NCBI GenBank assembly: GCA_965230295.1
Contig: OZ246001.1
Span: 3,552,001-3,616,000, forward strand
Length of the DNA stretch: 64,000 nucleotides
Direction: 5' to 3'
Source: Marinicella sp.
Lineage (GTDB): Bacteria; Pseudomonadota; Gammaproteobacteria; Xanthomonadales; Marinicellaceae
The number at the start of each line of letters is the position of its first letter. Position 1 is the first letter of the stretch. The notes beneath the pieces are model-generated. The model made no database searches, was not told where the DNA came from, and was given only the letters and a program-made list of their open reading frames with translations. Shown here piece after piece: positions 1-64,000 of the stretch. The translations under genes were made by a program, and so were the position numbers.

Positions 1-8
1 TTTTTCAT
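1..8 (-). CDS. Probable start (ATG AAA AA...) of a gene running off the window edge, possibly another c-type cytochrome
   Basis: Minus-strand ATG at 8..6, 12 nt after the stop of the 21..329 gene, with GGAAG just upstream. Only 8 nt visible, so the product is a guess from context. Confidence 0.3.
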
Positions 9-20
9 GATGGCTTCCAT

Positions 21-329
21 TTAATTTTTGATTGATGCGAAATAAGCTGCGATATCAGCAATGTCTTGGTCGGTCAGATTGCCAGCTTGTGCTTGCATGG
101 TTTTATGACCTCTTTCACCAGAACGGTAGGCTTTCAATGCCAAGGCAATGTAAGCTTCGTTTTGTCCACCCAGGCGAGGTACGTGATAACTTGGATAGGT
201 GTTCTGATAGAAAGGGATGCCATGACAACCTGTACAGGTATAAGCAATTTTTTTGCCATTTTCCACATCACCTTCAGCAAAAGTTTGGAATGACAAAATC
301 AGCAAAACTGAAATCAATATATTTTTCAT
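21..329 (-). CDS. Class I monoheme cytochrome c (c553/c4-like)
   Basis: Signal peptide, CTGCH heme motif, PRLGGQ and MQAQA..LTDQDIADIAAYF motifs. Confidence 0.93.
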   Translation of the reverse strand: MKNILISVLLILSFQTFAEGDVENGKKIAYTCTGCHGIPFYQNTYPSYHVPRLGGQNEAYIALALKAYRSGERGHKTMQAQAGNLTDQDIADIAAYFASIKN

Positions 330-445
330 CTTAACCCAAATTTAATAAAACGCCCATTATAGTCAGATCGTCTTGCTGACTCAATCGAATTCAGGCGAAT
401 CCATAAAAAAATCAAGGCCTTGTGCCACTTCAGCAATCTATAGGC

Positions 446-472
446 AAAAAAAAGGGCTGCTTTAGCAACCCT
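446..472 (-). terminator. Intrinsic terminator after the 495..794 cytochrome gene
   Basis: Minus strand reads agggttgc-taaa-gcagccct followed by a T run. Confidence 0.75.
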
Positions 473-494
473 GATCATGAATAGGGTGTTTCAA

Positions 495-794
495 TTATTT
501 TAAGCTGGCGTAATAGGCAGCCAGATTATCAATGTCTTCATCGGTCAAAGCTGCCACCATCGGCGCCATGCTTGGGTCTTTGCGCTCACCACTTTTAAAA
601 GCTTTGATTTGTTTAACCAAATAAGCTTCTTTTTGGCCAGCGAGGTTAGGCCACAATGGACTGGGACTGATGCCATCAGCACCGTGGCAAGCTGCACAAA
701 TGGCTGACTTGGCTTTACCAGCAGCTGCATCACCAGCCAAAGCAGGCATGACAGGCAGGATTAAAAATAACAAAAGAAGGGTTGTTTTTTTCAT
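495..794 (-). CDS. Class I monoheme cytochrome c (c4/c553-like)
   Basis: Signal peptide [28 protein letters not shown] axial Met. Start set at the second Met (ORF track gives 806). Confidence 0.93.
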
Positions 795-910
795 AGGTAT
801 TTCCAAAGTTTCAAACTGATGCGAAGCATAGCATTAATACAAAGGGATGGTGGTAAAAAAATGTCAAATCAGGGCTGAATTTGAGGTAATTTTGACCTGG
901 GTCAAGTATC

Positions 911-1906
911 TTATAACACCCGCACTTCTTCTTCGAGTTCGATGCCGAACTTCACCTTCACCGCACGTTTGGCCATTTTGGTCATTTTCAGTAAGTCCTG
1001 ACCGGAAGCCTGGCCGTGATTCACCAGGATCAATGCATGTTTGTCATAAAATCCAGCATCGCCTTCTTTGTGGCCTTTGAAACCACATTGTTCCAACAAC
1101 CAGGCAGCACTGGTCTTTTGATCCTGACAATGCTTGGTATGAAAAAGGGGTAAGTCTTTGTGTCTTCGTTGTATGCGTTTGATGGTTTGTTCATCAATGA
1201 CCGGGTTTTTGAAAAAACTACCGGCATTGGGCAGATGCTCCGGATCAGGCAGTTTGCTTTGTCTGATTTCACAGACTGCTTGAGCCACCTGCTGGTAGCT
1301 AGGGGGTTTATCTGCATCTGCAAATTTTTGACGCAAGGGCTCGTAAGTTAAATTAACCGGGTTGTTGGGTCTGAGATCCAAACCGATGCGACTGATGATC
1401 CAGGGTTGGTCATGGTATTTGAAGACGCTGTGTCGGTATGAAAACATGCACTCTTCATTGCTCAATCGATGATACAGTCCGGTATGCCAGTTATACACCT
1501 CAACCCACACCAAACAATCTTGTAGTTCTGTACCATAGGCGCCTATGTTTTGAAATGGAGCTGCTCCCACCAAACCAGGAATCAAGGCCAGGTTTTCAAT
1601 GCCTCCTAAGTTCCTGTCTACTGCCCACATCACCAATTCATGCCAGGGTGTACCAGCCCAGGCCACCACCAGGTTATCAACGATGGTGATGTGTTTTCTG
1701 GGCTTGATATGAACCACAAATCGATTCAAGTCCTCAGTCAGTAACAAATTGCTACCGCTGCCCAAAATCAGCATTTCGGTTATTTTGATGTCGTTTGGAA
1801 GGGCTTCCAGATCACTCAGTGATTTAACTTCAGCGAATTGATCACAGCGGCAATCGACTGCCAAGGTGTTGTGATTTTTAAGGTTATAGTTTTGTTCTAT
1901 TTTCAC
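911..1906 (-). CDS. murB: UDP-N-acetylenolpyruvoylglucosamine reductase
   Basis: LGSGSNLL, IENLALIPGLVGAAPFQNIGAYG, FSYRHSVFK, PNAGSFFKNP, HALILVN and LEEEV motifs. Confidence 0.97.
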   Translation of the reverse strand: MKIEQNYNLKNHNTLAVDCRCDQFAEVKSLSDLEALPNDIKITEMLILGSGSNLLLTEDLNRFVVHIKPRKHITIVDNLVVAWAGTPWHELVMWAVDRNLGGIENLALIPGLVGAAPFQNIGAYGTELQDCLVWVEVYNWHTGLYHRLSNEECMFSYRHSVFKYHDQPWIISRIGLDLRPNNPVNLTYEPLRQKFADADKPPSYQQVAQAVCEIRQSKLPDPEHLPNAGSFFKNPVIDEQTIKRIQRRHKDLPLFHTKHCQDQKTSAAWLLEQCGFKGHKEGDAGFYDKHALILVNHGQASGQDLLKMTKMAKRAVKVKFGIELEEEVRVL

Positions 1907-2912
1907 TGGTCAATTGTTGATTAATTTGTTTGATCAAATGATTTCCTTTAATGACAAAGCCGGTATAAATTTGTATCAAATCAGCGCCCAAGTTAAACTT
2001 TTGAAGTGCGTCCTTTTTATCTATGATACCACCAACAGCGATAATTGGGAAATTTTCACCGGCAAATTGTCTGACCAATTGCAGTGTTTTATTGGATTTT
2101 TCTAACAGGGGTTTGCCGCTTAAGCCACCCATTTCCTCAGTGACATTTTTTGGACTATTTAAAGACGAAGGCCTGTCAACAGTGGTGTTGGTACAGATGA
2201 TGCCATCAAAGCCAAGCGCTTTAATTTGTTGAACCATGAATTCAAGTTGCTCGTTGTTTTGATCAGGTGAAATTTTTACCAATACCGGGGTGTACTTCTG
2301 GTCCTTTTTCTCACATTCAAGCTGTTTGGCTTTGACCCCGGATAACAAGTCAGTCAATGCCTGATCGTTTTGTAGTTCACGCAGATCTGGTGTGTTAGGT
2401 GATGAAATGTTGACAGTGATGTAATCACATAAGGTATGGGCCTTTTCAAAGCAATGCACATAATCATCAACCGCATCTTCGTTGGGTGTGACTTTGTTTT
2501 TACCGATGTTGATGCCGAGGATGCCCTGGTATGAACTGTTTTTGACTTGGTTGATCAAGTAATCGATGCCTTTGTTGTTGAAGCCCATGCGATTGATGAT
2601 CGCGTCATCAGTTTCTAACCTGAAAAGACGTGGTTTGTCATTGCCGTCTTGAGGTTTTGGGGTGATGGTGCCGATTTCTAAAAAACCAAAGCCTTGTTTA
2701 CTTAAACCATGAATGGCATCGCCATTTTTGTCAAAACCTGCGGCCAAGCCCACACGATTCGGAAAAGTGATGCCCATCAACTCAACGGGATCTTGGATTT
2801 GCTGGGTCTTGGAAAAAACAGACAATGGCGAACCCAAAGCCTTGATGGCCAAATTATGGGCCAGTTCAGCGGGCAGGGCTTGCAGGGTTTTGCGGGCAAT
2901 AAATTCGATCAT
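1884..2912 (-). CDS. pyrD: Quinone-dependent dihydroorotate dehydrogenase
   Basis: GLAAGFDKNG, INRMGFNN, NIGKNK, VNISSPNTP, GGLSGKPL. Confidence 0.97.
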   Translation of the reverse strand: MIEFIARKTLQALPAELAHNLAIKALGSPLSVFSKTQQIQDPVELMGITFPNRVGLAAGFDKNGDAIHGLSKQGFGFLEIGTITPKPQDGNDKPRLFRLETDDAIINRMGFNNKGIDYLINQVKNSSYQGILGINIGKNKVTPNEDAVDDYVHCFEKAHTLCDYITVNISSPNTPDLRELQNDQALTDLLSGVKAKQLECEKKDQKYTPVLVKISPDQNNEQLEFMVQQIKALGFDGIICTNTTVDRPSSLNSPKNVTEEMGGLSGKPLLEKSNKTLQLVRQFAGENFPIIAVGGIIDKKDALQKFNLGADLIQIYTGFVIKGNHLIKQINQQLTSENRTKL

Positions 2913-2999
2913 GTTTGGTATTATTCAGCGGTTCAACTTGGCTGCTCATTTTATAGCATTTTAGTGTCCAAATGTTCTTTACAGATACTTAGACAGTTG

Positions 3000-3090
3000 C
3001 GTCATTGCGAGGAGCGTAGCGACGTGGCAATCTCATAGCTTTACTTATAATTGGGCAGATTGCCGCGGTCGTTCCTCCCTCGCAATGACG
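3000..3090. repeat. REP-like palindromic doublet (REPIN-like)
   Basis: cgtcattgcgag...ggcaatct (3000-3033) and agattgcc...ctcgcaatgacg (3057-3090) are inverted arms. 3058-3088 is the exact reverse complement of 62177-62207. Confidence 0.85.
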
Positions 3091-3404
3091 GATTGTAGAC
3101 AGTTCACTGCTTTCAGAATTATTCAAACTACCGTCATCCTTGGTCTTACTTAAGGGACGTACTTTTGGTGGCCCGGGGGCATTTTTTATAGATTGGCTTC
3201 GACTCCGCTCAGCCAGCGAAGGCGTTCACTGAGCACTTCGACAGGCCCTGTACATTCGGATCCGAAGTGAATATATAATTAAGGAATGTTCTTGGGGCTT
3301 CATTCTGGTTCATGGTCTGACAGGTCTTCATATTTGCTGCGCAAATAAACCGACCTTTACAGACTATTGTCTGAGCAGTTGCTTCGCACTGCATGTCTGT
3401 TTTT

Positions 3405-3517
3405 GACAAAAGTGAAAGCGACCACGGCGAACATGACATGCTACCTCACGCTCTTCGCCTCTGATTCGCAGAGCTCACCAACCGGCTTGGCGGGTCAAGC
3501 TGCTCAGCAGCTTTCCA
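3405..3517 (+). repeat. 113-bp dispersed intergenic repeat, copy 1
   Basis: Matches 62252..62364 in the same orientation with 5 mismatches by manual alignment. A further 26-bp block at 3280-3305 matches 62214-62239 with 1 mismatch. Confidence 0.92.
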
Positions 3518-3532
3518 ATGGATGAATTTCAT

Positions 3533-3558
3533 AAAAAAAGGGCCCTGCGGACCCTTTT
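3533..3558 (-). terminator. Intrinsic terminator of the etfB-etfA-ALDH unit
   Basis: Minus strand aaaagggtcc-gca-gggccctttttt just downstream of the ALDH stop. Confidence 0.75.
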
Positions 3559-3582
3559 AAACATTCAACAATATATTCAAAC

Positions 3583-5100
3583 TCAGATGTCGAACTTAAT
3601 CCCTTGTGCCAGTGGCAGTTCGGTTGAGTAGTTGATGGTGTTGGTTTGTCTGCGCATGTAAGCTTTCCAGGCGTCAGAGCCGGCTTCGCGTCCGCCACCG
3701 GTTTCTTTCTCACCACCAAAGGCGCCACCGATCTCGGCACCTGAGGTACCGATGTTGACATTGGCGATACCGCAGTCAGAACCTGCTGAAGACAGGAATT
3801 GTTCTGCTTGACGCAAATCATTGGTGAAGATCGCTGATGACAGACCATGAGCCACGTCATTTTGTGACTCGATAACGGCATCCAGATCACTGAATTTCAT
3901 GACGTAAAGGATGGGTGCAAAGGTTTCGGTTTTGACCACATCCCAATCGCCTTGGGCTTTGATCACACAAGGCTCGACAAAGTTACCAGGGCCGTCTACA
4001 CGGTTACCACCGGTCAGCACCTCACCGCCAGCGGCTTTGGCTTTCTCAACGGCATCCAGGTACATTTGAACCGAAGCTTCGTCAATCAAAGGTCCCATCA
4101 AGGTATTGGTATCCAATGGATTTCCTATCGGCACTTGCTTATAAGCGTTGACTACTTTTTCAGTCAACTCATCGGCGATGTCTTCATGCACAAACAATCT
4201 ACGGGTGGTGGTACACCGTTGTCCTGCTGTTCCGACTGCACCAAACACGATGGCTGGAACAGCCAATTTCAAATCAGCAGATTTGTCAACGATCAGGGCA
4301 TTGTTACCACCCAATTCAAGCAACGATCGACCCATGCGCTTGGCCACTTGAACACCCACCTGACGACCCACTTGGGTTGAGCCGGTGAATGAAACCAGGT
4401 TCACGCGTTTGTCGTCAACAAATTTCTTTGCCAACTCATTGCTGTCATCATTGAACAACAAGAAGATTGGTGGGAAGCCGGCATCAGCCAACGCTTCGTT
4501 GCAGATGTTTTGTACGGCTATCGAGCACAGTGGCACTTTTTGTGAAGGTTTCCAGACAGAAACATTGCCACAAATCGCTGCAACAAAGGCATTCCATGAC
4601 CAAACAGCCACTGGGAAATTAAACGCAGAAATGATACCAACCACCCCAAGAGGATGCCATTGATCATACATGCGGTGACCTGGGCGCTCTGAATGCATGG
4701 TGTTGCCATACATCATGCGTGCTTGACCGACGGCAAAATCAGCCATGTCAATCATCTCTTGTACTTCGCCATCACCTTCTGATTTGATTTTACCCATTTC
4801 AGCAGCCACCAAAGAGCCCAAAGCATCTTTGTGTTTACGCAAAGCCTCACCCACCAAACGCACGGCTTCGCCACGTTGTGGTCCAGGCACTTTGCGCCAT
4901 TCTTTGAAAACCGCTTGTGCTTTGTTGATGACATTTTCATAATCAGCGTCAGAAGCCGATACCACTTTACCCAACAGCTCACCGGTGGCTGGGTTGTGTG
5001 ATTCGATCAAGCCTGCTGATTCATCAGTTGACCATTCGTTGTGGTCAATACAGGTGCCATAGTTGACATCTTTCAGACCCAGTTCTTTTAAGAAATCCAT
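3583..5100 (-). CDS. Aldehyde dehydrogenase, family 7 (antiquitin / piperideine-6-carboxylate dehydrogenase-like)
   Basis: [68 protein letters not shown]. Confidence 0.93.
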
Positions 5101-5110
5101 CGTTTTATCC

Positions 5111-6043
5111 TCAGATTTTTTCCATCATTTCAGGAATGATTTTAAATAAGTCCCCGACCAATCCAACATCGGCCACTTCAAATATAGGTGCATCGCCATC
5201 TTTGTTGATGGCCACAATGGTGCCTGCATCTTTGATCCCGGTTAAATGTTGTATGGCACCAGAAATACCGAAACACATGTACAGGTCCGGCGCAATGATC
5301 TTACCGGTTTGACCCACTTGCATGTCATTGGGCACATAACCCGCATCTACTGCTGCTCTGGAAGCCCCAGTGGCAGCACCAATTTTGTCGGCCAGGTTGT
5401 AAACGATTTCAAAGTTCTCTTCTGAACCGACACCGCGACCACCAGATATGACTTTGCTGGCTGTTTGCAGGTCAGGGCGGTCTGAATTACCGGTTGAAAT
5501 ACTGACAAATGATGTGTGGTCAGCGGCCGTACCTAAGATGCTTTCAGTCACAGCGGCACTGCCATCAGTTGACTTGTCTGCGGCGAAAGAGGCGGTTCTG
5601 ACAGTGGCGACAATTTGTGGTGTATCGGTTTTAACTGTGATGATGGCATTGCCGGCATAAATAGGGCGTTTGAAAGTGTTGTCATCAATGATTTCCATCA
5701 CATCACTGACTTGGTTAACTCCCAATAAGGCCGCCACCCGAGGCATCACATCTTTACCAAATGTGGTTGAAGGGCCAAATACATGCGTATAAGACTGTCC
5801 CAGCTCTGCTATGCTTGGCGCAATAGAAGCCGCCAATTGGTCATGGTTGTCTGCACATTGCACAAATTTAACTTCATTGATGCCAGCCAGGCTGGCAACT
5901 TGTGAGGCCAAAGCCGCATCAGCTGCAAACAGCACCACATCGATGTTTTCGGCATTCATTTGTTTGGCCGCAGTCAATACTTTGGCAGTTGATTGGTTTA
6001 TTTGTGAGCCGTTGTGTTCGGCCAATATCAATACTTTACTCAT
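5111..6043 (-). CDS. etfA: Electron transfer flavoprotein alpha subunit
   Basis: [43 protein letters not shown]. Confidence 0.97.
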
Positions 6044-6795
6044 CCTACCAGCCCCTTGTCTTTCAATATATCAATCAATTCATCAACACTTTCTACCATC
6101 ACACCTTTTTGACGAGGTTGTGGAGATTCGTGTTGTAACACTTCAATGGCCTGTCCATTGGGGGCAGGGACCAGATCAGCCATGGCTTTGACATCCAATG
6201 GTTTGCGTTTGGCCTTCATGATGTCTGGCAACTTAACAAAACGCGGCTCGTTCAATCGCAAGTCAGTTGATACCACAGCCGGTAATTCAACTTGAATGGT
6301 TTCCAAACCGGCATCCACTTCACGAGTGACGTTGATTTTGTTGCCTTCAACAAACTCGACTTTGGAAGCAAACGTGGCTTGTGGGCGGTTCCACAAAGTG
6401 GCCAACATTTGTGGTGTTTGGTTGTTGTCATCATCAATGGCTTGTTTACCTGTGATAACCAAGCCAGGTTGTTCTTCTTCAATCACTTGTAACAACACCT
6501 GTGCAGCTTGTAAGGGTTGAACCGCTTGATCGGTTTCAACCAATATGGCACGGTCAGCTCCCATGGCCATGGCTGTTCTTAATTGTTGTTGAGAATCGTT
6601 GGTGCCCAGGGTAACAACGACCACTTCTTCGGCTTTGCCTTGCTCTTTGATGCGCAGGGCTTCTTCAATGGCAATTTCATCAAATGGGTTGATGCTCATT
6701 TTAACGCCATCTGTTGCCACACCAGAGCCGTCAGGTTTTACCTGAACCCTGACGTTGTAGTCAACAACGCGTTTGATAGCTACAAGAATTTTCAT
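6040..6795 (-). CDS. etfB: Electron transfer flavoprotein beta subunit
   Basis: KRVVDYNV, NPFDEIAIEEA, AMGADRA, GKQAIDDD, DLRLNEPR. Confidence 0.97.
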   Translation of the reverse strand: MKILVAIKRVVDYNVRVQVKPDGSGVATDGVKMSINPFDEIAIEEALRIKEQGKAEEVVVVTLGTNDSQQQLRTAMAMGADRAILVETDQAVQPLQAAQVLLQVIEEEQPGLVITGKQAIDDDNNQTPQMLATLWNRPQATFASKVEFVEGNKINVTREVDAGLETIQVELPAVVSTDLRLNEPRFVKLPDIMKAKRKPLDVKAMADLVPAPNGQAIEVLQHESPQPRQKGVMVESVDELIDILKDKGLVG

Positions 6796-6913
6796 GTGAG
6801 ATTATCGGTCTGTTAAAAGGCGTGGGATTATAGCACTTAAAGCATGGAATATCATCACTTGAAGGACCATTACTTTTGTTGTTTAATGGCTGTTTTCATC
6901 GTTTGCTTTTTTT

Positions 6914-7552
6914 ATGCTGATTTCAGACAGTCATCAATTCATTTTTGTGCACATCCGAAAGGCTGCTGGCACCAGTTTGAGGCAAATTTTAGAACAAGTG
7001 TCCTTGATGAAAAATAACAATTTGTGGTACAAAATGCTCAGTCGCAACGGGTTTTCTGTAGACTACCACAAGTTTTCATTTCGCAAGCATTCCCCATTGG
7101 TAGAGGCAGAAAGGAGCATGCCATCTGATAAATTCAATCGGTATTTTAAATTTGCGGTGGTTCGCAACCCATGGGACCGATTGGTGTCAGAATATGAATA
7201 CATCAAGACCCAACCCGGTCATTCACGTTTCAAGAAACTCACCCAAATGACATTCGATGAATATGTTCTATATCAAAGTCAACGTCCAGCCGCTCATCAA
7301 GTGCATGCATTGCAGTTAAAAAATGGTCAGATAGGCTGTGACTTTGTTGGGAAATTAGAGTCCTTGCAACAATCAATGTCTGTGGTCAGTGCCAAAACAG
7401 GTCTGGACTTTTCCTCATTACCACACATCAACCGGGTTGACCGACGAGATTACCGCACTTACTACTCAGATGATATGGCTCAACAGGTCAATGACTTGTG
7501 GCAAGCCGATATTGCGGCTTTTAAATATGCCTTTGAAACACCTGACATGTAA
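6914..7552 (+). CDS. Sulfotransferase family 2 (HNK-1/Sulfotransfer_2-like) protein
   Basis: FVHIRKAAGTS (5'-PSB-like) and VRNPWDRLVSEY (3'-PB-like) motifs; DFVGKLE; C-terminal YRTYY...DIAAFKY. Confidence 0.85.
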   Translation: MLISDSHQFIFVHIRKAAGTSLRQILEQVSLMKNNNLWYKMLSRNGFSVDYHKFSFRKHSPLVEAERSMPSDKFNRYFKFAVVRNPWDRLVSEYEYIKTQPGHSRFKKLTQMTFDEYVLYQSQRPAAHQVHALQLKNGQIGCDFVGKLESLQQSMSVVSAKTGLDFSSLPHINRVDRRDYRTYYSDDMAQQVNDLWQADIAAFKYAFETPDM

Positions 7553-7609
7553 CCTATTCTTAATGCCATCATCTGCTATAATGTCGGCCTTTTAATCATC
7601 TGAGCTCAT

Positions 7610-8683
7610 ATGACAGATCAATGGTTGGTGACTGGCGGTGCTGGTTTTATTGGTGGCAATTTTGTGTTGCGCCAAGTTTTGAAAAACAACAGAAAGATCA
7701 TAAACTTAGACAAACTGACTTATGCAGGGAATAAAGACACCCTGGAAGCGGTCATGTCACACCCAAATCATCAATTTGTACAGGCCGACATCAATGATGC
7801 CAACACTGTATATGACTTGTTGATGCAGCATCAACCCAATGCAGTGGTGCATTTTGCGGCAGAATCACATGTAGATCGCTCAATAGAAGGACCACAAGTG
7901 TTCATCGAAACCAATGTTTTGGGTACCTTTAATATGTTGCAACAGGCATTGCGTTATTACCAGTCTTTGAGCAAAGACAAACAAAATACATTTCGTTTCC
8001 TACATGTGTCTACCGATGAGGTTTATGGTTCATTGGGAGAAACAGGCGCTTTCAGTGAGACCACGCCTTATGCCCCTAACTCACCGTATTCAGCTTCTAA
8101 AGCAGGTTCAGATCATTTGGTCAGGGCCTATTACCACACATTTGGCTTGCCCGTCTTGACCACCAATTGTTCAAATAACTATGGGCCTTATCAGTTTCCG
8201 GAGAAATTGATTCCATTGATGATTGAAAAGGCACTTAACCGTGAGTCCTTACCGGTTTATGGTGATGGTAAAAATGTGCGTGACTGGTTGTTCGTTGAAG
8301 ACCACTGCCGAGCCATTGAAACGGTCATAGCAAGAGGTAAGCTTGGTGAAGTTTATAATGTGGGTGGTAATGAAGAACGACAAAACATTGATATTGTGAA
8401 TACCCTGTGTGATTTGTTAGATGAGATCAAACCAGCAGGCCATAGCAGGCGAGATTTAATCACTTATGTAAAAGACCGCCCGGGGCATGACCGGCGCTAT
8501 GCCATCGATTCGACCAAGCTACAGAGTGAATTGAATTGGCAACCTAAAGAAACCTTTGAATCCGGAATCAGAAAGACCATTGAATGGTATTTAAATCACA
8601 AAACCTGGACGGATCGTGTCAAGGACGGCAGTTATCAAGGCCAGAGACTGGGTGAGGACATTGCTGCAGGAGATCAGGCATGA
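7610..8683 (+). CDS. rfbB: dTDP-glucose 4,6-dehydratase
   Basis: [48 protein letters not shown]. Confidence 0.97.
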
Positions 8684-9558
8684 GTAGAAAAGGCATCATA
8701 TTAGCAGGCGGTTCAGGTACCCGGTTATACCCGCTGACGCATTCAATCAGTAAACAGTTGTTGCCGGTTTATGACAAACCGATGATTTATTATCCGTTGA
8801 GTACTTTGATGGAAGCAGGGATTAAAGATGTGCTGATCATCAATACACCACATGAACAAACTTTGTTTCAACAATTATTGGGTGATGGTTCACAGTGGGG
8901 TATGAACCTTCAATATGCCGTTCAACCTGACCCGGGTGGTTTGGCACAAGCTTATTTGATCGGTGAACAGTTCGTCTCAGGTGATGAGTCTTGCTTGATA
9001 TTGGGTGACAACATATTTCATGGTGCGGGTATGCGTACATTGATGCGCAATGCCAACAGCAGAGAGGTGGGTGCTACGGTGTTTGGGTATCGTGTACATG
9101 ACCCTGAGCGCTACGGGGTGGCTGCTTTTGATGATGATGGTGTCGTGGTGGATTTGGAAGAAAAACCAGCGCAACCTAAATCTAACTATGCGGTAACAGG
9201 ATTGTATTTTTATGATGGTCAGGCCACCGACATAGCTAAATCTCTGAAACCATCAGAGCGCGGTGAATTGGAAATCACCGATTTAAACAAAGTGTATTTG
9301 GCCCAACAATCATTGAGTGTGGAATTGATGGGTAGGGGTTATGCCTGGTTAGACACCGGAACCCATGATTCATTGGCTGAAGCGGCTAACTTCATTTCTA
9401 CCATCGAGAAAAGGCAAGGGATTAAAATTGCCTGTCCAGAAGAGATTGCTTTTAACCATGGGTGGATTGATGCAGAACAAGTGATGTCATTGGCCGCTCC
9501 GATTGCGAAAAATGGTTATGGTCAATATTTGATATCACTCATCAAGGATCATGGTTGA
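8680..9558 (+). CDS. rfbA: Glucose-1-phosphate thymidylyltransferase
   Basis: [45 protein letters not shown]. Confidence 0.97.
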
Positions 9559-9563
9559 ATGTC

Positions 9564-10124
9564 ATGAAAGTCACTGAAACAAAACTGCCCGGCGTGTTGA
9601 TCATTGAGCCACAAGTGTTTGGTGATGACCGTGGTTATTTTATGGAGTCTTGGCAACAACAACGTTATCAAGAAGCCGGTATTCAACATTCATTTGTTCA
9701 AAGCAATGTATCTAAGTCACAGCATGGTGTGTTAAGAGGTTTGCATTTTCAAAACCCCAATCCGCAAGGTAAATTGGTCTATGTCCTGGAAGGTGAGGTT
9801 TTTGATGTGGCGGTGGATGTCAGAAAAGGTTCACCAACTTATGGTCAATCCGAATCCCTCATCATCAGTTCAGACAATCACAAGCAATTCTATGTGCCTG
9901 AGGGGTTTGCCCATGGCTTTTGTGTGTTGTCAGAGTCTGCCACCTTTTGTTATATGTGTACCAATTATTATGATGCCAGTGCAGATGCATCTATTTTATG
10001 GAATGATGAGTCTTTAGGGATAGACTGGCCTCTTACATCACCTATTTTGTCAGGAAAAGATTCTAAAGCATTGAAATTAAAGGACATAAACCCTGATAAA
10101 TTACCGGTTTATAAAGTTGAATAG
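9564..10124 (+). CDS. rfbC: dTDP-4-dehydrorhamnose 3,5-epimerase
   Basis: FGDDRGYF, VLRGLHFQ, QGKLV, DVAVDVR, PEGFAHGF. Confidence 0.97.
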   Translation: MKVTETKLPGVLIIEPQVFGDDRGYFMESWQQQRYQEAGIQHSFVQSNVSKSQHGVLRGLHFQNPNPQGKLVYVLEGEVFDVAVDVRKGSPTYGQSESLIISSDNHKQFYVPEGFAHGFCVLSESATFCYMCTNYYDASADASILWNDESLGIDWPLTSPILSGKDSKALKLKDINPDKLPVYKVE

Positions 10125-10136
10125 TGTGGTGTTGAT

Positions 10137-11027
10137 ATGAAAGTGTTGTTGATCGGTGCAGAAGGACAAGTGGGGTTTGAGTTATGGAGAACATTACAAT
10201 TTAATCGAGAAGTGATACCCACCACATCTGATGGCCGTGAAGTAGACGGGATGACCACCATAAAGCTGGACTTGGCAGATGCGGCTGATATTGAAAAGAA
10301 AATTGATAACATCAAGCCTGATGTGATTTGTAATGCCGCGGCTTACACGATGGTAGATCGTGCAGAGTCAGAAAAGCAATGGGCTGAATTGATCAATTAT
10401 TCGGCCGTTGCAGTCATGGCAGCCGCTGCAAAACGAAATAAGTGTTTATTGGTGCATTACTCTACCGATTATGTGTTTTCTGGGGATCACAAATTTCCCT
10501 GGAAGGAAAATGACACCACCAACCCCAAATCAGTATATGGTCAAACCAAATTAGATGGTGAGCAAGCGATCATAGAAAGTGAATGTGAATACATGATATT
10601 TCGCACCGCATGGGTGTTTTCTACCCGCCGTCAAAACTTTCTAAAAACCATGTTGAGGCTGGCCGACAATCACCCGCAGATCAGTGTGGTTAATGATCAA
10701 CTGGGGGCACCCACATGGGCGGCCACCATCGCATTGGCGACCATGCTGGCTTTGAATATTCCAGAAACGGGTTTGTACCATTTAACCTCAAATGGTTCGA
10801 CCACCTGGTTTGGGTTTGCACAACGTATTTTTTCTCAAGCACAGAAAATCGGTTTGCTTGAAGACAAGCCAGAGTTGGTTCCCATTTCAACCAAAGACTT
10901 TCCTACAGATGCCGAAAGGCCCAAGTATTCTGTACTCAATTGCCAGAAATTTGAAGGTACGTTTAATGTTAAACTACCGCATTGGCAAACCACTTTACAA
11001 CTATGTATGCAAAGGATGAAACCATGA
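10137..11027 (+). CDS. rfbD: dTDP-4-dehydrorhamnose reductase
   Basis: GAEGQVG, NAAAYTMVD, YSTDYVF, YGQTKLDGE, DQLGAPT, RPKYS. Confidence 0.96.
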   Translation: MKVLLIGAEGQVGFELWRTLQFNREVIPTTSDGREVDGMTTIKLDLADAADIEKKIDNIKPDVICNAAAYTMVDRAESEKQWAELINYSAVAVMAAAAKRNKCLLVHYSTDYVFSGDHKFPWKENDTTNPKSVYGQTKLDGEQAIIESECEYMIFRTAWVFSTRRQNFLKTMLRLADNHPQISVVNDQLGAPTWAATIALATMLALNIPETGLYHLTSNGSTTWFGFAQRIFSQAQKIGLLEDKPELVPISTKDFPTDAERPKYSVLNCQKFEGTFNVKLPHWQTTLQLCMQRMKP

Positions 11028-12469
11028 AAATAATACCCGTCATATTATCTGGTGGCGCTGGTACCCGATTGTGGCCAGTTTCCCGAAAAGCTTACCCCAA
11101 ACCATTCATGCAATTGGCTGATGGTAAAACTTTGGCGGAACTGACTTTCGATCGCGCCATTGATATTTCTACAGAAGGTGAAGTTGTTACCGTAACTTCA
11201 AGAGATTATTACTTTTTATGCAAGGATATTTATAAGAAAAATGCCAAATGCGACATTGAAAAGCAGACATTTTTACTCGAGCCAACAGGTAGAAACACAG
11301 CCCCTGCGATTGCTTTGGCGGCATTGAAAGTACAACAGGCCTATGGTGATGAAGCCATCATGGTCATCATGCCGTCTGACCATTTAATCAAAGACATTGA
11401 TACCTTCAATGAAACAGTTAAACAAGCCGCTGAATTGGCTGGCCAAGGTTATTTGACCACGTTTGGTATTTTTCCAACAGCGCCTGAAACAGGTTATGGT
11501 TACATCAAAGCGGGTGAAAAACTCAATGACCAAGCGTCGGTGATTGACCAATTTGTCGAAAAACCCAATTTAGACGTGGCCAAGTCCTACTTGGCATCAG
11601 GAGATTACAGTTGGAACTCGGGGATGTTTGCCTTTCAAGTGGGTGGATTATTGGCAGCGATGCAAAGTACTGCTCCTGACGTGTTGATTGAATCTAAGCG
11701 ATGTTTTGAGTCAACAGACACAGCGGGCAACCAAATTGAATTCGAATTGTCACAGTTCATGCAATTACCAGATATTTCAATCGATTATGCGGTGATGGAG
11801 AAAGCACCCCAACGAGCTGTGGTTGATTCCAGATTTGATTGGAATGACATTGGCTCCTGGAATGCCATGGCCAGTTTGTCCGATTGTGATGATGCCGGAA
11901 ACCGCATTGAAGGCAAAGCCATAACCGTAGACTCGCAAAATTGTTATATCCGTGCAGGCGACCGATTGGTTGCAACAGTAGGGGTCAATGATTTGATGGT
12001 GGTTGATACCACTGATGCCGTATTAATCGCTCACAAAGACAAGTCTCAAGGAGTGAAGGATGTGGTGCAGTTTCTCAAAGCCAAAGATCATGAAGCGGCG
12101 GTGTTTCATAAGACCGTGCATCGCCCATGGGGCAGTTACACCATTTTAGAAGACGAAGATGACTGCAAAGTGAAACGACTGGTGGTCAAGCCCGGACAGG
12201 TGTTGTCATTGCAGCTACATCATAAGCGCAGTGAACACTGGACAGTGGTGTCAGGAACAGCCAAAGTCAGGGTAGGTGATGATGAGTTTCTTCTGGAAGC
12301 CAATAAATCAGTCTATATTCCTGTTGAGACTTTGCACCGCCTGGAAAACCCGACCGATGAAGACATTGCACTGATCGAGGTCCAATGTGGTAGTTATTTT
12401 GGCGAGGACGACATTGAAAGGTTTGAAGACATTTACGGAAGAATAGATGACAAACAAGCCAGTTCTTGA
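11024..12469 (+). CDS. manC: Mannose-1-phosphate guanylyltransferase / mannose-6-phosphate isomerase (ManC/AlgA/XanB type)
   Basis: ILSGGAGTRLWPVSR..YPK, EPTGRNTAPAI, ISIDYAVME, C-terminal cupin RPWG..SLQLHHKRSEHW. Start overlaps the rfbD stop (ATGA). Confidence 0.95.
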   Translation: MKIIPVILSGGAGTRLWPVSRKAYPKPFMQLADGKTLAELTFDRAIDISTEGEVVTVTSRDYYFLCKDIYKKNAKCDIEKQTFLLEPTGRNTAPAIALAALKVQQAYGDEAIMVIMPSDHLIKDIDTFNETVKQAAELAGQGYLTTFGIFPTAPETGYGYIKAGEKLNDQASVIDQFVEKPNLDVAKSYLASGDYSWNSGMFAFQVGGLLAAMQSTAPDVLIESKRCFESTDTAGNQIEFELSQFMQLPDISIDYAVMEKAPQRAVVDSRFDWNDIGSWNAMASLSDCDDAGNRIEGKAITVDSQNCYIRAGDRLVATVGVNDLMVVDTTDAVLIAHKDKSQGVKDVVQFLKAKDHEAAVFHKTVHRPWGSYTILEDEDDCKVKRLVVKPGQVLSLQLHHKRSEHWTVVSGTAKVRVGDDEFLLEANKSVYIPVETLHRLENPTDEDIALIEVQCGSYFGEDDIERFEDIYGRIDDKQASS

Positions 12470-13244
12470 TGCAGCATTTCTGAATACAGCCCTTGAAGTG
12501 GCAAAAACTGCCGCCAAAAAGGCAGAACTTGTCATCAGTGGTTATTATCAGGCCAATGATCTGGCCACAGAAGTCAAAGGCGATCATACTCCAGTCACCA
12601 TTGCCGATAAAGAGTCTGAACAAGTCATCCGTGCTGAAATCAGTGAAAACTTTCCTGAGCACGGAATTTTTGGTGAAGAATTTGGCCGGTCAGACAAAGA
12701 AGACAGTGATTTCTTGTGGTTAATAGACCCCATTGATGGCACCAAAAGTTTTGTTCGCCAATATCCGTTTTTTTCTACCCAGATCGCACTGATGTATCAA
12801 GGTGAATTGGTGGTAGGTGTATCCAATGCACCTGTGTTTGATGAAATGGCATGGGCGACTCAAAGTGGCGGCGCCTTTCTGAACGGAAAGCCCATCAAAG
12901 TGAACCCTGTTTTCGAGTCACACAGCTCATGTGTTTCAACAGGAAACATCCAGTCATTAGTTAACAATAATTGGCAAAGTTTTGGGAAATTGCTCACAAA
13001 ATTCAGTAAAATAAGAGGCTACGGAGACTTTTATCATTATCATCTGCTGGCTTCAGGTAAGATTGATCTGGTGGTTGAATCGGATGTGAATATTTTAGAC
13101 ATTGCCGCTTTGACATTGATTGTGAATGAAGCGGGTGGTGTCATCACCGATTTAGCAGGGAAGTCAATAGATTTACAAACCAGTAGTGTGTTGGCTGGAA
13201 CAGAATCAACCCATGCGTTAGGACTTAAAACCTTAAATGAATGA
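12447..13244 (+). CDS. Inositol monophosphatase family protein (HisN-like histidinol-phosphatase candidate)
   Basis: PVTIADKESE, GEEFG, WLIDPIDGTKSF, GDFYHY, DIAAL. Confidence 0.8.
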   Translation: MTNKPVLDAAFLNTALEVAKTAAKKAELVISGYYQANDLATEVKGDHTPVTIADKESEQVIRAEISENFPEHGIFGEEFGRSDKEDSDFLWLIDPIDGTKSFVRQYPFFSTQIALMYQGELVVGVSNAPVFDEMAWATQSGGAFLNGKPIKVNPVFESHSSCVSTGNIQSLVNNNWQSFGKLLTKFSKIRGYGDFYHYHLLASGKIDLVVESDVNILDIAALTLIVNEAGGVITDLAGKSIDLQTSSVLAGTESTHALGLKTLNE

Positions 13245-14019
13245 ATTATTGAAGGGCATTGAAGAATTGGCCGTCGTTGCCGGTTCTGCCATCTTGAAAG
13301 TATATGAATCAGATGATTTTGGCGTCGACCACAAAGCTGATGAATCACCATTAACCAAAGCAGATTTGGCATCACACAATGTGATCGTGGATGGTTTACA
13401 ACAACTCACTCCGGATATACCCGTTTTGTCTGAAGAATCGGCAGATATCGATTTTGAAGTTCGTAAAACCTGGGGTAAATATTGGTTGGTTGATCCTTTG
13501 GATGGAACCAAAGAATTCATCAAAAGAAACGGTGAGTTTACCGTAAACATCGCATTGATTGAGTCTGGGAAAGCCGTGATGTCTGTGGTCTATGTTCCTG
13601 TTACTGACATCAGTTACTCAGCTGCAGTCGGGGTAGGGGTTTTTAAACGTGAAAATGGCAAAAAATCTTCTATTGGCGTGATGAAAAACAGCCGTTTTAA
13701 ACCCACTGTAGTTGGCAGCAGATCTCATATGAGTGATGATGTGAAGTCATACCTCGATCGATTGGGTCAACATGATTTGGTGAGTATGGGCAGTTCATTG
13801 AAATTTTGTCTGGTTGCTGAGGGAAAAGCTGATTTGTATCCCAGATTGGGGCTGACTTCAGAATGGGACACCGCAGCAGCTCAATGCATTGTAGAGCAAG
13901 CGGGTGGACAGGTGGTGACTTTAGATGGTGAACCCCTGTTATACAACACCAAAGATTCTTTGCTCAATCCGTTTTTCATGGTTTTTGGCGATAAAAGCAA
14001 AGATTGGGTTAACATTTAA
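13237..14019 (+). CDS. cysQ: 3'(2'),5'-bisphosphate nucleotidase
   Basis: KADESPLTKAD, WLVDPLDGTKEF, EFTVNIAL, GSSLKFC, EWDTAAAQ. Confidence 0.95.
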   Translation: MNELLKGIEELAVVAGSAILKVYESDDFGVDHKADESPLTKADLASHNVIVDGLQQLTPDIPVLSEESADIDFEVRKTWGKYWLVDPLDGTKEFIKRNGEFTVNIALIESGKAVMSVVYVPVTDISYSAAVGVGVFKRENGKKSSIGVMKNSRFKPTVVGSRSHMSDDVKSYLDRLGQHDLVSMGSSLKFCLVAEGKADLYPRLGLTSEWDTAAAQCIVEQAGGQVVTLDGEPLLYNTKDSLLNPFFMVFGDKSKDWVNI

Positions 14020-14042
14020 CTGACTGACGTTCAACGGTTTTC

Positions 14043-14067
14043 AAAAGGGCCATTTAATGGCTCTTTT
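14043..14067. terminator. Bidirectional intrinsic terminator between convergent cysQ and hslR
   Basis: aaaagggccat-tta-atggctctttt. Confidence 0.7.
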
Positions 14068-14078
14068 ATTATATAAGT

Positions 14079-14477
14079 TCAGGACTTGTCTTTCAGCGAC
14101 TTGATGTCGCGCCTTTGCTTTTTGGTAGGTCTTTTGTCAGGTCTTGGTGTACTGTGGTATTCCATCTTTTTCAGCAAGCTTTGTGACTCTCTTTGATGCT
14201 TGCTTTCATTGGTTTCTTGATACAAAGTTTGTGCTATGGTGGCCGAACCTCGTTTGTCAGCCAGTCCAAGCACTTCGACTTCCCAAGTCACATCATTTTT
14301 CTTGATACTGATCAGGTCGCCAATCTGTACATTTCTGGAAGGCTTACATTTTTGACCTGAGATCTTAATTTTGCCTTGTTCGACTTGTTTTTTGGCCAGT
14401 GATCGAGTCTTAAAAAATCGACTTGCCCACAGCCATTTATCTATTCTAACCATATCGAATTGCTTTGTTTGTGCCAT
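14079..14477 (-). CDS. hslR: Ribosome-associated heat shock protein Hsp15 (S4 domain)
   Basis: VRIDKWLWASRFFKTRSLA, KRGSATIAQTLYQET, RPTKKQRR. Start at 14477 or 14453. Confidence 0.93.
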   Translation of the reverse strand: MAQTKQFDMVRIDKWLWASRFFKTRSLAKKQVEQGKIKISGQKCKPSRNVQIGDLISIKKNDVTWEVEVLGLADKRGSATIAQTLYQETNESKHQRESQSLLKKMEYHSTPRPDKRPTKKQRRDIKSLKDKS

Positions 14478-14505
14478 AAAAAAGGGCACCCAAGGGGCGC
14501 CCTTT
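14478..14505 (-). terminator. Intrinsic terminator after the 954-aa secreted protein
   Basis: Minus strand aaagggcgccc-ctt-gggtgccctttttt. Confidence 0.75.
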
Positions 14506-14528
14506 GTATTGTAAACGAAAATCAGAAG

Positions 14529-17393
14529 TTATGGAGCAGGTGCTTCACAACCAGTAACCCTGACATCGTCAATGACCCAACCTGCAGGTCGACCTAATGA
14601 AATGTCAGAAGTCATGCGGAAGGCAAACTGAACATCCTGACCAGCATAGGCGTCAATGTTTACACTGAATTCAGTGGCAGCCATTGGGTCACCACACCAT
14701 GCTTGTGTACCAGCTGGTAATGGATGACTGAATCCTCCAGCTGTAGGTCCATCATAGTCATTGGCTATGATGTCAGCATTGGTGACTTGGGTAAACGGTC
14801 CGCCGCCCACTGAAACTTCAAGGGTTGCTGAATCATAACAACCAGGTGCATTCGATTCAATGGTCTGCGTGTTCCAGAATCTCAACGTCAATGGTCCAAC
14901 ACCATTAGGCAAGGACATGACAGGTGTTAATAAACTGGTGTCATTCACTTCAGCCAAATCATCAGCCTGGAATGCTTGAGTTCCGCCATTACCAACAGCT
15001 TCTAAGGCCCAGTTGGTTTGACCCACTTGGGTATCGATGGTGAAACCTTCGTCATCCACATCAAAATCATAAGCGAATTGATCAGTGATCACAGTACCTG
15101 CCGCACAGGTACCCGGTGCCACGCTGGTGGTGAATGAGAATATGGCACTAACAGATGTGTCACATGAGTTGGTTGCACTGACACGCCAGAAATGCTCTGT
15201 ATCTGAAGCCAACGGGTTTGTAGTCGTATAAGTATTGGTACTTACAGTGGCCGAATCAACAATGTTGGTAAATGCCAAATCAGTTGCAATCTCAATTAAG
15301 TAAGATTCTGCATTAGCCATGGCATCCCAAGTAAATGTTGGTGTTGCTAGTACACCAGTGGCGGTATCGGCAGGTGCTGTTAAATTAGCAGAACCTGGTG
15401 CCCCATCGGCATAGAAGAAGTCAATGACCACATCTTTAACGATGTCTGGAATGACCACAGGTGCTTCAAAGCCGCCAGCAAAAATCAGATCAGGAGCGCC
15501 GGGATCAGGCACACCTGGACCGGTTGCTCTGATGGTCATGGTGGTAGGGCCATTGGTGCCCGAATTGTCAACATCAAAGCTGTAGTTTGATGTGGCATCT
15601 GGTACCACCATGTCAGGTGATATCACTCCATTGGTAACAAAACCAGGTATATCAAACTCGGTCAAAGTCACAGTTTCTGCATAACCTTGTAGTGCTGTTA
15701 CATCAAAGTCAATGGAGTAACTGCTGCCAGAGCAGACACTGATTGATGCAGGATTGGCACCAATGTTGAAAGATGCAGAACCGAATTGGTTCTCAGCCAA
15801 ACCCACTATCGTGTTGGTTGGTGCACCCCGGTGATCTGTCCAGATCATGGCCAGCTTGTCGTTGACTACTGATAAACCATTGTAATCTCCCCATTCGAAA
15901 TTACCAGCGATGTTGGTAGAAGTAACGGTTGAGATCCTTTGTGCCCCTTCCGGTAACCATGATGCACCGCCATCAGTCGATACATTGTAGTAAAAATCAA
16001 CGCCAGTTCTGTTGACTGAGTTTCGGGTGTCATAGAAACCAATATGAATTTCGTCACTGTTGCCAACCATCATCCATGGGTGGAATCTGTCAATGGCATT
16101 ATTTGATCCACCTGAAAGCGGGCCATCTTCTGGATGAGGTTTGGGTAATTCATTCCATGTAGCACCAGCATCTGTTGATTTGAACACACGAATTTCGCCG
16201 CGGTTGGCTGATGCCACAGTTTGTCCGCCACCGGCACTGTCTGCAGTTTCATCTGTGATCGCAACATAAATGTTGTCATTGGAATCTACATCTACAGCAG
16301 CATAAATGAACACTTCACGTGTTTCCATGGCAGGAATGGGGAAGTCAAAACGCCCTCTGATGGGGGTCACTTGAACCACCGGGTCAAAGGTTAAACCGCC
16401 ATCGGTTGATTTGGTTAAATTGATACCCGAACCGTTTAAGCCAGGATAAATGTAGTAGATGTTACCAGCTGAGTCGGTGGTGATGTCACTACCAATTCCG
16501 GTGTCAGTACCCACATTGATAGGGGTCGACCAAGTCTCACCGTTATCAGTTGATCTTGAAAAGCGCATTTGATTGTTTTTATGGTAGGTGATGTAGACAT
16601 TATCAACATGCGGTGACGAAGGTGATCGGTCCACGTGAATGAACTCTTTGTCATTTTGCTGATCGCCATCAATGGTGATCATTGGGGCCCAAGTTTGGCC
16701 GCCATCATCTGACCAGGATGCACGGATGTTACAAACTGCACCACAGTTACCTAAGTCTGCTTGGTAAACCCTTTGAGGAGACACTGCAGTGGTTGACCAA
16801 TCAACTGTTGGATCACAGCATGAACCTGGGTTAACTTGTGACAAAGTCCAAGTTTCACCACTATCTGTACTGTAAAACATGGATTGACCGCCACCCGCAT
16901 TGACACCAGCCACAGCTTGTGTGGGGTCATCAGGGTTGAATTCTATGGTTGACTCGGCGCCTGCGGTTAACAGAACCTCCAGATCTGGATCAACCACACC
17001 ACCACGGTAATTTTTATCTTGTGTGCCATCTAAATTATTTGGATGATGATATAAACCCAAACCTTCTTTGTACCAATTACCATCGATGATTAAACCACCG
17101 TAATTGATCAAAAAGGTTTGATAAAGTTCTCTGGGGTAGAAATCACCAATACCTGGATTTTGTTTACGTGCCCAAACCTTATAGAACACGGGGACATTTC
17201 TAAGGTATTGATCATTTTCCGGTAAAAGTGCCAAGTCTGATGCTGTGAGCTGATAGTTTCTATCATCCCAAGGACCATATTGAGTTAAAGATGAATAATC
17301 AACGGATTGATCAACACCCAGTTCTTGTCTTATTTCTGCAAAGGCAGTGAAGCTCATTGTCAAAAACAAAACGATTAAAAATCTAATTTTCAT
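14529..17393 (-). CDS. Large secreted BNR/Asp-box beta-propeller (sialidase-fold) protein with Ig/FN3-like and C-terminal beta-sandwich domains
   Basis: Signal peptide; six S(T/D)DxGxT/S(W/F) Asp-box repeats; WGDYNG; PTFTW..Y..IATD..F..FWRV FN3-like module; internal DLIFAGGFE. Confidence 0.8.
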   Translation of the reverse strand: MKIRFLIVLFLTMSFTAFAEIRQELGVDQSVDYSSLTQYGPWDDRNYQLTASDLALLPENDQYLRNVPVFYKVWARKQNPGIGDFYPRELYQTFLINYGGLIIDGNWYKEGLGLYHHPNNLDGTQDKNYRGGVVDPDLEVLLTAGAESTIEFNPDDPTQAVAGVNAGGGQSMFYSTDSGETWTLSQVNPGSCCDPTVDWSTTAVSPQRVYQADLGNCGAVCNIRASWSDDGGQTWAPMITIDGDQQNDKEFIHVDRSPSSPHVDNVYITYHKNNQMRFSRSTDNGETWSTPINVGTDTGIGSDITTDSAGNIYYIYPGLNGSGINLTKSTDGGLTFDPVVQVTPIRGRFDFPIPAMETREVFIYAAVDVDSNDNIYVAITDETADSAGGGQTVASANRGEIRVFKSTDAGATWNELPKPHPEDGPLSGGSNNAIDRFHPWMMVGNSDEIHIGFYDTRNSVNRTGVDFYYNVSTDGGASWLPEGAQRISTVTSTNIAGNFEWGDYNGLSVVNDKLAMIWTDHRGAPTNTIVGLAENQFGSASFNIGANPASISVCSGSSYSIDFDVTALQGYAETVTLTEFDIPGFVTNGVISPDMVVPDATSNYSFDVDNSGTNGPTTMTIRATGPGVPDPGAPDLIFAGGFEAPVVIPDIVKDVVIDFFYADGAPGSANLTAPADTATGVLATPTFTWDAMANAESYLIEIATDLAFTNIVDSATVSTNTYTTTNPLASDTEHFWRVSATNSCDTSVSAIFSFTTSVAPGTCAAGTVITDQFAYDFDVDDEGFTIDTQVGQTNWALEAVGNGGTQAFQADDLAEVNDTSLLTPVMSLPNGVGPLTLRFWNTQTIESNAPGCYDSATLEVSVGGGPFTQVTNADIIANDYDGPTAGGFSHPLPAGTQAWCGDPMAATEFSVNIDAYAGQDVQFAFRMTSDISLGRPAGWVIDDVRVTGCEAPAP

Positions 17394-17552
17394 TAAAATA
17401 CCTCTCTCTTTTTTATAATGTTGGAAAAGCGATGATAAGTGGTGGATTCACCAATTACAAGTAAGAATTAGATTAATATTAGAAAAATTATATGTAAGTT
17501 ATTTTTTGCTTAAATATTGCACACAATTCACCTGGTTTTAAACAATCGTTTG

Positions 17553-18836
17553 TTACAATTCTTTCTTCGGTGGAACCAGTAAATTGCCCACCAACAATCC
17601 AACTGATATGGCGACAGCAATTAACACGGCATTGAATGCAGCTTGTACTCCTGTCATGGTGTCATTGGTGTACATGGCAGATAAAGAATTAAACCCGATG
17701 CTGCCAGGAACCAACAATATGATGCCCGGGATATGCATCACCGAGGCCGGGTTTGAACTGATTCTTGAGTATATATTTCCGGCGATAGAAACCAACATGA
17801 CCGCAACCAAGGATTTAAAGGGTTGTTCCATCCACAAACCAATGAAACTTGAACCCAGGTAAGCCAAAGCAATGGATAGGAAAATCCAAAAAGTGTCAGC
17901 CATTCTGGCTTTGAATAGTACTGAAAAACACAAGGCTGTAACCACCAAAGCCAAATAACTGAACCATGTAGGAACGGCATCAAGTTTATGTACTTCTGTT
18001 TCACCATAAATACTTTGGGCCACTAGATAACCCAATGCCAGGCCAAAAGACAACAGGAACAGCGTGGTCACCGCACCTGCCATTCGGCTGCTTCCTGAAA
18101 CCAAATGTCCTGTTGATAATTCCCTCATGGCCACAGTGATGCCTAGCCCGGGCACCAAAATAATCAGTCCGGCCAAAGATACCAAGAAATGATCGATCGT
18201 TTGCCAGTAATGACTGATGGTTACGGCTGTAAATCCGACGATCATGGCAGCCAAAGGTGTCAGTAATTGCGACAAGTATTTGAAGGGTGCACTGTAGATG
18301 GTGATGATGCCGGTGATTAAACCCAAAATTGATGCGGTTATGACATCTGACCAACTGCCAGAAAACAGGGTTGTGAAGCCACCACCAACAACACCAAAAG
18401 ACAAAGCAAACAGCCAGTTAGGGTATTCATTAGGTTTGTTGGTGATGTCTTTTATGGACTTCAATGCGGTATCAAGATCGATGACATCATTCTCAAGCTT
18501 ATTGATGACCGCATTGATGGTGTGCAAAGTGTTGAGGTTGATGTCATTGGGATTGGTTTTGATCATGTAAGAACGCTGGCTGTATTCATCTTCACCAATG
18601 CTGGCCAAGACAGCCGTGGGCATGGCAAAGAAACTGGCAGCCAGATCAAACTTGTCCGAGATCACTTGCATGTAGGACTCTAACCTATGGGCAGGGGATC
18701 CTGCTTCAGAAATGGCTCGACAGATGTGTAATAAAATGTTGGCTTGTTTCCGGCGAGTGACTCGATCACGTTTCCGGTTATCTTGGTTGACCGCGTCAGG
18801 AAGGTGACTGCCTTTTAATTGTCGTTCTTTGGCCAT
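17553..18836 (-). CDS. Threonine/serine exporter (ThrE family, fused two-domain)
   Basis: GSPAHRLE, LIILVPGLGITVAMREL..GHLVSG..R, PGIILLVPGS; many TM segments. Confidence 0.88.
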   Translation of the reverse strand: MAKERQLKGSHLPDAVNQDNRKRDRVTRRKQANILLHICRAISEAGSPAHRLESYMQVISDKFDLAASFFAMPTAVLASIGEDEYSQRSYMIKTNPNDINLNTLHTINAVINKLENDVIDLDTALKSIKDITNKPNEYPNWLFALSFGVVGGGFTTLFSGSWSDVITASILGLITGIITIYSAPFKYLSQLLTPLAAMIVGFTAVTISHYWQTIDHFLVSLAGLIILVPGLGITVAMRELSTGHLVSGSSRMAGAVTTLFLLSFGLALGYLVAQSIYGETEVHKLDAVPTWFSYLALVVTALCFSVLFKARMADTFWIFLSIALAYLGSSFIGLWMEQPFKSLVAVMLVSIAGNIYSRISSNPASVMHIPGIILLVPGSIGFNSLSAMYTNDTMTGVQAAFNAVLIAVAISVGLLVGNLLVPPKKEL

Positions 18837-19410
18837 GGTAGTGATGAATGATTCTGAATAAAATCAATGTTAACCCGATTCCGGTATATATCAAAGGTTC
18901 AGTTATATCAGATTTAACTAACCACACAAAATGTAAGCATCCTAAGCCAATGACCAGATAAATACTTTGATGCAAACGTTTCCATTTTTTACCCATTTTT
19001 CTGATCATCCGCTTGTTTGAAGTGATGGCCATGGGTAACATCAACAGCCAAGCCAACATGCCAACTGTGATGTACGGTCTTTCGAGGACATCTTCAAAAA
19101 AGTGGCCCCAGTTCAGGCCTAAATCTAACCAAACATAAACGGTGAGGTGGAGACATGCATAGAAAAAAGTGAACAGCCCCAGCATGCGTCTGAGTCTGAT
19201 GAATAGGGCTGAACCAGTGAGTACCTTCATTGGTGTCATGGCCAGAGTGACCAATAAAATTCTCAAGGTCCAGATACCAGTGCGGTGTAAAATCTCCTCA
19301 ATTGGATCAGCGGTTAAATTGTTTTGAAAACCATCATAAACAATCATGCCCAAAGGGATCAGGCATACCATGAAAAGCAAAACTTTAATGGTGGTGAGGT
19401 GTCGAATCAT
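18796..19410 (-). CDS. msrQ: Methionine sulfoxide reductase heme-binding membrane subunit
   Basis: HRTGIW, RRMLGLFTFFYACLH, RPYITVG, TSN, WKRLH; adjacent to msrP. Confidence 0.95.
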   Translation of the reverse strand: MIRHLTTIKVLLFMVCLIPLGMIVYDGFQNNLTADPIEEILHRTGIWTLRILLVTLAMTPMKVLTGSALFIRLRRMLGLFTFFYACLHLTVYVWLDLGLNWGHFFEDVLERPYITVGMLAWLLMLPMAITSNKRMIRKMGKKWKRLHQSIYLVIGLGCLHFVWLVKSDITEPLIYTGIGLTLILFRIIHHYHGQRTTIKRQSPS

Positions 19411-20345
19411 CAATACAGCTTGGTCAAATCCATGCCTTTATACATATCAGCCACATAATCACCATAGCCATTGAACATTTGCGTTTTGATGCGGCTGTTA
19501 AACAGTGAGAATCCACCGGTGATGCGCCTTTCGGTGGCTTGTGACCACCTGGGATGATCAACCTCGGGATTGACATTGGCATAAAAGCCATATTCCTGAG
19601 GCGCAATGGCTTGCCAGGAATTGATGGGTTGCTGATCAAGGAATTTGATTTTTACAATCGACTTAATGCCTTTGAATCCATATTTCCATGGTGTAATCAA
19701 ACGCAATGGAGCGCCATTTTGATTAGGCAGCTTTTTGCCATACATGCCCACAGTCATCAAAGTGAGTTCATTCATCGCTTCATCCATACGCAGCCCTTCA
19801 CGGTAGGGCCATGGGATTGATCTGCCATTTTGGCCTGGCATTTGCTTGGGGTCATACAGTGTTTCAAAATAAACATACTTGGCAGAACTCAATGGTTTGC
19901 AATACTTAACCAAATCTGCCAATTTAAAGCCCATCCAGGGAATCACCATTGACCAGGCTTCAACGCAGCGCATGCGATAGACCCTTTCTTCAATTTGAAA
20001 GTTGCTGATCAGTTTTTCTAAGTCAAATTGGCCCTTGTTCTCACACAACCCTCCAATCTCTACTGACCAAGGATCAGTTACGAGTGAATGTGAGTTTTCA
20101 GCAGGATCAGATTTTGACAAGCCAAACTCGTAAAAATTATTGTAAGTGGTGGCATCTTTTTCTTCTGTTAACTCCTCAATTTTGAATTGATCGTTGGTTT
20201 TTGCAGGTGGTAACTTCAGTGCCATGGCCGAATTAGATAACAATCCAGCGGCGCCAATGATGCCAGCTTGAATCAATTTGCGTCGACTTTTATAGATGCT
20301 TTCATCTGTGACTTGGTGGTCTTTGTGGGTGTTTTTAAATTTCAT
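19410..20345 (-). CDS. msrP: Periplasmic molybdoenzyme methionine sulfoxide reductase
   Basis: Tat motif SRRKLI, YNNFYEFG, RMRCVEAWSM, QNGAPLRL..PWKYGFK, HPRWSQA. Start uncertain (20345/20369). Confidence 0.96.
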   Translation of the reverse strand: MKFKNTHKDHQVTDESIYKSRRKLIQAGIIGAAGLLSNSAMALKLPPAKTNDQFKIEELTEEKDATTYNNFYEFGLSKSDPAENSHSLVTDPWSVEIGGLCENKGQFDLEKLISNFQIEERVYRMRCVEAWSMVIPWMGFKLADLVKYCKPLSSAKYVYFETLYDPKQMPGQNGRSIPWPYREGLRMDEAMNELTLMTVGMYGKKLPNQNGAPLRLITPWKYGFKGIKSIVKIKFLDQQPINSWQAIAPQEYGFYANVNPEVDHPRWSQATERRITGGFSLFNSRIKTQMFNGYGDYVADMYKGMDLTKLY

Positions 20346-20418
20346 GAGGTTTAGCTTGGTATTTTTCATAAATATACTACAATTCAAGACACTCCAACGT
20401 GAAAATTCTTACAAATAA

Positions 20419-21498
20419 ATGACTGTATATAATTTTTCTGCAGGGCCTGCTGCATTACCCATGTCTGTGAAACAACAAATTGAAGCCGAGCTCTATGATT
20501 GGAATGGAACAGGTTGTTCAGTGATGGAAGTGTCACACAGAAGCCAGGAATTCAAAGACATGGCTGATGAAAATGAGGCACTGGCCAGAGAATTGCTCAA
20601 TATTTCAGATGATTATTCAGTCATGCTGATCCCCGGAGGTGCCAGGTTGCAGTATTCAATGCTGCCTATCAACATTTCATCACCAACGGGTCAGGCCATC
20701 TATGCGATCAATGGTCATTGGGGTAAGCAAGCGATCAAAGAAGCCGGTCGATTTACCCAAGTCAGCAGCACCGCCCCCATCAGTGAAGAAGTGTATGCAA
20801 ATATCCCCGAATACGATGTCAGTCAGTTGAACCCCAACGCCGATTATTTCCATTACACCAGTAACGAAACTTTAGAAGGCGTCCAATGGCATCACTTGCC
20901 TGAAACCAATGGTGTGCCATTGTGTTGTGACATGACCTCTGACTTGTTAACTCGGAGTTTTGATGTCAGTGACTACGACATGATTTATGCCAGTGCGCAA
21001 AAAAACATGGGCATAGCAGGCATCACTTTTGTGATCATGAAAAGAGCCATGATAGGTCAATCAGAAAACTTGATTCCTACCATGACCGATTATAAAACCT
21101 ATGCAGATACGCGGTCATTTTACAACACACCACCCACTTTTCCCTGGTATGTGATGTTGTTGGTGCTCAGATGGGTTAAAGCCCAGGGTGGTGTCAACGC
21201 CATTCAAAATACCAACCAGATCAAATCAAAGAAGCTCTATGACTTTGTTGATCGAAGTGATTTCTATTTAAATAAAGTGGAGCCATCATGTCGCTCAGAA
21301 GTGAATGTACCTTTTTGGCTGCATGATGAATCATTGAACCAACGGTTTCTTTCTGAATCTTCAGCAGTTGGCTTAAAGGCATTGAAAGGGCACATGGCGG
21401 TAGGTGGTATGAGGGCCAGTATATACAATGCCATTCCTGAGGCTGGTATAGATGCCTTGATTGATTTTATGCAAGAATTCGAGCGCAAAAATGGCTAA
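20419..21498 (+). CDS. serC: Phosphoserine aminotransferase
   Basis: NFSAGPA, SVMEVSHRS, NETLEG, AQKNMG, NTPP, GGMRASIYNA. Confidence 0.97.
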   Translation: MTVYNFSAGPAALPMSVKQQIEAELYDWNGTGCSVMEVSHRSQEFKDMADENEALARELLNISDDYSVMLIPGGARLQYSMLPINISSPTGQAIYAINGHWGKQAIKEAGRFTQVSSTAPISEEVYANIPEYDVSQLNPNADYFHYTSNETLEGVQWHHLPETNGVPLCCDMTSDLLTRSFDVSDYDMIYASAQKNMGIAGITFVIMKRAMIGQSENLIPTMTDYKTYADTRSFYNTPPTFPWYVMLLVLRWVKAQGGVNAIQNTNQIKSKKLYDFVDRSDFYLNKVEPSCRSEVNVPFWLHDESLNQRFLSESSAVGLKALKGHMAVGGMRASIYNAIPEAGIDALIDFMQEFERKNG

Positions 21499-22327
21499 AC
21501 TTGGCAAACTGAATAAATTAATGGTCAAGCATGTATTGACCATGGGAGCCACCTTAGATGGCGGTCACTTGGGTGATGTTTTGTTGCCCAGGAGACACAT
21601 GCCTGATTCTGTCAAAGAAGGCACTGAACTGGAGGTGTTTGTTTACTTGGATACCGACGACAACCCGATTGCCACCACCGAAACACCCAAGTTGATGGTT
21701 GGAGAATGTGCCTATTTGAAAGTTGTTGATGTGAATAAAGTGGGGGCGTTCATGGACTGGGGGTTACCTAAAGATTTGTTGCTACCTTTTGCAGAACAAC
21801 CCAAACCACTCAGGCCTGGCATGTATAAAGTGGTTTATGCATACATAGACAAGGCTTCTAAAAGGATCACTGCTTCTGCTCGACTGGATAAGCATTTGCA
21901 TGAAGAAAATGGGCCGTATAAGCCTGGTCAGGCAGTCAATGTACTTTTTTGTGGTCGCAGTGACCTGGGATACAAAGCCGTGATCAACAACACACATCTG
22001 GGCTTGTTACATCACAGTGATGCACTACATAACATCATGATAGGTCTTAACAAACAGGCTTATATCAAATCGATCAATGCCGATGGCAAGATAAATTTGG
22101 CTTTACACCTACCCAATAAACAACAATTGGGAGAGCTGGCTGAAAAAATCTTGATGGACCTTCAGCAAGGCAGCGGTGTATCTTTTTTAACCGATAAAAG
22201 TTCACCTGATGAAATCAAGCAAAAGTGGCGTGTCAGTAAGGGCAGTTATAAAAAGGCGATTGGTGCACTTTACAAGCAAAAGAAAATAGTTATTTTGAAG
22301 GATAAGATCAAGTTGATTGAGAATTAA
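21491..22327 (+). CDS. cvfB: CvfB-family S1 RNA-binding protein
   Basis: VFVYLD, GAFMDWGLPKDLLLPF, DKSSPDEIK..VSKGSYKKAIGALYK. Confidence 0.88.
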   Translation: MAKLGKLNKLMVKHVLTMGATLDGGHLGDVLLPRRHMPDSVKEGTELEVFVYLDTDDNPIATTETPKLMVGECAYLKVVDVNKVGAFMDWGLPKDLLLPFAEQPKPLRPGMYKVVYAYIDKASKRITASARLDKHLHEENGPYKPGQAVNVLFCGRSDLGYKAVINNTHLGLLHHSDALHNIMIGLNKQAYIKSINADGKINLALHLPNKQQLGELAEKILMDLQQGSGVSFLTDKSSPDEIKQKWRVSKGSYKKAIGALYKQKKIVILKDKIKLIEN

Positions 22328-22472
22328 CGGCTGAAAATTGACTGAAAAACACCAAATCTTTTTTTGCACATCCATTCATAACACAATTTAACAATTCATC
22401 CAAATTATTATGTTATTATGTTTGGTGTGTGTTATTCAACTTTGTGGTTGAAATAATTGTGTTTGGAGAGTT

Positions 22473-25400
22473 TTGAAACTTATGTATAAGTGTGTGTTCA
22501 GAGGTAGGATACTTCTGATTTTGGTGTTACTTTGGATAATTCCTACAGGTTCTATTGCCATCAATTCTGACCAATGGCAAATTGAGCACATTCAAATTGA
22601 TGATGGGTTACCAGATTCTACAGTCTATTCAGTGACTCAAGACAAAACAGGGTTTGTTTGGTTCGGAACCACCAGTGGTTTAGCCAGGTTTGATGGGAAT
22701 TCATTTAAATCCTTTAAACATGATGGGGCTGATCCGTCTTCTATATCTAACAACAATGCCGGTAACATTTTTATTGACTCGCAAAATAGGGTCTGGATTG
22801 GAACTTTTGGAGGTGGCGTAAACTTATTGGACTTGACCACTGGTGACCTAACGCGTTTTCCATACTCTAGCAGCCAATACAAGGTTATGGTATCTGAAAA
22901 TGTGCAAACGTTTTTTGAAGATGAAAGTGGGCATATTTGGATTGGAACTGCTACTGGGCTGTATAGATACGATGGCAAGGATATGATGTATTTTGATGCA
23001 AATCAAAATGGCACGGTTCAATCCAGAGTTTGGGACATCGTAGCTGATGAAGCAGGTATGATTTGGTTAGGTACTTCTGATGGATTAAGTCAACTTAATC
23101 CCAATACGGGCCAATTCAAGCACATTAAATTGCCACCGGAAATGACCATTGACATCACCACAAATCAATTCAGGACCTTGTTATACAAAACCGGCATGTT
23201 ATGGATTGGGTCTTCCAGTGGTTTATTCAGCTATAACATCAAACTGCAATCATTCGAATTTCACTCTCCAAATCAGGAAAGCATCAAAATTAATGACATA
23301 TATAAAACGCCTGATGAAGATATTCTGCTTGCCAGTATGGAAGGGTTGTATTTGTACAATACACAAAAAAACATATTCAAACGTGAAAACAGTGGAGATT
23401 TGTGGCAGCAATTGTCACATGTTGACATCAGAGATATTTATGTCGATCGTTCAGGAATCATGTGGCTGGCAACCCGTGATAACGGTGTCTATAAAATTGA
23501 CTTGGCCGGTGGTTTGTTTCAACACCATACAAATTATTTGCCAGAATCTCAACTTAATGAAAAAGCCAAACAAGTTTGGTCAATCGAGTCAGATCAGGAT
23601 GGAACCATCTATTTGGGTACATCAGAAACAGTGTTTAGACAAAATTCCGAGAATTCATTTCAACGGATTGAAACTGCCGGTTTAGATATGATTCCTGGCT
23701 ACATCAGGGATATTGAAACTTCAGATAAAGCCGGTTTGTGGGTGTCAGGAAGCACTGGTTTGTACTTTTTACCCCGAGACTCAGAAGTTGCCGAACTGAT
23801 TTCCACACCATTTGATTTGGTTGGAATTGAACCCGCTGATGTATTTTCTGTTGAAATTACGGAAGACGGTGAAATGTGGTTGGCTTTGTATAATTTAGGC
23901 ATTTTACGTTGGAACCCGGATAAAGACCAAGCTGAACTTATTCAATCATACAATGCTGGAGCCTTAACAGACTTGAATATCAGTCATATCAAAGAAGACA
24001 GCAGAAAAAATATTTGGATTGGAAGTAATTTGGTTGGCTTGTTCAAATACGATAATAACAGCAAACAAATTATGCTATACAATCATGATTTTAATGACCC
24101 CAAAAGTATCGCATCCAATCGCATTAAAGATGTATTCGAAGACTCACAAGGTCGTTTGTGGATCGCAACCCCCCAAGGCTTGTGTCAATACAGGTACCAA
24201 AGTGATGACTTTCAGCATTTCACCAAATCTGACGGATTGATCAATAACAGTGTTAATTTTGTTCTTGAAGACAGCCAACAAAATTTGTGGCTGGGTAATA
24301 AATTTGGCCTGTCTCAATTCAACCCTGAAAGTGAAGAAATAAAAAACTATTTGCTAAATACTGCGATTCGTCATGATGGCATGATTACCAGATCTTCCAC
24401 GATTGGCAATGATGATGTTATATGGTTAGGTAGTGCTAATGGCTTTTATACATTCAATCCTGCTGATCATGAAAACCTAACAACTTATGAACCTCCACTG
24501 GTTATGACCAGTATAAAAATTGACAACCGTCCATTGAATGCTGCAAATTTGGAGTACAGTCAACAAGAATTGGTTCTGGATCATAGCAATCAATTGGTTT
24601 CTTTTGACTTTACAGTTCTGGATTACAAAACCCCCGAACAGATTCAATACTTATATCGATTGGTCGGCTTACATGAAGACTGGTTGGATGTCAGTAACAC
24701 CAGGCAAATAGTTCTGAAAGAACTCAACCCTGGTAATTATCAGCTTGAAATTAAAGCCAGTAGTAACGATGGAAGTTGGTATGAACAAAAAATGAATTTA
24801 TACCTTTTGGTTCAACCAGTTTGGTGGGAGCGGGGATGGGTTCGTGCGCTTTTTGTTTTAACGGCTTTGATGTTAGCTGTGTTTTTCCATTACTACAGAA
24901 CTTATAAAATCAGGAAGCAAAACTTGTTGCTGGAAAATGAAGTTAATAACCGCACCATTGAGCTGCAAGGTTTGAATGAGCAGCTAGAACTGGCGGCCAA
25001 TTCTGATTACCTCACTGGCTTGCCAAACAGAATGGCTTTCATCAATGCCTATGAAGAGTTGCTTAAGGACCCCAAAGCGGCACCTTTGAACAGTTGTATT
25101 GTGATGGGGGATGTGGACCGTTTTAAAAACATCAATGATCAGTATGGTCATTCTGCTGGCGATGAAATATTGATCCAAGTCAGTGCCATTATGAAAAAAT
25201 TGCTCAGGGCAGAGGATTTGATTGCGCGTTGGGGTGGGGAAGAGTTTATCTTCTACTTTGCCAATAAAGACGCTGATGCAACTTCTGTTTTGATTGAACG
25301 GATTCGCTTGGCCATTGAGACCACCCAAATTCAATACCAGGACCATGAAATTCCGGTCACCATGACATTCGGGATTTGTCAAAGAACCGTCGGTATGAGC

Positions 25401-25490
25401 CTGATAGATTGTATCAACGCAGCTGATGAATCCATGTACCAAGGTAAGGCTTCAGGCAGGAATACGGTGGTTGTTCACGGGGCTACTTAA
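22473..25490 (+). CDS. Membrane diguanylate cyclase with periplasmic beta-propeller (Reg_prop/Y_Y_Y) sensor
   Basis: Repeated D..G..W.GT..GL blades, YRL.G..W..L.PG.Y module, PVWW TM, D.LTGLPNR, D.FK.IND.YGH.AGD, RWGGEEF. Confidence 0.93.
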   Translation: MKLMYKCVFRGRILLILVLLWIIPTGSIAINSDQWQIEHIQIDDGLPDSTVYSVTQDKTGFVWFGTTSGLARFDGNSFKSFKHDGADPSSISNNNAGNIFIDSQNRVWIGTFGGGVNLLDLTTGDLTRFPYSSSQYKVMVSENVQTFFEDESGHIWIGTATGLYRYDGKDMMYFDANQNGTVQSRVWDIVADEAGMIWLGTSDGLSQLNPNTGQFKHIKLPPEMTIDITTNQFRTLLYKTGMLWIGSSSGLFSYNIKLQSFEFHSPNQESIKINDIYKTPDEDILLASMEGLYLYNTQKNIFKRENSGDLWQQLSHVDIRDIYVDRSGIMWLATRDNGVYKIDLAGGLFQHHTNYLPESQLNEKAKQVWSIESDQDGTIYLGTSETVFRQNSENSFQRIETAGLDMIPGYIRDIETSDKAGLWVSGSTGLYFLPRDSEVAELISTPFDLVGIEPADVFSVEITEDGEMWLALYNLGILRWNPDKDQAELIQSYNAGALTDLNISHIKEDSRKNIWIGSNLVGLFKYDNNSKQIMLYNHDFNDPKSIASNRIKDVFEDSQGRLWIATPQGLCQYRYQSDDFQHFTKSDGLINNSVNFVLEDSQQNLWLGNKFGLSQFNPESEEIKNYLLNTAIRHDGMITRSSTIGNDDVIWLGSANGFYTFNPADHENLTTYEPPLVMTSIKIDNRPLNAANLEYSQQELVLDHSNQLVSFDFTVLDYKTPEQIQYLYRLVGLHEDWLDVSNTRQIVLKELNPGNYQLEIKASSNDGSWYEQKMNLYLLVQPVWWERGWVRALFVLTALMLAVFFHYYRTYKIRKQNLLLENEVNNRTIELQGLNEQLELAANSDYLTGLPNRMAFINAYEELLKDPKAAPLNSCIVMGDVDRFKNINDQYGHSAGDEILIQVSAIMKKLLRAEDLIARWGGEEFIFYFANKDADATSVLIERIRLAIETTQIQYQDHEIPVTMTFGICQRTVGMSLIDCINAADESMYQGKASGRNTVVVHGAT

Positions 25491-25543
25491 GGATTGATGC
25501 ATAAGTTTAATGGGTGCATCAATCCATAAGCTCAAGTCTTTAA

Positions 25544-26482
25544 TCACACTTCATCAGATTCATTTTCAAAATCTTCAAATAGGTAGGTGCTTAAATAGCG
25601 TTCCCCCGTGTCTGGCAGCATTGCCAAGATGACTGAACCTGGTTCAGCTTTTTCAGCGGTGACTAAGGCAGCAGCAAAAGTGGCTCCAGAGGATATGCCG
25701 CATAAGATACCTTCTTTAGATGCCAAATCCAGAGATGACTTTTTGGCCTGATGCTCATCGATAGGAATCAAATCATCATAGATGTTTTGGTTCATCACAT
25801 CGGCCACAAAATCAGGTGTCCAACCCTGTAACTTATGAGGTGTCCATTCTTTTCCTGCCAACAGTTGTGCTTCAACAGGTTCTGTGGCTATGATCTTTAT
25901 CTCAGGCCTTGCCAGCTTCAATACTTCACCTGCACCAGTGATGGTGCCACCTGTGCCATAACCACTGACGAAGTAATCCAGTTTTTTCCCGGCAAAATCT
26001 TTTAGAATTTCCGGGCCGGTGGTGGAACGATGAAAAGCAGGGTTGGCTTCGTTTTCAAATTGTCTGGCTAAAAACCACCCTCGTTCTTTGGCCAATTCTT
26101 CGGCTTTGGCCACCATACCAGATCCACGGGCAGCGGCAGGGGTTAACACGACCTTGGCTCCTAAGGCACGCATCAGTTTTCTTCGTTCAATGGAAAAGGT
26201 TTCGCTCATCACGGCAACGAATGGATGCCCTTTGGCAGCACAGACCATGGCCAAAGCAATGCCGGTGTTTCCAGATGTGGCTTCGACCACAGTCTGACCA
26301 GGCGTTAAATGTCCTCTGGCTTCAGCATCCGCAATGATCGCATGAGCCAAGCGATCTTTGACCGATGCCAATGGGTTGAAATATTCTGCTTTGACATACA
26401 TGTCAACATGCTTGGGGGCGATGTTGTTTATTTTTATGATGGGAGTGTTACCAATGGTTTCTAATATGTTGTTGTAAATCAT
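25544..26482 (-). CDS. cysK: Cysteine synthase
   Basis: IGNTP, NPLASVKDR, EATSGNTG, GTGGTITG, GISSGA, PDTGERYLST. Confidence 0.93.
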   Translation of the reverse strand: MIYNNILETIGNTPIIKINNIAPKHVDMYVKAEYFNPLASVKDRLAHAIIADAEARGHLTPGQTVVEATSGNTGIALAMVCAAKGHPFVAVMSETFSIERRKLMRALGAKVVLTPAAARGSGMVAKAEELAKERGWFLARQFENEANPAFHRSTTGPEILKDFAGKKLDYFVSGYGTGGTITGAGEVLKLARPEIKIIATEPVEAQLLAGKEWTPHKLQGWTPDFVADVMNQNIYDDLIPIDEHQAKKSSLDLASKEGILCGISSGATFAAALVTAEKAEPGSVILAMLPDTGERYLSTYLFEDFENESDEV

Positions 26483-26491
26483 GATGATCTC

Positions 26492-27934
26492 TTAGGCTGT
26501 TTTTAAATATTTAATGGTAGTTGCAAACACATTGGACTCATGGGGTTTGAACCAATCCAATTGCTGTGCATACTGTGCCACTGACCCGATCACAATCAGG
26601 GCAGGGGATTTAACTTGATGTTCATTTATCATATCAGGTAATTGATACAAATGTCCTGATAAGGTTCTTTGGTTGTTTCTGGTGCCATTTTCGATGATGG
26701 CCACATATTCATCAGGCGATTTTCCATGTTTGATCAGTTCTGCCACCAATAATTCAGCTTTGATCAAACCCATGTAGACAGCCAAGGTTTGATTTTTCTT
26801 GGCGTAAAACTGCCAATCAATGGTGTCAATAGAATCACTGCAGTGAGCCGTCATGAATGCCAGACTTTGGGCATGATCACGGTGAGTGAGTGGAATGCCT
26901 GCATAGGCAGCACAGCCAACTGCGGCGGTGATACCAGGCACAATTTCAAACTCGATGCCTTGTTTGGCCAAGGCCAAAACTTCTTCACCACCACGCCCAA
27001 AGACAAACGAGTCTCCACCTTTCAAGCGACATACATGTAATCCTTGTTTGGCATATTCAATCAACAGCTGGTTGATGTTTTCTTGTTTGGTTTTGTGGTT
27101 GCCAGCTTGTTTGCCTACATCAATCAAATCTGCATCTTTTCTGATCATCTGAATAATTTCTTTCGAAATTAATTGATCATGCAATACCACATCGGCGGTT
27201 TGTAGGACTTTTATGGCTTTTAATGTCAATAAGTCAGGGTTGCCAGGTCCGGCACCTACCAGTGAAACCAAACCGTTTGTCTGATTCACATGATCAATGA
27301 TCTGATCTATTTGTTGATCTGACGCGTGATTAAACTGTGCACCTATGACTGCAGACGATTTATGAGACCACTGGAAAAACCTCTCCCAGAATCGCCTGCG
27401 GTTATTAAACAAGGGTATTTTTCTCCTGATGAAAGTTCTTAAACGGCGTGCGCTTTCTGCCAATTGCCCTAAATTTTGAGGCAGCAGGTATTCTATTTTC
27501 TGTTTGATGATTCTTGCCAGAACAGGGGCTGAACCTTCACTGCTTATGGCTACGGTCACTGGTGATCTGTCAACTATGGCAGGGGTAATGAAGTCACATA
27601 AATTTTGTTGGTCAACTGTATTGATCCATATGTCATGTCTTTGGGCATACTTAAAAACCCGGGCATTTATTTCAGGATCATCGGTAGCTGAAATAATCAT
27701 CCTGACGCCATCTATGGATTTGATGACACTCAAATCTGATAAATCATGTTTGATGATGGTTATTTTTTGAAGATCTGCCAATTCTTGAATGTCATCTGAA
27801 AAATTCAACGCAATACACACCACTTCAGCCTTAACTTTCAAGAGGCTCTTAATTTTTCTACTGGCAACCGAACCTGCGCCCAGCACGATCACCTGTTTGT
27901 TTTTCAGTTTTATGTTAATGGGTAAATACTGCAT
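26492..27934 (-). CDS. cysG: Siroheme synthase
   Basis: GAGSVASRK, CDFITPAIVDR, LVGAGPGNPDLLT, RLKGGDSFVFGRGGEE, GIPLTHR. Start set at MQYLP. Confidence 0.95.
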   Translation of the reverse strand: MQYLPINIKLKNKQVIVLGAGSVASRKIKSLLKVKAEVVCIALNFSDDIQELADLQKITIIKHDLSDLSVIKSIDGVRMIISATDDPEINARVFKYAQRHDIWINTVDQQNLCDFITPAIVDRSPVTVAISSEGSAPVLARIIKQKIEYLLPQNLGQLAESARRLRTFIRRKIPLFNNRRRFWERFFQWSHKSSAVIGAQFNHASDQQIDQIIDHVNQTNGLVSLVGAGPGNPDLLTLKAIKVLQTADVVLHDQLISKEIIQMIRKDADLIDVGKQAGNHKTKQENINQLLIEYAKQGLHVCRLKGGDSFVFGRGGEEVLALAKQGIEFEIVPGITAAVGCAAYAGIPLTHRDHAQSLAFMTAHCSDSIDTIDWQFYAKKNQTLAVYMGLIKAELLVAELIKHGKSPDEYVAIIENGTRNNQRTLSGHLYQLPDMINEHQVKSPALIVIGSVAQYAQQLDWFKPHESNVFATTIKYLKTA

Positions 27935-28012
27935 GATACATTTTAAATCAGCTAAAGCGCTCAATATACCCATAGCCTGACACATAGCAAAATAGTAAAA
28001 AAGCATGCCCTT

Positions 28013-28044
28013 ATAACAAAAAGTTATCAGACGTTTAGACGTCT
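28013..28044. promoter_or_regulatory. LysR-type box plus two tandem MetJ (Met) boxes in the cysG/cysB divergent promoter
   Basis: ATAAC-N5-GTTAT (28013-28027, contains T-N11-A), then AGACGTTT AGACGTCT (28029-28044; Met-box consensus AGACGTCT). Confidence 0.8.
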
Positions 28045-28111
28045 ATATTGTTAATTTGAAATAAGGCTGCTATGATTCGGTCATATTTAAGTGTTCATAG
28101 CAGAAAACGTC

Positions 28112-29092
28112 ATGAAATTACAACAGCTCAGATTTTTCGTATCGGTTTGTCATTCTGGTTTAAATGTAACCGCTGCTGCCAAACAATTGTACACCTCACA
28201 ACCTGGTGTCAGTCGACAAGTGCGCCTTTTAGAAGATGAATTGGGGTTCAGTTTATTTGTCAGACAAGGGAAATCGTTGGTTGCTTTAACCCATGCCGGG
28301 AAAGAAGTGTTGCGAAGGGCTGAGAATATCTTGAAAGAAGTGGCCAACATCAAGGCCTTCAGCCATGAACTGACCAATGAGGGTAATGGCCAATTAAACA
28401 TTGCCACCACCCATACCCAAGCACGTTACGTTTTACCGCCGGTATTAAAAAAATTACATGAAATATACCCTTCCGTCAAAGTCAATCTATTACAAGGCAC
28501 ATCACAACAAAATTTAAAATCACTGAAAGAAGGAGAAGTGGATTTTGTCATCAGTTCAGGTAACACCCAGGAAGCCAGTGATTTGGTTAAATTGGATTTA
28601 TTTAAATGGCAAAGGAAAATAGTAGTTCCCAAGGGTCATAGATTGGCAAAGAAATCTACCATCAGTTTAAAAGAACTTTCTGAACACCCATTGATTGTTT
28701 ATGTGGGTAATGACAAAGAAAGTTCAAGTTTAGTCCAAGCATTTAAAGCTGCTAACTTGGATTACAAAATTGTGTTCACAGCGAGAGATTCTGACGTGAT
28801 CAAAACCTATGTACGTTCTGGGTTAGGCATTGGCATCATTGCCAGCATGGCTGTTGAAAATAAATTAGATGAAGACCTACATGCCATAGATACCGTTGGC
28901 ATTTTGCCTTTGAGTGCGACTTGGTTGGCATTTAATCCAAGCCTGTTCATCCGAGGTTTTATGCATGAATTTATCCAATTGTTTGCTCCACACGTGAAAA
29001 GAGAACAAGTACAGTCTGCGATAGATAACAAACTCCTGTTGGTGGATCCTCAAAAGAGTGCTCAACCCATTGATTCTGCTTGGCAATGTTAA
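28112..29092 (+). CDS. cysB: LysR-family cysteine regulon activator
   Basis: MKLQQLR, LYTSQPGVSRQVRLLEDELG, IATTHTQARYVLP, DSDVIKTYVRSGLGIGIIASMA. Confidence 0.93.
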   Translation: MKLQQLRFFVSVCHSGLNVTAAAKQLYTSQPGVSRQVRLLEDELGFSLFVRQGKSLVALTHAGKEVLRRAENILKEVANIKAFSHELTNEGNGQLNIATTHTQARYVLPPVLKKLHEIYPSVKVNLLQGTSQQNLKSLKEGEVDFVISSGNTQEASDLVKLDLFKWQRKIVVPKGHRLAKKSTISLKELSEHPLIVYVGNDKESSSLVQAFKAANLDYKIVFTARDSDVIKTYVRSGLGIGIIASMAVENKLDEDLHAIDTVGILPLSATWLAFNPSLFIRGFMHEFIQLFAPHVKREQVQSAIDNKLLLVDPQKSAQPIDSAWQC

Positions 29093-29239
29093 TTGCCTGG
29101 GGCCTGACTGCTGCATACAATTGGTTTTAAATATCCTTGGATCACACACTGTTTCAAACGTTCGTTTAACTTTTCATTGACTTCGTACATAGACTCTGAT
29201 AAAAAAATATAAAAGCCGTTAGAGCTTATGAATAAATAA

Positions 29240-30188
<949 letters not shown>

Positions 30189-30192
<4 letters not shown>

Positions 30193-31151
30193 TGATGAAA
30201 TATAAATATTTGATCAACAGCACAGCGCTGATTTTGATATTCGCATTGGTTGTGATGTATCAATATTATGCTCCTTCAGTAAAAAACAATATCGCATTGC
30301 ACGCTGAAACTGCAGTCAGTCAAGCACACACAACCAAGGGAGTGTTGCACCAAGAACAGTTAAGAAACAAGCAAGCCATACCAGCAGCTTCATTTCAACA
30401 GGTTGCTTCATTACAAGGTACATTACCTGATGGTGCAGTCAATATTGACCACAATGGCGATGTGGTTGCAGATAAAGATTTACATCGAATGTTTGATTAT
30501 TTTCTCAGTGCAACTGGGGAAATGACACAAGATCAAATCAGAAGCAGGTTGTTATCAGTGGCCAGTGATTTTTTGTCATTGGATCAGTTGGAACAGTTAA
30601 GAGATTTGTTTGACCAATATGTAGATTACTTGTCAGCAGCAGAACGCTTTGCTCTTTCACAATCTGATGCTGCTGACATCACAGAACGACTCCACGCCAT
30701 CATTGAGCTGCGTCAAGAAGTTTTGGGACCAGAATTAGCTGCGGCATTCTTTGCTGAAGAAGAGGCCTATGCCAAATATGTCTTGAATGATCATGGGATT
30801 TTGAGTTCAGATGTTGCAGAACAACAAGTGATGAAATGGTTGACTGTCGAAGCAATGGCCACCGAGTTTCATGATGTGTTGATTGAAAATGAATCTTTCA
30901 ATGAACTGCAAATCACTGCAGCAGAACGCATGATTGTCAGGAACGATCGGTATGGTGCCCAAGTGACGCAAAATCTGGCAGCATTGGATGCCAAAAACAG
31001 GGCATGGCAAGACAAGGTCAGTCAATACATCGAATTACGCACTCAATTGGCTGACAACAGTGATATGTTGCATGATCTTGAACTGAGTTATGATGACAGG
31101 GAATTGAAAAGATTGCGAGCTTATTACCAGCAAGCCAAGAACGCTAATTAG
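30189..31151 (+). CDS. Lipase-specific foldase (lipase secretion chaperone)
   Basis: N-terminal TM, SLQGTLPDG, RMFDYFLSATGE, FFAEEEAY, LAALD..WQ; directly follows the lipase. Confidence 0.9.
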
Positions 31152-31298
31152 CAGAGCCGGTGAGGTAGGCGGAGTTCCACATTGCATTTAGAATACAGCT
31201 GTTAAAAGCCTGCAGCTTGGATTAAGTCTGCTCAGAACCTCATCCGATTTTCACCCTGCATCAGTAAAATGAAATGAACTTGATTACTCATATTGCAG

Positions 31299-32426
31299 AT
31301 GACCACCCCTGACAGCAGCATTGAACGGCTTGCCGACAAAGACTTAGACATCAATAATGAATTGATCGCCACTGCTGTGATCAACACCATGGTAGCAGAT
31401 GCCCATGCCATGCCGGTTCATTGGTATTATCAGGTGAACGACATCATGCAGGCATTTCCAAATGGCATCAGACAACTGTATGCTGCGCCTGCCAGGCATC
31501 CCAGTTCAATCATGTCATTACATTCAAAGCGGAAAGGAGGCCGCCATATTGGCGATGAGACTTTACCAGAAGTCGTGGGTTCAGTGATATTGAAAGGCAA
31601 AGCTCGACATTGGGATCAGCGTCAAATCCATTACCACCATGGGATGAAAGCAGGTGAAAATACCCTCAATGCCCACACCATACTGTGGATGCTGCAAGCC
31701 GTGATAGAGCACAACAACCGCTACCATGATTCAATCTTTTTGAAGCGTTATATAGAAAAAATGACTGCAGAAACACCGAGTCATCCAGACACATATGCAG
31801 AATCATACCACCGCGGATTTTTCGCCAATTGGGCACAAGGTAAACCCGCAAGTCAATGTGCGGCTGTGACACACGACACCCCATCTATTGGTGGTTTGGT
31901 CAGGATTGGCCCATTGGTCTTGTTGCTGTTTCATCAGGGCTATGCTTTGAGTGAGGTCAAGTCCATAGCAGCTATACATTTATCATTAACTCATCCGGAT
32001 ATACACTTAAAAGCCATCTGTTTCCAATACATCGATTTGTTGCATGGCTTGCTTATGGCCGACTCAAAGGAGGCCAAGGTCGGTCGCCTATTCAAAACCC
32101 TGTATCAAGTGGCCGGCAAACATTTCAAACACAAAGCACCAGAACTATGGTGTGACAATCAAGTTCTCGGCGGTTTGTATTCGACCGCCTGCTACATCAC
32201 CGATTCCTGGCCCGGGCTCTTATTCCTGGCTGGTAAGTACCCCGAAAACACCCGACAGGCTTTGATCAGTAATGCCGAATTGGGCGGAGATAATGTCCAC
32301 CGTGGCGCTGTTTTGGCCACGATCTTGTCGTTGATCAATGGGCAACGCCTCGATGACTGGTATGACCAACTCAAACTCAAGGGCGAAATTAATCACTGTT
32401 TGAAGCAACTGGGAGTGCTGCAGTGA
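31299..32426 (+). CDS. ADP-ribosylglycohydrolase family protein
   Basis: ADAHAMPVHWYY, GENTLN, DTYAESYHRGFF, THDT, LTH, GGDNVHRGAVL. Confidence 0.82.
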   Translation: MTTPDSSIERLADKDLDINNELIATAVINTMVADAHAMPVHWYYQVNDIMQAFPNGIRQLYAAPARHPSSIMSLHSKRKGGRHIGDETLPEVVGSVILKGKARHWDQRQIHYHHGMKAGENTLNAHTILWMLQAVIEHNNRYHDSIFLKRYIEKMTAETPSHPDTYAESYHRGFFANWAQGKPASQCAAVTHDTPSIGGLVRIGPLVLLLFHQGYALSEVKSIAAIHLSLTHPDIHLKAICFQYIDLLHGLLMADSKEAKVGRLFKTLYQVAGKHFKHKAPELWCDNQVLGGLYSTACYITDSWPGLLFLAGKYPENTRQALISNAELGGDNVHRGAVLATILSLINGQRLDDWYDQLKLKGEINHCLKQLGVLQ

Positions 32427-33505
32427 TCAAAAAGTTTTTTAAATGGTTTTCACTGTTTTTATTGATCCTTTCAGTGGGTGGCTTGGTGAGTGGATGTTGG
32501 CGCTCAGCTAAATACCCCATTGTCAATAGACAGGCAGCACATCATGGTGAAGATGAATTCATCAGCCTGGCTCAACCGGCTGCAACACCTTTCCTTAATT
32601 ACCTGCGGATGAGGCTCAAAGAAGGCATGATTGGTTCGGCTACAGACGCAGAAATTGCCAGTGTCCAAATGCCAGTTGACCTTGATTCAATCTACGCAAC
32701 AGAATCACAACCAAAAATTACCTGGATAGGGCATGCCACTGCCCTGGTTCAGTATCAAGGTTTTAGTTTCTTAACAGACCCTCATTTGAGCGACCAAGCC
32801 TCGCCATTACCGGCATTGGGTGCTGGTCCAAAGCGTGTGGTGCCACCCGCCTTGCGTGTTGATCAATTACCCAAGATTGATTTCGTGGTCATCTCTCACA
32901 ACCACTATGACCATTTAGATGATTTCACCGTGAAAGCAATTGGAAATCAAACCCACTGGTATGTGCCATTGGGACTGAAAGCCTGGATGCTGAAAAGAAA
33001 TATTGACGAGGACAATGTGACTGAACTGGATTGGTGGGAAACTGACCAATTCAATGATCAGGTGAGTGTGATTGCCACACCATCGCAACATTGGTCAAAG
33101 CGCACACCATTTGATACCAATAAAACTTTGTGGGCCAGTTGGCACATCGACATCAACGGGTTTAAAACATGGTTTGCAGGAGACACGGGATACCACCAAA
33201 ATCGTTTTAAAAAAATAGGCAATCAATTGGGTCCGTATGACTTGGCTCTGATTCCAATCGGTGCTTATGGGCCGAGGTATTTTATGTTGCCACAGCATGT
33301 GGATCCTGAGCAAGCAGTACAAACCCACATAGATGTTAAGTCTGAATACTCCATCGGCATCCATTGGGGAACTTTTGAGCTCACCCATGAATCGTTTTTA
33401 GAACCACAGCAATTGTTGATTAAAGAGATGCAGAAGAGATCATTGTCCCATCCATTTATAACCTTGAAAATTGGCGAAACGCAAAGGCTTCAAATATTGA
33501 ATTGA
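32423..33505 (+). CDS. MBL-fold metallo-hydrolase (NAPE-PLD-like)
   Basis: TWIGHAT, LTDP, ISHNHYDHLD, ELDWW, QHWSKR, FAGDTGY, PIGAY, IHWGTF. Confidence 0.9.
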   Translation: MIKKFFKWFSLFLLILSVGGLVSGCWRSAKYPIVNRQAAHHGEDEFISLAQPAATPFLNYLRMRLKEGMIGSATDAEIASVQMPVDLDSIYATESQPKITWIGHATALVQYQGFSFLTDPHLSDQASPLPALGAGPKRVVPPALRVDQLPKIDFVVISHNHYDHLDDFTVKAIGNQTHWYVPLGLKAWMLKRNIDEDNVTELDWWETDQFNDQVSVIATPSQHWSKRTPFDTNKTLWASWHIDINGFKTWFAGDTGYHQNRFKKIGNQLGPYDLALIPIGAYGPRYFMLPQHVDPEQAVQTHIDVKSEYSIGIHWGTFELTHESFLEPQQLLIKEMQKRSLSHPFITLKIGETQRLQILN

Positions 33506-33523
33506 TGATGTGGGTGGATTGAC

Positions 33524-33796
33524 TCAGCCTCCCCTGAGTTTTTTGTCGTAAGTTTTGTTGGACTTACTCAGGTCTTCGTCAGTGGGTAAAGGTTGGCCTG
33601 TATAAGCATGAAGGAAGGCTTCGCACAGTAATTCACTGTTGGTGGCATGTTTGAGGTTTGAAACTTGTCTTCTGGTGCGTTCATCGGTCAAGATTTTTAA
33701 AACATCAAATGGTATGGATACTGTGATTTTCTTAATTTTTTCACTCTTTTTTCCATGTTTCACATAAGGGTTGATGTATTTGCCATTCCAAGCCAT
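33524..33796 (-). CDS. metJ: Met repressor
   Basis: [51 protein letters not shown]. Confidence 0.97.
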
Positions 33797-33798
33797 AT

Positions 33799-33814
33799 AA
33801 ACGTCTAGATAGAT
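33799..33814. promoter_or_regulatory. Met box(es) directly upstream of the metJ start (autoregulation)
   Basis: AAACGTCT (7/8 match) followed in register by degenerate AGATAGAT. Confidence 0.55.
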
Positions 33815-33854
33815 AAAGCATTTATTTTAGCATGAAAGCCCTTGAAATCAATGG

Positions 33855-34130
33855 TCACTTCTTTTGATAGGACAAGAAAAACCCTTCTAAATCACCATTT
33901 TCTGTATACACATTGATTGCAATCAATTCATAGCCATAGACCGCAAATTCTTGATGAATTTTAGTCATTTTTTTGGCCGCCAGATTTTTTCTGGTCAACT
34001 TGTTGATGTCCATAAAAACGGTCACTGCAGACAATGATTTTTCAGCAGCTTCTTGGGCGTCAGTTTTGGCAGAAACGGGATTCATCACTATCAAGAGCAT
34101 AAGAAAAATAAGAACTTTGGACCCAATCAT
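33855..34130 (-). CDS. Small secreted hypothetical protein
   Basis: AGGAG RBS before ATG 34130; signal peptide ..NPVSA; C-terminal YTENGDLEGFFLSY. Confidence 0.75.
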   Translation of the reverse strand: MIGSKVLIFLMLLIVMNPVSAKTDAQEAAEKSLSAVTVFMDINKLTRKNLAAKKMTKIHQEFAVYGYELIAINVYTENGDLEGFFLSYQKK

Positions 34131-34220
34131 AAAGTCTCCTGGTTTAATTTTGAATACAGCCATTGTATTTACTTCATGGGGTTGAATACAATAGTGCGGT
34201 TTAATTAATCTGGATATAGA

Positions 34221-35225
34221 ATGAGTACGGTATTAACAGGAATTACCACCACTGGCACACCCCATTTAGGCAACTATGTTGGTGCCATCAAGCCAGCCAT
34301 CAAGAGAAGTCGGGATGAAGCCATGAAAAGTTATTTTTTTCTGGCAGATCACCACGCCATGATCAAATGCTGGGAACCAGAACGGATTGCTCAATCTACC
34401 AAGGAGATTGCTGCCACTTGGTTGGCTTTGGGACTGGACACAGATAAAACATTTTTTTACCGTCAATCTGATATTCCAGAGATACCCGAACTGACCTGGC
34501 TGTTGACATGTATGACTGCCAAAGGTCTGATGAACCGTTCACATGCATACAAGGCACAAGTTGCGGAAAACACAGAGAAAGGGGAGGACGATCCTGACAA
34601 GGGCATTACTATGGGGCTGTTCAGTTATCCAGTGTTGATGTCTGCTGACATTTTGATGTTCAACGCCACAGAAGTACCTGTGGGTAAAGACCAAACCCAA
34701 CACTTGGAAATGGCCAGGGACATTGGGGCCAGGTTCAATCACCATTTTGGTGATCATTTTGTCATGCCAAAAACGGTGGTGGATGACAACGTGGCCGTGT
34801 TGCCCGGCTTGGATGGTCGTAAGATGAGTAAATCGTACAACAACACCATTCCTTTGTGGTTGCCTGAGAAGAAACTGAGAAAGCACATCATGAAAATCAA
34901 AACCAACTCATTAGAGCCAGGTGAACCCAAAGATCCCAATGATTCATTTGTGTTTGACATCTACAAGGCCTTCGCAAATGAACAGCAGCTTAACGAAATG
35001 AAACAAGAATTTGAGAACGGCATCGCATGGGGCGCAGCCAAGCAGGTGCTTTTTGAGATGATCAACACAGAATTACAAGATGCTCGAGAAAAATACAATG
35101 AGCTGATGAACAACCCAGATATAATAGAAAGTGAATTACAAAAAGGAGCGGTCAAAGCCCGAGCCTATGCCACACCATTTTTGGCAAAACTAAAGGAGGC
35201 AGTGGGCATCAGACCGATCAAGTAA
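34221..35225 (+). CDS. trpS: Tryptophanyl-tRNA synthetase
   Basis: HLGNY (HIGH), [24 protein letters not shown]. Confidence 0.97.
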
Positions 35226-35246
35226 ACTCAACAACGTGTGAGGTGA

Positions 35247-36227
35247 ATGATGGTTGATTTTAAATTTGGGCAGGTGATGTCCACCTTGTGGAAAACCAAG
35301 GAGTTTGTTTTGTTTCGGTTCTTGATATATATGGGAATTACCCTGGCTTATATCATTGGTACCGGAACCGGTGGTGGCATAGGTTATCTCATTGGCAGTG
35401 TCGGTGATGGTAAAGAAGGTGGCTTGTTCTATGGCATGGTAGGTGGATTTACTCTGGTCAGTGGCGTGCTATATTACGTCAGGGAGTATTTACTTTATCT
35501 GGTGAAAGCAGGGCACATCGCGGTGATCGTAAAACACCTGGATGGTGAGCCGATGCCAGAAGGGAAAGGCCAGGTCAAATATGCCCAGGAAGTGGTTAAA
35601 GAGCGCTTCAAGGAATCATCGGTGCTGTTTGGGGTTGATCAATTGATCAAAGGTGTACTGAAAACTTTCAACCGCATATTTTCCGGTGTGATGTCATTCA
35701 TTCCAGTATTACCACAAGGTATCGTGAACTTTGTCAATGCCGTGATTAATATGTCGTTGACATATGTTGATGAAGTCATATTGGCCTATTACATCAGAAA
35801 CAATTCAGAAAACCCGTGGGAAGATTCACGAAAAGCACTGGTGTTGTACGCGCAGAACTACAAAACGTTTTTGAAAAATGCATTGTTTTTGACCATCATC
35901 ACATGGGTGTTGTCCTTATTGGTGCTGATTATGGTGTTCGCACCGCTGGCCGGTCTTTTGGGGTTGATCGGTTATGATGGCAATGTGTGGGTGTTGGTAC
36001 TGGCTATCGTGACAGCGTGGGGTATCAAAGCAGCACTGATAGATCCGATTGCCATGACTGCTTTGATGCAGGTGTTTTTTAAAGTGACTGAAGGCCAGGA
36101 ACCCAATCCGGAATGGGAGGCCAAATTGGAACGTGGATCGAAAAAGTTCGTTGCGTTAAAAGACAAAGCTTTGGGATGGGCCAAGTCCAAGATGGGTGGC
36201 AATAAGTCACCTCAAATCGATCAATAA
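35247..36227 (+). CDS. Conserved hypothetical membrane protein
   Basis: Long ORF with several TM segments; YLLYLVKAGHIAV, YVDEVILAY, PW..LVLYAQN. Confidence 0.85.
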   Translation: MMVDFKFGQVMSTLWKTKEFVLFRFLIYMGITLAYIIGTGTGGGIGYLIGSVGDGKEGGLFYGMVGGFTLVSGVLYYVREYLLYLVKAGHIAVIVKHLDGEPMPEGKGQVKYAQEVVKERFKESSVLFGVDQLIKGVLKTFNRIFSGVMSFIPVLPQGIVNFVNAVINMSLTYVDEVILAYYIRNNSENPWEDSRKALVLYAQNYKTFLKNALFLTIITWVLSLLVLIMVFAPLAGLLGLIGYDGNVWVLVLAIVTAWGIKAALIDPIAMTALMQVFFKVTEGQEPNPEWEAKLERGSKKFVALKDKALGWAKSKMGGNKSPQIDQ

Positions 36228-36230
36228 TAA

Positions 36231-36581
36231 TTGGAACCGCGCTTGCAAAAACACAAGCGCGGTATAGATATTTTGCAAGCATTTACCCTGAAAATCATAC
36301 AAGTGATAGACCAAATACCACATGGCAAGGTGGCAACATATGGTCAAGTGGCAGCCATGGCGGGGAACCACCGTGCAGCCAGACAAGTTTCCAGGGTCTT
36401 ACACACATGTAGCAGCAAATATCAATTACCCTGGCATCGTGTCATTGGTGCTGCAGGTAAAATTTCCATCCCCAAAGATCACCCGGGATATTTCAGACAA
36501 AAGAAAAAACTCGAATCAGAAGGCATAGAATTTGGTCTGGGTGATACAATAGACCTCTCTCAATTTCAATGGCAAGGCTAA
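36231..36581 (+). CDS. Alkyltransferase-like protein (ATL, YbaZ/MGMT family)
   Basis: IPHGKVATYGQVA, ARQV, LPWHRV (Trp in place of the catalytic Cys). Start uncertain. Confidence 0.88.
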   Translation: MEPRLQKHKRGIDILQAFTLKIIQVIDQIPHGKVATYGQVAAMAGNHRAARQVSRVLHTCSSKYQLPWHRVIGAAGKISIPKDHPGYFRQKKKLESEGIEFGLGDTIDLSQFQWQG

Positions 36582-36600
36582 GCCGTCACAATAAATCTCA

Positions 36601-37905
36601 ATGATCAAAACGTCTGAATTCATCAAACGTCGCAAACAACTCATGAAAATAGCCGGTCAAAACTCGATTACATTGTTGAGTAGTCGACCAGAACTCATTC
36701 GCAACGGTGATGTATACCATGGTTATCGACAGGACAGTGATTTTTATTATTTATCTGGATTCAATGAACCGGACGCTGTTTTGGTGTTGCTGCCCAGTCG
36801 AAAAGGCATGGAACAAATTTTATTCTGTCGGGAAGCAGATCCCCAAAAAATTAAATGGGATGGACCCATGACAGGAACTCAAGGAGCCGTGGATGATTAT
36901 GGCTTTGATGCAGCTTATGACATCAAAGAAATAGATCGTCGCATGCCTGCATTGATTGAAGGTTGTGAAAAAGTTTGTTTTAAAATCGGTGAGAACAATG
37001 AATTTGATCAAAAATTAACCCATTGGGTTAAATCGATTGAAACACGAAAAGGGCAAAAATCAAAAGCACCTGAAGAGTTCATGTCGATCAGCCATGTGAT
37101 ACATGACATGCGATTATATAAGAGTCATGCTGAAATCAGGTGTATGAAAAAATCAGCAGAAATTGCTGCTGCAGCCCATGTTCGAATGATGCAAGCCTGC
37201 CAACCTGGAAAATATGAGTACGACTTACAAGCAGAATACGCACACCACTTAATTCAGAATCAATCTCACAGCAGCTATCCACCCATCATTGGTGCTGGCG
37301 AGAATGGCAACATTTTGCATTACATAAAAAATGATCAGCTACTGAATGATGGTGAATTGGTGTTGATCGATGCGGGTGCAGAATATGATTTTTATGCGTC
37401 AGACATCAGCCGGACTTTTCCAGTAAACGGGCGTTTTTCTGCTAGGCAGAAGGATCTTTACGAAGTGGTTCTGCAAGCCCAAACAGAAGCCATAGGTGCG
37501 GTGAAAGTAGGGCAACACTGGAATGATTTTCATGATGTGGCTGTTAAGATCATCAGCCAGGGTTTGTTGGACCTTAAAATCATTAAAGGCACTTTGGATG
37601 AAGTGTTGGAAGAAAAAATCTATTCTAATTATTACATGCATATGACCGGTCATTGGCTAGGCTTGGATGTGCATGATTGCGGTGATTATCGAGTGGACGA
37701 TTTATGGGTTGAGTTGGAAGAAAACATGGTTTTGACCATCGAACCAGGACTCTACATCAGTGAACATTCAAATGCACCTAAAAAGTGGCGTGGTATAGGC
37801 ATTCGGATTGAAGACGACATTCAAGTCACCAAAAAAGGGCCGGTGGTGTTGAGTAAAAACGCACCCAAAGGCATCAAAGAAATTGAACAACTGATGAGAG
37901 GATAA
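36601..37905 (+). CDS. pepP: Xaa-Pro aminopeptidase
   Basis: RQDSDFYYL, ILHY, DAGAE..YASDISRTFP, GHWLGLDVHD, TIEPGLY, GIRIEDD. Confidence 0.96.
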   Translation: MIKTSEFIKRRKQLMKIAGQNSITLLSSRPELIRNGDVYHGYRQDSDFYYLSGFNEPDAVLVLLPSRKGMEQILFCREADPQKIKWDGPMTGTQGAVDDYGFDAAYDIKEIDRRMPALIEGCEKVCFKIGENNEFDQKLTHWVKSIETRKGQKSKAPEEFMSISHVIHDMRLYKSHAEIRCMKKSAEIAAAAHVRMMQACQPGKYEYDLQAEYAHHLIQNQSHSSYPPIIGAGENGNILHYIKNDQLLNDGELVLIDAGAEYDFYASDISRTFPVNGRFSARQKDLYEVVLQAQTEAIGAVKVGQHWNDFHDVAVKIISQGLLDLKIIKGTLDEVLEEKIYSNYYMHMTGHWLGLDVHDCGDYRVDDLWVELEENMVLTIEPGLYISEHSNAPKKWRGIGIRIEDDIQVTKKGPVVLSKNAPKGIKEIEQLMRG

Positions 37906-37906
37906 T

Positions 37907-39163
37907 ATGAAATATACTGTTGTTTTTTTACTGTTAATAACAACTTTGGCAGAAGCCAAAAACATTCACTGCGGGAACTTATTCGACGCTGTATCTGGGC
38001 ATATGCTTAAGAATCAAGTGGTTTCCATGGAAGGCAATCGCTTTGTTGCCGTAGAGGCTTTTGACAATCAATCGATTGACATCGACTACAGCAACCAATA
38101 TTGCTTGCCCGGCTTGATGGATATGCACACGCATTTGACTTTTGAGCACAGTGCCACACGATACATTGAGAAATACCAACTGAATGAAGCTGATGTGACT
38201 CTGAACGCTGTTGTGTTTGCCCAACGAACATTGGATGCAGGCTTTACCACCGTCAGAGATGTGGGCGATGCATTCAATGTGTCTGTGGCTTTAAAAAAAG
38301 CCATCGCTCAAGGCAAAGTTCCTGGCCCAAGAATTTTTACGGCAGCCAAATCTCTGGCCACAACTGGCGGTCATGCTGATCCCAGCAATGGTTATCGTGA
38401 TGGCTTGTTTCCACATACCACACCAGATCATGGTGTAGTCAATGGTGCTGCAGATGCCATGCGAGCGGTGAGACAACGTTATCAAGATGGTGCAGATTTA
38501 ATCAAAATCACTGCCACTGGCGGTGTGTTGAGCCAAGCTTCCAGCGGTGACAATGCCCAGTTCAATGATGAAGAATTGACTGCATTGGTTGCAACGGCTC
38601 AAGATTATGGTTTTAAAGTGGCTGCTCATGCGCATGGTAAAGCAGGTATGAAAAGGGCGATTGAGGCCGGTGTGGCAAGTATTGAACATGGCACTTATCT
38701 TGATGATGAAATCATTGAATTAATGAAAAAACATGGCACATTTTTAGTCCCCACTTTAATTGCTGGAGATTGGGTGACTGAAAAGTCAAAAATTGATGGT
38801 TTTTTCCCAGATGTGATAGCAAAAAAAGCGGCAACCATTGGCCCAGTCATTGCTGGCTCTTATAACCGTGCTTTGAAAGCTGGGGTGAAGATAGCATTAG
38901 GAACTGACAGCGGTGTTTCAGAACACGGCAGAAATGGTGAAGAGTTTGCACTGATGGTGAAACATGGAATGACGCCAGCTCAAGCATTGCAAGCAGGGAC
39001 CATCCATGCGGCTGAACTATTGGGACAATCATCACAGTTGGGACAGGTGAAACCAGGTTATTATGCTGATATGGTGGTGGTTGATATTAACCCATTGGAG
39101 GACATCAACATCATGACTGCAGTGAAAGTGGTCATCAAAGATGGTAGGATTGTTAAGCACTGA
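37907..39163 (+). CDS. Secreted amidohydrolase (prolidase-like)
   Basis: Signal peptide, PGLMDMHTH, GFTTVRD, IKITATGGV, AAHAHG, SIEHG, GTDSG. Confidence 0.9.
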   Translation: MKYTVVFLLLITTLAEAKNIHCGNLFDAVSGHMLKNQVVSMEGNRFVAVEAFDNQSIDIDYSNQYCLPGLMDMHTHLTFEHSATRYIEKYQLNEADVTLNAVVFAQRTLDAGFTTVRDVGDAFNVSVALKKAIAQGKVPGPRIFTAAKSLATTGGHADPSNGYRDGLFPHTTPDHGVVNGAADAMRAVRQRYQDGADLIKITATGGVLSQASSGDNAQFNDEELTALVATAQDYGFKVAAHAHGKAGMKRAIEAGVASIEHGTYLDDEIIELMKKHGTFLVPTLIAGDWVTEKSKIDGFFPDVIAKKAATIGPVIAGSYNRALKAGVKIALGTDSGVSEHGRNGEEFALMVKHGMTPAQALQAGTIHAAELLGQSSQLGQVKPGYYADMVVVDINPLEDINIMTAVKVVIKDGRIVKH

Positions 39164-39204
39164 TTATTCACCCACAATCATTTGACCGATAAAAAGAGAC
39201 AGTC

Positions 39205-40533
39205 ATGAATATAAAAAACATCATTTTCATCATCACTGCATTGATCTGGCTGCCTGTACAAGCTTGTCAAACACCAGCGAGATCTGCCATCATTGGTAAA
39301 AAATACCCCGATGTGGATTTCGCTAAAATGATGCATCAGGCTCACAACCAACCCTACAAAGGCTATGAATTTAAAAGCAACCAACCTTGCACAGGTGGTA
39401 TGGCTGATATATTTTCATGTAACAATATCGATTTAAAGGGGCATCTGGATTTGGCGACTTTAGGTGGTGGCCAAGGTTCTGATTCATGGGGTTGGAAACA
39501 TGAACCCAGTAATCGATACTTTGCATTGGTGGGTAGGTCAACAGGAACCTCATTTGTCGAAATTACCGATCCTGGTAATCCGGTCTTTTTAGGTATTTTG
39601 CCCAGTGAGTTCGAAAGCAGTACTTGGAGAGACATCAAAACTTATCAAGATCATGCCTTCATTGTGGCTGATAACATTGGTGACCACGGTATGCAGGTTT
39701 TTGATCTGACTAAATTGTTAACTGTTTCCAATAAACCTGCCACTTTTACTGCAGACCATGTCTATCGAGGTGGTTCATTCCAGGAGGCCCATAACATCAT
39801 CATCAACCCCGAAAGTGGTTATGCTTATTTGGTTGGTGGCAACACTTGTAGTGGAGGTTTGCACATGGTCAACATCAGTTCACCGTTGTCACCTTCTTAT
39901 GCGGGTTGTTTTGCTAATGACGGATACACCCACGATGCCCAGTGCTTAAACTATGATGGTCCTGATCCTGACTACCAAGGCAGAGAGCTGTGTTTTGCCA
40001 GTAATGAAGATACGGTGACAGTGATTGACGTGACCGTAAAGAACAACCCCACTCAAATTGCCCGAACAGGATATACTGGCAGTCAGTACACTCATCAGGG
40101 CTGGTTAAGCAAAGACCAACGATTCTTTTTGATCGACGATGAACTGGATGAACAGTTTAATGGCGTGAACACCCGAACCATGGTCATGGACTATAAAGAC
40201 ATCGACCAACCCGTGTATAAAGGGTACCATGAGTCTGATGGCTCATCTATAGATCACAACCAATACATCATTGAAGACCACACATATCAAGCCAACTATT
40301 CAAGGGGGTTGCGGATTCTGGAACTGGGAAATTTGAAGCAACCGGAAATGAAAGAAGTGGCCTATTTTGATACCTATCCTGAAGGCGACGGAACCGGCTT
40401 TCCAGGTGCATGGAATGTCTATCCGTTCTTTGATAATGGCATAGTGATCGTTTCTGACATCAACAGAGGGGTGTTTATCCTTGAGCCTAATTTACCAGAA
40501 GTTGATTTGATTTATTACGATGGAGTAGATTAA
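39205..40533 (+). CDS. Choice-of-anchor B family secreted protein
   Basis: SDSWGW, WRDIKTY, HGMQVFDL, AHNI, YTHDAQC, YTHQGW, DDELDE, DHNQY, GAWNVYPFF; ends in DLIYYDGVD. Confidence 0.88.
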   Translation: MNIKNIIFIITALIWLPVQACQTPARSAIIGKKYPDVDFAKMMHQAHNQPYKGYEFKSNQPCTGGMADIFSCNNIDLKGHLDLATLGGGQGSDSWGWKHEPSNRYFALVGRSTGTSFVEITDPGNPVFLGILPSEFESSTWRDIKTYQDHAFIVADNIGDHGMQVFDLTKLLTVSNKPATFTADHVYRGGSFQEAHNIIINPESGYAYLVGGNTCSGGLHMVNISSPLSPSYAGCFANDGYTHDAQCLNYDGPDPDYQGRELCFASNEDTVTVIDVTVKNNPTQIARTGYTGSQYTHQGWLSKDQRFFLIDDELDEQFNGVNTRTMVMDYKDIDQPVYKGYHESDGSSIDHNQYIIEDHTYQANYSRGLRILELGNLKQPEMKEVAYFDTYPEGDGTGFPGAWNVYPFFDNGIVIVSDINRGVFILEPNLPEVDLIYYDGVD

Positions 40534-40559
40534 AAGTTTTTTGAAATCAGAACCAGTCC

Positions 40560-42005
40560 CTAAGTTCCACAAAACGTTTGGTAGTTTAAATCACCATCTG
40601 CCGCAGCATCCTGATATCTATGCGTGCTGTCCAGTACCTCATAAGGAGATCTCAAGACAGTCATAAAATCGTTCACAGCGTCTGGAGTTAAACGGCTTTC
40701 AGTTTCCGACAACACACGTTCAACATGGTGGTTGCGTGGTATCACTACAGGATTATTATTTCGCATTAAATCGAATGCTTCTTGATCAGTGATGGCATGA
40801 TCATTCAAATGTTTAGACCATTGTTCCATCCATGACTGATGGGGCACCAAATTTGATTTGGTTTTTTGAATAGACCTGAATTCAGTAAGTTCATAGAATG
40901 TTTGGGTGTAATCCAATTGATGTTTTTGCATCAAGTCCAACAAGGCCTTTATCAATGACTCTGGTGGTGTTAGATCTGGACGGATGCCAATCTTAGCTGC
41001 CATCATGCGATTAAATGCAGCCATGTATTGATCGCCAAACCCCTCTAACAAGGGCATGACTTTATTGACCGCCAGTTTTTCATCTGCGTCAATTAGCGGT
41101 AACAAACATTCGGCAAATCTCGCCAGGTTCCACTGTGTGATCCATGGCTGGTTACCAAAAGCATAACGACCCTGGTGATCTATTGAGCTGTATACTGTGT
41201 GTGTATCATAAATACCGAGCATGGCACAAGGACCGTAATCTATGGTTTCTCCAGACAGCAGGCTGTTGTCGGTATTCATGACGCCATGTATAAACCCAAC
41301 ACGCATCCACTCAACCACTAAATTAATTTGTTTTTCAATGACATTCGCCAGTAAATTGAAGTATTTTGTCTCATCATCTATATCGGTGGCAGGGAAATGT
41401 CTTTCTATGGCAAAATCTGCCAAACGTTTGACCTCTGTAGGCATGTTCCGGGCTGCGAAATGTTCAAAAGTACCAATGCGTAAGTGCGACTGAGCAACAC
41501 GAGTCACCACAGCGCCAGTGGTTTGGGTTTGTCGAGCCAGAGGTTCGCCTGTAGTCACCACTGCCAGGGTTCGGGTGGTTGGAACCTGTAGGGCAAACAT
41601 CGCTTCAGACATGATGTATTCTCTGACGGCTGGTTGGATGCCACATTTTCCATCGCCATTTCTGGAGAAGGGTGTTCTGCCAGAACCCTTGAGATGTAAT
41701 TCCTTAACCTGACCACTCCTGTCGATGAGTTCTCCCAACAAATGAGCCCTGCCGTCTCCTAACTGAGGATTGAATTGCCCGAATTGATGGCCAGAATAGG
41801 CCATTGCAACAGGGAGTGAACCATGAATGATTTGTTGGCCGGAAAAATAGTTGGCTTTGTGGTTTTCACCGACATCAATTCCAAGGTCATTGGCCAGTGA
41901 GTTGTTCCACAATAAAATTTGTGCATTGGGTACTTTCTCAGGTACAGCCGGTTGACTGAATTGTTTCCCCAGGTCGGCATACTGATGTGTGAGGCTAAAA
42001 GTCAT
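40560..42005 (-). CDS. selO: Protein adenylyltransferase SelO (YdiU)
   Basis: YSGHQFG, LGDGRA, KGSGRTPFSR.GDG, VGFIHGVMNTDN, IDYGP, C-terminal TFCGT. Confidence 0.95.
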   Translation of the reverse strand: MTFSLTHQYADLGKQFSQPAVPEKVPNAQILLWNNSLANDLGIDVGENHKANYFSGQQIIHGSLPVAMAYSGHQFGQFNPQLGDGRAHLLGELIDRSGQVKELHLKGSGRTPFSRNGDGKCGIQPAVREYIMSEAMFALQVPTTRTLAVVTTGEPLARQTQTTGAVVTRVAQSHLRIGTFEHFAARNMPTEVKRLADFAIERHFPATDIDDETKYFNLLANVIEKQINLVVEWMRVGFIHGVMNTDNSLLSGETIDYGPCAMLGIYDTHTVYSSIDHQGRYAFGNQPWITQWNLARFAECLLPLIDADEKLAVNKVMPLLEGFGDQYMAAFNRMMAAKIGIRPDLTPPESLIKALLDLMQKHQLDYTQTFYELTEFRSIQKTKSNLVPHQSWMEQWSKHLNDHAITDQEAFDLMRNNNPVVIPRNHHVERVLSETESRLTPDAVNDFMTVLRSPYEVLDSTHRYQDAAADGDLNYQTFCGT

Positions 42006-42012
42006 GGATGGT

Positions 42013-45000
42013 TCAGGGTTTTTCTTTGATCAGTTTTTGATACATCGATGGTACCACCAATAACGACAAAGCGGTAGATACCAGTAAACCGGAAATGATA
42101 GACCAAGCCAAAGGCGGCCACAAAGTTGATTTGGTCATGACTAAAGGTAACAGTCCTGCGATTGTGGTTAAGGTGGTCAGGATGATCGGCCTGGTTCTGC
42201 GGGCAACAGCTTGCTCTATGGCTTTTTTCATTGGCATTCCTGCATCTTGATTTTTCTTAATTAGATCAAGCAGTACGATGGCATTGTTAACGACAATTCC
42301 CACCAGTGCAAGTACACCTAATGTGGCAGTGAACCCAAATGGTGTGCTGGTCAACAATAAGCCAAATGGTACACCGGCGAAAGCCAATGGTACAGTCACC
42401 AAAATGATCAGTAATTTTTTGAATGAGTTGAATTCTATCAGTAAAAACACCAACAACATGATGATGCCAATGGGCAGTGCCTTTCCTAATGACTGGTTGG
42501 CTTTGCCAGACTCTTGAATGGAGCCCGCAACATAGTAACGAACCCCGCGTGGAAATTCGACTTCTTCAAGCTTGGGTAAAAATTCATTCAGAACATCGTC
42601 ATAAGTATAGCCATCGACTGTTTCAGAAAAAACCGATGCGGTTCGCTGTAAATTGATGTGATTGATAGATGCAGGCAACCATTCAACACTTTTCTCAGTC
42701 AGTGCATTCAGTGACAATTGATATTCTCCATTGTGAATCGAAATGTCATCTAAATCCTGGATATTAAAATTCACATGCTCAGGTGACTGCATAACGATGT
42801 TGATGGGATCTTCATTACCACGGTATTGGCCAATTATCTGTCCTGAGGTTCGTAATGCCAGTCCACTGGCCAGTTCATCTCTGGTTACATCATTTCGGTT
42901 AAGTAGGGCATCTTTGGGAGACAATGTCAGTTTTGCCATGCCTAATCCAATGGTGTTGCGCAGAGTCCTGGTGCCAGGAGATTCGCCGAGTAAATCCTGA
43001 ATTTTTCTCACCGATTCTGTGAGTTCTTGTCGATCCTCGGCGATTACCCGGATCTCAATGGGTGCATCCGCCGGAGGTCCTTGTCCCAACCTTCTGGCCA
43101 CAATTTCAGCTTGCGGGTATTCGGGGGTCACTTCTGTAGTGATCCAATCAATGATTTCATTGCTGTATGCCACATCATCAAGAATACCAATGATTCTTGC
43201 AATGTGAGGAGCTCTGGGCTTCTCCACCAAATTGTAATAAAACACAGGGCCGGAGTTACCTACAAAGGTGGCCGTTTTTTGTACATGTTCTCGATCAGAT
43301 AACTGTCTGGCGATGGTCTGGGTGATTTGGGTGTTTTGAATGATGTGTGAGTTTTCCGGGAATTTGATATCAACTATCAATTGATTGCGATCTGTGTCAG
43401 GAAAGAACTCTTTTTGCACGTGGCTGAACATAAAGGCTGAAATCAATAAAAAGCCTACGGCACCCAGAATGATGATGTTGGTTTTACTCACGGCAATTTG
43501 ACCCAACTTATGACCCAGTAGTTGTAATTTGGATTCTCTGTTTTCTGCATGTTGCTTCAAAAATATATGGCTGAAGGCTGGTGTCACCATGATGGCATAG
43601 ACATAACTGACAGATATGGAAAGGATGATCATGGTTGGAATGGCCCGGGTGAAATCGGCGGAATTCCCTTGAGACAGTAACATTGGCATGAAAGCAGCGA
43701 TGGTGGTACCCGTTGCTGAACCCAAAGACATCGCCAGATTTTTCACGGATGTAACTGATGCATCTGAACCTCGCATGCCTTCGTCGATGTGGTATTGAAT
43801 GTTTTCAACCATCACAATGGCGTTATCTACCAGCATACCCAAACCTATGACCATACCGGCAATGGCCATCTGGTGTAACACACCACCGCCCAAGTTGAAC
43901 AATGCCAACGATGAAAACGTCACCAGGGGAATAACAGTGGCCACCACCAATCCAGGTCGCAAACCTAGAAAGAAAGCCAGGATAATGGTCACCAGTAGCA
44001 TCCCGGTTAGTAATGAACCACCCAACTCTTGAATTCGATCCAGAACACGATCCGGTTGAAAGAAGACTTCTTCTATCGTCACTTCAGGATATAAACGCCT
44101 GATGTCATCCATGTAAGTACGCAATTCTTCACCAAAATCCACCACGTTTAATTGGTTGATTGGAACATACAAGGACAAGGCAATGGCCCGTTCTTGGTGG
44201 TGCCAAAATCCAGAGTTTGATACATTTTCTGCTTCAAGCCTGATGTCAGCGATTGCTGATAATGGCAGTTGTTCCCCATTGGTTAACTCAATGCTGGTGT
44301 TCTTGATTTCTTCGATCGATTTGAATTCAGTGTGGGCGTCAATATTGACTCGGTTATTTCCAACATGCAAGGCGTTGATTGGCTGTGCTTTGGTGCGTTC
44401 GTTGATTTGTCGGGCGATGGATTCATGGTTGATGATCGAACTGTTGTTGAATGATTCCTTCAAAGTGATGGTGATTTGTTCCTCCGGCATTCCATACAAG
44501 GAAACCTTCCCAATGCCAGGTAAATTGAACATGCGATTTTTAATAGATTTGGCCGCCTCTCGTAACTGCATGATGTCATTAATTCCAGACAAACTATAAA
44601 CTGCCACAGCCGTATCGAGTAATCGATCTTCTACTGAGGGTTCAAGTACACCGTCAGGAAACAGCACTTGTGCTTTGTCAACAGCTCTTCGGACACGATC
44701 CCAAACCAAATCAGTGTCGGTGATGTGATCCAACATTTTAACAATGACCTGGACAAATCCTGAACGAACGGTGGCCCTGATTTCATCTATTTCTTCTATT
44801 TGGGCCAGTTCTTCTTCGAGTGGTTTTAAGACCTGCTTTTCAATCTTTTTAACATCAGCTCCAGGATACTGAACCAAAACAAAACCCTGGCGGTAAGGAA
44901 AGAAGGGGTCTTCCTGGCGATTCATGCTGGTCCATGAAAACAAACCAAAAAGCGCGAGGAAAATAGAAGTGGTTAATATCAGTCTTTTTTGACCGACCAG

Positions 45001-45018
45001 GACCCTGACTACACTCAT
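42013..45018 (-). CDS. RND efflux permease (AcrB/AcrD/AcrF family)
   Basis: RQEDP, GMLVDNAIV, GIVVNNAIVL, RTRPIILTTLTT; two-repeat TM architecture. Confidence 0.94.
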   Translation of the reverse strand: MSVVRVLVGQKRLILTTSIFLALFGLFSWTSMNRQEDPFFPYRQGFVLVQYPGADVKKIEKQVLKPLEEELAQIEEIDEIRATVRSGFVQVIVKMLDHITDTDLVWDRVRRAVDKAQVLFPDGVLEPSVEDRLLDTAVAVYSLSGINDIMQLREAAKSIKNRMFNLPGIGKVSLYGMPEEQITITLKESFNNSSIINHESIARQINERTKAQPINALHVGNNRVNIDAHTEFKSIEEIKNTSIELTNGEQLPLSAIADIRLEAENVSNSGFWHHQERAIALSLYVPINQLNVVDFGEELRTYMDDIRRLYPEVTIEEVFFQPDRVLDRIQELGGSLLTGMLLVTIILAFFLGLRPGLVVATVIPLVTFSSLALFNLGGGVLHQMAIAGMVIGLGMLVDNAIVMVENIQYHIDEGMRGSDASVTSVKNLAMSLGSATGTTIAAFMPMLLSQGNSADFTRAIPTMIILSISVSYVYAIMVTPAFSHIFLKQHAENRESKLQLLGHKLGQIAVSKTNIIILGAVGFLLISAFMFSHVQKEFFPDTDRNQLIVDIKFPENSHIIQNTQITQTIARQLSDREHVQKTATFVGNSGPVFYYNLVEKPRAPHIARIIGILDDVAYSNEIIDWITTEVTPEYPQAEIVARRLGQGPPADAPIEIRVIAEDRQELTESVRKIQDLLGESPGTRTLRNTIGLGMAKLTLSPKDALLNRNDVTRDELASGLALRTSGQIIGQYRGNEDPINIVMQSPEHVNFNIQDLDDISIHNGEYQLSLNALTEKSVEWLPASINHINLQRTASVFSETVDGYTYDDVLNEFLPKLEEVEFPRGVRYYVAGSIQESGKANQSLGKALPIGIIMLLVFLLIEFNSFKKLLIILVTVPLAFAGVPFGLLLTSTPFGFTATLGVLALVGIVVNNAIVLLDLIKKNQDAGMPMKKAIEQAVARRTRPIILTTLTTIAGLLPLVMTKSTLWPPLAWSIISGLLVSTALSLLVVPSMYQKLIKEKP

Positions 45019-46076
45019 GACCGGCTCAACATTTGTTTCGGAGATAAGTTAACCTGACCAGCCGTGATCACTTCAACTTCACCCTGTTGTGACATGCGCA
45101 CAATGACATCATTGTTTTCTATATCTATCAGCTCAATGGGTGCTTGAATGACCTGATTGTTCTCAATCAGAAAGACAAAAGGTTCATTGATGCCGTCGTC
45201 AATCACACTTTCTATGGGCAATCTAAAAAACTCACCAATACTTTCTTTGATCTGCACGGTTATCTTTTCGCCAGACTTGATGTCATACATGATGGGCACA
45301 TCAAGCATGACTTTGAACAATTGGGATTTTGGATTGGCCGATAGGCTGATTTCTTTGACTGTAGCATTGATGAATTGGTTGTTATATTTCACTGCCAAAG
45401 ACTGACCTTGTTCTATATTGCGGTGCAAAAAAGAGGGTAAGAATATGGGTGCTTCTAAAGAATTTACGCCGCCAACCACCAGCACAACTTCACCTGGACT
45501 GATGACTTCACCCGCTTCTTTGTATATTTCAGCGATGTTACCGGCAAACGGTGCCTTTAATATGGTTTCATCAAACAAAGACTGTGCTTGCTCAAGTTGT
45601 GCTTCAATACTTTTTTTGGTGGCTAATAAATTGTCCTGTTGATTGGTCAAACGGTCCAGCTCATTTTGACTGATGGCGTTGGTTTTTTTAAGATTTTCAA
45701 CCCTTTTTACTTCCGCTTCGTTTTGTTCCAGTGTGGCTTCAATGGCCTCAATTTGGCTTTGAAACTGTTGTATCTGAGGCTCTAGCGAAGGATTGCTTAC
45801 TTTGAATAATTCTTCACCAGCTTCCACACTGTCACCAATTTTAATGAATTGTTCTTCAATGATGCCGCTGACCTGAAAGGACATGTTGGCTTGATCTGTG
45901 GGGACTACAAATGCTGCCACTTGATGGGTTTTGAATTGTTCAGATGGGCTGAATTTTGATGAACTGTAACCAATATTCTCTATGGGCTTAGTGGATTCTT
46001 TTTCTGCTTCAGTTTGGCATCCTGTCAGGCAAATACAGGCCATCATCATGACCATCATTGTGGATTTGTTTTTCAT
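45015..46076 (-). CDS. RND periplasmic adaptor (MFP) lipoprotein
   Basis: Lipobox LTGC, SFQVSG..V.AG lipoyl half, coiled coil, LKAPFAG. Confidence 0.92.
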   Translation of the reverse strand: MKNKSTMMVMMMACICLTGCQTEAEKESTKPIENIGYSSSKFSPSEQFKTHQVAAFVVPTDQANMSFQVSGIIEEQFIKIGDSVEAGEELFKVSNPSLEPQIQQFQSQIEAIEATLEQNEAEVKRVENLKKTNAISQNELDRLTNQQDNLLATKKSIEAQLEQAQSLFDETILKAPFAGNIAEIYKEAGEVISPGEVVLVVGGVNSLEAPIFLPSFLHRNIEQGQSLAVKYNNQFINATVKEISLSANPKSQLFKVMLDVPIMYDIKSGEKITVQIKESIGEFFRLPIESVIDDGINEPFVFLIENNQVIQAPIELIDIENNDVIVRMSQQGEVEVITAGQVNLSPKQMLSRS

Positions 46077-46651
46077 GGTTTTATACCTTCAATGGTGTTT
46101 TCTATGAAGTCATTGATGAATGATTCTGGATTCTTGTATATGGATTCATCCCAATGTTTGTAATGACATTCAGCGATAAAGTATTGATTGATTACAGTGA
46201 TGAAGTTCATCACCAAGATGACCGGATTGAACCCCTTACGCATCAGTCCATTTTCTTGTGCTTGTTTAATCAATTCACTGCCTCTGGCAATCAACGGTTG
46301 GTCCATTTGTCCGCACTTTTCATCGTTTTCCAAGTGTGCATAAGCAAAAAACCGTGGGATCAATGGATTGTTCTTAACAAATTCGAAATAATAGAACATG
46401 GATTTTCTGATCAATTCAATGGGGTCTTTTTCTCTTTCAAATAAATTAATTTGGTTTTCAGCATATTTTTTGAAAAACTTTTCTTTCACGGTTTCCCACA
46501 ATTGCTCTTTGTTTTCGAAATGATGAAATATCAAACTTTTTGTTACCCCGGCTTGCTTCGCGATCATCGACAATGAAACATGTGCAAACCCATGGGTGGC
46601 AAATAATGCCAAAGCTTCGTTCAGTATATTTTCTTTTTTTGATGTATTCAT
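46073..46651 (-). CDS. TetR/AcrR family regulator
   Basis: ILNEALALFATHGF..IAKQAGVTKSLIFHHFENKEQL HTH. Start set at MNTSKK. Confidence 0.93.
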   Translation of the reverse strand: MNTSKKENILNEALALFATHGFAHVSLSMIAKQAGVTKSLIFHHFENKEQLWETVKEKFFKKYAENQINLFEREKDPIELIRKSMFYYFEFVKNNPLIPRFFAYAHLENDEKCGQMDQPLIARGSELIKQAQENGLMRKGFNPVILVMNFITVINQYFIAECHYKHWDESIYKNPESFINDFIENTIEGIKP

Positions 46652-46658
46652 GGGCTCA

Positions 46659-46687
46659 ATTATATGATTGACTGACCGATCGGTCAA
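46659..46687 (-). promoter_or_regulatory. Sigma70 promoter with overlapping palindromic operator
   Basis: TTGACC (46687-46682), 17 bp, TATAAT (46664-46659); perfect 14-bp palindrome TGACCGATCGGTCA at 46673-46686. Confidence 0.82.
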
Positions 46688-46872
46688 TAAAGGATTGTAA
46701 AAAACAAGTAATTACATTTGGCATATTCAATCAGAGGCCAAAATAAGGTAATTTGTAACACTTTTACCTATGAACCGTGAAGTCAGGGTGATCGAATTAA
46801 ACGACCGCTACATATATATTGATGGTAAAATTTTTTGCTTTTACTCACAACCACTCACTTGGGAGACATGAC

Positions 46873-49800
46873 ATGCTAAAACCCTTTGTACGACGAAAAC
46901 ACATCAAGCTCTGCGTGTGTATTCTGATGTTGTTATCATTCGTTTCAATGGCCAACACAACCGATCAATCAGGGACAAAATTACTGCGATTTGCAGATAT
47001 TCATAAAAACAAAGTGACCTTTGTTTATGGCGGTGACATCTACACTGCAGACATACAGTCAGGCCAAGCAAAACGACTGACTTCACACAAAGGTTTTGAG
47101 ACATTTCCTAAGTTTTCTCGTGATGGCAATAAAATCGCTTTCACCGCTGAATACACGGGATCAAGACAGGTTTATGTGATGAATACCGACGGCAGTGGTT
47201 TAAAACAACTGACATGGTATAACGACGTGGGCCCCATGCCACCAAGAGGTGGTTTTGATTATCGCATCTTAGACTGGTCAGCTGACAGTCAAAATATATT
47301 GGTGCGTGCCAATCGATTGCCTTGGGGCATTCGTATGGGACAACCTTATTGGGTCCCAGTACAAGGTGGCATGGAACAACCATTGGCTGTTCCTGAAACC
47401 GGTGGTGGCATGTTGTCACCTGATGGTAAAAAATTCATATACACCCCGATAGACCGTGAATTCAGAACCTGGAAACGCTATCGTGGTGGCCGTGCTCAAG
47501 ACGTATGGGTTTATGACTTAGAAGCCAACAGCAGTGAGCAATTAACCACCCATGCGGCCACTGACCATCAACCGGTATGGGTTGGTGAGGACATCTATTT
47601 CATCAGTGACCGTGATTATCATTTGAATTTGTATCGATATGTGGCAGGTGGTGAACCTGTAAAGGTCACAGATCATCAACAGTATGATGCATTGTGGGCA
47701 TCGGCCGGCCCAGATGCCATAGTTTATGAAAATGGTGGAAATCTCTGGCGATATGACCCAGCAAGCCAGCAAACCGAACCATTGAATATCAAAATCACAG
47801 CCAATCAGGAACACCTGTTGGCGCAGCGGAAAAATGTCAAAGACAACATAGATTCGATGACCATATCCCCTGATGCCAAACGGGTGGTTATTGCAGCCAG
47901 AGGAGAGCTGTTCTCAGTACCTGCAAAGACTGGTGAAATCAAAAACATCAGCAATACCCCCAGTGCCAGAGAAATTGATGTGACGTGGTCACCTGATGGT
48001 AAGCAGGTTGCTTATTTAAGTGATGCTTCTGGTGAGTATGAACTGTATACCAAAAACATCAAAACCAACAAAGTGACACGCATAACCAGTGATGGCAATA
48101 CTTGGCGCTTCCCGCCGGTGTGGTCACCTGACAGCCAGAAAATTGCTTACGCCGATACCAACCAAACTTTATGGGTCGCTGATGTTGAGAAGAAGAAAAG
48201 CAAAAAAGTAGATCGTTCCAGCAGAAATTTCATTCAAGACTATAGTTGGTCACCTGACAGTCAATGGTTGGTTTACAGCAAAACTGAAAACAGTGGATTT
48301 GGCTCATTGTATGTCTACAATCTGGGTGGTGACAAAGTCAGTCGTTTAACCAGTGAGTCATTCAATGATTTCTCCCCAGTCTTTGACCCTAACGGCCGTT
48401 ACTTGTTTTTCTTGTCTAACCGAGACTACAACTTGTCTTTCAGCAGTTATGAGTTCAATTATTTATACCATCGGGCTACTCGTGTCTATGCAGCCACACT
48501 CAACGATGACGTGCCTGCACTGTATCCATTTCAAAATGATGGCATGAGTACGGCTTCTAAAAACAATAAAAAAGCGGACACCGATAAAAATGCTGACAAT
48601 GAAGAAATCACAACAGTAGACATTAAATTGGCTGGATTTGATGACAGGGTTCGGGCATTACCAGGCGGTGCCAGCAATTATAACAACCTACAGTCTAATG
48701 GAGATGCGGTCTTTGTGGTTGAAAATGGAACCAATGGAAACAGCATCAAAATCATCAGTTTAGAAGACAATGAACAACCCAAAGTGGTGATGGCAGGTGC
48801 AACCAATTACCTCTTGTCGGGAGACGGTAAAAGCATGTTGGTTCAAAAAGGTCAAAACCACCACATTGTCAAAGCGGCTGCCGATCAAAAAGCCAAAGAA
48901 AACCAACTGGATCTCAAACATTTAACTTTAAAAATTGACCCGAAAGTTGAATGGCAACAAATGTATACGGATGCCTGGAGGATCCTCAGGGATTGGTTCT
49001 ATGATCCAGGTATGCATGGCAATGACTGGCAAGCCATACATGATAAATACCAACCCATGGCAGCTGCCGCCACCCATCGCACCGATTTAGACTACGTTTT
49101 TGGCGAGATCGCCGGTGAAATGAATGCTGGACACATCTATGTCAATTCTGGTGATCAACCACAAGTGGAGCGCCAACAGAATGGTTTGCTTGGTGCTGAA
49201 TTCGAAAAACACAAAAGTGGTTATTTTAAAATCAGTAAAATCTTTGCCGGTGAGAACTGGACTCCCAACAGGCGTTCTCCATTGACTGAATCTGGGATAA
49301 AAGCTGCTGTGGGTGATTTTGTGTTGTCAATCAATGGTCACAGTACCAAAGACACTGCCAATATTTATCAATTGTTGGAGCACACCCTGGACCGCACTGT
49401 GAGTATCGAATTGAATGACCAGGCGAAAGAATCAGGATCTTGGACGGTCCATGTCAAACCCATTGGTTCAGAAAGCCAGTTGCGTTACTTTAATTGGGTT
49501 GAAGAACGCCGTGCGATGGTAGACAAGTTGTCAGGAGGGCGCATTGGTTACGTTCACTTACCCAATACAGCCATTGATGGCAATCGTGAGTTGTTCAAAC
49601 AAATGCTCCCACAAATAGGTAAAGATGCTTTGATCATTGACGATCGTTACAATGGGGGTGGTTTTATCCCTGATCGCATGATCGAACTGTTGTCGCGTAA
49701 AACCATCAACTACTGGAAGCGCAGAGGTCTGGATTTAGACAGCAACGCCACACCATTGATTGCTCATGATGGGCCTAAAGTGATGTTAACCAACGGCCAA

Positions 49801-50145
49801 TCCAGTTCAGGTGGTGATGCCTTACCTTATTATTTCCGCAAAGCAGGCTTGGGTAAAATCATTGGTACCCGCACGTGGGGTGGATTGATTGGGATCAGTG
49901 GAAATCCAGGGCTGGCAGACGGTGGATCGATTTTGGCTTCAACATTCAGATTTATGGATACAGAAGGCAATTGGGCGGTAGAAAATGAAGGGGTTTCGCC
50001 TGATATTGAAGTGATCGATCGACCAGAGTTGGTGGCAGCGGGTAAAGACCCGTCCATTGAACGGGCGGTTGAGGAATTACTGAAAGACTTGAAAGAAAAC
50101 CCCAGGAAAACGATCAAGTCGCCGCCAGCGCCCACTGAATTTTAA
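46873..50145 (+). CDS. Tricorn-type S41 protease (PD40 propellers, PDZ, S41)
   Basis: WSPD repeats, WRILRDWFYDPGMHG, GRIGYVHLP, IIDDRYNGGG, SSGGD, IGTRTWGG, VENEGVSPDIEV. GGAG before ATG 46873. Confidence 0.94.
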   Translation: MLKPFVRRKHIKLCVCILMLLSFVSMANTTDQSGTKLLRFADIHKNKVTFVYGGDIYTADIQSGQAKRLTSHKGFETFPKFSRDGNKIAFTAEYTGSRQVYVMNTDGSGLKQLTWYNDVGPMPPRGGFDYRILDWSADSQNILVRANRLPWGIRMGQPYWVPVQGGMEQPLAVPETGGGMLSPDGKKFIYTPIDREFRTWKRYRGGRAQDVWVYDLEANSSEQLTTHAATDHQPVWVGEDIYFISDRDYHLNLYRYVAGGEPVKVTDHQQYDALWASAGPDAIVYENGGNLWRYDPASQQTEPLNIKITANQEHLLAQRKNVKDNIDSMTISPDAKRVVIAARGELFSVPAKTGEIKNISNTPSAREIDVTWSPDGKQVAYLSDASGEYELYTKNIKTNKVTRITSDGNTWRFPPVWSPDSQKIAYADTNQTLWVADVEKKKSKKVDRSSRNFIQDYSWSPDSQWLVYSKTENSGFGSLYVYNLGGDKVSRLTSESFNDFSPVFDPNGRYLFFLSNRDYNLSFSSYEFNYLYHRATRVYAATLNDDVPALYPFQNDGMSTASKNNKKADTDKNADNEEITTVDIKLAGFDDRVRALPGGASNYNNLQSNGDAVFVVENGTNGNSIKIISLEDNEQPKVVMAGATNYLLSGDGKSMLVQKGQNHHIVKAAADQKAKENQLDLKHLTLKIDPKVEWQQMYTDAWRILRDWFYDPGMHGNDWQAIHDKYQPMAAAATHRTDLDYVFGEIAGEMNAGHIYVNSGDQPQVERQQNGLLGAEFEKHKSGYFKISKIFAGENWTPNRRSPLTESGIKAAVGDFVLSINGHSTKDTANIYQLLEHTLDRTVSIELNDQAKESGSWTVHVKPIGSESQLRYFNWVEERRAMVDKLSGGRIGYVHLPNTAIDGNRELFKQMLPQIGKDALIIDDRYNGGGFIPDRMIELLSRKTINYWKRRGLDLDSNATPLIAHDGPKVMLTNGQSSSGGDALPYYFRKAGLGKIIGTRTWGGLIGISGNPGLADGGSILASTFRFMDTEGNWAVENEGVSPDIEVIDRPELVAAGKDPSIERAVEELLKDLKENPRKTIKSPPAPTEF

Positions 50146-50164
50146 AACAAGGATTTCTTTGTAA

Positions 50165-50188
50165 ATAGATTGACTTTTACCAATCTAT
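50165..50188. promoter_or_regulatory. Inverted repeat (operator/UAS candidate) overlapping a TTGACT -35-like hexamer
   Basis: ATAGATTG-N8-CAATCTAT, perfect 8-bp arms. Confidence 0.55.
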
Positions 50189-50251
50189 GTGAAAAATGTA
50201 CGCACTTGTCCGATGGGTTCGGGCAAGTGTAACCATTAAAAACGTGCTATG

Positions 50252-50267
50252 TGGCACCGAATTAGCA
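50252..50267 (+). promoter_or_regulatory. Candidate sigma54 -24/-12 promoter
   Basis: TGGCACCGAATTAGCA: GG (50253-54), N10, GC (50265-66). E. coli rtcBA is sigma54-dependent. Confidence 0.5.
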
Positions 50268-50285
50268 TCTAAAGGAGGCTTAAAC

Positions 50286-50318
50286 ATGCAAAACAAATAT
50301 ACGAGAAAAATGAGTTAA
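50286..50318 (+). CDS. Putative leader peptide MQNKYTRKMS
   Basis: AGGAGG at 50273-50278, ATG 50286, TAA 50316-50318, directly abutting attenuator helices. Confidence 0.72.
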   Translation: MQNKYTRKMS

Positions 50319-50320
50319 GC

Positions 50321-50413
50321 GCCTACCAACATATTTTGTTTGGAAGGCCAAGATTAACAGTGCCTTTCAGACTTTCAAAAAGCCTGAAATGCATTGCATG
50401 TCGGGCTTTTTTT
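50321..50413 (+). terminator. Transcription attenuator (alternative antiterminator/terminator) upstream of rtcB
   Basis: Terminator aaaaagcctga..tcgggc-T7 (50377-50413). Its 5' arm also pairs with 50365-50375, and 50362-50372 pairs with 50338-50348, which also pairs with 50321-50331. Confidence 0.78.
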
Positions 50414-50566
50414 ATGCCAGAAAAAAGGCAAGCCTGATTTTTATAAGGAAACAGGCAGCAAGTATTTGCTGCTCAATCAGAGGAGTCTTGTGAGGTCGGT
50501 TTTCATCCGAAGAGCTTGCCCTGATACAGATCGGGGATGAAAGAAGGGAAACAAGACACAAAAACT

Positions 50567-51766
50567 ATGCCAATATTAAAACAAATAAACAAGGGTAAAG
50601 TACCCATAAAAATATATACAGAGGACATTGCACCCCAAGCCATCAATCAACTGGTGAATATTGCCAATTTGCCCATTGTTCACCACCATGTGGCAGTCAT
50701 GCCGGATGTGCATGTTGGGATTGGAGCCACCGTAGGTTCGGTGATTCCCACACTCAATGCTGTTATTCCAGCAGCGGTTGGCGTTGACATCGGTTGTGGT
50801 ATGAATGCGGTGAGAACCAGCTTAACAGCCAATGACTTACCAGATCATTTATTTGGTGTCAGGCGTGAAATTGAACGACTTGTTCCTGTAGGTTTCAACA
50901 AACACAAGAAGTCGGTGGTCAACCGGTCCAGTATCAATGGATTAGACAAGCCATTGGATGAAATCTTACATAAACACCCAGGCATCATGAAAATGTTGAA
51001 AAACTTCAACCCGACCTGGCAAAACCAGTTGGGTACATTGGGAGGAGGTAACCACTTCATTGAATTGTGTCTGGATGAAAATGATGATGTGTGGATTATG
51101 CTTCACTCCGGTTCTCGTGGCATCGGCAATGTGATTGGTCGATACTTCATCAACCTGGCCAAGAAAGACATGCAAAGACACCAACATCATTTACCTGATG
51201 TTAACTTGTCTTACTTGTCGGAAGGCAGTGATCATTTCGATGATTATGTGATGGCTGTTAATTGGGCCCAGGAGTATGCCTGGATGAATCGCCAGGAGAT
51301 GATGAAATTGGTGGTGAAGGCATTGCAAAACAGTGCATTGCCAGCATTCACTTTAACCAAGAAAGCCATCAACTGCCACCATAACTACATATCTCACGAG
51401 ACCCATTATGGAGAGGCGGTTTATGTAACCCGTAAAGGTGCCATCAGAGCAGGTGAAGGTGAGCTTGGCATCATTCCAGGGTCAATGGGAGCTAAATCCT
51501 ATATTGTTGAAGGTAGGGGTTCAAAAACATCATTCTGTTCATGTGCACATGGAGCAGGGCGAACCATGAGCCGCACCGAAGCCAAACGAACTTTCAATAC
51601 CCAGGATTTGAAACATCAAACCATGGGTGTTGAATGTCGCAAAGACAAGAACATGCTGGATGAAATTCCGGGTGCCTATAAGGACATCGATCAAGTGATG
51701 GAGAATCAACATGATTTGGTGTCTGTGGTTCATACTTTGAAACAAGTGGTTTGTGTCAAAGGATGA
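50567..51766 (+). CDS. rtcB: RNA ligase RtcB (3'-phosphate/5'-OH ligase)
   Basis: MPDVH, VGVDIGCGM, GTLGGGNHFIE, LHSGSRG, CHHNY, RKGA, IPGSMG, AHGAGR, DEIPGAYKDI. Start at MPILK (ORF track 50537). Confidence 0.97.
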   Translation: MPILKQINKGKVPIKIYTEDIAPQAINQLVNIANLPIVHHHVAVMPDVHVGIGATVGSVIPTLNAVIPAAVGVDIGCGMNAVRTSLTANDLPDHLFGVRREIERLVPVGFNKHKKSVVNRSSINGLDKPLDEILHKHPGIMKMLKNFNPTWQNQLGTLGGGNHFIELCLDENDDVWIMLHSGSRGIGNVIGRYFINLAKKDMQRHQHHLPDVNLSYLSEGSDHFDDYVMAVNWAQEYAWMNRQEMMKLVVKALQNSALPAFTLTKKAINCHHNYISHETHYGEAVYVTRKGAIRAGEGELGIIPGSMGAKSYIVEGRGSKTSFCSCAHGAGRTMSRTEAKRTFNTQDLKHQTMGVECRKDKNMLDEIPGAYKDIDQVMENQHDLVSVVHTLKQVVCVKG

Positions 51767-51886
51767 AAAAGTAACAACCGCTGTTGGACAGTCAGCAGCG
51801 GTTTAACTTAGGAAACGATATGCAAGATAACAACGACAGAAAAACTAAAAACTTTATGAATACGAAAACACATATGAGAGAACATC

Positions 51887-52849
51887 ATGAACAAACAACT
51901 GTTAGACGAGGTGTTGTATTGCTTATCTGATGATCGACACACATACCATTATTTCAAAGATAAATATTGTATGTTCCTGTTAGATCATTACATCAAGGAA
52001 GAAACACCCGTTAAAAATATTAAAAACAGCCACTTAGCCAGGTTTTGCCAAAAACCAGTGGTCAAAACATGGTTAGCCGGCATGGGTAAGAAAACCGTCA
52101 ATCCAGAAATGATAGCTGCCATGTGGCCAACTGATCTATATCACTTCACTGTGACATTAGGTCAGTGGGGTGGTGATGACCCCTATTGGCAACAAACGGC
52201 CAGACCCGGGTTTAACCTGGTGGTTCAATTGAACTTCAGTCGTACACACGATCGAATGTATCAGGCAGTGATTGAAAAAGATTCTACATATCAACCTTTT
52301 GTTTGTGAATCTCATCCAATCCATGGGCATCGAAACACCATTGCTTGGGCGCGTTTAGACATCAGTGAAGATTTTTCAGAGGTGCTGATTGAAGAAGTAC
52401 AAAATGATTGGCTCAGATATGCTTGGGGGCTTTATCAGTCCATTAAGAAAGATCCCAATGCAGAACGCCTGGCACGGCATGGCTTTCGAACCAATTGGGA
52501 TCGACTTCAAGCTTACTTTGAAGATGAGATCAAACCCATGATGCAGGTATGGGATGAAGCCATCTTGTGTGCCACATTGGAATATGTAGTCACTCAGATT
52601 GGCGCGGAAAAGATCTATATGTATGACCATTTGACCGGTGTAGAGATGAAATCGATGGGTCATTGGCATCCACCCAGATCTTTATACACCCAACTGCCTA
52701 AAAAGTTCGGTTTTGAAATCACGACGGAATCACCCCGATTTTACCAGGATGATTTTCGTCTTGAACGGCGAATGAAAAAGATTCGCCAAAGGATGACGCC
52801 TAAATGGCATTTTTTAAATTTAAACAAAGGAGGTATCTATGCCCAATAA
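51887..52849 (+). CDS. Uncharacterised 320-aa protein in the rtcB operon
   Basis: Long co-oriented ORF; motifs QTARPGFNLVVQLNF, TIAWARLD, LIEEVQNDW, PPRSLYTQLPKKFGF. No family recognised. Confidence 0.88.
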   Translation: MNKQLLDEVLYCLSDDRHTYHYFKDKYCMFLLDHYIKEETPVKNIKNSHLARFCQKPVVKTWLAGMGKKTVNPEMIAAMWPTDLYHFTVTLGQWGGDDPYWQQTARPGFNLVVQLNFSRTHDRMYQAVIEKDSTYQPFVCESHPIHGHRNTIAWARLDISEDFSEVLIEEVQNDWLRYAWGLYQSIKKDPNAERLARHGFRTNWDRLQAYFEDEIKPMMQVWDEAILCATLEYVVTQIGAEKIYMYDHLTGVEMKSMGHWHPPRSLYTQLPKKFGFEITTESPRFYQDDFRLERRMKKIRQRMTPKWHFLNLNKGGIYAQ

Positions 52850-53006
52850 CAACCGCAGAAACTGGGTTGCCAGAGCAGCCATTATGCGCAAAGGCGGGGT
52901 TCATGAAAAAACCCATAAGACCAAAAGAAAACAGGCCAAGCAGGCCTTAAAGAAAAAAATCAGAGCCGAGCACTTCGGCTCTTTTTTGTTGGGTATTCGC
53001 CAATAG
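52839..53006 (+). CDS. 55-aa highly basic protein, candidate alternative ribosome-rescue factor (not in ORF track)
   Basis: AGGAGG at 52828-52833; ATG overlaps the upstream gene end. MPNNNRRNWVARAAIMRKGGVHEKTHKTKRKQAKQALKKKIRAEHFGSFLLGIRQ; 16 K/R vs 2 E. Confidence 0.75.
   Translation: MPNNNRRNWVARAAIMRKGGVHEKTHKTKRKQAKQALKKKIRAEHFGSFLLGIRQ
52962..52987 (+). terminator. Intrinsic terminator inside the 55-aa ORF
   Basis: agagccga-gcact-tcggctct then T run to 52987; the ORF stop is at 53004-53006. Confidence 0.8.
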
Positions 53007-53286
53007 CCACCAGTCAACAGAGACTGGTGGCTCAGGATCGATCACAATATTTATGCAGTAGGGCAAACTTCGAACTCGTTATTAGATGACATTGAGCATT
53101 TTAAACCCACCTAAAAAACTCAACAGTGCTGGACAAGCCAATAGAAACCTCGACTCAGGGAATATTCAGTGCCAAAACTTTGAACCTTTTCAAAAAAATC
53201 AAAGGGATTGAGTTGAATCAATGTTTTTATGGGTGGTTTCACCGAGACTTTTGGTATGATTCGGAGCTGAAGTTTGGGGTGAGTTA

Positions 53287-55065
53287 ATGAGTAAATCAAT
53301 TCAATTAATTACATGGTTTTTTATCATGCAGTTGAGTGTGTGTAACATAGCAATTGCTGAACAACCGTGTACAGAGGTCATCAAGAAAGGCGATTATCCT
53401 GCTGCTCTGAAAGTGTGTAGTGATGAATCACACAGGAAATCTAACCAAGATATTGAGGTCTTGCTCTCATTGGTGGAAATCAACCATGAACTGGGTGATG
53501 ATGAACAAGAAGCCTACTATTTAGCCAAAATCAAGACCCCCCCTACATTTCTTGAAAACATCGAATACCAATATCAATGGAATCGCAGGGTGGGGCAAAA
53601 ATACTACTTTTTAGGCGATTATCAACAGGCCAAGAAATATTTGCACAAAGGCCTAGACATTGCCACCACCGAGGCTCAGCAAAATTGGCAAAGCAAGAGT
53701 TACAACGATGTGGGTTTGGTTGCTTATAAATTAAAAGATCACACCAGTGCTTTGAGTTTCTTTAAACAAAGCCTCAACCTAAAAAGAACACATGGCAATG
53801 CCTACGAAGTGGGCAAAACACTCAACAACATCGCATTGGTGCACATGGAACTGGAAGAACATGAGCAAGCGGTTGATTTTTATGAGCAGGCACTGGATCA
53901 ATACCTCGCCTATGTCAAAGAAGATCAATTCGATGAACGGGTGTTTCAACAAATTGCCCATATCTATGAAGACCTGACCCAGGCATACACAGCTTCAAAG
54001 AATGTGGTCAGAGCCAAAGATTACGCGGCTAAAATGGTGGCCACATTTAAATTAAAAAACTCACCAAAAGCACAGGCCAGGGCATTGTTAAACTTAACCA
54101 GGCACCACTTGGGTTTACAGCAATACCCAACCGCCAAAGTGTTTTTAGAGGAAGCCAAGCGGTTAAAAGCAGACAATGATTTTGCATTCGAAACCAGTTA
54201 CTTCCTGGATGCCGCAACCATTGCATTCCATCACAGCAAACACTCTGAAGCCGTGCAGTTGGCAGAGCAGGGTTTGAACGCTGCCATAATCGAGAAGGAC
54301 CATCGATTGATCAGTCAGTTCTATGCCCGTTTAAGTGATTTCTCAAAGGCGGAAAACCCCTCATTGGCATTGCGTTACATGGAACAACAGCAACAAAGTC
54401 GTGAGGCATTTTTACAAGAAAAATATGACAAAGACCTCAGTACCATTAAACATGAAGTTGAAAAGCAACAAATCAAACATGACCTCATCAATGAACAATT
54501 ATTGAATGCACAAAAGTCTGCAGAATTGCAGCGACTGACCAATGGTGTGTTGCTGGTTTCAATGGTTTTGCTGTTGATCACGGGTGTATTTATCACCTAT
54601 GTGGTCAATAAAAAAAGAGAGCAAAAGGAATTGCTCAAATCGATCAAACACCACAAACAGCAATTATTCATGATGCAAAATCAACACATGGTTTTGAATG
54701 AGCCTGATCAACTGAATCAAAATCAAGGGGTGAAGCAGTCACTGAAAGTCAATTTGGTCAGTACCATGATAGATGCATTATCGATTTGGGAAAAAACCAC
54801 CGGCAAAGACCGCATTGAATTGGCTGAATCCAGTAAGGTATGGACCATTTCAATTGATAATGGCACCCTGAGAACACGGTCATTAGACAAGTATTTGGAT
54901 GTTGAAAAGATACCAAAGAATCCCAGATGGCGGAATGTGGTTAAAACTTGTCACTTCATTCTGTCCAGAGAGGAATTGTCAGCAGAGGACCGTTCCCACA
55001 TGGAACAAAAGTTGGCCGAGTTACTCGATCAAGTCAAGCAGTTGTCATTAGGCAAGGTAGCCTGA
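53287..55065 (+). CDS. TPR-repeat membrane sensor with C-terminal cytoplasmic domain
   Basis: Signal peptide, TPRs (SYNDVGLV..ALSFFKQSL; TLNNIALV..AVDFYEQAL), coiled coil, TM (GVLLVSMVLLLITGVFITYVV), C-terminal WEKTTGK..LAESSKVW..RTRSLDKYL..PKNPRWRNV. Confidence 0.85.
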   Translation: MSKSIQLITWFFIMQLSVCNIAIAEQPCTEVIKKGDYPAALKVCSDESHRKSNQDIEVLLSLVEINHELGDDEQEAYYLAKIKTPPTFLENIEYQYQWNRRVGQKYYFLGDYQQAKKYLHKGLDIATTEAQQNWQSKSYNDVGLVAYKLKDHTSALSFFKQSLNLKRTHGNAYEVGKTLNNIALVHMELEEHEQAVDFYEQALDQYLAYVKEDQFDERVFQQIAHIYEDLTQAYTASKNVVRAKDYAAKMVATFKLKNSPKAQARALLNLTRHHLGLQQYPTAKVFLEEAKRLKADNDFAFETSYFLDAATIAFHHSKHSEAVQLAEQGLNAAIIEKDHRLISQFYARLSDFSKAENPSLALRYMEQQQQSREAFLQEKYDKDLSTIKHEVEKQQIKHDLINEQLLNAQKSAELQRLTNGVLLVSMVLLLITGVFITYVVNKKREQKELLKSIKHHKQQLFMMQNQHMVLNEPDQLNQNQGVKQSLKVNLVSTMIDALSIWEKTTGKDRIELAESSKVWTISIDNGTLRTRSLDKYLDVEKIPKNPRWRNVVKTCHFILSREELSAEDRSHMEQKLAELLDQVKQLSLGKVA

Positions 55066-55068
55066 TAT

Positions 55069-55587
55069 CTACTCTGTTTCAAGGTTAGAAATGACTTCGA
55101 CACAGTTGAATGACAGGCCTTGGCTGAAGTCATACAACACATGATGGTCTGCTGCTGCACTGCTGCCATCAATGAAAGTAGATGGTCCGATGAATTGCGG
55201 TATCAAGCCATCAGGAAATAAACCGGAGTAACTGACGGAAACGCCTGCACAAGTGTCGATGGCAATCGATCTGGCCTCATTGAAATGATCGAATACACCA
55301 CAGGTTTTAAACACGCCATCCCAGTCATCACAAACCACACTTTCTGGGCTGATATCTTTGCTCTTTTGGGCCACTATTCTTTTGATTTCCTGTTTGACCA
55401 GGTCTTTCTTGAAGCTTTTTTTGAGATCGCGTTCGGACAGATGAAAGGTATCAATGATGTTGTAGGTTGAATGTGGAGAAATTTTAATGGTGTCCTCTGG
55501 ATACACCAGAATTTCTGTGAGGAATTCATGTGAGTTAACAGGATGAAAACACATAAACATACCAACGAATAATACCTTCTTCAACAT
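55069..55587 (-). CDS. Secreted hypothetical protein (4 Cys in mature part)
   Basis: GAGG RBS; N-terminal signal-like segment; no family recognised. Confidence 0.75.
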   Translation of the reverse strand: MLKKVLFVGMFMCFHPVNSHEFLTEILVYPEDTIKISPHSTYNIIDTFHLSERDLKKSFKKDLVKQEIKRIVAQKSKDISPESVVCDDWDGVFKTCGVFDHFNEARSIAIDTCAGVSVSYSGLFPDGLIPQFIGPSTFIDGSSAAADHHVLYDFSQGLSFNCVEVISNLETE

Positions 55588-55863
55588 TGCCCAACACCTC
55601 TCTGATTAATAGCAACAAGATAATACCTTGTTTTTGCCCGTGTTTAAGAAATGATTCTGGTAAAAACTGGTAAAAATCCAATTTTGTGATGTACATCAGT
55701 ATTTTACAATTCATGCCAACAACTGATCAAAGTCGAGAATTCGTTGTTTGTGGTTAATTTTACCAATGTTTCCTGTGGTATCGGTGGCAATCACTCAAAG
55801 CTTAAATACCATGTCATTGGTTCATTATTTGAACGTCATTATTAACTAAAGAGGTAAAACACC

Positions 55864-56331
55864 ATGAATATAGAAACAAAAAGCAAATCAAAACTGATGA
55901 TCATCTGCTGTCTGATTGGCCTGTCATTACAGTTACAAGCCGCAGGAACCATCAGCGGTCCTGGTTGGTATTATCCAGCTTATCCGATTGGATCAACCCC
56001 CACATACACAACCATCTTCCTGAAAGGTGCCTTTGCAGATGAGGTGTCGTGCGAACAAGCCAAATTTTTAGATTATGACCCAAGTGATGGTATCAAGCCA
56101 TGGGATGGTGGTGCAGGGTGTCACTATATATATGAGAACGACATTGACGCCATCAATGAAATTTACAGTTTGGCATTCAATCCTGGAACAGATCCAATCA
56201 TTGGATTGGATGCTGAGATGCAACATGAATTCATTCAACAAATGGAACAAATCAATGAAGCCCATGACATCAAACAGTACAAAGCAAAAATCAACCGGTT
56301 GATTGATTCATTCAGTAAGCCAAGAAAGTAA
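55864..56331 (+). CDS. Secreted hypothetical protein
   Basis: GAGG RBS; signal peptide ..LQLQA; Cys pair; followed by terminator. Confidence 0.8.
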   Translation: MNIETKSKSKLMIICCLIGLSLQLQAAGTISGPGWYYPAYPIGSTPTYTTIFLKGAFADEVSCEQAKFLDYDPSDGIKPWDGGAGCHYIYENDIDAINEIYSLAFNPGTDPIIGLDAEMQHEFIQQMEQINEAHDIKQYKAKINRLIDSFSKPRK

Positions 56332-56347
56332 CAAGAAGTCAGGATAC

Positions 56348-56380
56348 AAAAAAAGCCGCAATCATCTGCGGCTTTTTTTT
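56348..56380. terminator. Bidirectional intrinsic terminator
   Basis: A7-gccgca-atcatc-tgcggc-T8 between convergent genes. Confidence 0.88.
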
Positions 56381-56396
56381 GCATACATAAGTGTTT

Positions 56397-57185
56397 TTAC
56401 TGACCCACTTCAGTCATGGCCATGATGTTGTAACCTGCATCGACATAGGTGATTTCACCAGTGACACCAGATGCCCAGTCAGAACATAAGAATGCAGCCA
56501 CTTTGGCAACTTCTTCTTGACTGATGTTGCGCTTTAAGGGGGCGGCTTTGGCGACGTGATCCAACATGGATTTGAAATTGCCTATACCAGAGGCGGCCAG
56601 GGTTTTGATGGGGCCTGCTGATATGCCATTGACTCGAATGCCATCAACGCCCAAAGCATGTGCCATATAACGTATATTGGCTTCTAAAGCGGCTTTGGCC
56701 ACACCCATGACGTTGTAATTTGTCATGGCTCTCACAGCGCCCAGATATGATAAGGTCAATAACGACGCATCCCTTCCTGCCATCATTTCACGAGCTGCTT
56801 TGCCGAGTGCAGCAAAACTGTACGAACTGATGTCCATTGCAGTTTGGTACCCATCTCGGGTCAGGTTGTCCAGATATGAGCCTTGTAACAATTCACGTGG
56901 CGCAAAACCGACCGAATGAACGATGATGTCTAAGCCATCCCACTCATTTTTGAGTTCGGTGAACACATCATTGATTTGTTGGTCAGAAGACACGTTAAGC
57001 GGTAAAACGATGTCTGAATTGGTTTGTTCAGCAATTTTATCAACACGTTTTTTCAGCTTGTCATCCAGGTAGGTGAATGCCAATTCGGCGCCTTGTTGAT
57101 GCATGAACTCAGCCGTACTCCATGCAATTGATCGGTTGCTGGCAACGCCAACAATAAGTGCTTTTTTACCTGTAAGAATACCCAT
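56397..57185 (-). CDS. fabI: Enoyl-ACP reductase
   Basis: GVASNRSIAW, HSVGFAP, DISSYSF, YNVMGVAKAALE, SAGPIKTLAA. Confidence 0.97.
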   Translation of the reverse strand: MGILTGKKALIVGVASNRSIAWSTAEFMHQQGAELAFTYLDDKLKKRVDKIAEQTNSDIVLPLNVSSDQQINDVFTELKNEWDGLDIIVHSVGFAPRELLQGSYLDNLTRDGYQTAMDISSYSFAALGKAAREMMAGRDASLLTLSYLGAVRAMTNYNVMGVAKAALEANIRYMAHALGVDGIRVNGISAGPIKTLAASGIGNFKSMLDHVAKAAPLKRNISQEEVAKVAAFLCSDWASGVTGEITYVDAGYNIMAMTEVGQ

Positions 57186-57250
57186 GGTTTTTCCAATAAA
57201 AAGTGTTTCTTATCTTACTTTTTTTGCTGTGGATTTGCCACAGCTGTGCT

Positions 57251-57844
57251 CTAAATGCTTGATTTTTCAAACGTTAGTTTGAAATCAACCAACACTTCAT
57301 AGTTGATGCTTTGTAAGCCAGCAATCTTGGTCAACTGGTTGATGGCATCATCCATATTAAAATCTTTGGCATTGATCATGATCGGCTCAAAGTTAACGAC
57401 CACCATTTGTCCTTTGACTTCTTGTATGATGACTTGTGTGTTGAAAGTCTTCTGGTGACCATGCAGATCCAATTGAAAGGACACTGTGTAGGGTTGATCC
57501 ATCAACCATTGGTTGGGTAATTGTTGGCTGATGCTGGCTGTTGGGTATGTTTCAGTTTCAAACAAGATGCTTCTGAGGCGCTCATCCCTGATAGGGATCA
57601 GTGTGTCAACAGAATTCAAATCAAGTAGCAGGTCTAATTTTTGCTTGCTGATTTGTCCTGATTTGAATTGAATACTGTGTTCTTCAACAGCGACTTTGTT
57701 TTTAGTCGACAGAAAACTCAATGTGCTTTGCTCGGTTATTAACTGCCAATCGGTGTTTTCAATGGTTTTCGAACCTGGTTTTTGCTGTTGTTGACAGGCA
57801 ACCAAACAAAAAATCAACAACGACAGTTTGATTGATTTAAACAT
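57251..57844 (-). CDS. YceI-family lipoprotein
   Basis: Lipobox LVAC; STLSFLSTK, SVDTLIPIRDERL, LDLHG, IAGLQSI. Confidence 0.88.
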   Translation of the reverse strand: MFKSIKLSLLIFCLVACQQQQKPGSKTIENTDWQLITEQSTLSFLSTKNKVAVEEHSIQFKSGQISKQKLDLLLDLNSVDTLIPIRDERLRSILFETETYPTASISQQLPNQWLMDQPYTVSFQLDLHGHQKTFNTQVIIQEVKGQMVVVNFEPIMINAKDFNMDDAINQLTKIAGLQSINYEVLVDFKLTFEKSSI

Positions 57845-57847
57845 GCA

Positions 57848-58621
57848 TCACTCTCCTTGCTCATCTGCAGGAATCAATGGAACCTCTGTGACTTTGGCAA
57901 GTACACCAAACTGTTGGTGGTCAAAGTATTGCCATTCGCCCAACTCAACCCGTTTTTGTTGCGCAATTTTATGAATGATTTGTTCGCCTTCTGCATTGAT
58001 GCGAAATAAATTCATTTTGACATGAAGGTGGGTGAATCGTTGCTTAGAAAAGGCCACTTGGCCATCGATACTGTAATCAGGGTGAATTTGTTTGGTTGGA
58101 AACAGGGTGGGTATCATTGGTTCATCTGCTACAGGCTGTTCAATGGAGTCAATGAGGCTCAGTTTTACATATTCAGGCTGTAAAAAATCAGTGGCCGGTT
58201 GGCGCCATTTTTGGTGCAACAAAGGTTTTAAATTAGGGTTCACTGCAAGCCGGTCAATGACAGGGTGTTCCATCGTGTTGGTTAACATCACCCAGCTCAA
58301 TACATCAACTCGCTGAGGTTGTTCATCAATGGGAACTTGCCATTCTTCAGCCGCTTCCTCTGGAACTTCTTCTGGCTCCTGATAAATAAATAATGGCATT
58401 TCTTGATCCCAAAACTCCAATATTCTGCTGTTTTCAGAATCCACCAATGGGGCATTGTTGAATGTTTCAGTGCTCGGTTGAGCCAGGCGCCTGGCAAATA
58501 CCACCACATCCACATCATACACCACTTCATCCTGATTAAACTGAAGGTACTCTTGTGCCAGTGTGTTCTGACTGACGACCAGCATCATCAGTGCTGCTCT
58601 TATGGACATAGGTATTTTCAT
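57848..58621 (-). CDS. CsiV-family (peptidoglycan-associated) periplasmic protein
   Basis: Signal peptide; YDVDVVVF, PLLHQKWRQP, QQKRV..GEWQYFDHQQFGVLAKV; position directly after mfd. Confidence 0.75.
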   Translation of the reverse strand: MKIPMSIRAALMMLVVSQNTLAQEYLQFNQDEVVYDVDVVVFARRLAQPSTETFNNAPLVDSENSRILEFWDQEMPLFIYQEPEEVPEEAAEEWQVPIDEQPQRVDVLSWVMLTNTMEHPVIDRLAVNPNLKPLLHQKWRQPATDFLQPEYVKLSLIDSIEQPVADEPMIPTLFPTKQIHPDYSIDGQVAFSKQRFTHLHVKMNLFRINAEGEQIIHKIAQQKRVELGEWQYFDHQQFGVLAKVTEVPLIPADEQGE

Positions 58622-61600
58622 GTGTGCAGTATATCAAATAAGTAATGAATTGCATCAATGCGTTCAGCTGCATTCAGAAATTCACCGGAATAACGCAATC
58701 CATCGTTAGGCAAAGGTTTAAAAGTATCTGGCTTCTTTTGTATGAGCTGAATCAATTTGGCATAGAAAGTAGGGGATTGTTCATTGAACTTCAAATCGGC
58801 AAAATCTTCGTTCATCACAATTGATTTGATGTTCAAAGATTTGGCTTTGTGTTTGATTTTTAACACATGAAATAAGTTTTGTGCTTGTTCGGGTAAAGGT
58901 CCAAAGCGGTCAATCAACTCCACCTTGATGTCATCCAGGTCCGCAGGTTGTTTGAAATTATTCATGCGCTTATAAAAAGTAAGGCGGGTGTAAACATCAA
59001 ACATGTAATCCTCTGGAATCAATGCCGGGATATTAAGCTCAACATCTATGTGATCATAAGGGTCTTCCAAAATGTCGATTTCTTCACCATTTTTCAAGGC
59101 TTGAACAGCACGCTCTAACATGTCGCAATACAAGGAGAAACCAATGCTTTGAATCTGACCACTTTGTTCTTCGCCCAGCAGTTCTCCACTGCCTCTGATT
59201 TCCATGTCATGGGTTGCCAGGGTAAATCCAGCGCCTAAATCCTCCAATGATTCAATGGCTTCCAGACGTTTTTTTGCGTCTTTACTGATGCCTTTCCAAC
59301 TGGGAATGATCATGTAAGCGAATGCTTTGTGGTGTGAGCGACCAACCCGGCCCCTTAATTGATGCAGTTGGGCCAATCCCAATTTGTCAGCACGATTAAT
59401 GATGATGGTGTTGGCACTGGGCACGTCAATGCCGGACTCAATGATGGTGGTACAAACCAAGATGTTGAATCGTTGTTTGTAAAAATCCACCATGACAGCT
59501 TGCAATTCTTTTTCATGCATTTGTCCATGAGCCACACGCACTCGGGCGCTGGGATTGATTTTCTGGATGGATTCAGCCATTTGCTCAATCGTTTGAACTT
59601 CATTGTGTAAAAAGTAGACCTGACCACCCCGTTGAATTTCTCGGGTACAGGCTTCATTGATGATGCTGTTTTGCCATTCCATCACTTGGGTCTTGACTGA
59701 CAGCCGGGCTTTGGGTGGTGTGGCAATGATAGACAAATCCCGCAATCCAGACAAAGCACTGTTCAGAGTCCTTGGAATGGGTGTTGCTGTGAGTGTTAAA
59801 AAGTCCACATCGGCTTTCAGTTGCTTCAAGCGGTCTTTCTGCTTGACCCCGAACCGATGCTCTTCATCGATGATGACCAGGCCAAGGTTCTTGAACTTAA
59901 TCCCTTTTTGGATCAATTTGTGGGTGCCAATCACAATATCGGCTTGACCTGATTCACAGGCGGCTAAAATTTCTTTGGTGTCGGTGTTGTTAACAAATCT
60001 CGACAACAGTGAAACTTTGATCGGAAAGTCAGCAAAGCGATCAGCAAAGTTATCGTAGTGTTGTTGAGCCAGCAAGGTGGTGGGGACCAAAAGCACCACT
60101 TGCTTGCCTTCATTGGCAGCAACGAAAGCCGCTCTGAGGGCTATTTCTGTTTTACCAAAGCCCACATCGCCACAGATCACTCGATCCATATGAGTCTTGG
60201 CCTGCATGTCCCTGATGACTGCTTGGATGGCATTTTGTTGATCTTCAGTCTCATCGAAAGGAAAGCCGTCGCAAAACTGGGCAAACTCTTCCGCATCTAC
60301 TGTCATCGCCTGGCCACCTGCAGCCTCTCTTTGGGCATACAGTGAAAGCAACTCCGCTGCCACATCTTTGACTTTTTTGGCCGCTTTTTGTTTGGCTTTT
60401 TCCCATACATCTGAACCCAGTTTATGCCAAGGCGCATTTTCTTCACTGGCACCGGAATACCTGGAAACCAAGTGCAAAGAAGAAACCGGTACAAATAACT
60501 TATCTCCACCGAAGTATTCAACTTCAAGGTATTCGGCTTCTCCATCATAGTCCATCATTTTTAGGCCACGATATCGCCCAACCCCATGGTCTATATGAAC
60601 GATCGGTGAGTCCAGGTGTAAATCGGTGAGGTTACTGATGATGTCTTCAGGATTGGCTTTGTACTTTTTGACTTTCTGGTTGCGGGTGACCCGTTGTCCA
60701 AACAAACAGCCCTCATCTAAGATGGCTACTTGCAGTGATTTCAACCACACACCCTGTTCAATGGGGGCAATACAGATACCCCTTGGGTCATTGCTTTGTA
60801 AAAATGACTGAATGTCCGGAAATGTTTTGAACCGTTTATGGCAAGATTTCAGTTTGCCGATGATCAAATCTTGTCTACCAGGCGAGTCAGCTGTAACCAA
60901 CATTCTGTGAGGTACTTGATCGCAAAACGCCACCATGTTTTCATGCACATCTGCATTGAAGCGTGGCGGTAACTGGCTTGATAGGTCTATGCAGTCTGCT
61001 GTATTCTCAGAGTCCTGGTTGACCCATATGTTTTGAAAGGCGGTGATGTCTTTAAAAGCAGTTACTGCATCGAGGTACAGTTCTTCAGGTGCCAGAATGG
61101 GGCGTTGTAAATCATGTCTGCGCTCTTCATACCGTGCTTTGATTTGTTTTTGCCAAGTTTGCAATACAGGCAAGGTCTTTTGGCAATGTATGAACACGGC
61201 ATCTTCTGGTATATAATCAAAGATGTCAGCCACTTCCCGATGAAACATCGGCAGATACTGTTCGATCCCTGAAAACTTAATGGACTTCCTGACATCCTGA
61301 TACAGGGTGTTCTTTCTGGTGTCAACATCAAACCATTCTCTGAAGCGGCTGAGGAACAATTCTCTGGCAGGGTCATCGAAGGGAAATTCATTGGCAGGCA
61401 TCACCTGAATTTTATTGGTTTCCCTGATGGTCAATTGAGTTTCGGTATCAAAAATACGAATGCTGTCGATTTCATCATCGAACAACTCAATACGATACGC
61501 GTTGTGGCCACCCATCGGGTACAGGTCCAGAACACCGCCACGAACCACAAATTCACCTGCTTCACGGACTTCATTGACATGGATGTAGCCATTTCTTTCG

Positions 61601-62034
61601 AACAGTTCACGCCATCGGTGCAAGTCAAATTGGTCACCGACTTTTACATTCAGACTGCGACCTAAGATAAAATCTTTATTGGGCAGTTTCTGCATCAGGT
61701 TTTGCGCTGGCATCACCACCACGGCGTTTTGTTTAACACGGCTGATATCAGCCAAAAACTTCATCCGCTCCGAGATGATTTCCGGGTTGGGTGAAAAGAC
61801 ATCATAGGGCAGGGTATCCCAAACCGGAAAGTGCAGCACTTTGATGTCATCATGATCCGCACACAGTTTGATTTCTCGTTCCAGTACCCGTGAGTGGTGA
61901 ACTGAATCAGTTAATACCACCAACAAGCCAGGATGTCGTTGGTGAAATTCATGAATGGCCAATGGCAGGGCCAAACCTTTTAAGTTAAACCAATTATGAT
62001 TGTTGTTGTGGTTAATGGATGGGGGAAAAATCAC
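58618..62034 (-). CDS. mfd: Transcription-repair coupling factor
   Basis: DTLPYDVFSP, VHIDHGVGRY, CGDVGFGKTE, DEEHRFGV, TATPIPRTL, QLHQLRGRVGRS, DMEIRG.GELLG. Confidence 0.98.
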   Translation of the reverse strand: MIFPPSINHNNNHNWFNLKGLALPLAIHEFHQRHPGLLVVLTDSVHHSRVLEREIKLCADHDDIKVLHFPVWDTLPYDVFSPNPEIISERMKFLADISRVKQNAVVVMPAQNLMQKLPNKDFILGRSLNVKVGDQFDLHRWRELFERNGYIHVNEVREAGEFVVRGGVLDLYPMGGHNAYRIELFDDEIDSIRIFDTETQLTIRETNKIQVMPANEFPFDDPARELFLSRFREWFDVDTRKNTLYQDVRKSIKFSGIEQYLPMFHREVADIFDYIPEDAVFIHCQKTLPVLQTWQKQIKARYEERRHDLQRPILAPEELYLDAVTAFKDITAFQNIWVNQDSENTADCIDLSSQLPPRFNADVHENMVAFCDQVPHRMLVTADSPGRQDLIIGKLKSCHKRFKTFPDIQSFLQSNDPRGICIAPIEQGVWLKSLQVAILDEGCLFGQRVTRNQKVKKYKANPEDIISNLTDLHLDSPIVHIDHGVGRYRGLKMMDYDGEAEYLEVEYFGGDKLFVPVSSLHLVSRYSGASEENAPWHKLGSDVWEKAKQKAAKKVKDVAAELLSLYAQREAAGGQAMTVDAEEFAQFCDGFPFDETEDQQNAIQAVIRDMQAKTHMDRVICGDVGFGKTEIALRAAFVAANEGKQVVLLVPTTLLAQQHYDNFADRFADFPIKVSLLSRFVNNTDTKEILAACESGQADIVIGTHKLIQKGIKFKNLGLVIIDEEHRFGVKQKDRLKQLKADVDFLTLTATPIPRTLNSALSGLRDLSIIATPPKARLSVKTQVMEWQNSIINEACTREIQRGGQVYFLHNEVQTIEQMAESIQKINPSARVRVAHGQMHEKELQAVMVDFYKQRFNILVCTTIIESGIDVPSANTIIINRADKLGLAQLHQLRGRVGRSHHKAFAYMIIPSWKGISKDAKKRLEAIESLEDLGAGFTLATHDMEIRGSGELLGEEQSGQIQSIGFSLYCDMLERAVQALKNGEEIDILEDPYDHIDVELNIPALIPEDYMFDVYTRLTFYKRMNNFKQPADLDDIKVELIDRFGPLPEQAQNLFHVLKIKHKAKSLNIKSIVMNEDFADLKFNEQSPTFYAKLIQLIQKKPDTFKPLPNDGLRYSGEFLNAAERIDAIHYLFDILHT

Positions 62035-62176
62035 AGAGACAGCGGCTGATCAAAGGCATGCATTGTAACAGTTTATAGCTGTCAGTCACAGTTGGAAACG
62101 TTGGTAAATCTCTTGAATTTTTGTGTTGTTTACTTATCTATTTTTATCAGCAGACAATCAAAAAAGAAAGCAATGA

Positions 62177-62892
62177 TCATTGCGAGGGAGGAACGACCGC
62201 GGCAATCCACAAATAAGGAATGTTCTTGGGGCTCCATTCACTTTTGTTTCAGACAAAAGTGAAAACGACCGCGGCGAACATGACATGCTACCTCACGCAC
62301 TTCGCCTCTGATTCGCAAAGCTCACCAACCGGCTCGGCGGGTCAAGCTGCTCAGCAGCTTTCCAGTTATGGAATCTCCTTTGTGATAATAGTCTATATAG
62401 ATAACAAACCATTGGAGCAAGAAAATAAATTGGAGAACTGGTCATCAGTTCGACCGGCGCACTCGGTTAGGCAGGCTATGAAGTAATTGCGGTTTTGCAG
62501 AGCAAAGAAGTAATTACGTAATGGCCGATCAGCCGTGAAGTGAAACTGGTCGCTTCCGCATCCTGCTAGCGCGACAGACCTACATCCATATAGGCCAGTC
62601 AGAGGGGGCAAGAGCAGGCAATGAAAGTATGGCGGTTTGGCGTTAAGCCAAGAAGCCTTACTTGAATACCGTAGCTCGTCCGAAGTAGAGAGATATGCTC
62701 GCCGAGGTCGCTTTCATTTTTATCGGTAACAAAAATGAATGAAGACCCAAGGGCATCCCTATTAAAGTAATTATGGTGGTGTTAAAAAGAAATATTTAAC
62801 CACAGTCATCTAATCAACATCACAACTGAGTAATGAGATTGCCACAGCCTACACTCAACTCGATTGGGTGTCGCTTTGCTCCTCGCAATGAC
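62177..62892. mobile_element. Non-coding composite element bracketed by inverted REP-like arms (REPIN/MITE-like)
   Basis: Left arm 62177-62207 is the reverse complement of 3058-3088. Right arm 62835-62892 is the reverse complement of 3001-3034 with a 24-nt insert and 2 substitutions. Interior contains the 113-bp repeat and long hairpins. Confidence 0.6.
62252..62364 (+). repeat. 113-bp dispersed intergenic repeat, copy 2
   Basis: Matches 3405..3517 with 5 mismatches. Confidence 0.92.
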
Positions 62893-63018
62893 AGTGTGTT
62901 TTTTGCATCAATTATTTGCATTGGGCTCCATAAACCAGTAAAATTCGCGAACTTTTCCTTGCTGCACTGGTGATTTTGTCCACCGGGTGGCATATTTTTA
63001 AACCGAAAGGAGTTACAA

Positions 63019-63489
63019 ATGAGACATTACGAAATTGTCATGTTGGTTCATCCGGACCAATCTGAGCAGTTACCTGCGATGATCGAAAGATACAGCGGCA
63101 TGGTAACCAATGGCGGTGGTACCGTTCACCGTTCAGAAGACTGGGGTCGTCGCCAGTTGGCTTATTCTATTGAACGTTTACACAAAGCTCATTATTACTT
63201 GTTGAACATCGAATGTGGTCAAGAAGTGATTGATGAGATTGTTGATGCATTCCGTTTTAATGATGCCATCTTAAGACACATGGTTTTGGGTCGCAAAGAA
63301 GCCGATACAGCTGATTCACCTTTGAAGAAAGTAGAAGATGAAAAAGCCAAGAAAGTGACTGAAGAAGAAGTCAAGGCCGTTGAAGCCAAAGAAGCTGAAG
63401 CCAAAGAAGAAGCGGCTAAAGAAGCCGCTGCTAAAGAAGCTGAAGCTGCCAAAGAAAAAGAAACTGCAGAAGCAGCTGAACAGGAGTAA
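63019..63489 (+). CDS. rpsF: 30S ribosomal protein S6 with long acidic C-terminal tail
   Basis: [33 protein letters not shown]; AGGAG RBS. Confidence 0.98.
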
Positions 63490-63494
63490 TTACC

Positions 63495-63749
63495 ATGGCT
63501 AAACCACAAAGAAGAAGACGCCCAGCACAACGCATCATCAGTCGCAACTGTAAGTTCACTGCTGCCGGCATCAAAGAAGTCGATTACAAAGACTTGGACA
63601 TGTTAAAACAGTTCATCACTGAAACTGGCAAAATCATCCCTAGTCGCATCACTGGTACCAAAGCCAAATACCAAAGACAATTGTCAACGGCTGTTAAACG
63701 TGCCCGTTACCTGGCTTTAGTGCCTTACTGTGACCAACACGGCAAATAA
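63495..63749 (+). CDS. rpsR: 30S ribosomal protein S18
   Basis: [40 protein letters not shown]. Confidence 0.98.
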
Positions 63750-63760
63750 AGGAGTCAATC

Positions 63761-64000
63761 ATGCAAGTTATTTTATTGAACAGAGTACAAAACCTGGGTG
63801 ATTTGGGTGAAATCGTTAAAGTAAAAAACGGTTACGCCAGAAATTACTTGATTCCACAAAAACTGGCTTCACGTGCCACTGAAGAAAACATCAAAGCGTT
63901 TGAAGCACAAAAAGCTGAGTTGGTTGCCAAAGCCAAAGAGTCTATGGCTGCTGCACAAGCGCGTGCTGAGTCAATCAACGGCTTGAGCTTAACTGTCACT
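63761..64000 (+). CDS. rplI: 50S ribosomal protein L9 (partial, runs off window)
   Basis: AGGAG RBS; [33 protein letters not shown]. Confidence 0.97.

Follow-up and report, generated by a model that had tools for sequence, protein, structure and literature searches.

RtcB repairs broken tRNA and rRNA, and in E. coli the Rtc system is induced through RNA-fragment sensing by RtcR. To our knowledge, the control of rtcB in bacteria without the RtcR activator has been little studied. Leader-peptide control is familiar from the amino-acid operons, where the trpL, hisL, pheL, leuL, thrL and ilv leaders combine a promoter-proximal ORF, mutually exclusive hairpins and an intrinsic terminator, and the position of the ribosome decides the outcome. 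In these classical attenuators the runs of regulatory codons lie inside segment 1, and stalling there favours the 2:3 antiterminator. By analogy, the closest known case to the Marinicella leader described here is PA5471.1-armZ of P. aeruginosa, for which the primary paper on PA5471.1 is reportedly Morita 2009.

According to the cited sections of the respective papers, the leader peptide PA5471.1 controls armZ (PA5471), described as an RtcB-like RNA ligase (PMC13041342, PMC12057347); complete translation leads to the 3:4 terminator, and ribosome stalling abolishes it (PMC13041342 Fig. 6 legend, PMC12057347). The causes of stalling given there are ribosome-targeting antibiotics or defects in suhB, cca, fmt or folD (PMC13041342, PMC12057347, PMC3884212). 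The relevant section of a 2025 review describes MexXY as apparently the sole case of an anti-repressor regulated by a leader peptide (PMC12057347). In the erm, vmlR, msrD and mef/mel leaders the downstream RNA is remodelled when a ribosome stalls on a short ORF ahead of it, as outlined in excerpts of PMC9226507, PMC10314930, PMC4335068 and PMC8274638, and the excerpts on E. coli have rtcBA regulated by RtcR and sigma-54 upon damage to the translation apparatus (PMC12606134, PMC5416887). Among the literature found on rtcB, ribosome stalling, terminator and leader, only the MexXY review joins all four subjects. No rtcB leader-peptide attenuator outside Pseudomonas, and nothing on rtcB in Marinicella, was found in that literature.

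The window analysed here is a stretch of 64,000 nucleotides of a Marinicella sp. genome, in which a first-pass annotation had placed a leader-peptide attenuator upstream of rtcB at 50273-50413. The core of this assignment stands, while the unit is larger, with a promoter-like site and a 5' hairpin upstream and a further segment downstream. The leader comprises the following features:

50170..50197, + strand: predicted sigma-70-like promoter of the leader transcript (TTGACT, 16 nt, AAAAAT), from a pattern scan
50202..50230, + strand: 5' hairpin of 12 bp, at or close to where the transcript is predicted to start, from RNA folding
50273..50278, + strand: Shine-Dalgarno (SD) sequence AGGAGG of the leader ORF, also 'segment 0', with predicted pairing to the stop/segment-1 region
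50286..50318, + strand: predicted leader ORF MQNKYTRKMS with its stop TAA at 50316-50318
50321..50331, + strand: segment 1 (gcctaccaa+ca), with gcctaccaa at 50321-29; pairs with segment 2
50338..50348, + strand: segment 2 (gtttggaaggc), with ttggaaggc at 50340-48; pairs with segment 1 or segment 3
50362..50375, + strand: segment 3 (gcctttcagacttt), with gcctttcagac at 50362-72 and tttcagacttt at 50365-75
50377..50392, + strand: segment 4, the 5' arm of the terminator, with aaagcctgaaa at 50379-89
50396..50413, + strand: segment 5, the 3' arm of the terminator, and the T7 tract at 50407-50413
50432..50437, + strand: 'segment 6', GCCTGA, complementary to segment 5, a pairing open only to read-through RNA

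The opening of the leader reads exactly as annotated: AGGAGG at 50273-50278 is followed after a gap of 7 nt by the ATG at 50286-50288 and the codons ATG CAA AAC AAA TAT ACG AGA AAA ATG AGT TAA, i.e. MQNKYTRKMS*. In all 23 full-length copies of the element both the SD (GGAGG in 22, GGAAG in one) and the ATG are kept. The ORF has 10 codons in 20 copies, 9 in one and 11 in two, all lengths being multiples of 3, and its stop codon abuts segment 1 throughout, so that segment 1 falls inside the footprint of a ribosome at the leader stop. The ORF is presumably translated; by our own estimate, an open 9-codon A-rich frame would arise by chance in about half of the sequences of such composition.

The peptide itself is not conserved among the 23 copies and differs between relatives, which makes a sequence-specific nascent-peptide arrest unlikely. 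A repeated codon run of the kind used for amino-acid sensing in trp- and his-type leaders was looked for in MQNKYTRKMS and none was found. Codons of the NAN type (Gln, Asn, Lys, His, Tyr), read by tRNAs that ribotoxins attack, account for 115 of 208 leader codons, and an enrichment linked to anticodon nucleases was considered. This idea was rejected because A-richness is equal at all codon positions (0.55, 0.55 and 0.51 at positions 1, 2 and 3 in the copies compared), leaving no codon-level signal. The view that the leader carries no codon-specific signal is thus borne out, and with neither peptide nor codons conserved the sensor would report general translation speed or health and not one amino acid.

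Each of the pairings 1:2, 2:3, 3:4 and 4:5 proposed in the annotation was verified by hand. Helix 1:2 consists of 8 pairs and one A.A mismatch, helix 2:3 of 11 pairs including G.U, and helix 3:4 of 10 pairs and one A.C mismatch. These three helices share segments pairwise, segment 3 having either segment 2 (anti-antiterminator) or segment 4 (antiterminator) as its partner, and the antiterminator 3:4 overlaps the 5' arm of the terminator. The MFE structure that RNAfold gives for 50273-50413 (141 nt), at -39.9 kcal/mol, contains 2:3 together with a terminator of 15 bp, the stem of which is formed by 50377-87/50401-11 plus 50389-92/50396-99; a pairing of the SD with the stop region also appears in this MFE structure. 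The fold has a z-score of -4.40 and is equalled by none of 200 dinucleotide shuffles, which together with the conservation upstream of rtcB argues that the structure of the element is not due to chance. The terminator hairpin has an energy of -16.2 kcal/mol and is kept in 23/23 copies; a simple terminator scan missed 50377-50413, since it is limited to loops of 3-8 and interprets the bulged stem in another way.

In the 23 copies, 94.9% of the cells of helix 2:3 are paired versus at most 68% when the arms are slid against each other, 90.1% versus at most 59% for helix 3:4, and 88.6% versus at most 56% for helix 4:5. For the latter 0 of 500 shuffles reach the score. In general, related sequences can beat shuffles even without structure. 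Double changes are few (1 to 5 per helix), the segments being highly conserved within Marinicellaceae; they occur at 5 pairs of helix 4:5, and U-A to A-U changes are found in helix 3:4 in 2 sequences. Helix 1:2 is 62.3% paired on the MAFFT alignment, no better than slid controls, a count that is uninformative because segment 1 is misaligned there. It was therefore judged by per-sequence hairpin-versus-shuffle tests, in which 21/23 copies have a 1:2 hairpin that folds better than 95% of shuffles. In the window its energy is -10.2 kcal/mol; compensatory variants of the helix include CCAA/TTGG, CCAG/CTGG, CCCGGA/TCCGG and GCCTTTC/GAAGGGC. In an Rfam scan no family reached its gathering score; the best, rli38, scored 27.8 bits where 49 are required (E 0.33). 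In one relative (L012/L032) an extra hairpin is inserted in the loop of 3:4.

The DNA of the element is conserved in 16 of 61 relatives, and a covariance model matches 24 of 44 genomes of Marinicellaceae; matches on the reverse strand are due to the palindromic terminator and were dropped. Wherever a Marinicellaceae genome has an rtcB orthologue of at least 78% identity, as 21 do, the element lies upstream of it, and the orthologue is absent from all 20 genomes of the family that lack the element. rtcB follows within 700 nt in 21 of the 23 full-length copies. The other two precede the small basic gene of the operon; in all, the element lies directly before this gene in three genomes besides the 21 (L037, L038 and L042). 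On its upstream side the element has different genes in different relatives. Within the family the words GGAAGGC, GCCTTTCAG and AAGCCTGA are nearly invariant.

Outside the family, the model has matches in Parahaliea, Ketobacter-like, Cellvibrionaceae, Moraxellaceae and Acinetobacter loci, immediately before the rtcB orthologue. By a simple scan, 42 of 78 loci have an SD, a short ORF and a terminator ahead of rtcB; 16 of the 42 belong to Janthinobacterium and one to Neisseriaceae. In the Ketobacter-like, Cellvibrionaceae, Moraxellaceae and Janthinobacterium leaders the invariant words of Marinicellaceae are replaced by unrelated sequence, while the arrangement of SD, ORF of about 10 codons, relay and terminator persists, and mutually exclusive helices are kept in lineages that are otherwise unalignable. 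As judged from sequence, the leader design thus recurs upstream of rtcB orthologues in several groups of Gamma- and Betaproteobacteria. Two weak matches, L048 and L051, belong to rRNA-operon leaders beside GCTCTTTAACAA, which we take to be boxA-like, and are unrelated.

The effect of the ribosome was modelled in purely thermodynamic terms by folding the leader RNA of the 23 copies up to segment 4 with the positions of the ribosome blocked. With a ribosome at the stop codon 2:3 is favoured in 23/23 copies (mean +6.8 kcal/mol) and the terminator is free to form, in agreement, in silico, with the proposal that a ribosome reaching the stop brings about 2:3 and 4:5 and hence termination. With a ribosome on the start or early codons 1:2 and 3:4 are favoured in 21/23 copies (mean -4.1 kcal/mol), in line with the proposed read-through behind a stalled ribosome. 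The same test on seven distant leaders gave a clear switch in L074, L082 and L097 and a weak one in L104 and L087, and failed for L092 and L098.

The most probable explanation of these observations is a ribosome-dependent leader-peptide transcription attenuator controlling an operon of rtcB, a gene for a 320-aa protein and one for a small basic protein in Marinicella. The basis for it is the sequence, its conservation, the in-register pairing and the thermodynamic preference under the ribosome masks; from these we infer translation of the ORF, termination and read-through at this site as well as the inducing conditions. A leader RNA with a strong SD and a 10-codon A-rich ORF would start from the promoter at about 50170-97 and contain a chain of segments, each able to pair with either neighbour: SD(0):1, 1:2, 2:3, 3:4 and 4:5 (the terminator). 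A prompt first ribosome arriving at the stop would cover segment 1, whereupon 2:3 would pair and segment 4 be left free, and the 4:5 terminator with its U7 tract would halt transcription at about 50413 (OFF). A loaded ribosome held at the start or on the first six or so codons would sit on the SD and expose segment 1; 1:2 and 3:4 would then form in place of the terminator, and RNA polymerase would continue into rtcB (ON). The operon is therefore most likely switched on when ribosomes stall. In the case of no ribosome, the SD could pair with segment 1, which would again favour 2:3 and 4:5 in most relatives, giving a default that is probably OFF or leaky; this branch of the model is the least certain.

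The default state separates this model from a version of the same attenuator in which 1:2 and 3:4 fold locally in the order of transcription and the untranslated RNA reads through, such that lost initiation as well as stalling would turn rtcB on. We regard this version as unlikely, if by a good way the strongest competitor. An absent ribosome had indeed been equated with read-through at the outset, and the window speaks for it: in the free transcript up to segment 4 the MFE structure is 1:2 and 3:4, at -23.7 versus -22.5 kcal/mol, a gap of about 1 kcal/mol. Across the 23 copies, however, the mean is +1.4 kcal/mol, the antiterminator being favoured in 7 and the terminator-permissive state, with SD:1 and 2:3, in 16. 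In stepwise folding 1:2 is the first structure once segment 2 has emerged in 20/23 copies, and 1:2 and 3:4 are short-range hairpins that would fold fast, but with segment 3 transcribed too, the MFE structure changes to 2:3 in 21/23. Read-through without a ribosome is consequently not secured, since pairing is also possible between the SD/start region and the stop/segment-1 region. The SD is thus a further pairing segment, which the five-segment inventory had overlooked. SD:segment-1 pairing is predicted in 29 of 30 leaders and beats composition-matched shuffles in only 3 of them; as the composition effect is indistinguishable in the other 27, this helix is a predicted one, and the pairing may be a by-product of composition. 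Against this stand the distant lineages, in which helices of 11-12 bp between the SD region and segment 1 show matching sequence changes, 3 of them being significant versus shuffles; this suggests that the pairing is under selection. At equilibrium the terminator state of the full-length leader is always preferred (about -29 versus -18 kcal/mol), so that the switch would have to be kinetic.

Two readings dispense with the ribosome as a regulator. The stretch from promoter to terminator is a unit complete in itself, and a terminated RNA with hairpins at both its 5' and 3' ends resembles many stable sRNAs. An independent small gene or sRNA with a transcript of 210 nt (~50204-50413), incidental alternative pairings and an rtcB with its own promoter would also fit the roughly 150 nt between T tract and rtcB ATG in the window, which hold about 115 nt of extra structured RNA and may contain an internal promoter. 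This distance is, however, only ~50-57 nt in five close relatives, and in the window the promoter scan lists no + strand site between terminator and rtcB. The perfect co-occurrence of the element with the operon, the lack of peptide conservation and the persistence of mutually exclusive helices in otherwise unalignable lineages likewise render this reading improbable. A ribosome-independent switch, i.e. a riboswitch or an antiterminator binding a protein or RNA fragments, with the short ORF being incidental, could draw on the induction of E. coli Rtc by RNA-fragment sensing through RtcR and on the near-invariance of GGAAGGC, GCCTTTCAG and AAGCCTGA, which exceeds what pairing needs. Yet having two pairing partners per segment explains this conservation, the words are exchanged in distant leaders in which SD, ORF, relay and terminator remain, and no Rfam family matches; we consider it the least credible of the readings. 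The core reading, a leader-peptide attenuator controlling rtcB, is supported by conservation, in-register pair counts, mask folding and the P. aeruginosa analogue. As far as sequence and modelling go, the Marinicella element is a real attenuator of a kind already known.

The assignment of rtcB as the controlled gene is likewise upheld, with the addition that the operon also holds two uncharacterised genes:

50567..51766, + strand: rtcB (RNA 3'-phosphate ligase), the first structural gene; Pfam RtcB 2e-130, RtcB relatives in the PDB
51887..52849, + strand: 320-aa ORF, the second gene; no Pfam family, Atlas matches only to 'hypothetical' clusters
52839..53006, + strand: 55-aa basic ORF, the third gene, with an intrinsic-terminator hairpin inside at 52962-52987

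In the longest ORF, the alignment to the conserved rtcB start, MPILKQ, sets in at residue 11. At three distant loci, rtcB and the small gene flank a homologue of the 320-aa ORF. On the gene after rtcB, Pfam shows no RF-1 domain of the kind that a prfH partner would carry, and Pfam and NCBIfam searches gave no match for the 55-aa basic protein. Its identification as ArfA was considered and rejected, with no PF03889 in the genome and no ArfA among the PDB profile matches. A tRNA scan of the window found none.

The Marinicella leader is likened to PA5471.1 by the published description of the Pseudomonas leader and not by sequence. As far as the cited sections describe it, both have a short leader ORF without an amino-acid codon run before an RtcB-like gene, the Marinicella gene being an RtcB-family member by Pfam (2e-130), and the co-transcribed Pseudomonas neighbour that deals with stalled ribosomes was counted as a further likeness. 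The switch proposed for Marinicella also follows the Pseudomonas logic, termination after complete translation and its loss upon stalling. By the same sections, the PA5471.1 model has four segments, of which 3 and 4 make up the terminator, whereas the Marinicella leader has five to six and an ORF ending before segment 1; the partner gene is prfH (PA5470) in Pseudomonas, as opposed to those of the 320-aa and the 55-aa basic protein, and ArmZ is also the MexZ anti-repressor, a Pseudomonas feature. The classical amino-acid attenuators share the leader ORF, exclusive hairpins and intrinsic terminator with the Marinicella leader, which differs from the trp/his type in lacking a codon run, in an ORF wholly upstream of segment 1 and in one or two extra segments. 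In the resistance-gene leaders, according to the excerpts cited, a stalled ribosome likewise turns on a gene relieving translation stress. Arrest in those leaders is drug- and peptide-specific and takes place within the exit tunnel, and several of them control translation and not transcription, whereas the Marinicella peptide is not conserved. E. coli rtcBA depends on the trans-acting activator RtcR, in contrast to the control in cis by leader RNA proposed here. RtcR (PF06956) and RtcA (PF01137) gave 0 matches in the 97.9%-complete one-contig genome, with an E. coli control positive for both, and hence the E. coli type of rtc control was not found here.

For bacteria without RtcR the leader suggests a simple answer, in which a cell monitors how its own ribosomes advance along a short ORF that has no meaning in itself. 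If confirmed, Pseudomonas armZ, the only characterised case, would become one example of a wider rule, the leader would serve as a clean model of a 'translation health' sensor that works independently of codons, and the two uncharacterised co-regulated proteins would become candidates for a part in RNA repair or ribosome rescue. Rfam lacks the element, which could enter it as a new family. More tentatively, and with more doubt than confidence on our part, many Proteobacteria may possess an RtcR-independent 'translation-damage regulon' with the relay attenuator as its cis-element and a stalled ribosome on a meaningless 10-codon ORF as its sensor. One unit would be the RtcB operon with a new small basic ribosome-rescue factor, made like ArfA/BrfA from non-stop mRNA by means of the terminator inside its own ORF, and another would be a separate locus of tRNA-like/Y-RNA-like genes behind a paralogous attenuator in the same genome.

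The flanks of the attenuator recur in relatives as well. TTGAC(a/t/c) and a -10-like A/T hexamer are present at the same place in 11 of 11 upstream regions compared. The 5' hairpin is kept in relatives with different sequences (CACTTG../..CAAGTG versus CATCCCCTGAC../..GTCAGGGGATG) and may have a role in RNA stability. Downstream, a GCCTGA-like word follows the T-run within 50 nt in 15/23 copies, and the 5:6 hairpins predicted from it have energies of about -6 to -20 kcal/mol.

The 421-nt intergenic gap between a tricorn-like S41 protease gene and rtcB harbors the leader element. The Shine-Dalgarno (SD) sequence, start codon, open reading frame, pairing segments and T7-ending terminator proposed in the first-pass annotation were all recovered by direct reading where they had been placed.

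Features of the leader and its operon (SD, leader ORF, segments and terminator as read in the sequence)
46819-50145: tricorn-like S41 protease gene, upstream neighbor of the leader
50273-50278: SD sequence AGGAGG
50286-50318: leader ORF MQNKYTRKMS, ATG at 50286, TAA at 50316-50318
50321-50329: segment 1, gcctaccaa
50338-50348: segment 2, (gt)ttggaaggc
50362-50375: segment 3, gcctttcagacttt
50379-50389: segment 4, aaagcctgaaa
50407-50413: T7 ending the terminator 3' arm
50567: conserved start ATG of rtcB, the downstream gene (Pfam RtcB, 2e-130)
51887-52849, plus strand: 320-aa ORF between rtcB and the small basic gene, overlapping the start of the latter by 11 nt
52839-53006, plus strand: 55-aa basic ORF (MPNNNRRNWVARAAIMRKGGVHEK...), third operon gene

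The RNAfold minimum free energy (MFE) of 50273-50413 is -39.9 kcal/mol (z = -4.4, none of 200 dinucleotide shuffles being as stable), and z reaches -6.0 for the complete intergenic region. An Rfam search of the leader region returned no noteworthy match and ARAGORN found no tRNA in the window. Upstream of a 5' hairpin, the leader and its relatives have a -35 box of the form TTGAC(a/t/c) and a -10 box rich in A/T; the hairpin varies in sequence among relatives with retention of pairing. An 8-bp inverted repeat, ATAGATTG...CAATCTAT (50165-50188), spans the leader's -35 box; it was not seen in the relatives' upstream regions compared. Furthermore, ACATGCAA around the leader start codon (50284-50291) is exactly complementary to TTGCATGT at the terminator top (50394-50401), and the 425-nt MFE structure includes this pairing; ATGCA is retained in most Marinicellaceae terminators, its joint occurrence with CATGCA at the start being imperfect.

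Among 23 full-length copies of the element, SD and ATG are present in all (GGAGG in 22), the ORF comprises 10 codons in 20, nine in one and 11 in two, and the stop codon lies immediately 5' of segment 1. The peptides themselves are not conserved (MQNKYTRKMS, MLYTIVRKTT, MTFNRENTQD, MKIQPNIYNA and others), and A-richness is alike at codon positions 1, 2 and 3 (0.55/0.55/0.51). Selection therefore appears to act on frame, length and unstructured composition, and neither the peptide nor particular codons seem to be under selection, in line with the initial remark that the leader has no codon run. Enrichment for codons of ribotoxin-targeted tRNAs is ruled out by the equal A content at the three positions.

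The alternative helices were assessed on an alignment of the 23 sequences against slid controls. Standard pairs occupy 94.9% of cells in helix 2:3 (best slid control 68%), 90.1% in 3:4 (59%) and 88.6% in 4:5 (56%), the segments being highly conserved in the family and double changes therefore few. Those found comprise a U-A to A-U change on both sides of 3:4 in two sequences and double changes at five pairs of 4:5, with a score reached by none of 500 shuffles, which, as in the other shuffle tests, is to be read knowing that kin sequences can outscore shuffles even without structure. An additional hairpin sits exactly in the 3:4 loop of one relative. On the alignment, helix 1:2 reaches 62.3%, no better than slid controls, with segment 1 misaligned there; evaluated per sequence, the 1:2 hairpin is predicted in 23/23 copies, outscores 95% of the arm shuffles in 21 of them, and shows matched changes (CCAA/TTGG, CCAG/CTGG, CCCGGA/TCCGG, GCCTTTC/GAAGGGC).

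In the MFE structure of the window leader the SD region pairs with the stop/segment-1 region (AGG..GCUUAA with UUAAGC.CCU, -8.1 kcal/mol). Of 30 leaders examined, 29 are predicted to form this pairing; it beats composition-matched shuffles in only three, all from distant lineages, in which the helix measures 11-12 bp and is altered in sequence on both sides. The SD:segment-1 helix is thus likely, if unproven, to represent the pairing of a sixth segment, overlooked by the first-pass annotation. Just past the T tract, the word GCCTGA (50432-50437) is complementary to the terminator 3' arm; it is found in 15/23 copies, either next to the T-run or separated from it by a small hairpin (50416-50418/50427-50429 in the window). 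Judged by its sequence, it could pair solely in RNA that has read through, which would add 5:6 to the relay.

For mask folding, transcripts of the 23 copies were ended at the end of segment 4, before the terminator 3' arm exists, and the ribosome-covered part was barred from pairing; mean energy differences refer to antiterminator minus terminator-permissive state. With a ribosome at the stop codon (mask to +12), 2:3 forms and segment 4 stays free for the terminator in 23/23 copies (+6.8 kcal/mol), as had been proposed. A ribosome over the SD to about codon 5 yields 1:2 plus 3:4 in 21/23 (-4.1 kcal/mol), whereas free RNA gives a near tie (+1.4 kcal/mol), with the antiterminator favored in 7/23, among them the window's copy (by 1.2 kcal/mol). 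Of the original proposal that a stalled or absent ribosome permits read-through, the stalled case agrees with the folding and the absent case does not clearly do so. In stepwise folding of free RNA, 1:2 forms first in 20/23 copies and flips to SD:1 plus 2:3 in 21/23 once segment 3 emerges. In the full-length leader the terminator state is always favored (about -29 versus -18 kcal/mol), and therefore the decision must be kinetic.

The leader geometry fits a ribosome-position switch, footprint sizes being taken from established knowledge: when UAA 50316 occupies the A site, the footprint presumably extends to about 50328, covering segment 1, while with any of codons 1-6 in the P site we take it to end before 50319. 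Prompt and complete leader translation would accordingly switch the operon off, a ribosome loaded but held early would switch it on, and the state without any ribosome would probably be off or leaky. Conservation, in-register pairing and mask folding together support the core of the attenuator interpretation, to which a segment is added and whose no-ribosome branch is less certain.

By BLAST the intergenic DNA was matched in 16/61 related genomes, the conserved core beginning at the SD and ending about 40 nt beyond the T tract. A covariance model built from 11 copies matches 24/44 genomes of the family and almost nothing outside it among 151 genomes sampled across the order, where the sole two extra-family matches are weak and lie within rRNA leaders. 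The window's own genome contains one strong and one weak partial match, so the element is not a dispersed repeat. Every one of the 21 genomes whose rtcB orthologue is at least 78% identical carries it, and this orthologue is absent from 20/20 element-less genomes. In the remaining three element-bearing genomes (G026, G030, G062) the element is directly followed by a small basic gene, which in the window occupies third place in the rtcB operon. Element and operon co-occur perfectly in the family genomes examined. The upstream neighbor is variable, with the tricorn gene in only 5/13 loci, and the element therefore belongs with the downstream genes.

When 80 loci encoding relatives of the window RtcB were searched with the model, same-strand matches just upstream of rtcB were found in five groups, namely Parahaliea (52.5 bits), Ketobacter-like (45.5, 41 and 32.2), Cellvibrionaceae (37.7, 37.7 and 35.3), Moraxellaceae (25.9) and Acinetobacter (24.5 and 21). 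A simple scan detected SD, short ORF and terminator in the 380 nt preceding rtcB in 42 of 78 loci with enough upstream sequence, one of them with a doubtful 5-codon ORF and one with the wrong ORF picked; 16 of the 42 are from Janthinobacterium (leader MFEQAGSK..YH) and one is from Neisseriaceae. The segment sequences of distant lineages are unrelated to those of Marinicella, which speaks for a relay of purely structural nature rather than a ligand-binding pocket. In the mask test, three of seven distant leaders switched clearly (L074, L082, L097), two weakly (L104, L087) and two failed (L092, L098). Other Marinicella genomes (loci L124, L126, L129) encode a second RtcB paralogue of about 62% identity, absent from the window's genome; its terminator, about 55 nt upstream, is preceded by a roughly 22-codon ORF (MKNLYTKQ...) with no clear SD, and the model matches only weakly there.

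Among described systems, the PA5471.1 leader peptide of P. aeruginosa comes closest. According to PMC13041342 and PMC12057347, armZ is tabulated as 'RtcB-like RNA ligase' and adjoins PA5470/prfH, complete PA5471.1 translation lets the 3:4 terminator form (PMC13041342, Fig. 6 legend and text), ribosome stalling by antibiotics or by suhB or cca defects abolishes this terminator, and transcription is turned on by an amber codon at position 3. As far as this published description goes, the logic is the same as that inferred for the Marinicella leader, whereas segment number, ORF position relative to segment 1 and downstream partner genes differ. Outside Pseudomonas, a limited literature search turned up no account of a leader of this kind preceding rtcB. 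The Marinicella leader represents a well-conserved addition to leader-peptide attenuators, absent from Rfam and with an interesting operon downstream.

Genome and operon context fit a translation-stress sensor. RtcR, RtcA and Pfam ArfA were not found in the window's genome (single contig, 97.9% complete). The 320-aa protein has no Pfam family, its Atlas matches being 'hypothetical protein' clusters of Pseudomonadota alone, and homologues occupy the same position in Parahaliea, Cellvibrionaceae and Moraxellaceae loci. Inside the reading frame of the 55-aa ORF lies an intrinsic-terminator hairpin with T-run (52962-52987); in its 20 homologues, conservation stops at the hairpin-encoded R-AE-xFGSF(L), beyond which the tails are random and differ in sequence and length. 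ArfA and BrfA, both produced from non-stop mRNAs, have this layout. Pfam, NCBIfam and PDB searches detected no homology to ArfA; by analogy of layout, the 55-aa protein is a candidate new ribosome-rescue factor. The small basic gene follows rtcB in 10/12 distant loci examined, and 5/11 copies scanned, including that of the window, contain an in-ORF terminator.

About 115 nt of strongly structured sequence (50452-50566) separate the ancestral rtcB SD, AAGGAA, from the rtcB ATG, which has no obvious SD of its own; in five relatives the ATG lies within 8 nt of AAGGAA. G006, a relative's genome with a likewise long spacer, matches the insert in its first part.

A paralogous relay attenuator is located outside the window in the same genome, on the minus strand of locus L056 (G000:C1:218093-221165, locus coordinates about 1229-1760), where it precedes two tRNA-like genes that abut each other. 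Promoter-like TTGACT/TAGAAT is followed by a 32-codon leader (MNLNYFNIK...) with its stop codon next to GCCCTTCAA/TTGAAAGGC/GCCTTTCAGG; a terminator comes after these. Similar hits lie before tRNA-like pairs in three relatives (L045, L046, L050). For the tRNA-like genes of L056, a YrlA (Y RNA-like) match was obtained below threshold (35 bits; gathering score 69), and no Rsr/TROVE gene was found in the window's genome. In mask folding, the L056 leader shows the same switch.

Follow-up and report, generated by a model that had tools for sequence, protein, structure and literature searches.

A conserved 55-codon gene with a terminator inside its reading frame, last in an attenuated rtcB operon, is a candidate ribosome rescue gene

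Behind rtcB in a Marinicella genome lies a small basic reading frame that carries a terminator-like hairpin ahead of its own stop codon. Is this frame a gene, would its mRNA end without a stop codon, and is its product a ribosome rescue factor, as an earlier note on this DNA proposed? The window is the whole stretch of DNA analysed, 64,000 nucleotides of contig OZ246001.1 (positions 3,552,001 to 3,616,000). Papers are cited by PMC number for the parts of them that were available. The features of the locus are:

50286..50318, forward strand: leader ORF of 10 codons, behind a Shine-Dalgarno sequence (50271-50278); its length is kept (9-10 codons in most cases) and its sequence is free
50341..50413, forward strand: attenuator-like pair of conserved layout, a leader hairpin at about 50341-50371 followed by an intrinsic terminator at 50382-50413
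50537..51766, forward strand: rtcB RNA ligase gene (PF01139, by family profile), sole copy in the genome, likely start 50567
51887..52849, forward strand: ORF for an unnamed 320-aa protein, weakly GNAT-like in fold
52827..52834, forward strand: Shine-Dalgarno sequence AAGGAGGT, within the 3' end of the upstream gene
52839..53006, forward strand: small basic protein gene of 55 codons (ORF and homologue conservation)
52962..52987, forward strand: predicted intrinsic terminator inside the ORF, codons 42-50, with an 8-bp stem, a 5-nt loop and 6 T (hairpin call, conservation, covariation)
53005..53032, forward strand: second hairpin just past the stop, 11 bp, no T-run, single copy

The 55-codon gene and its family

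On comparative evidence the 55-codon gene is real, coding and conserved. It overlaps the end of the upstream ORF (52849) by 11 nt and starts behind the Shine-Dalgarno sequence at 52827-52834, as the earlier note had described. Translation of 52839-53006 likewise gives the protein it reported, with 16 K/R and 2 D/E, an RKGGVHEK stretch and a hydrophobic tail (FGSFLLGIRQ). Codon differences in 21 comparisons fall mostly at third positions (326, against 194 at first and 90 at second). The family core reads RN-x-A-x3-[IL]-[ML]-[RK]-KGG-[VA]-H-[ED]-K ... R-x3-K-x2-L, and all of 119 diverse family sequences share N8, G20, H22 and R30. Twenty close homologues (52-84 aa) align across the residues encoded by the hairpin and then diverge abruptly; one of them reads the hairpin in a different frame, with no stop there either.

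Homologues that stop before the hairpin, which the earlier note had named as evidence against its reading, were looked for among the 26 aligned close homologues and none was found; a frameshift or lost-stop artefact was rejected on the same count. A second DNA contig is identical over 51049-53400. As this contig possibly comes from the source sample itself, it does not speak independently against an error of assembly, which is countered instead by the conservation of the locus in homologues.

The predicted structure is coil, a short helix at residues 14-17, coil, and a helix from residue 26 (pLDDT 78). Residues 18-25 are coil with no strand in this free-chain model; strands of the ArfA/BrfA type form on the ribosome. 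A fold search with the model returned no match. A complex prediction with RF2 domains scored 0.04 against a mark of 0.32; its controls were not folded, and it counts neither for nor against binding.

A profile search found 615 family clusters at 50% identity. The family occurs in 26 of 61 related genomes and, in an even draw of 400 genomes across the class, in 40, whereas ArfA is found in 6 of the 400; these 400 include four unpublished genomes, none with the 55-aa family and all four among the 191 with ArfB. The close homologues with organism names come from Marinicella, and named records among 71 family loci are from Cellvibrio, Thiodiazotropha, Thiothrix, Marinomonas and Chitinimonas. The family gene is identical at two loci (L080 and L082) from MAGs with differing organism titles, one labelled Klebsiella, probably through an error of binning or labelling.

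The 119 members searched are not covered by any family of Pfam, NCBIfam or PHROG. They match 47 Pfam families, and among the 25 listed none is matched by more than two members. The best leads are weak: DUF7230 (PF23876) is matched by two of the 119 (best E 0.0095; Atlas row at 0.85) and was not found in this genome; unnamed PHROGs are matched by up to nine members. Phage, plasmid and viral collections contain no relative. Literature searches, mostly without subscription papers, returned no description of the family or of the rtcB leader attenuator; PMC6514570 treats the neighbours of PrfH-RtcB, and nothing in its available part matches the 55-aa family. The 55-aa family is a real and conserved small-protein family, apparently undescribed. 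The earlier note's view of an unannotated ORF from an independent family agrees with the lack of a profile match to ArfA or to solved BrfA.

Signals within and in front of the operon

The stem inside the ORF pairs 52962-52969 with 52975-52982, including five G-C pairs, and is followed by a T-run at 52982-52987. It begins 123 nt into the ORF, and its T-run ends 16 nt before the TAG at 53004. The 8-bp stem, T-run and codon positions are those of the earlier note, which had put the gap at about 17 nt and overlooked the hairpin at 53005-53032. None of 12 relatives inspected has an element like that second hairpin. An mRNA ending at 52983-52988 would keep 48-50 codons and no stop.

A 10-kb stretch holds 12 hairpins of this type where shuffles give 9.2; a lone hairpin is within chance, and the case for a terminator rests on its conservation. 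Of 128 family loci fetched, 124 were parsed and 104 were left after duplicates were removed, a set rich in close kin. A terminator before the stop is called in 53 of the 104 loci; among 500 genes of this genome taken as controls, 18 have one. After the stop the balance is reversed (4/104 against 78/500), and 47 family loci have no call. Earlier versions of the caller gave other counts: a loose one gave 58/80, a stricter one gave 48/104 against 9/500 and missed visible cases, and 53/104 is the final figure. In an evenly drawn class sample the in-ORF terminator is present at 8 of 27 loci and at 1 of 51 span-matched neighbours (3 of 30 loci unparsed); a second independent draw gave 7/14 and 3/34 (1 of 15 unparsed). 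Known arfA genes of the same class also carry in-ORF terminator signals, and the same caller flags 22 of 33.

The pairing of the stem is conserved. In the alignment, which holds 26 of 30 close homologues after four with offset or longer hairpins were left out, 97.6% of stem cells pair, and slid controls reach at most 59.6%. Compensatory changes occur in four of the eight stem pairs and take up 27 cells; shuffles average 7.9, and none of 500 gets as far. The tails beyond the T-run are 2-60 codons long (mean 17), and such free lengths would be expected if the stop position were unselected.

Other features may take the place of the terminator. Among the 51 loci without one in the ORF, 19 have a hairpin of at least 14 bp that starts in the ORF (control 2/87) and 10 more end in AA, LA or SA (control 3/87). 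The long hairpins were counted with a stem counter that allows G-U pairs, as a version without them undercounted. Neither a terminator, a long hairpin nor an Ala-type end is present at 22 of the 104 loci. The check proposed in the earlier note, whether homologues keep an in-ORF terminator, comes out positive in part: the family count and the covariation agree with it, and the ungated loci and the 8/27 of the class sample do not.

In twelve loci the 3' end is a near-perfect hairpin of 21-27 bp, broken by a small bulge; it resembles an RNase III substrate and replaces the terminator. A C-terminal Ala ends 34 of the 104 family proteins (controls 95/1675) and AA ends 14 (controls 10/1675), 12 of them in loci without an in-ORF terminator. 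Ala-type C-terminal ends are ClpXP degrons, similar to SsrA tags, and the SsrA tag of this genome ends in ALAA. Two ArfA proteins (L130:1381-1641 and L133:1360-1632) end in LAA, which is SsrA-tag-like and suggests a built-in degron for the read-through product.

Coupling between ribosome and polymerase bears on whether the hairpin would fire. In this genome the median distance from the stop to a strong terminator behind it is 26 nt, and 11 of 141 are within 12 nt. Their positions peak genome-wide at 18-30 nt behind stops (85/141), a sharp coupled-type spacing. Coupled ribosomes suppress intrinsic terminators, a short stop-to-stem distance marks uncoupled species, and termination works efficiently over an ORF's first 100 nt and less so further in (PMC7858274). 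Coupled ribosomes may thus mask the hairpin at 52962-52987; with its start at 123 nt and the coupled-type spacing, partial, stress-dependent firing is the likeliest state.

The front of the operon appears to be controlled as well. rtcB is preceded by a conserved, attenuator-like leader-peptide arrangement (short ORF, alternative helices, terminator), and the direction of switching is weakly supported. Among the 44 loci with sufficient sequence in front of rtcB, 32 have a leader ORF of 7-14 codons with a T-run 90-150 nt later (the call at L091 is spurious), compared with 1 of 500 controls. Common to the rtcB leaders are an anti-Shine-Dalgarno sequence after the leader stop, a middle hairpin and the terminator. 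For the leader in the window, masking the leader start flips the fold to an antiterminator; across 31 leaders the switch is weak (0.74 against 0.62-0.68). Pairing of the leader Shine-Dalgarno with the 3' arm of the terminator was rejected as a general switch, as it is seen in the fold of the window's leader and in none of the other 31. A sigma-54-like site at 50252 was also rejected (4 of 44 loci; the genome has no RtcR). Rfam gave no match for the leader (nothing above E 0.5).

The link to RNA repair claimed by the earlier note is borne out by the neighbourhood. In flanks of 1.5-4 kb, rtcB is present at 65 of the 104 family loci and the 320-aa gene at 37; the remaining upstream genes are mixed. 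RtcB scores 153.6 bits against TIGR03073 (cut-off 271.8) and is under the cut-offs of the PrfH-linked RtcB models. The model of the 320-aa protein is confident (pLDDT 94.5) and resembles GNAT acetyltransferases with middling scores (best Z 9.2, rmsd 3.2, 126 aligned); Foldseek gave no match at E 0.001. Its family has invariant HP, W-R-D and EE-Q motifs and is present in Bacteroidota records too.

Several other arrangements were observed. In six Marinicella-type loci (L031-L033, L007, L009 and L039) the small gene is directly behind a large peptidase-like gene, with rtcB gone and the terminator kept. At one locus (L212, G301:C105), left out of the counts, arfB is followed by a remnant of the rtcB 3' end and then by a family gene with a hairpin. 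Genes for SPFH/Band-7 (slipin-like) proteins, a known partner type of RtcB systems, are upstream of the module in five loci, including L076 and L086. An open frame of about 170 codons without a Pfam match lies near rtcB in eight loci and may be an alternative frame of rtcB. Downstream in this genome (53287-55065), and in several relatives, is a gene for a 592-aa TPR protein that has a membrane segment and ends in an unnamed domain.

A candidate rescue function and its alternatives

The genome (97.9% complete, one contig) encodes tmRNA, SmpB, RF1 and RF2. ArfA, ArfB and PrfH were not found in it (for PrfH, nothing over the cut-off). In 201 genomes of the order to which genome G360 belongs, ArfA is present in 68 and the 55-aa family in 15, and no genome has both. 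The P value for this non-overlap is 0.0015 by genome and 0.026 by family, and all such P values overstate the case because kin are not independent. Within one genus, one of four genomes has the 55-aa family and two of four have ArfA. At the class level the two do not overlap either, at frequencies too sparse to count. ArfB occurs at background rate (19 of the 40 genomes with the 55-aa family, 191 of all 400).

We consider it somewhat probable that the 55-aa product is a back-up rescue factor of an independent family, gated by trans-translation. The leader ORF and terminator would hold rtcB and the genes behind it silent unless ribosomes stall in the first part of the leader; the layout is conserved and the switching is presumed. 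Transcription of the last gene would then end at the hairpin of codons 42-50, where the signal is conserved, and would leave an mRNA without a stop, most readily when the leading ribosome lags RNA polymerase. By analogy with the established biology of arfA and brfA, tmRNA-SmpB would tag and destroy the product. Read-through products would have an unconserved hydrophobic or Ala-ending tail and would probably be unstable, and the protein would accumulate only if trans-translation is short. Truncation, tagging, ribosome binding and release factor recruitment are all predicted steps for this protein. Counting for a rescue factor are the end of conservation at the hairpin, the in-ORF terminator and its covariation, the lack of a shared genome with ArfA and the link to rtcB. 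Against it count the lack of profile likeness to ArfA or SmpB, the absence of an RF2-type strand (weak evidence), the 22 ungated loci, the coupled spacing and the background rate of ArfB.

It is possible, though we think it unlikely, that the gate is real and the product is no release factor adaptor. Under translation stress the protein may instead bind the 320-aa partner, RtcB, tRNA or ribosomes, and might for instance protect damaged subunits, silence them or expose them for ligation. The strong link to rtcB and to the 320-aa gene would fit such a role, as would the long predicted helix in place of the loop and strand of ArfA, the missing ArfA motif and profile, and the free co-occurrence with ArfB. 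However, the family shares no genome with ArfA, the gene persists with its terminator intact where rtcB is gone (L031-L033), and the trans-translation-gated genes described in the available parts of the literature, arfA and brfA, are rescue factors.

A second alternative is that the hairpin is an ordinary operon terminator lying over a dispensable tail. Coupled ribosomes would mask it, a stop would be reached by most mRNAs, the full-length protein would be the working form, and the nonstop mRNA would be a tolerated by-product. We hold this to be improbable. The terminator spacing of this genome is of the coupled type, a second hairpin follows the stop, 22 of the 104 loci are ungated, and at several loci a plain stop comes soon after the helix. 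Yet no aligned close homologue stops before the stem although tail lengths vary freely, ordinary genes here place the terminator after the stop, and lineages that lack the terminator are enriched in long hairpins and AA ends.

Very improbable is a growth brake, a basic peptide inhibiting translation on failure of trans-translation, or a nonstop-mRNA decoy that draws tmRNA or RNase R to the operon mRNA and so limits rtcB: the three layers that would keep the protein scarce (terminator, long hairpin and Ala-ending tails) would also suit a harmful product, but the four invariant residues speak for a fixed binding site on the protein, and the phage, plasmid and viral collections, where many toxins do occur, hold no match.

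Together, the signals point to ArfA/BrfA-style gating inside an attenuated RNA-repair operon, and the 55-aa product is a good candidate for a new rescue factor. More small, non-homologous rescue factors are expected, and sequence is said to be unable to find them, so that genetic screens are needed (PMC8012679); here the 55-aa family is predicted as a rescue factor from its regulation alone. If the prediction is true, the family could explain how trans-translation is backed up in many Gammaproteobacteria without ArfA (40/400 against 6/400), and would link nonstop rescue with RNA repair by RtcB, with neither PrfH nor RtcR involved.

A far broader proposal, which we regard as doubtful, is that of a widespread fourth release factor-dependent rescue family that replaces both ArfA and PrfH. 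A leader that works independently of its sequence would sense stalled ribosomes and turn on RtcB, a divergent GNAT-fold protein and the factor. The in-ORF terminator would fire only on uncoupling of ribosomes from RNA polymerase and free the factor only once tmRNA is saturated; ribosomes jammed by ribotoxin-cut RNA would thereby be emptied and the RNA religated.

Comparison with known systems

The tail of SmpB and ArfA itself were considered as homologues and rejected, as profile scores are at shuffle level. By eye, the KG-x2-H-[ED]-K stretch and basic helix of the 55-aa protein resemble SmpB's C-terminal tail (KG-x3-[HY]-DKR and a basic helix); unlike SmpB, the 55-aa protein has no globular domain.

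The RtcB2-PrfH pair (PMC9304027) also places an RtcB ligase and a ribosome rescue function in one operon. Here RtcB is under the RtcB2-type cut-offs, prfH is missing from the genome, and GGQ does not occur in the small protein.

ArfT of Francisella is similar in size (about 40-50 residues) and in a K-K/R-G-G stretch. In the available part of PMC6299226 ArfT is reported in Francisella only and its KKGG is near the C-terminus, whereas the KGG of the 55-aa family (K 95%, G 99% and G 100% conserved) is mid-chain, before a long predicted helix; the two are set side by side by description only. The earlier note had drawn this parallel within the nonstop logic, and that part does not stand. According to the same source, neither a terminator nor an RNase III site precedes the stop of arfT; it is not nonstop-regulated, so the KKGG likeness is no part of that logic.

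ArfA (YhdL, PF03889; E. coli and relatives) is closer in design. It shares size, charge, a poorly conserved hydrophobic tail, a terminator or long hairpin before the stop and LAA-type ends in some members, and its distribution does not overlap with that of the 55-aa family. The 55-aa family differs in having a mid-chain KGG-x-H followed by a predicted helix, and in the lack of any HMM or profile match. PF03889 is absent among the 25 listed Pfam families of the 119 members. hhalign against ArfA gave 0.45%, a value reached by 19 of 60 shuffles, and 98.6% for the positive control. The KGKGS channel-binding motif and the KH motif are features of ArfA (PMC6299226, PMC8012679); in the 119 members KG[KG]GS occurs in none and KH after GG in seven.

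BrfA (YqkK) of Bacillus subtilis is an RF2-dependent rescue factor (PMC6881298, PMC8012679) whose structure was solved as 6SZS (PMC8012679). A search of the 119-member profile against all PDB chains returned uL4 alone (E 0.42) and no match to BrfA. BrfA and the 55-aa protein are both small and basic, and in both genes a rho-independent terminator falls within the coding sequence, some 6-9 codons ahead of the stop, so that SsrA tagging would be expected by analogy. The 55-aa gene differs in being gammaproteobacterial, with coupled-type terminator spacing, last in an attenuated rtcB operon and of candidate function. The ArfA/BrfA type of gene design, a terminator or long hairpin before the stop and a variable tail, is present in the 55-aa family, which by these sequence features resembles BrfA and ArfA in gene design and is a member of neither.
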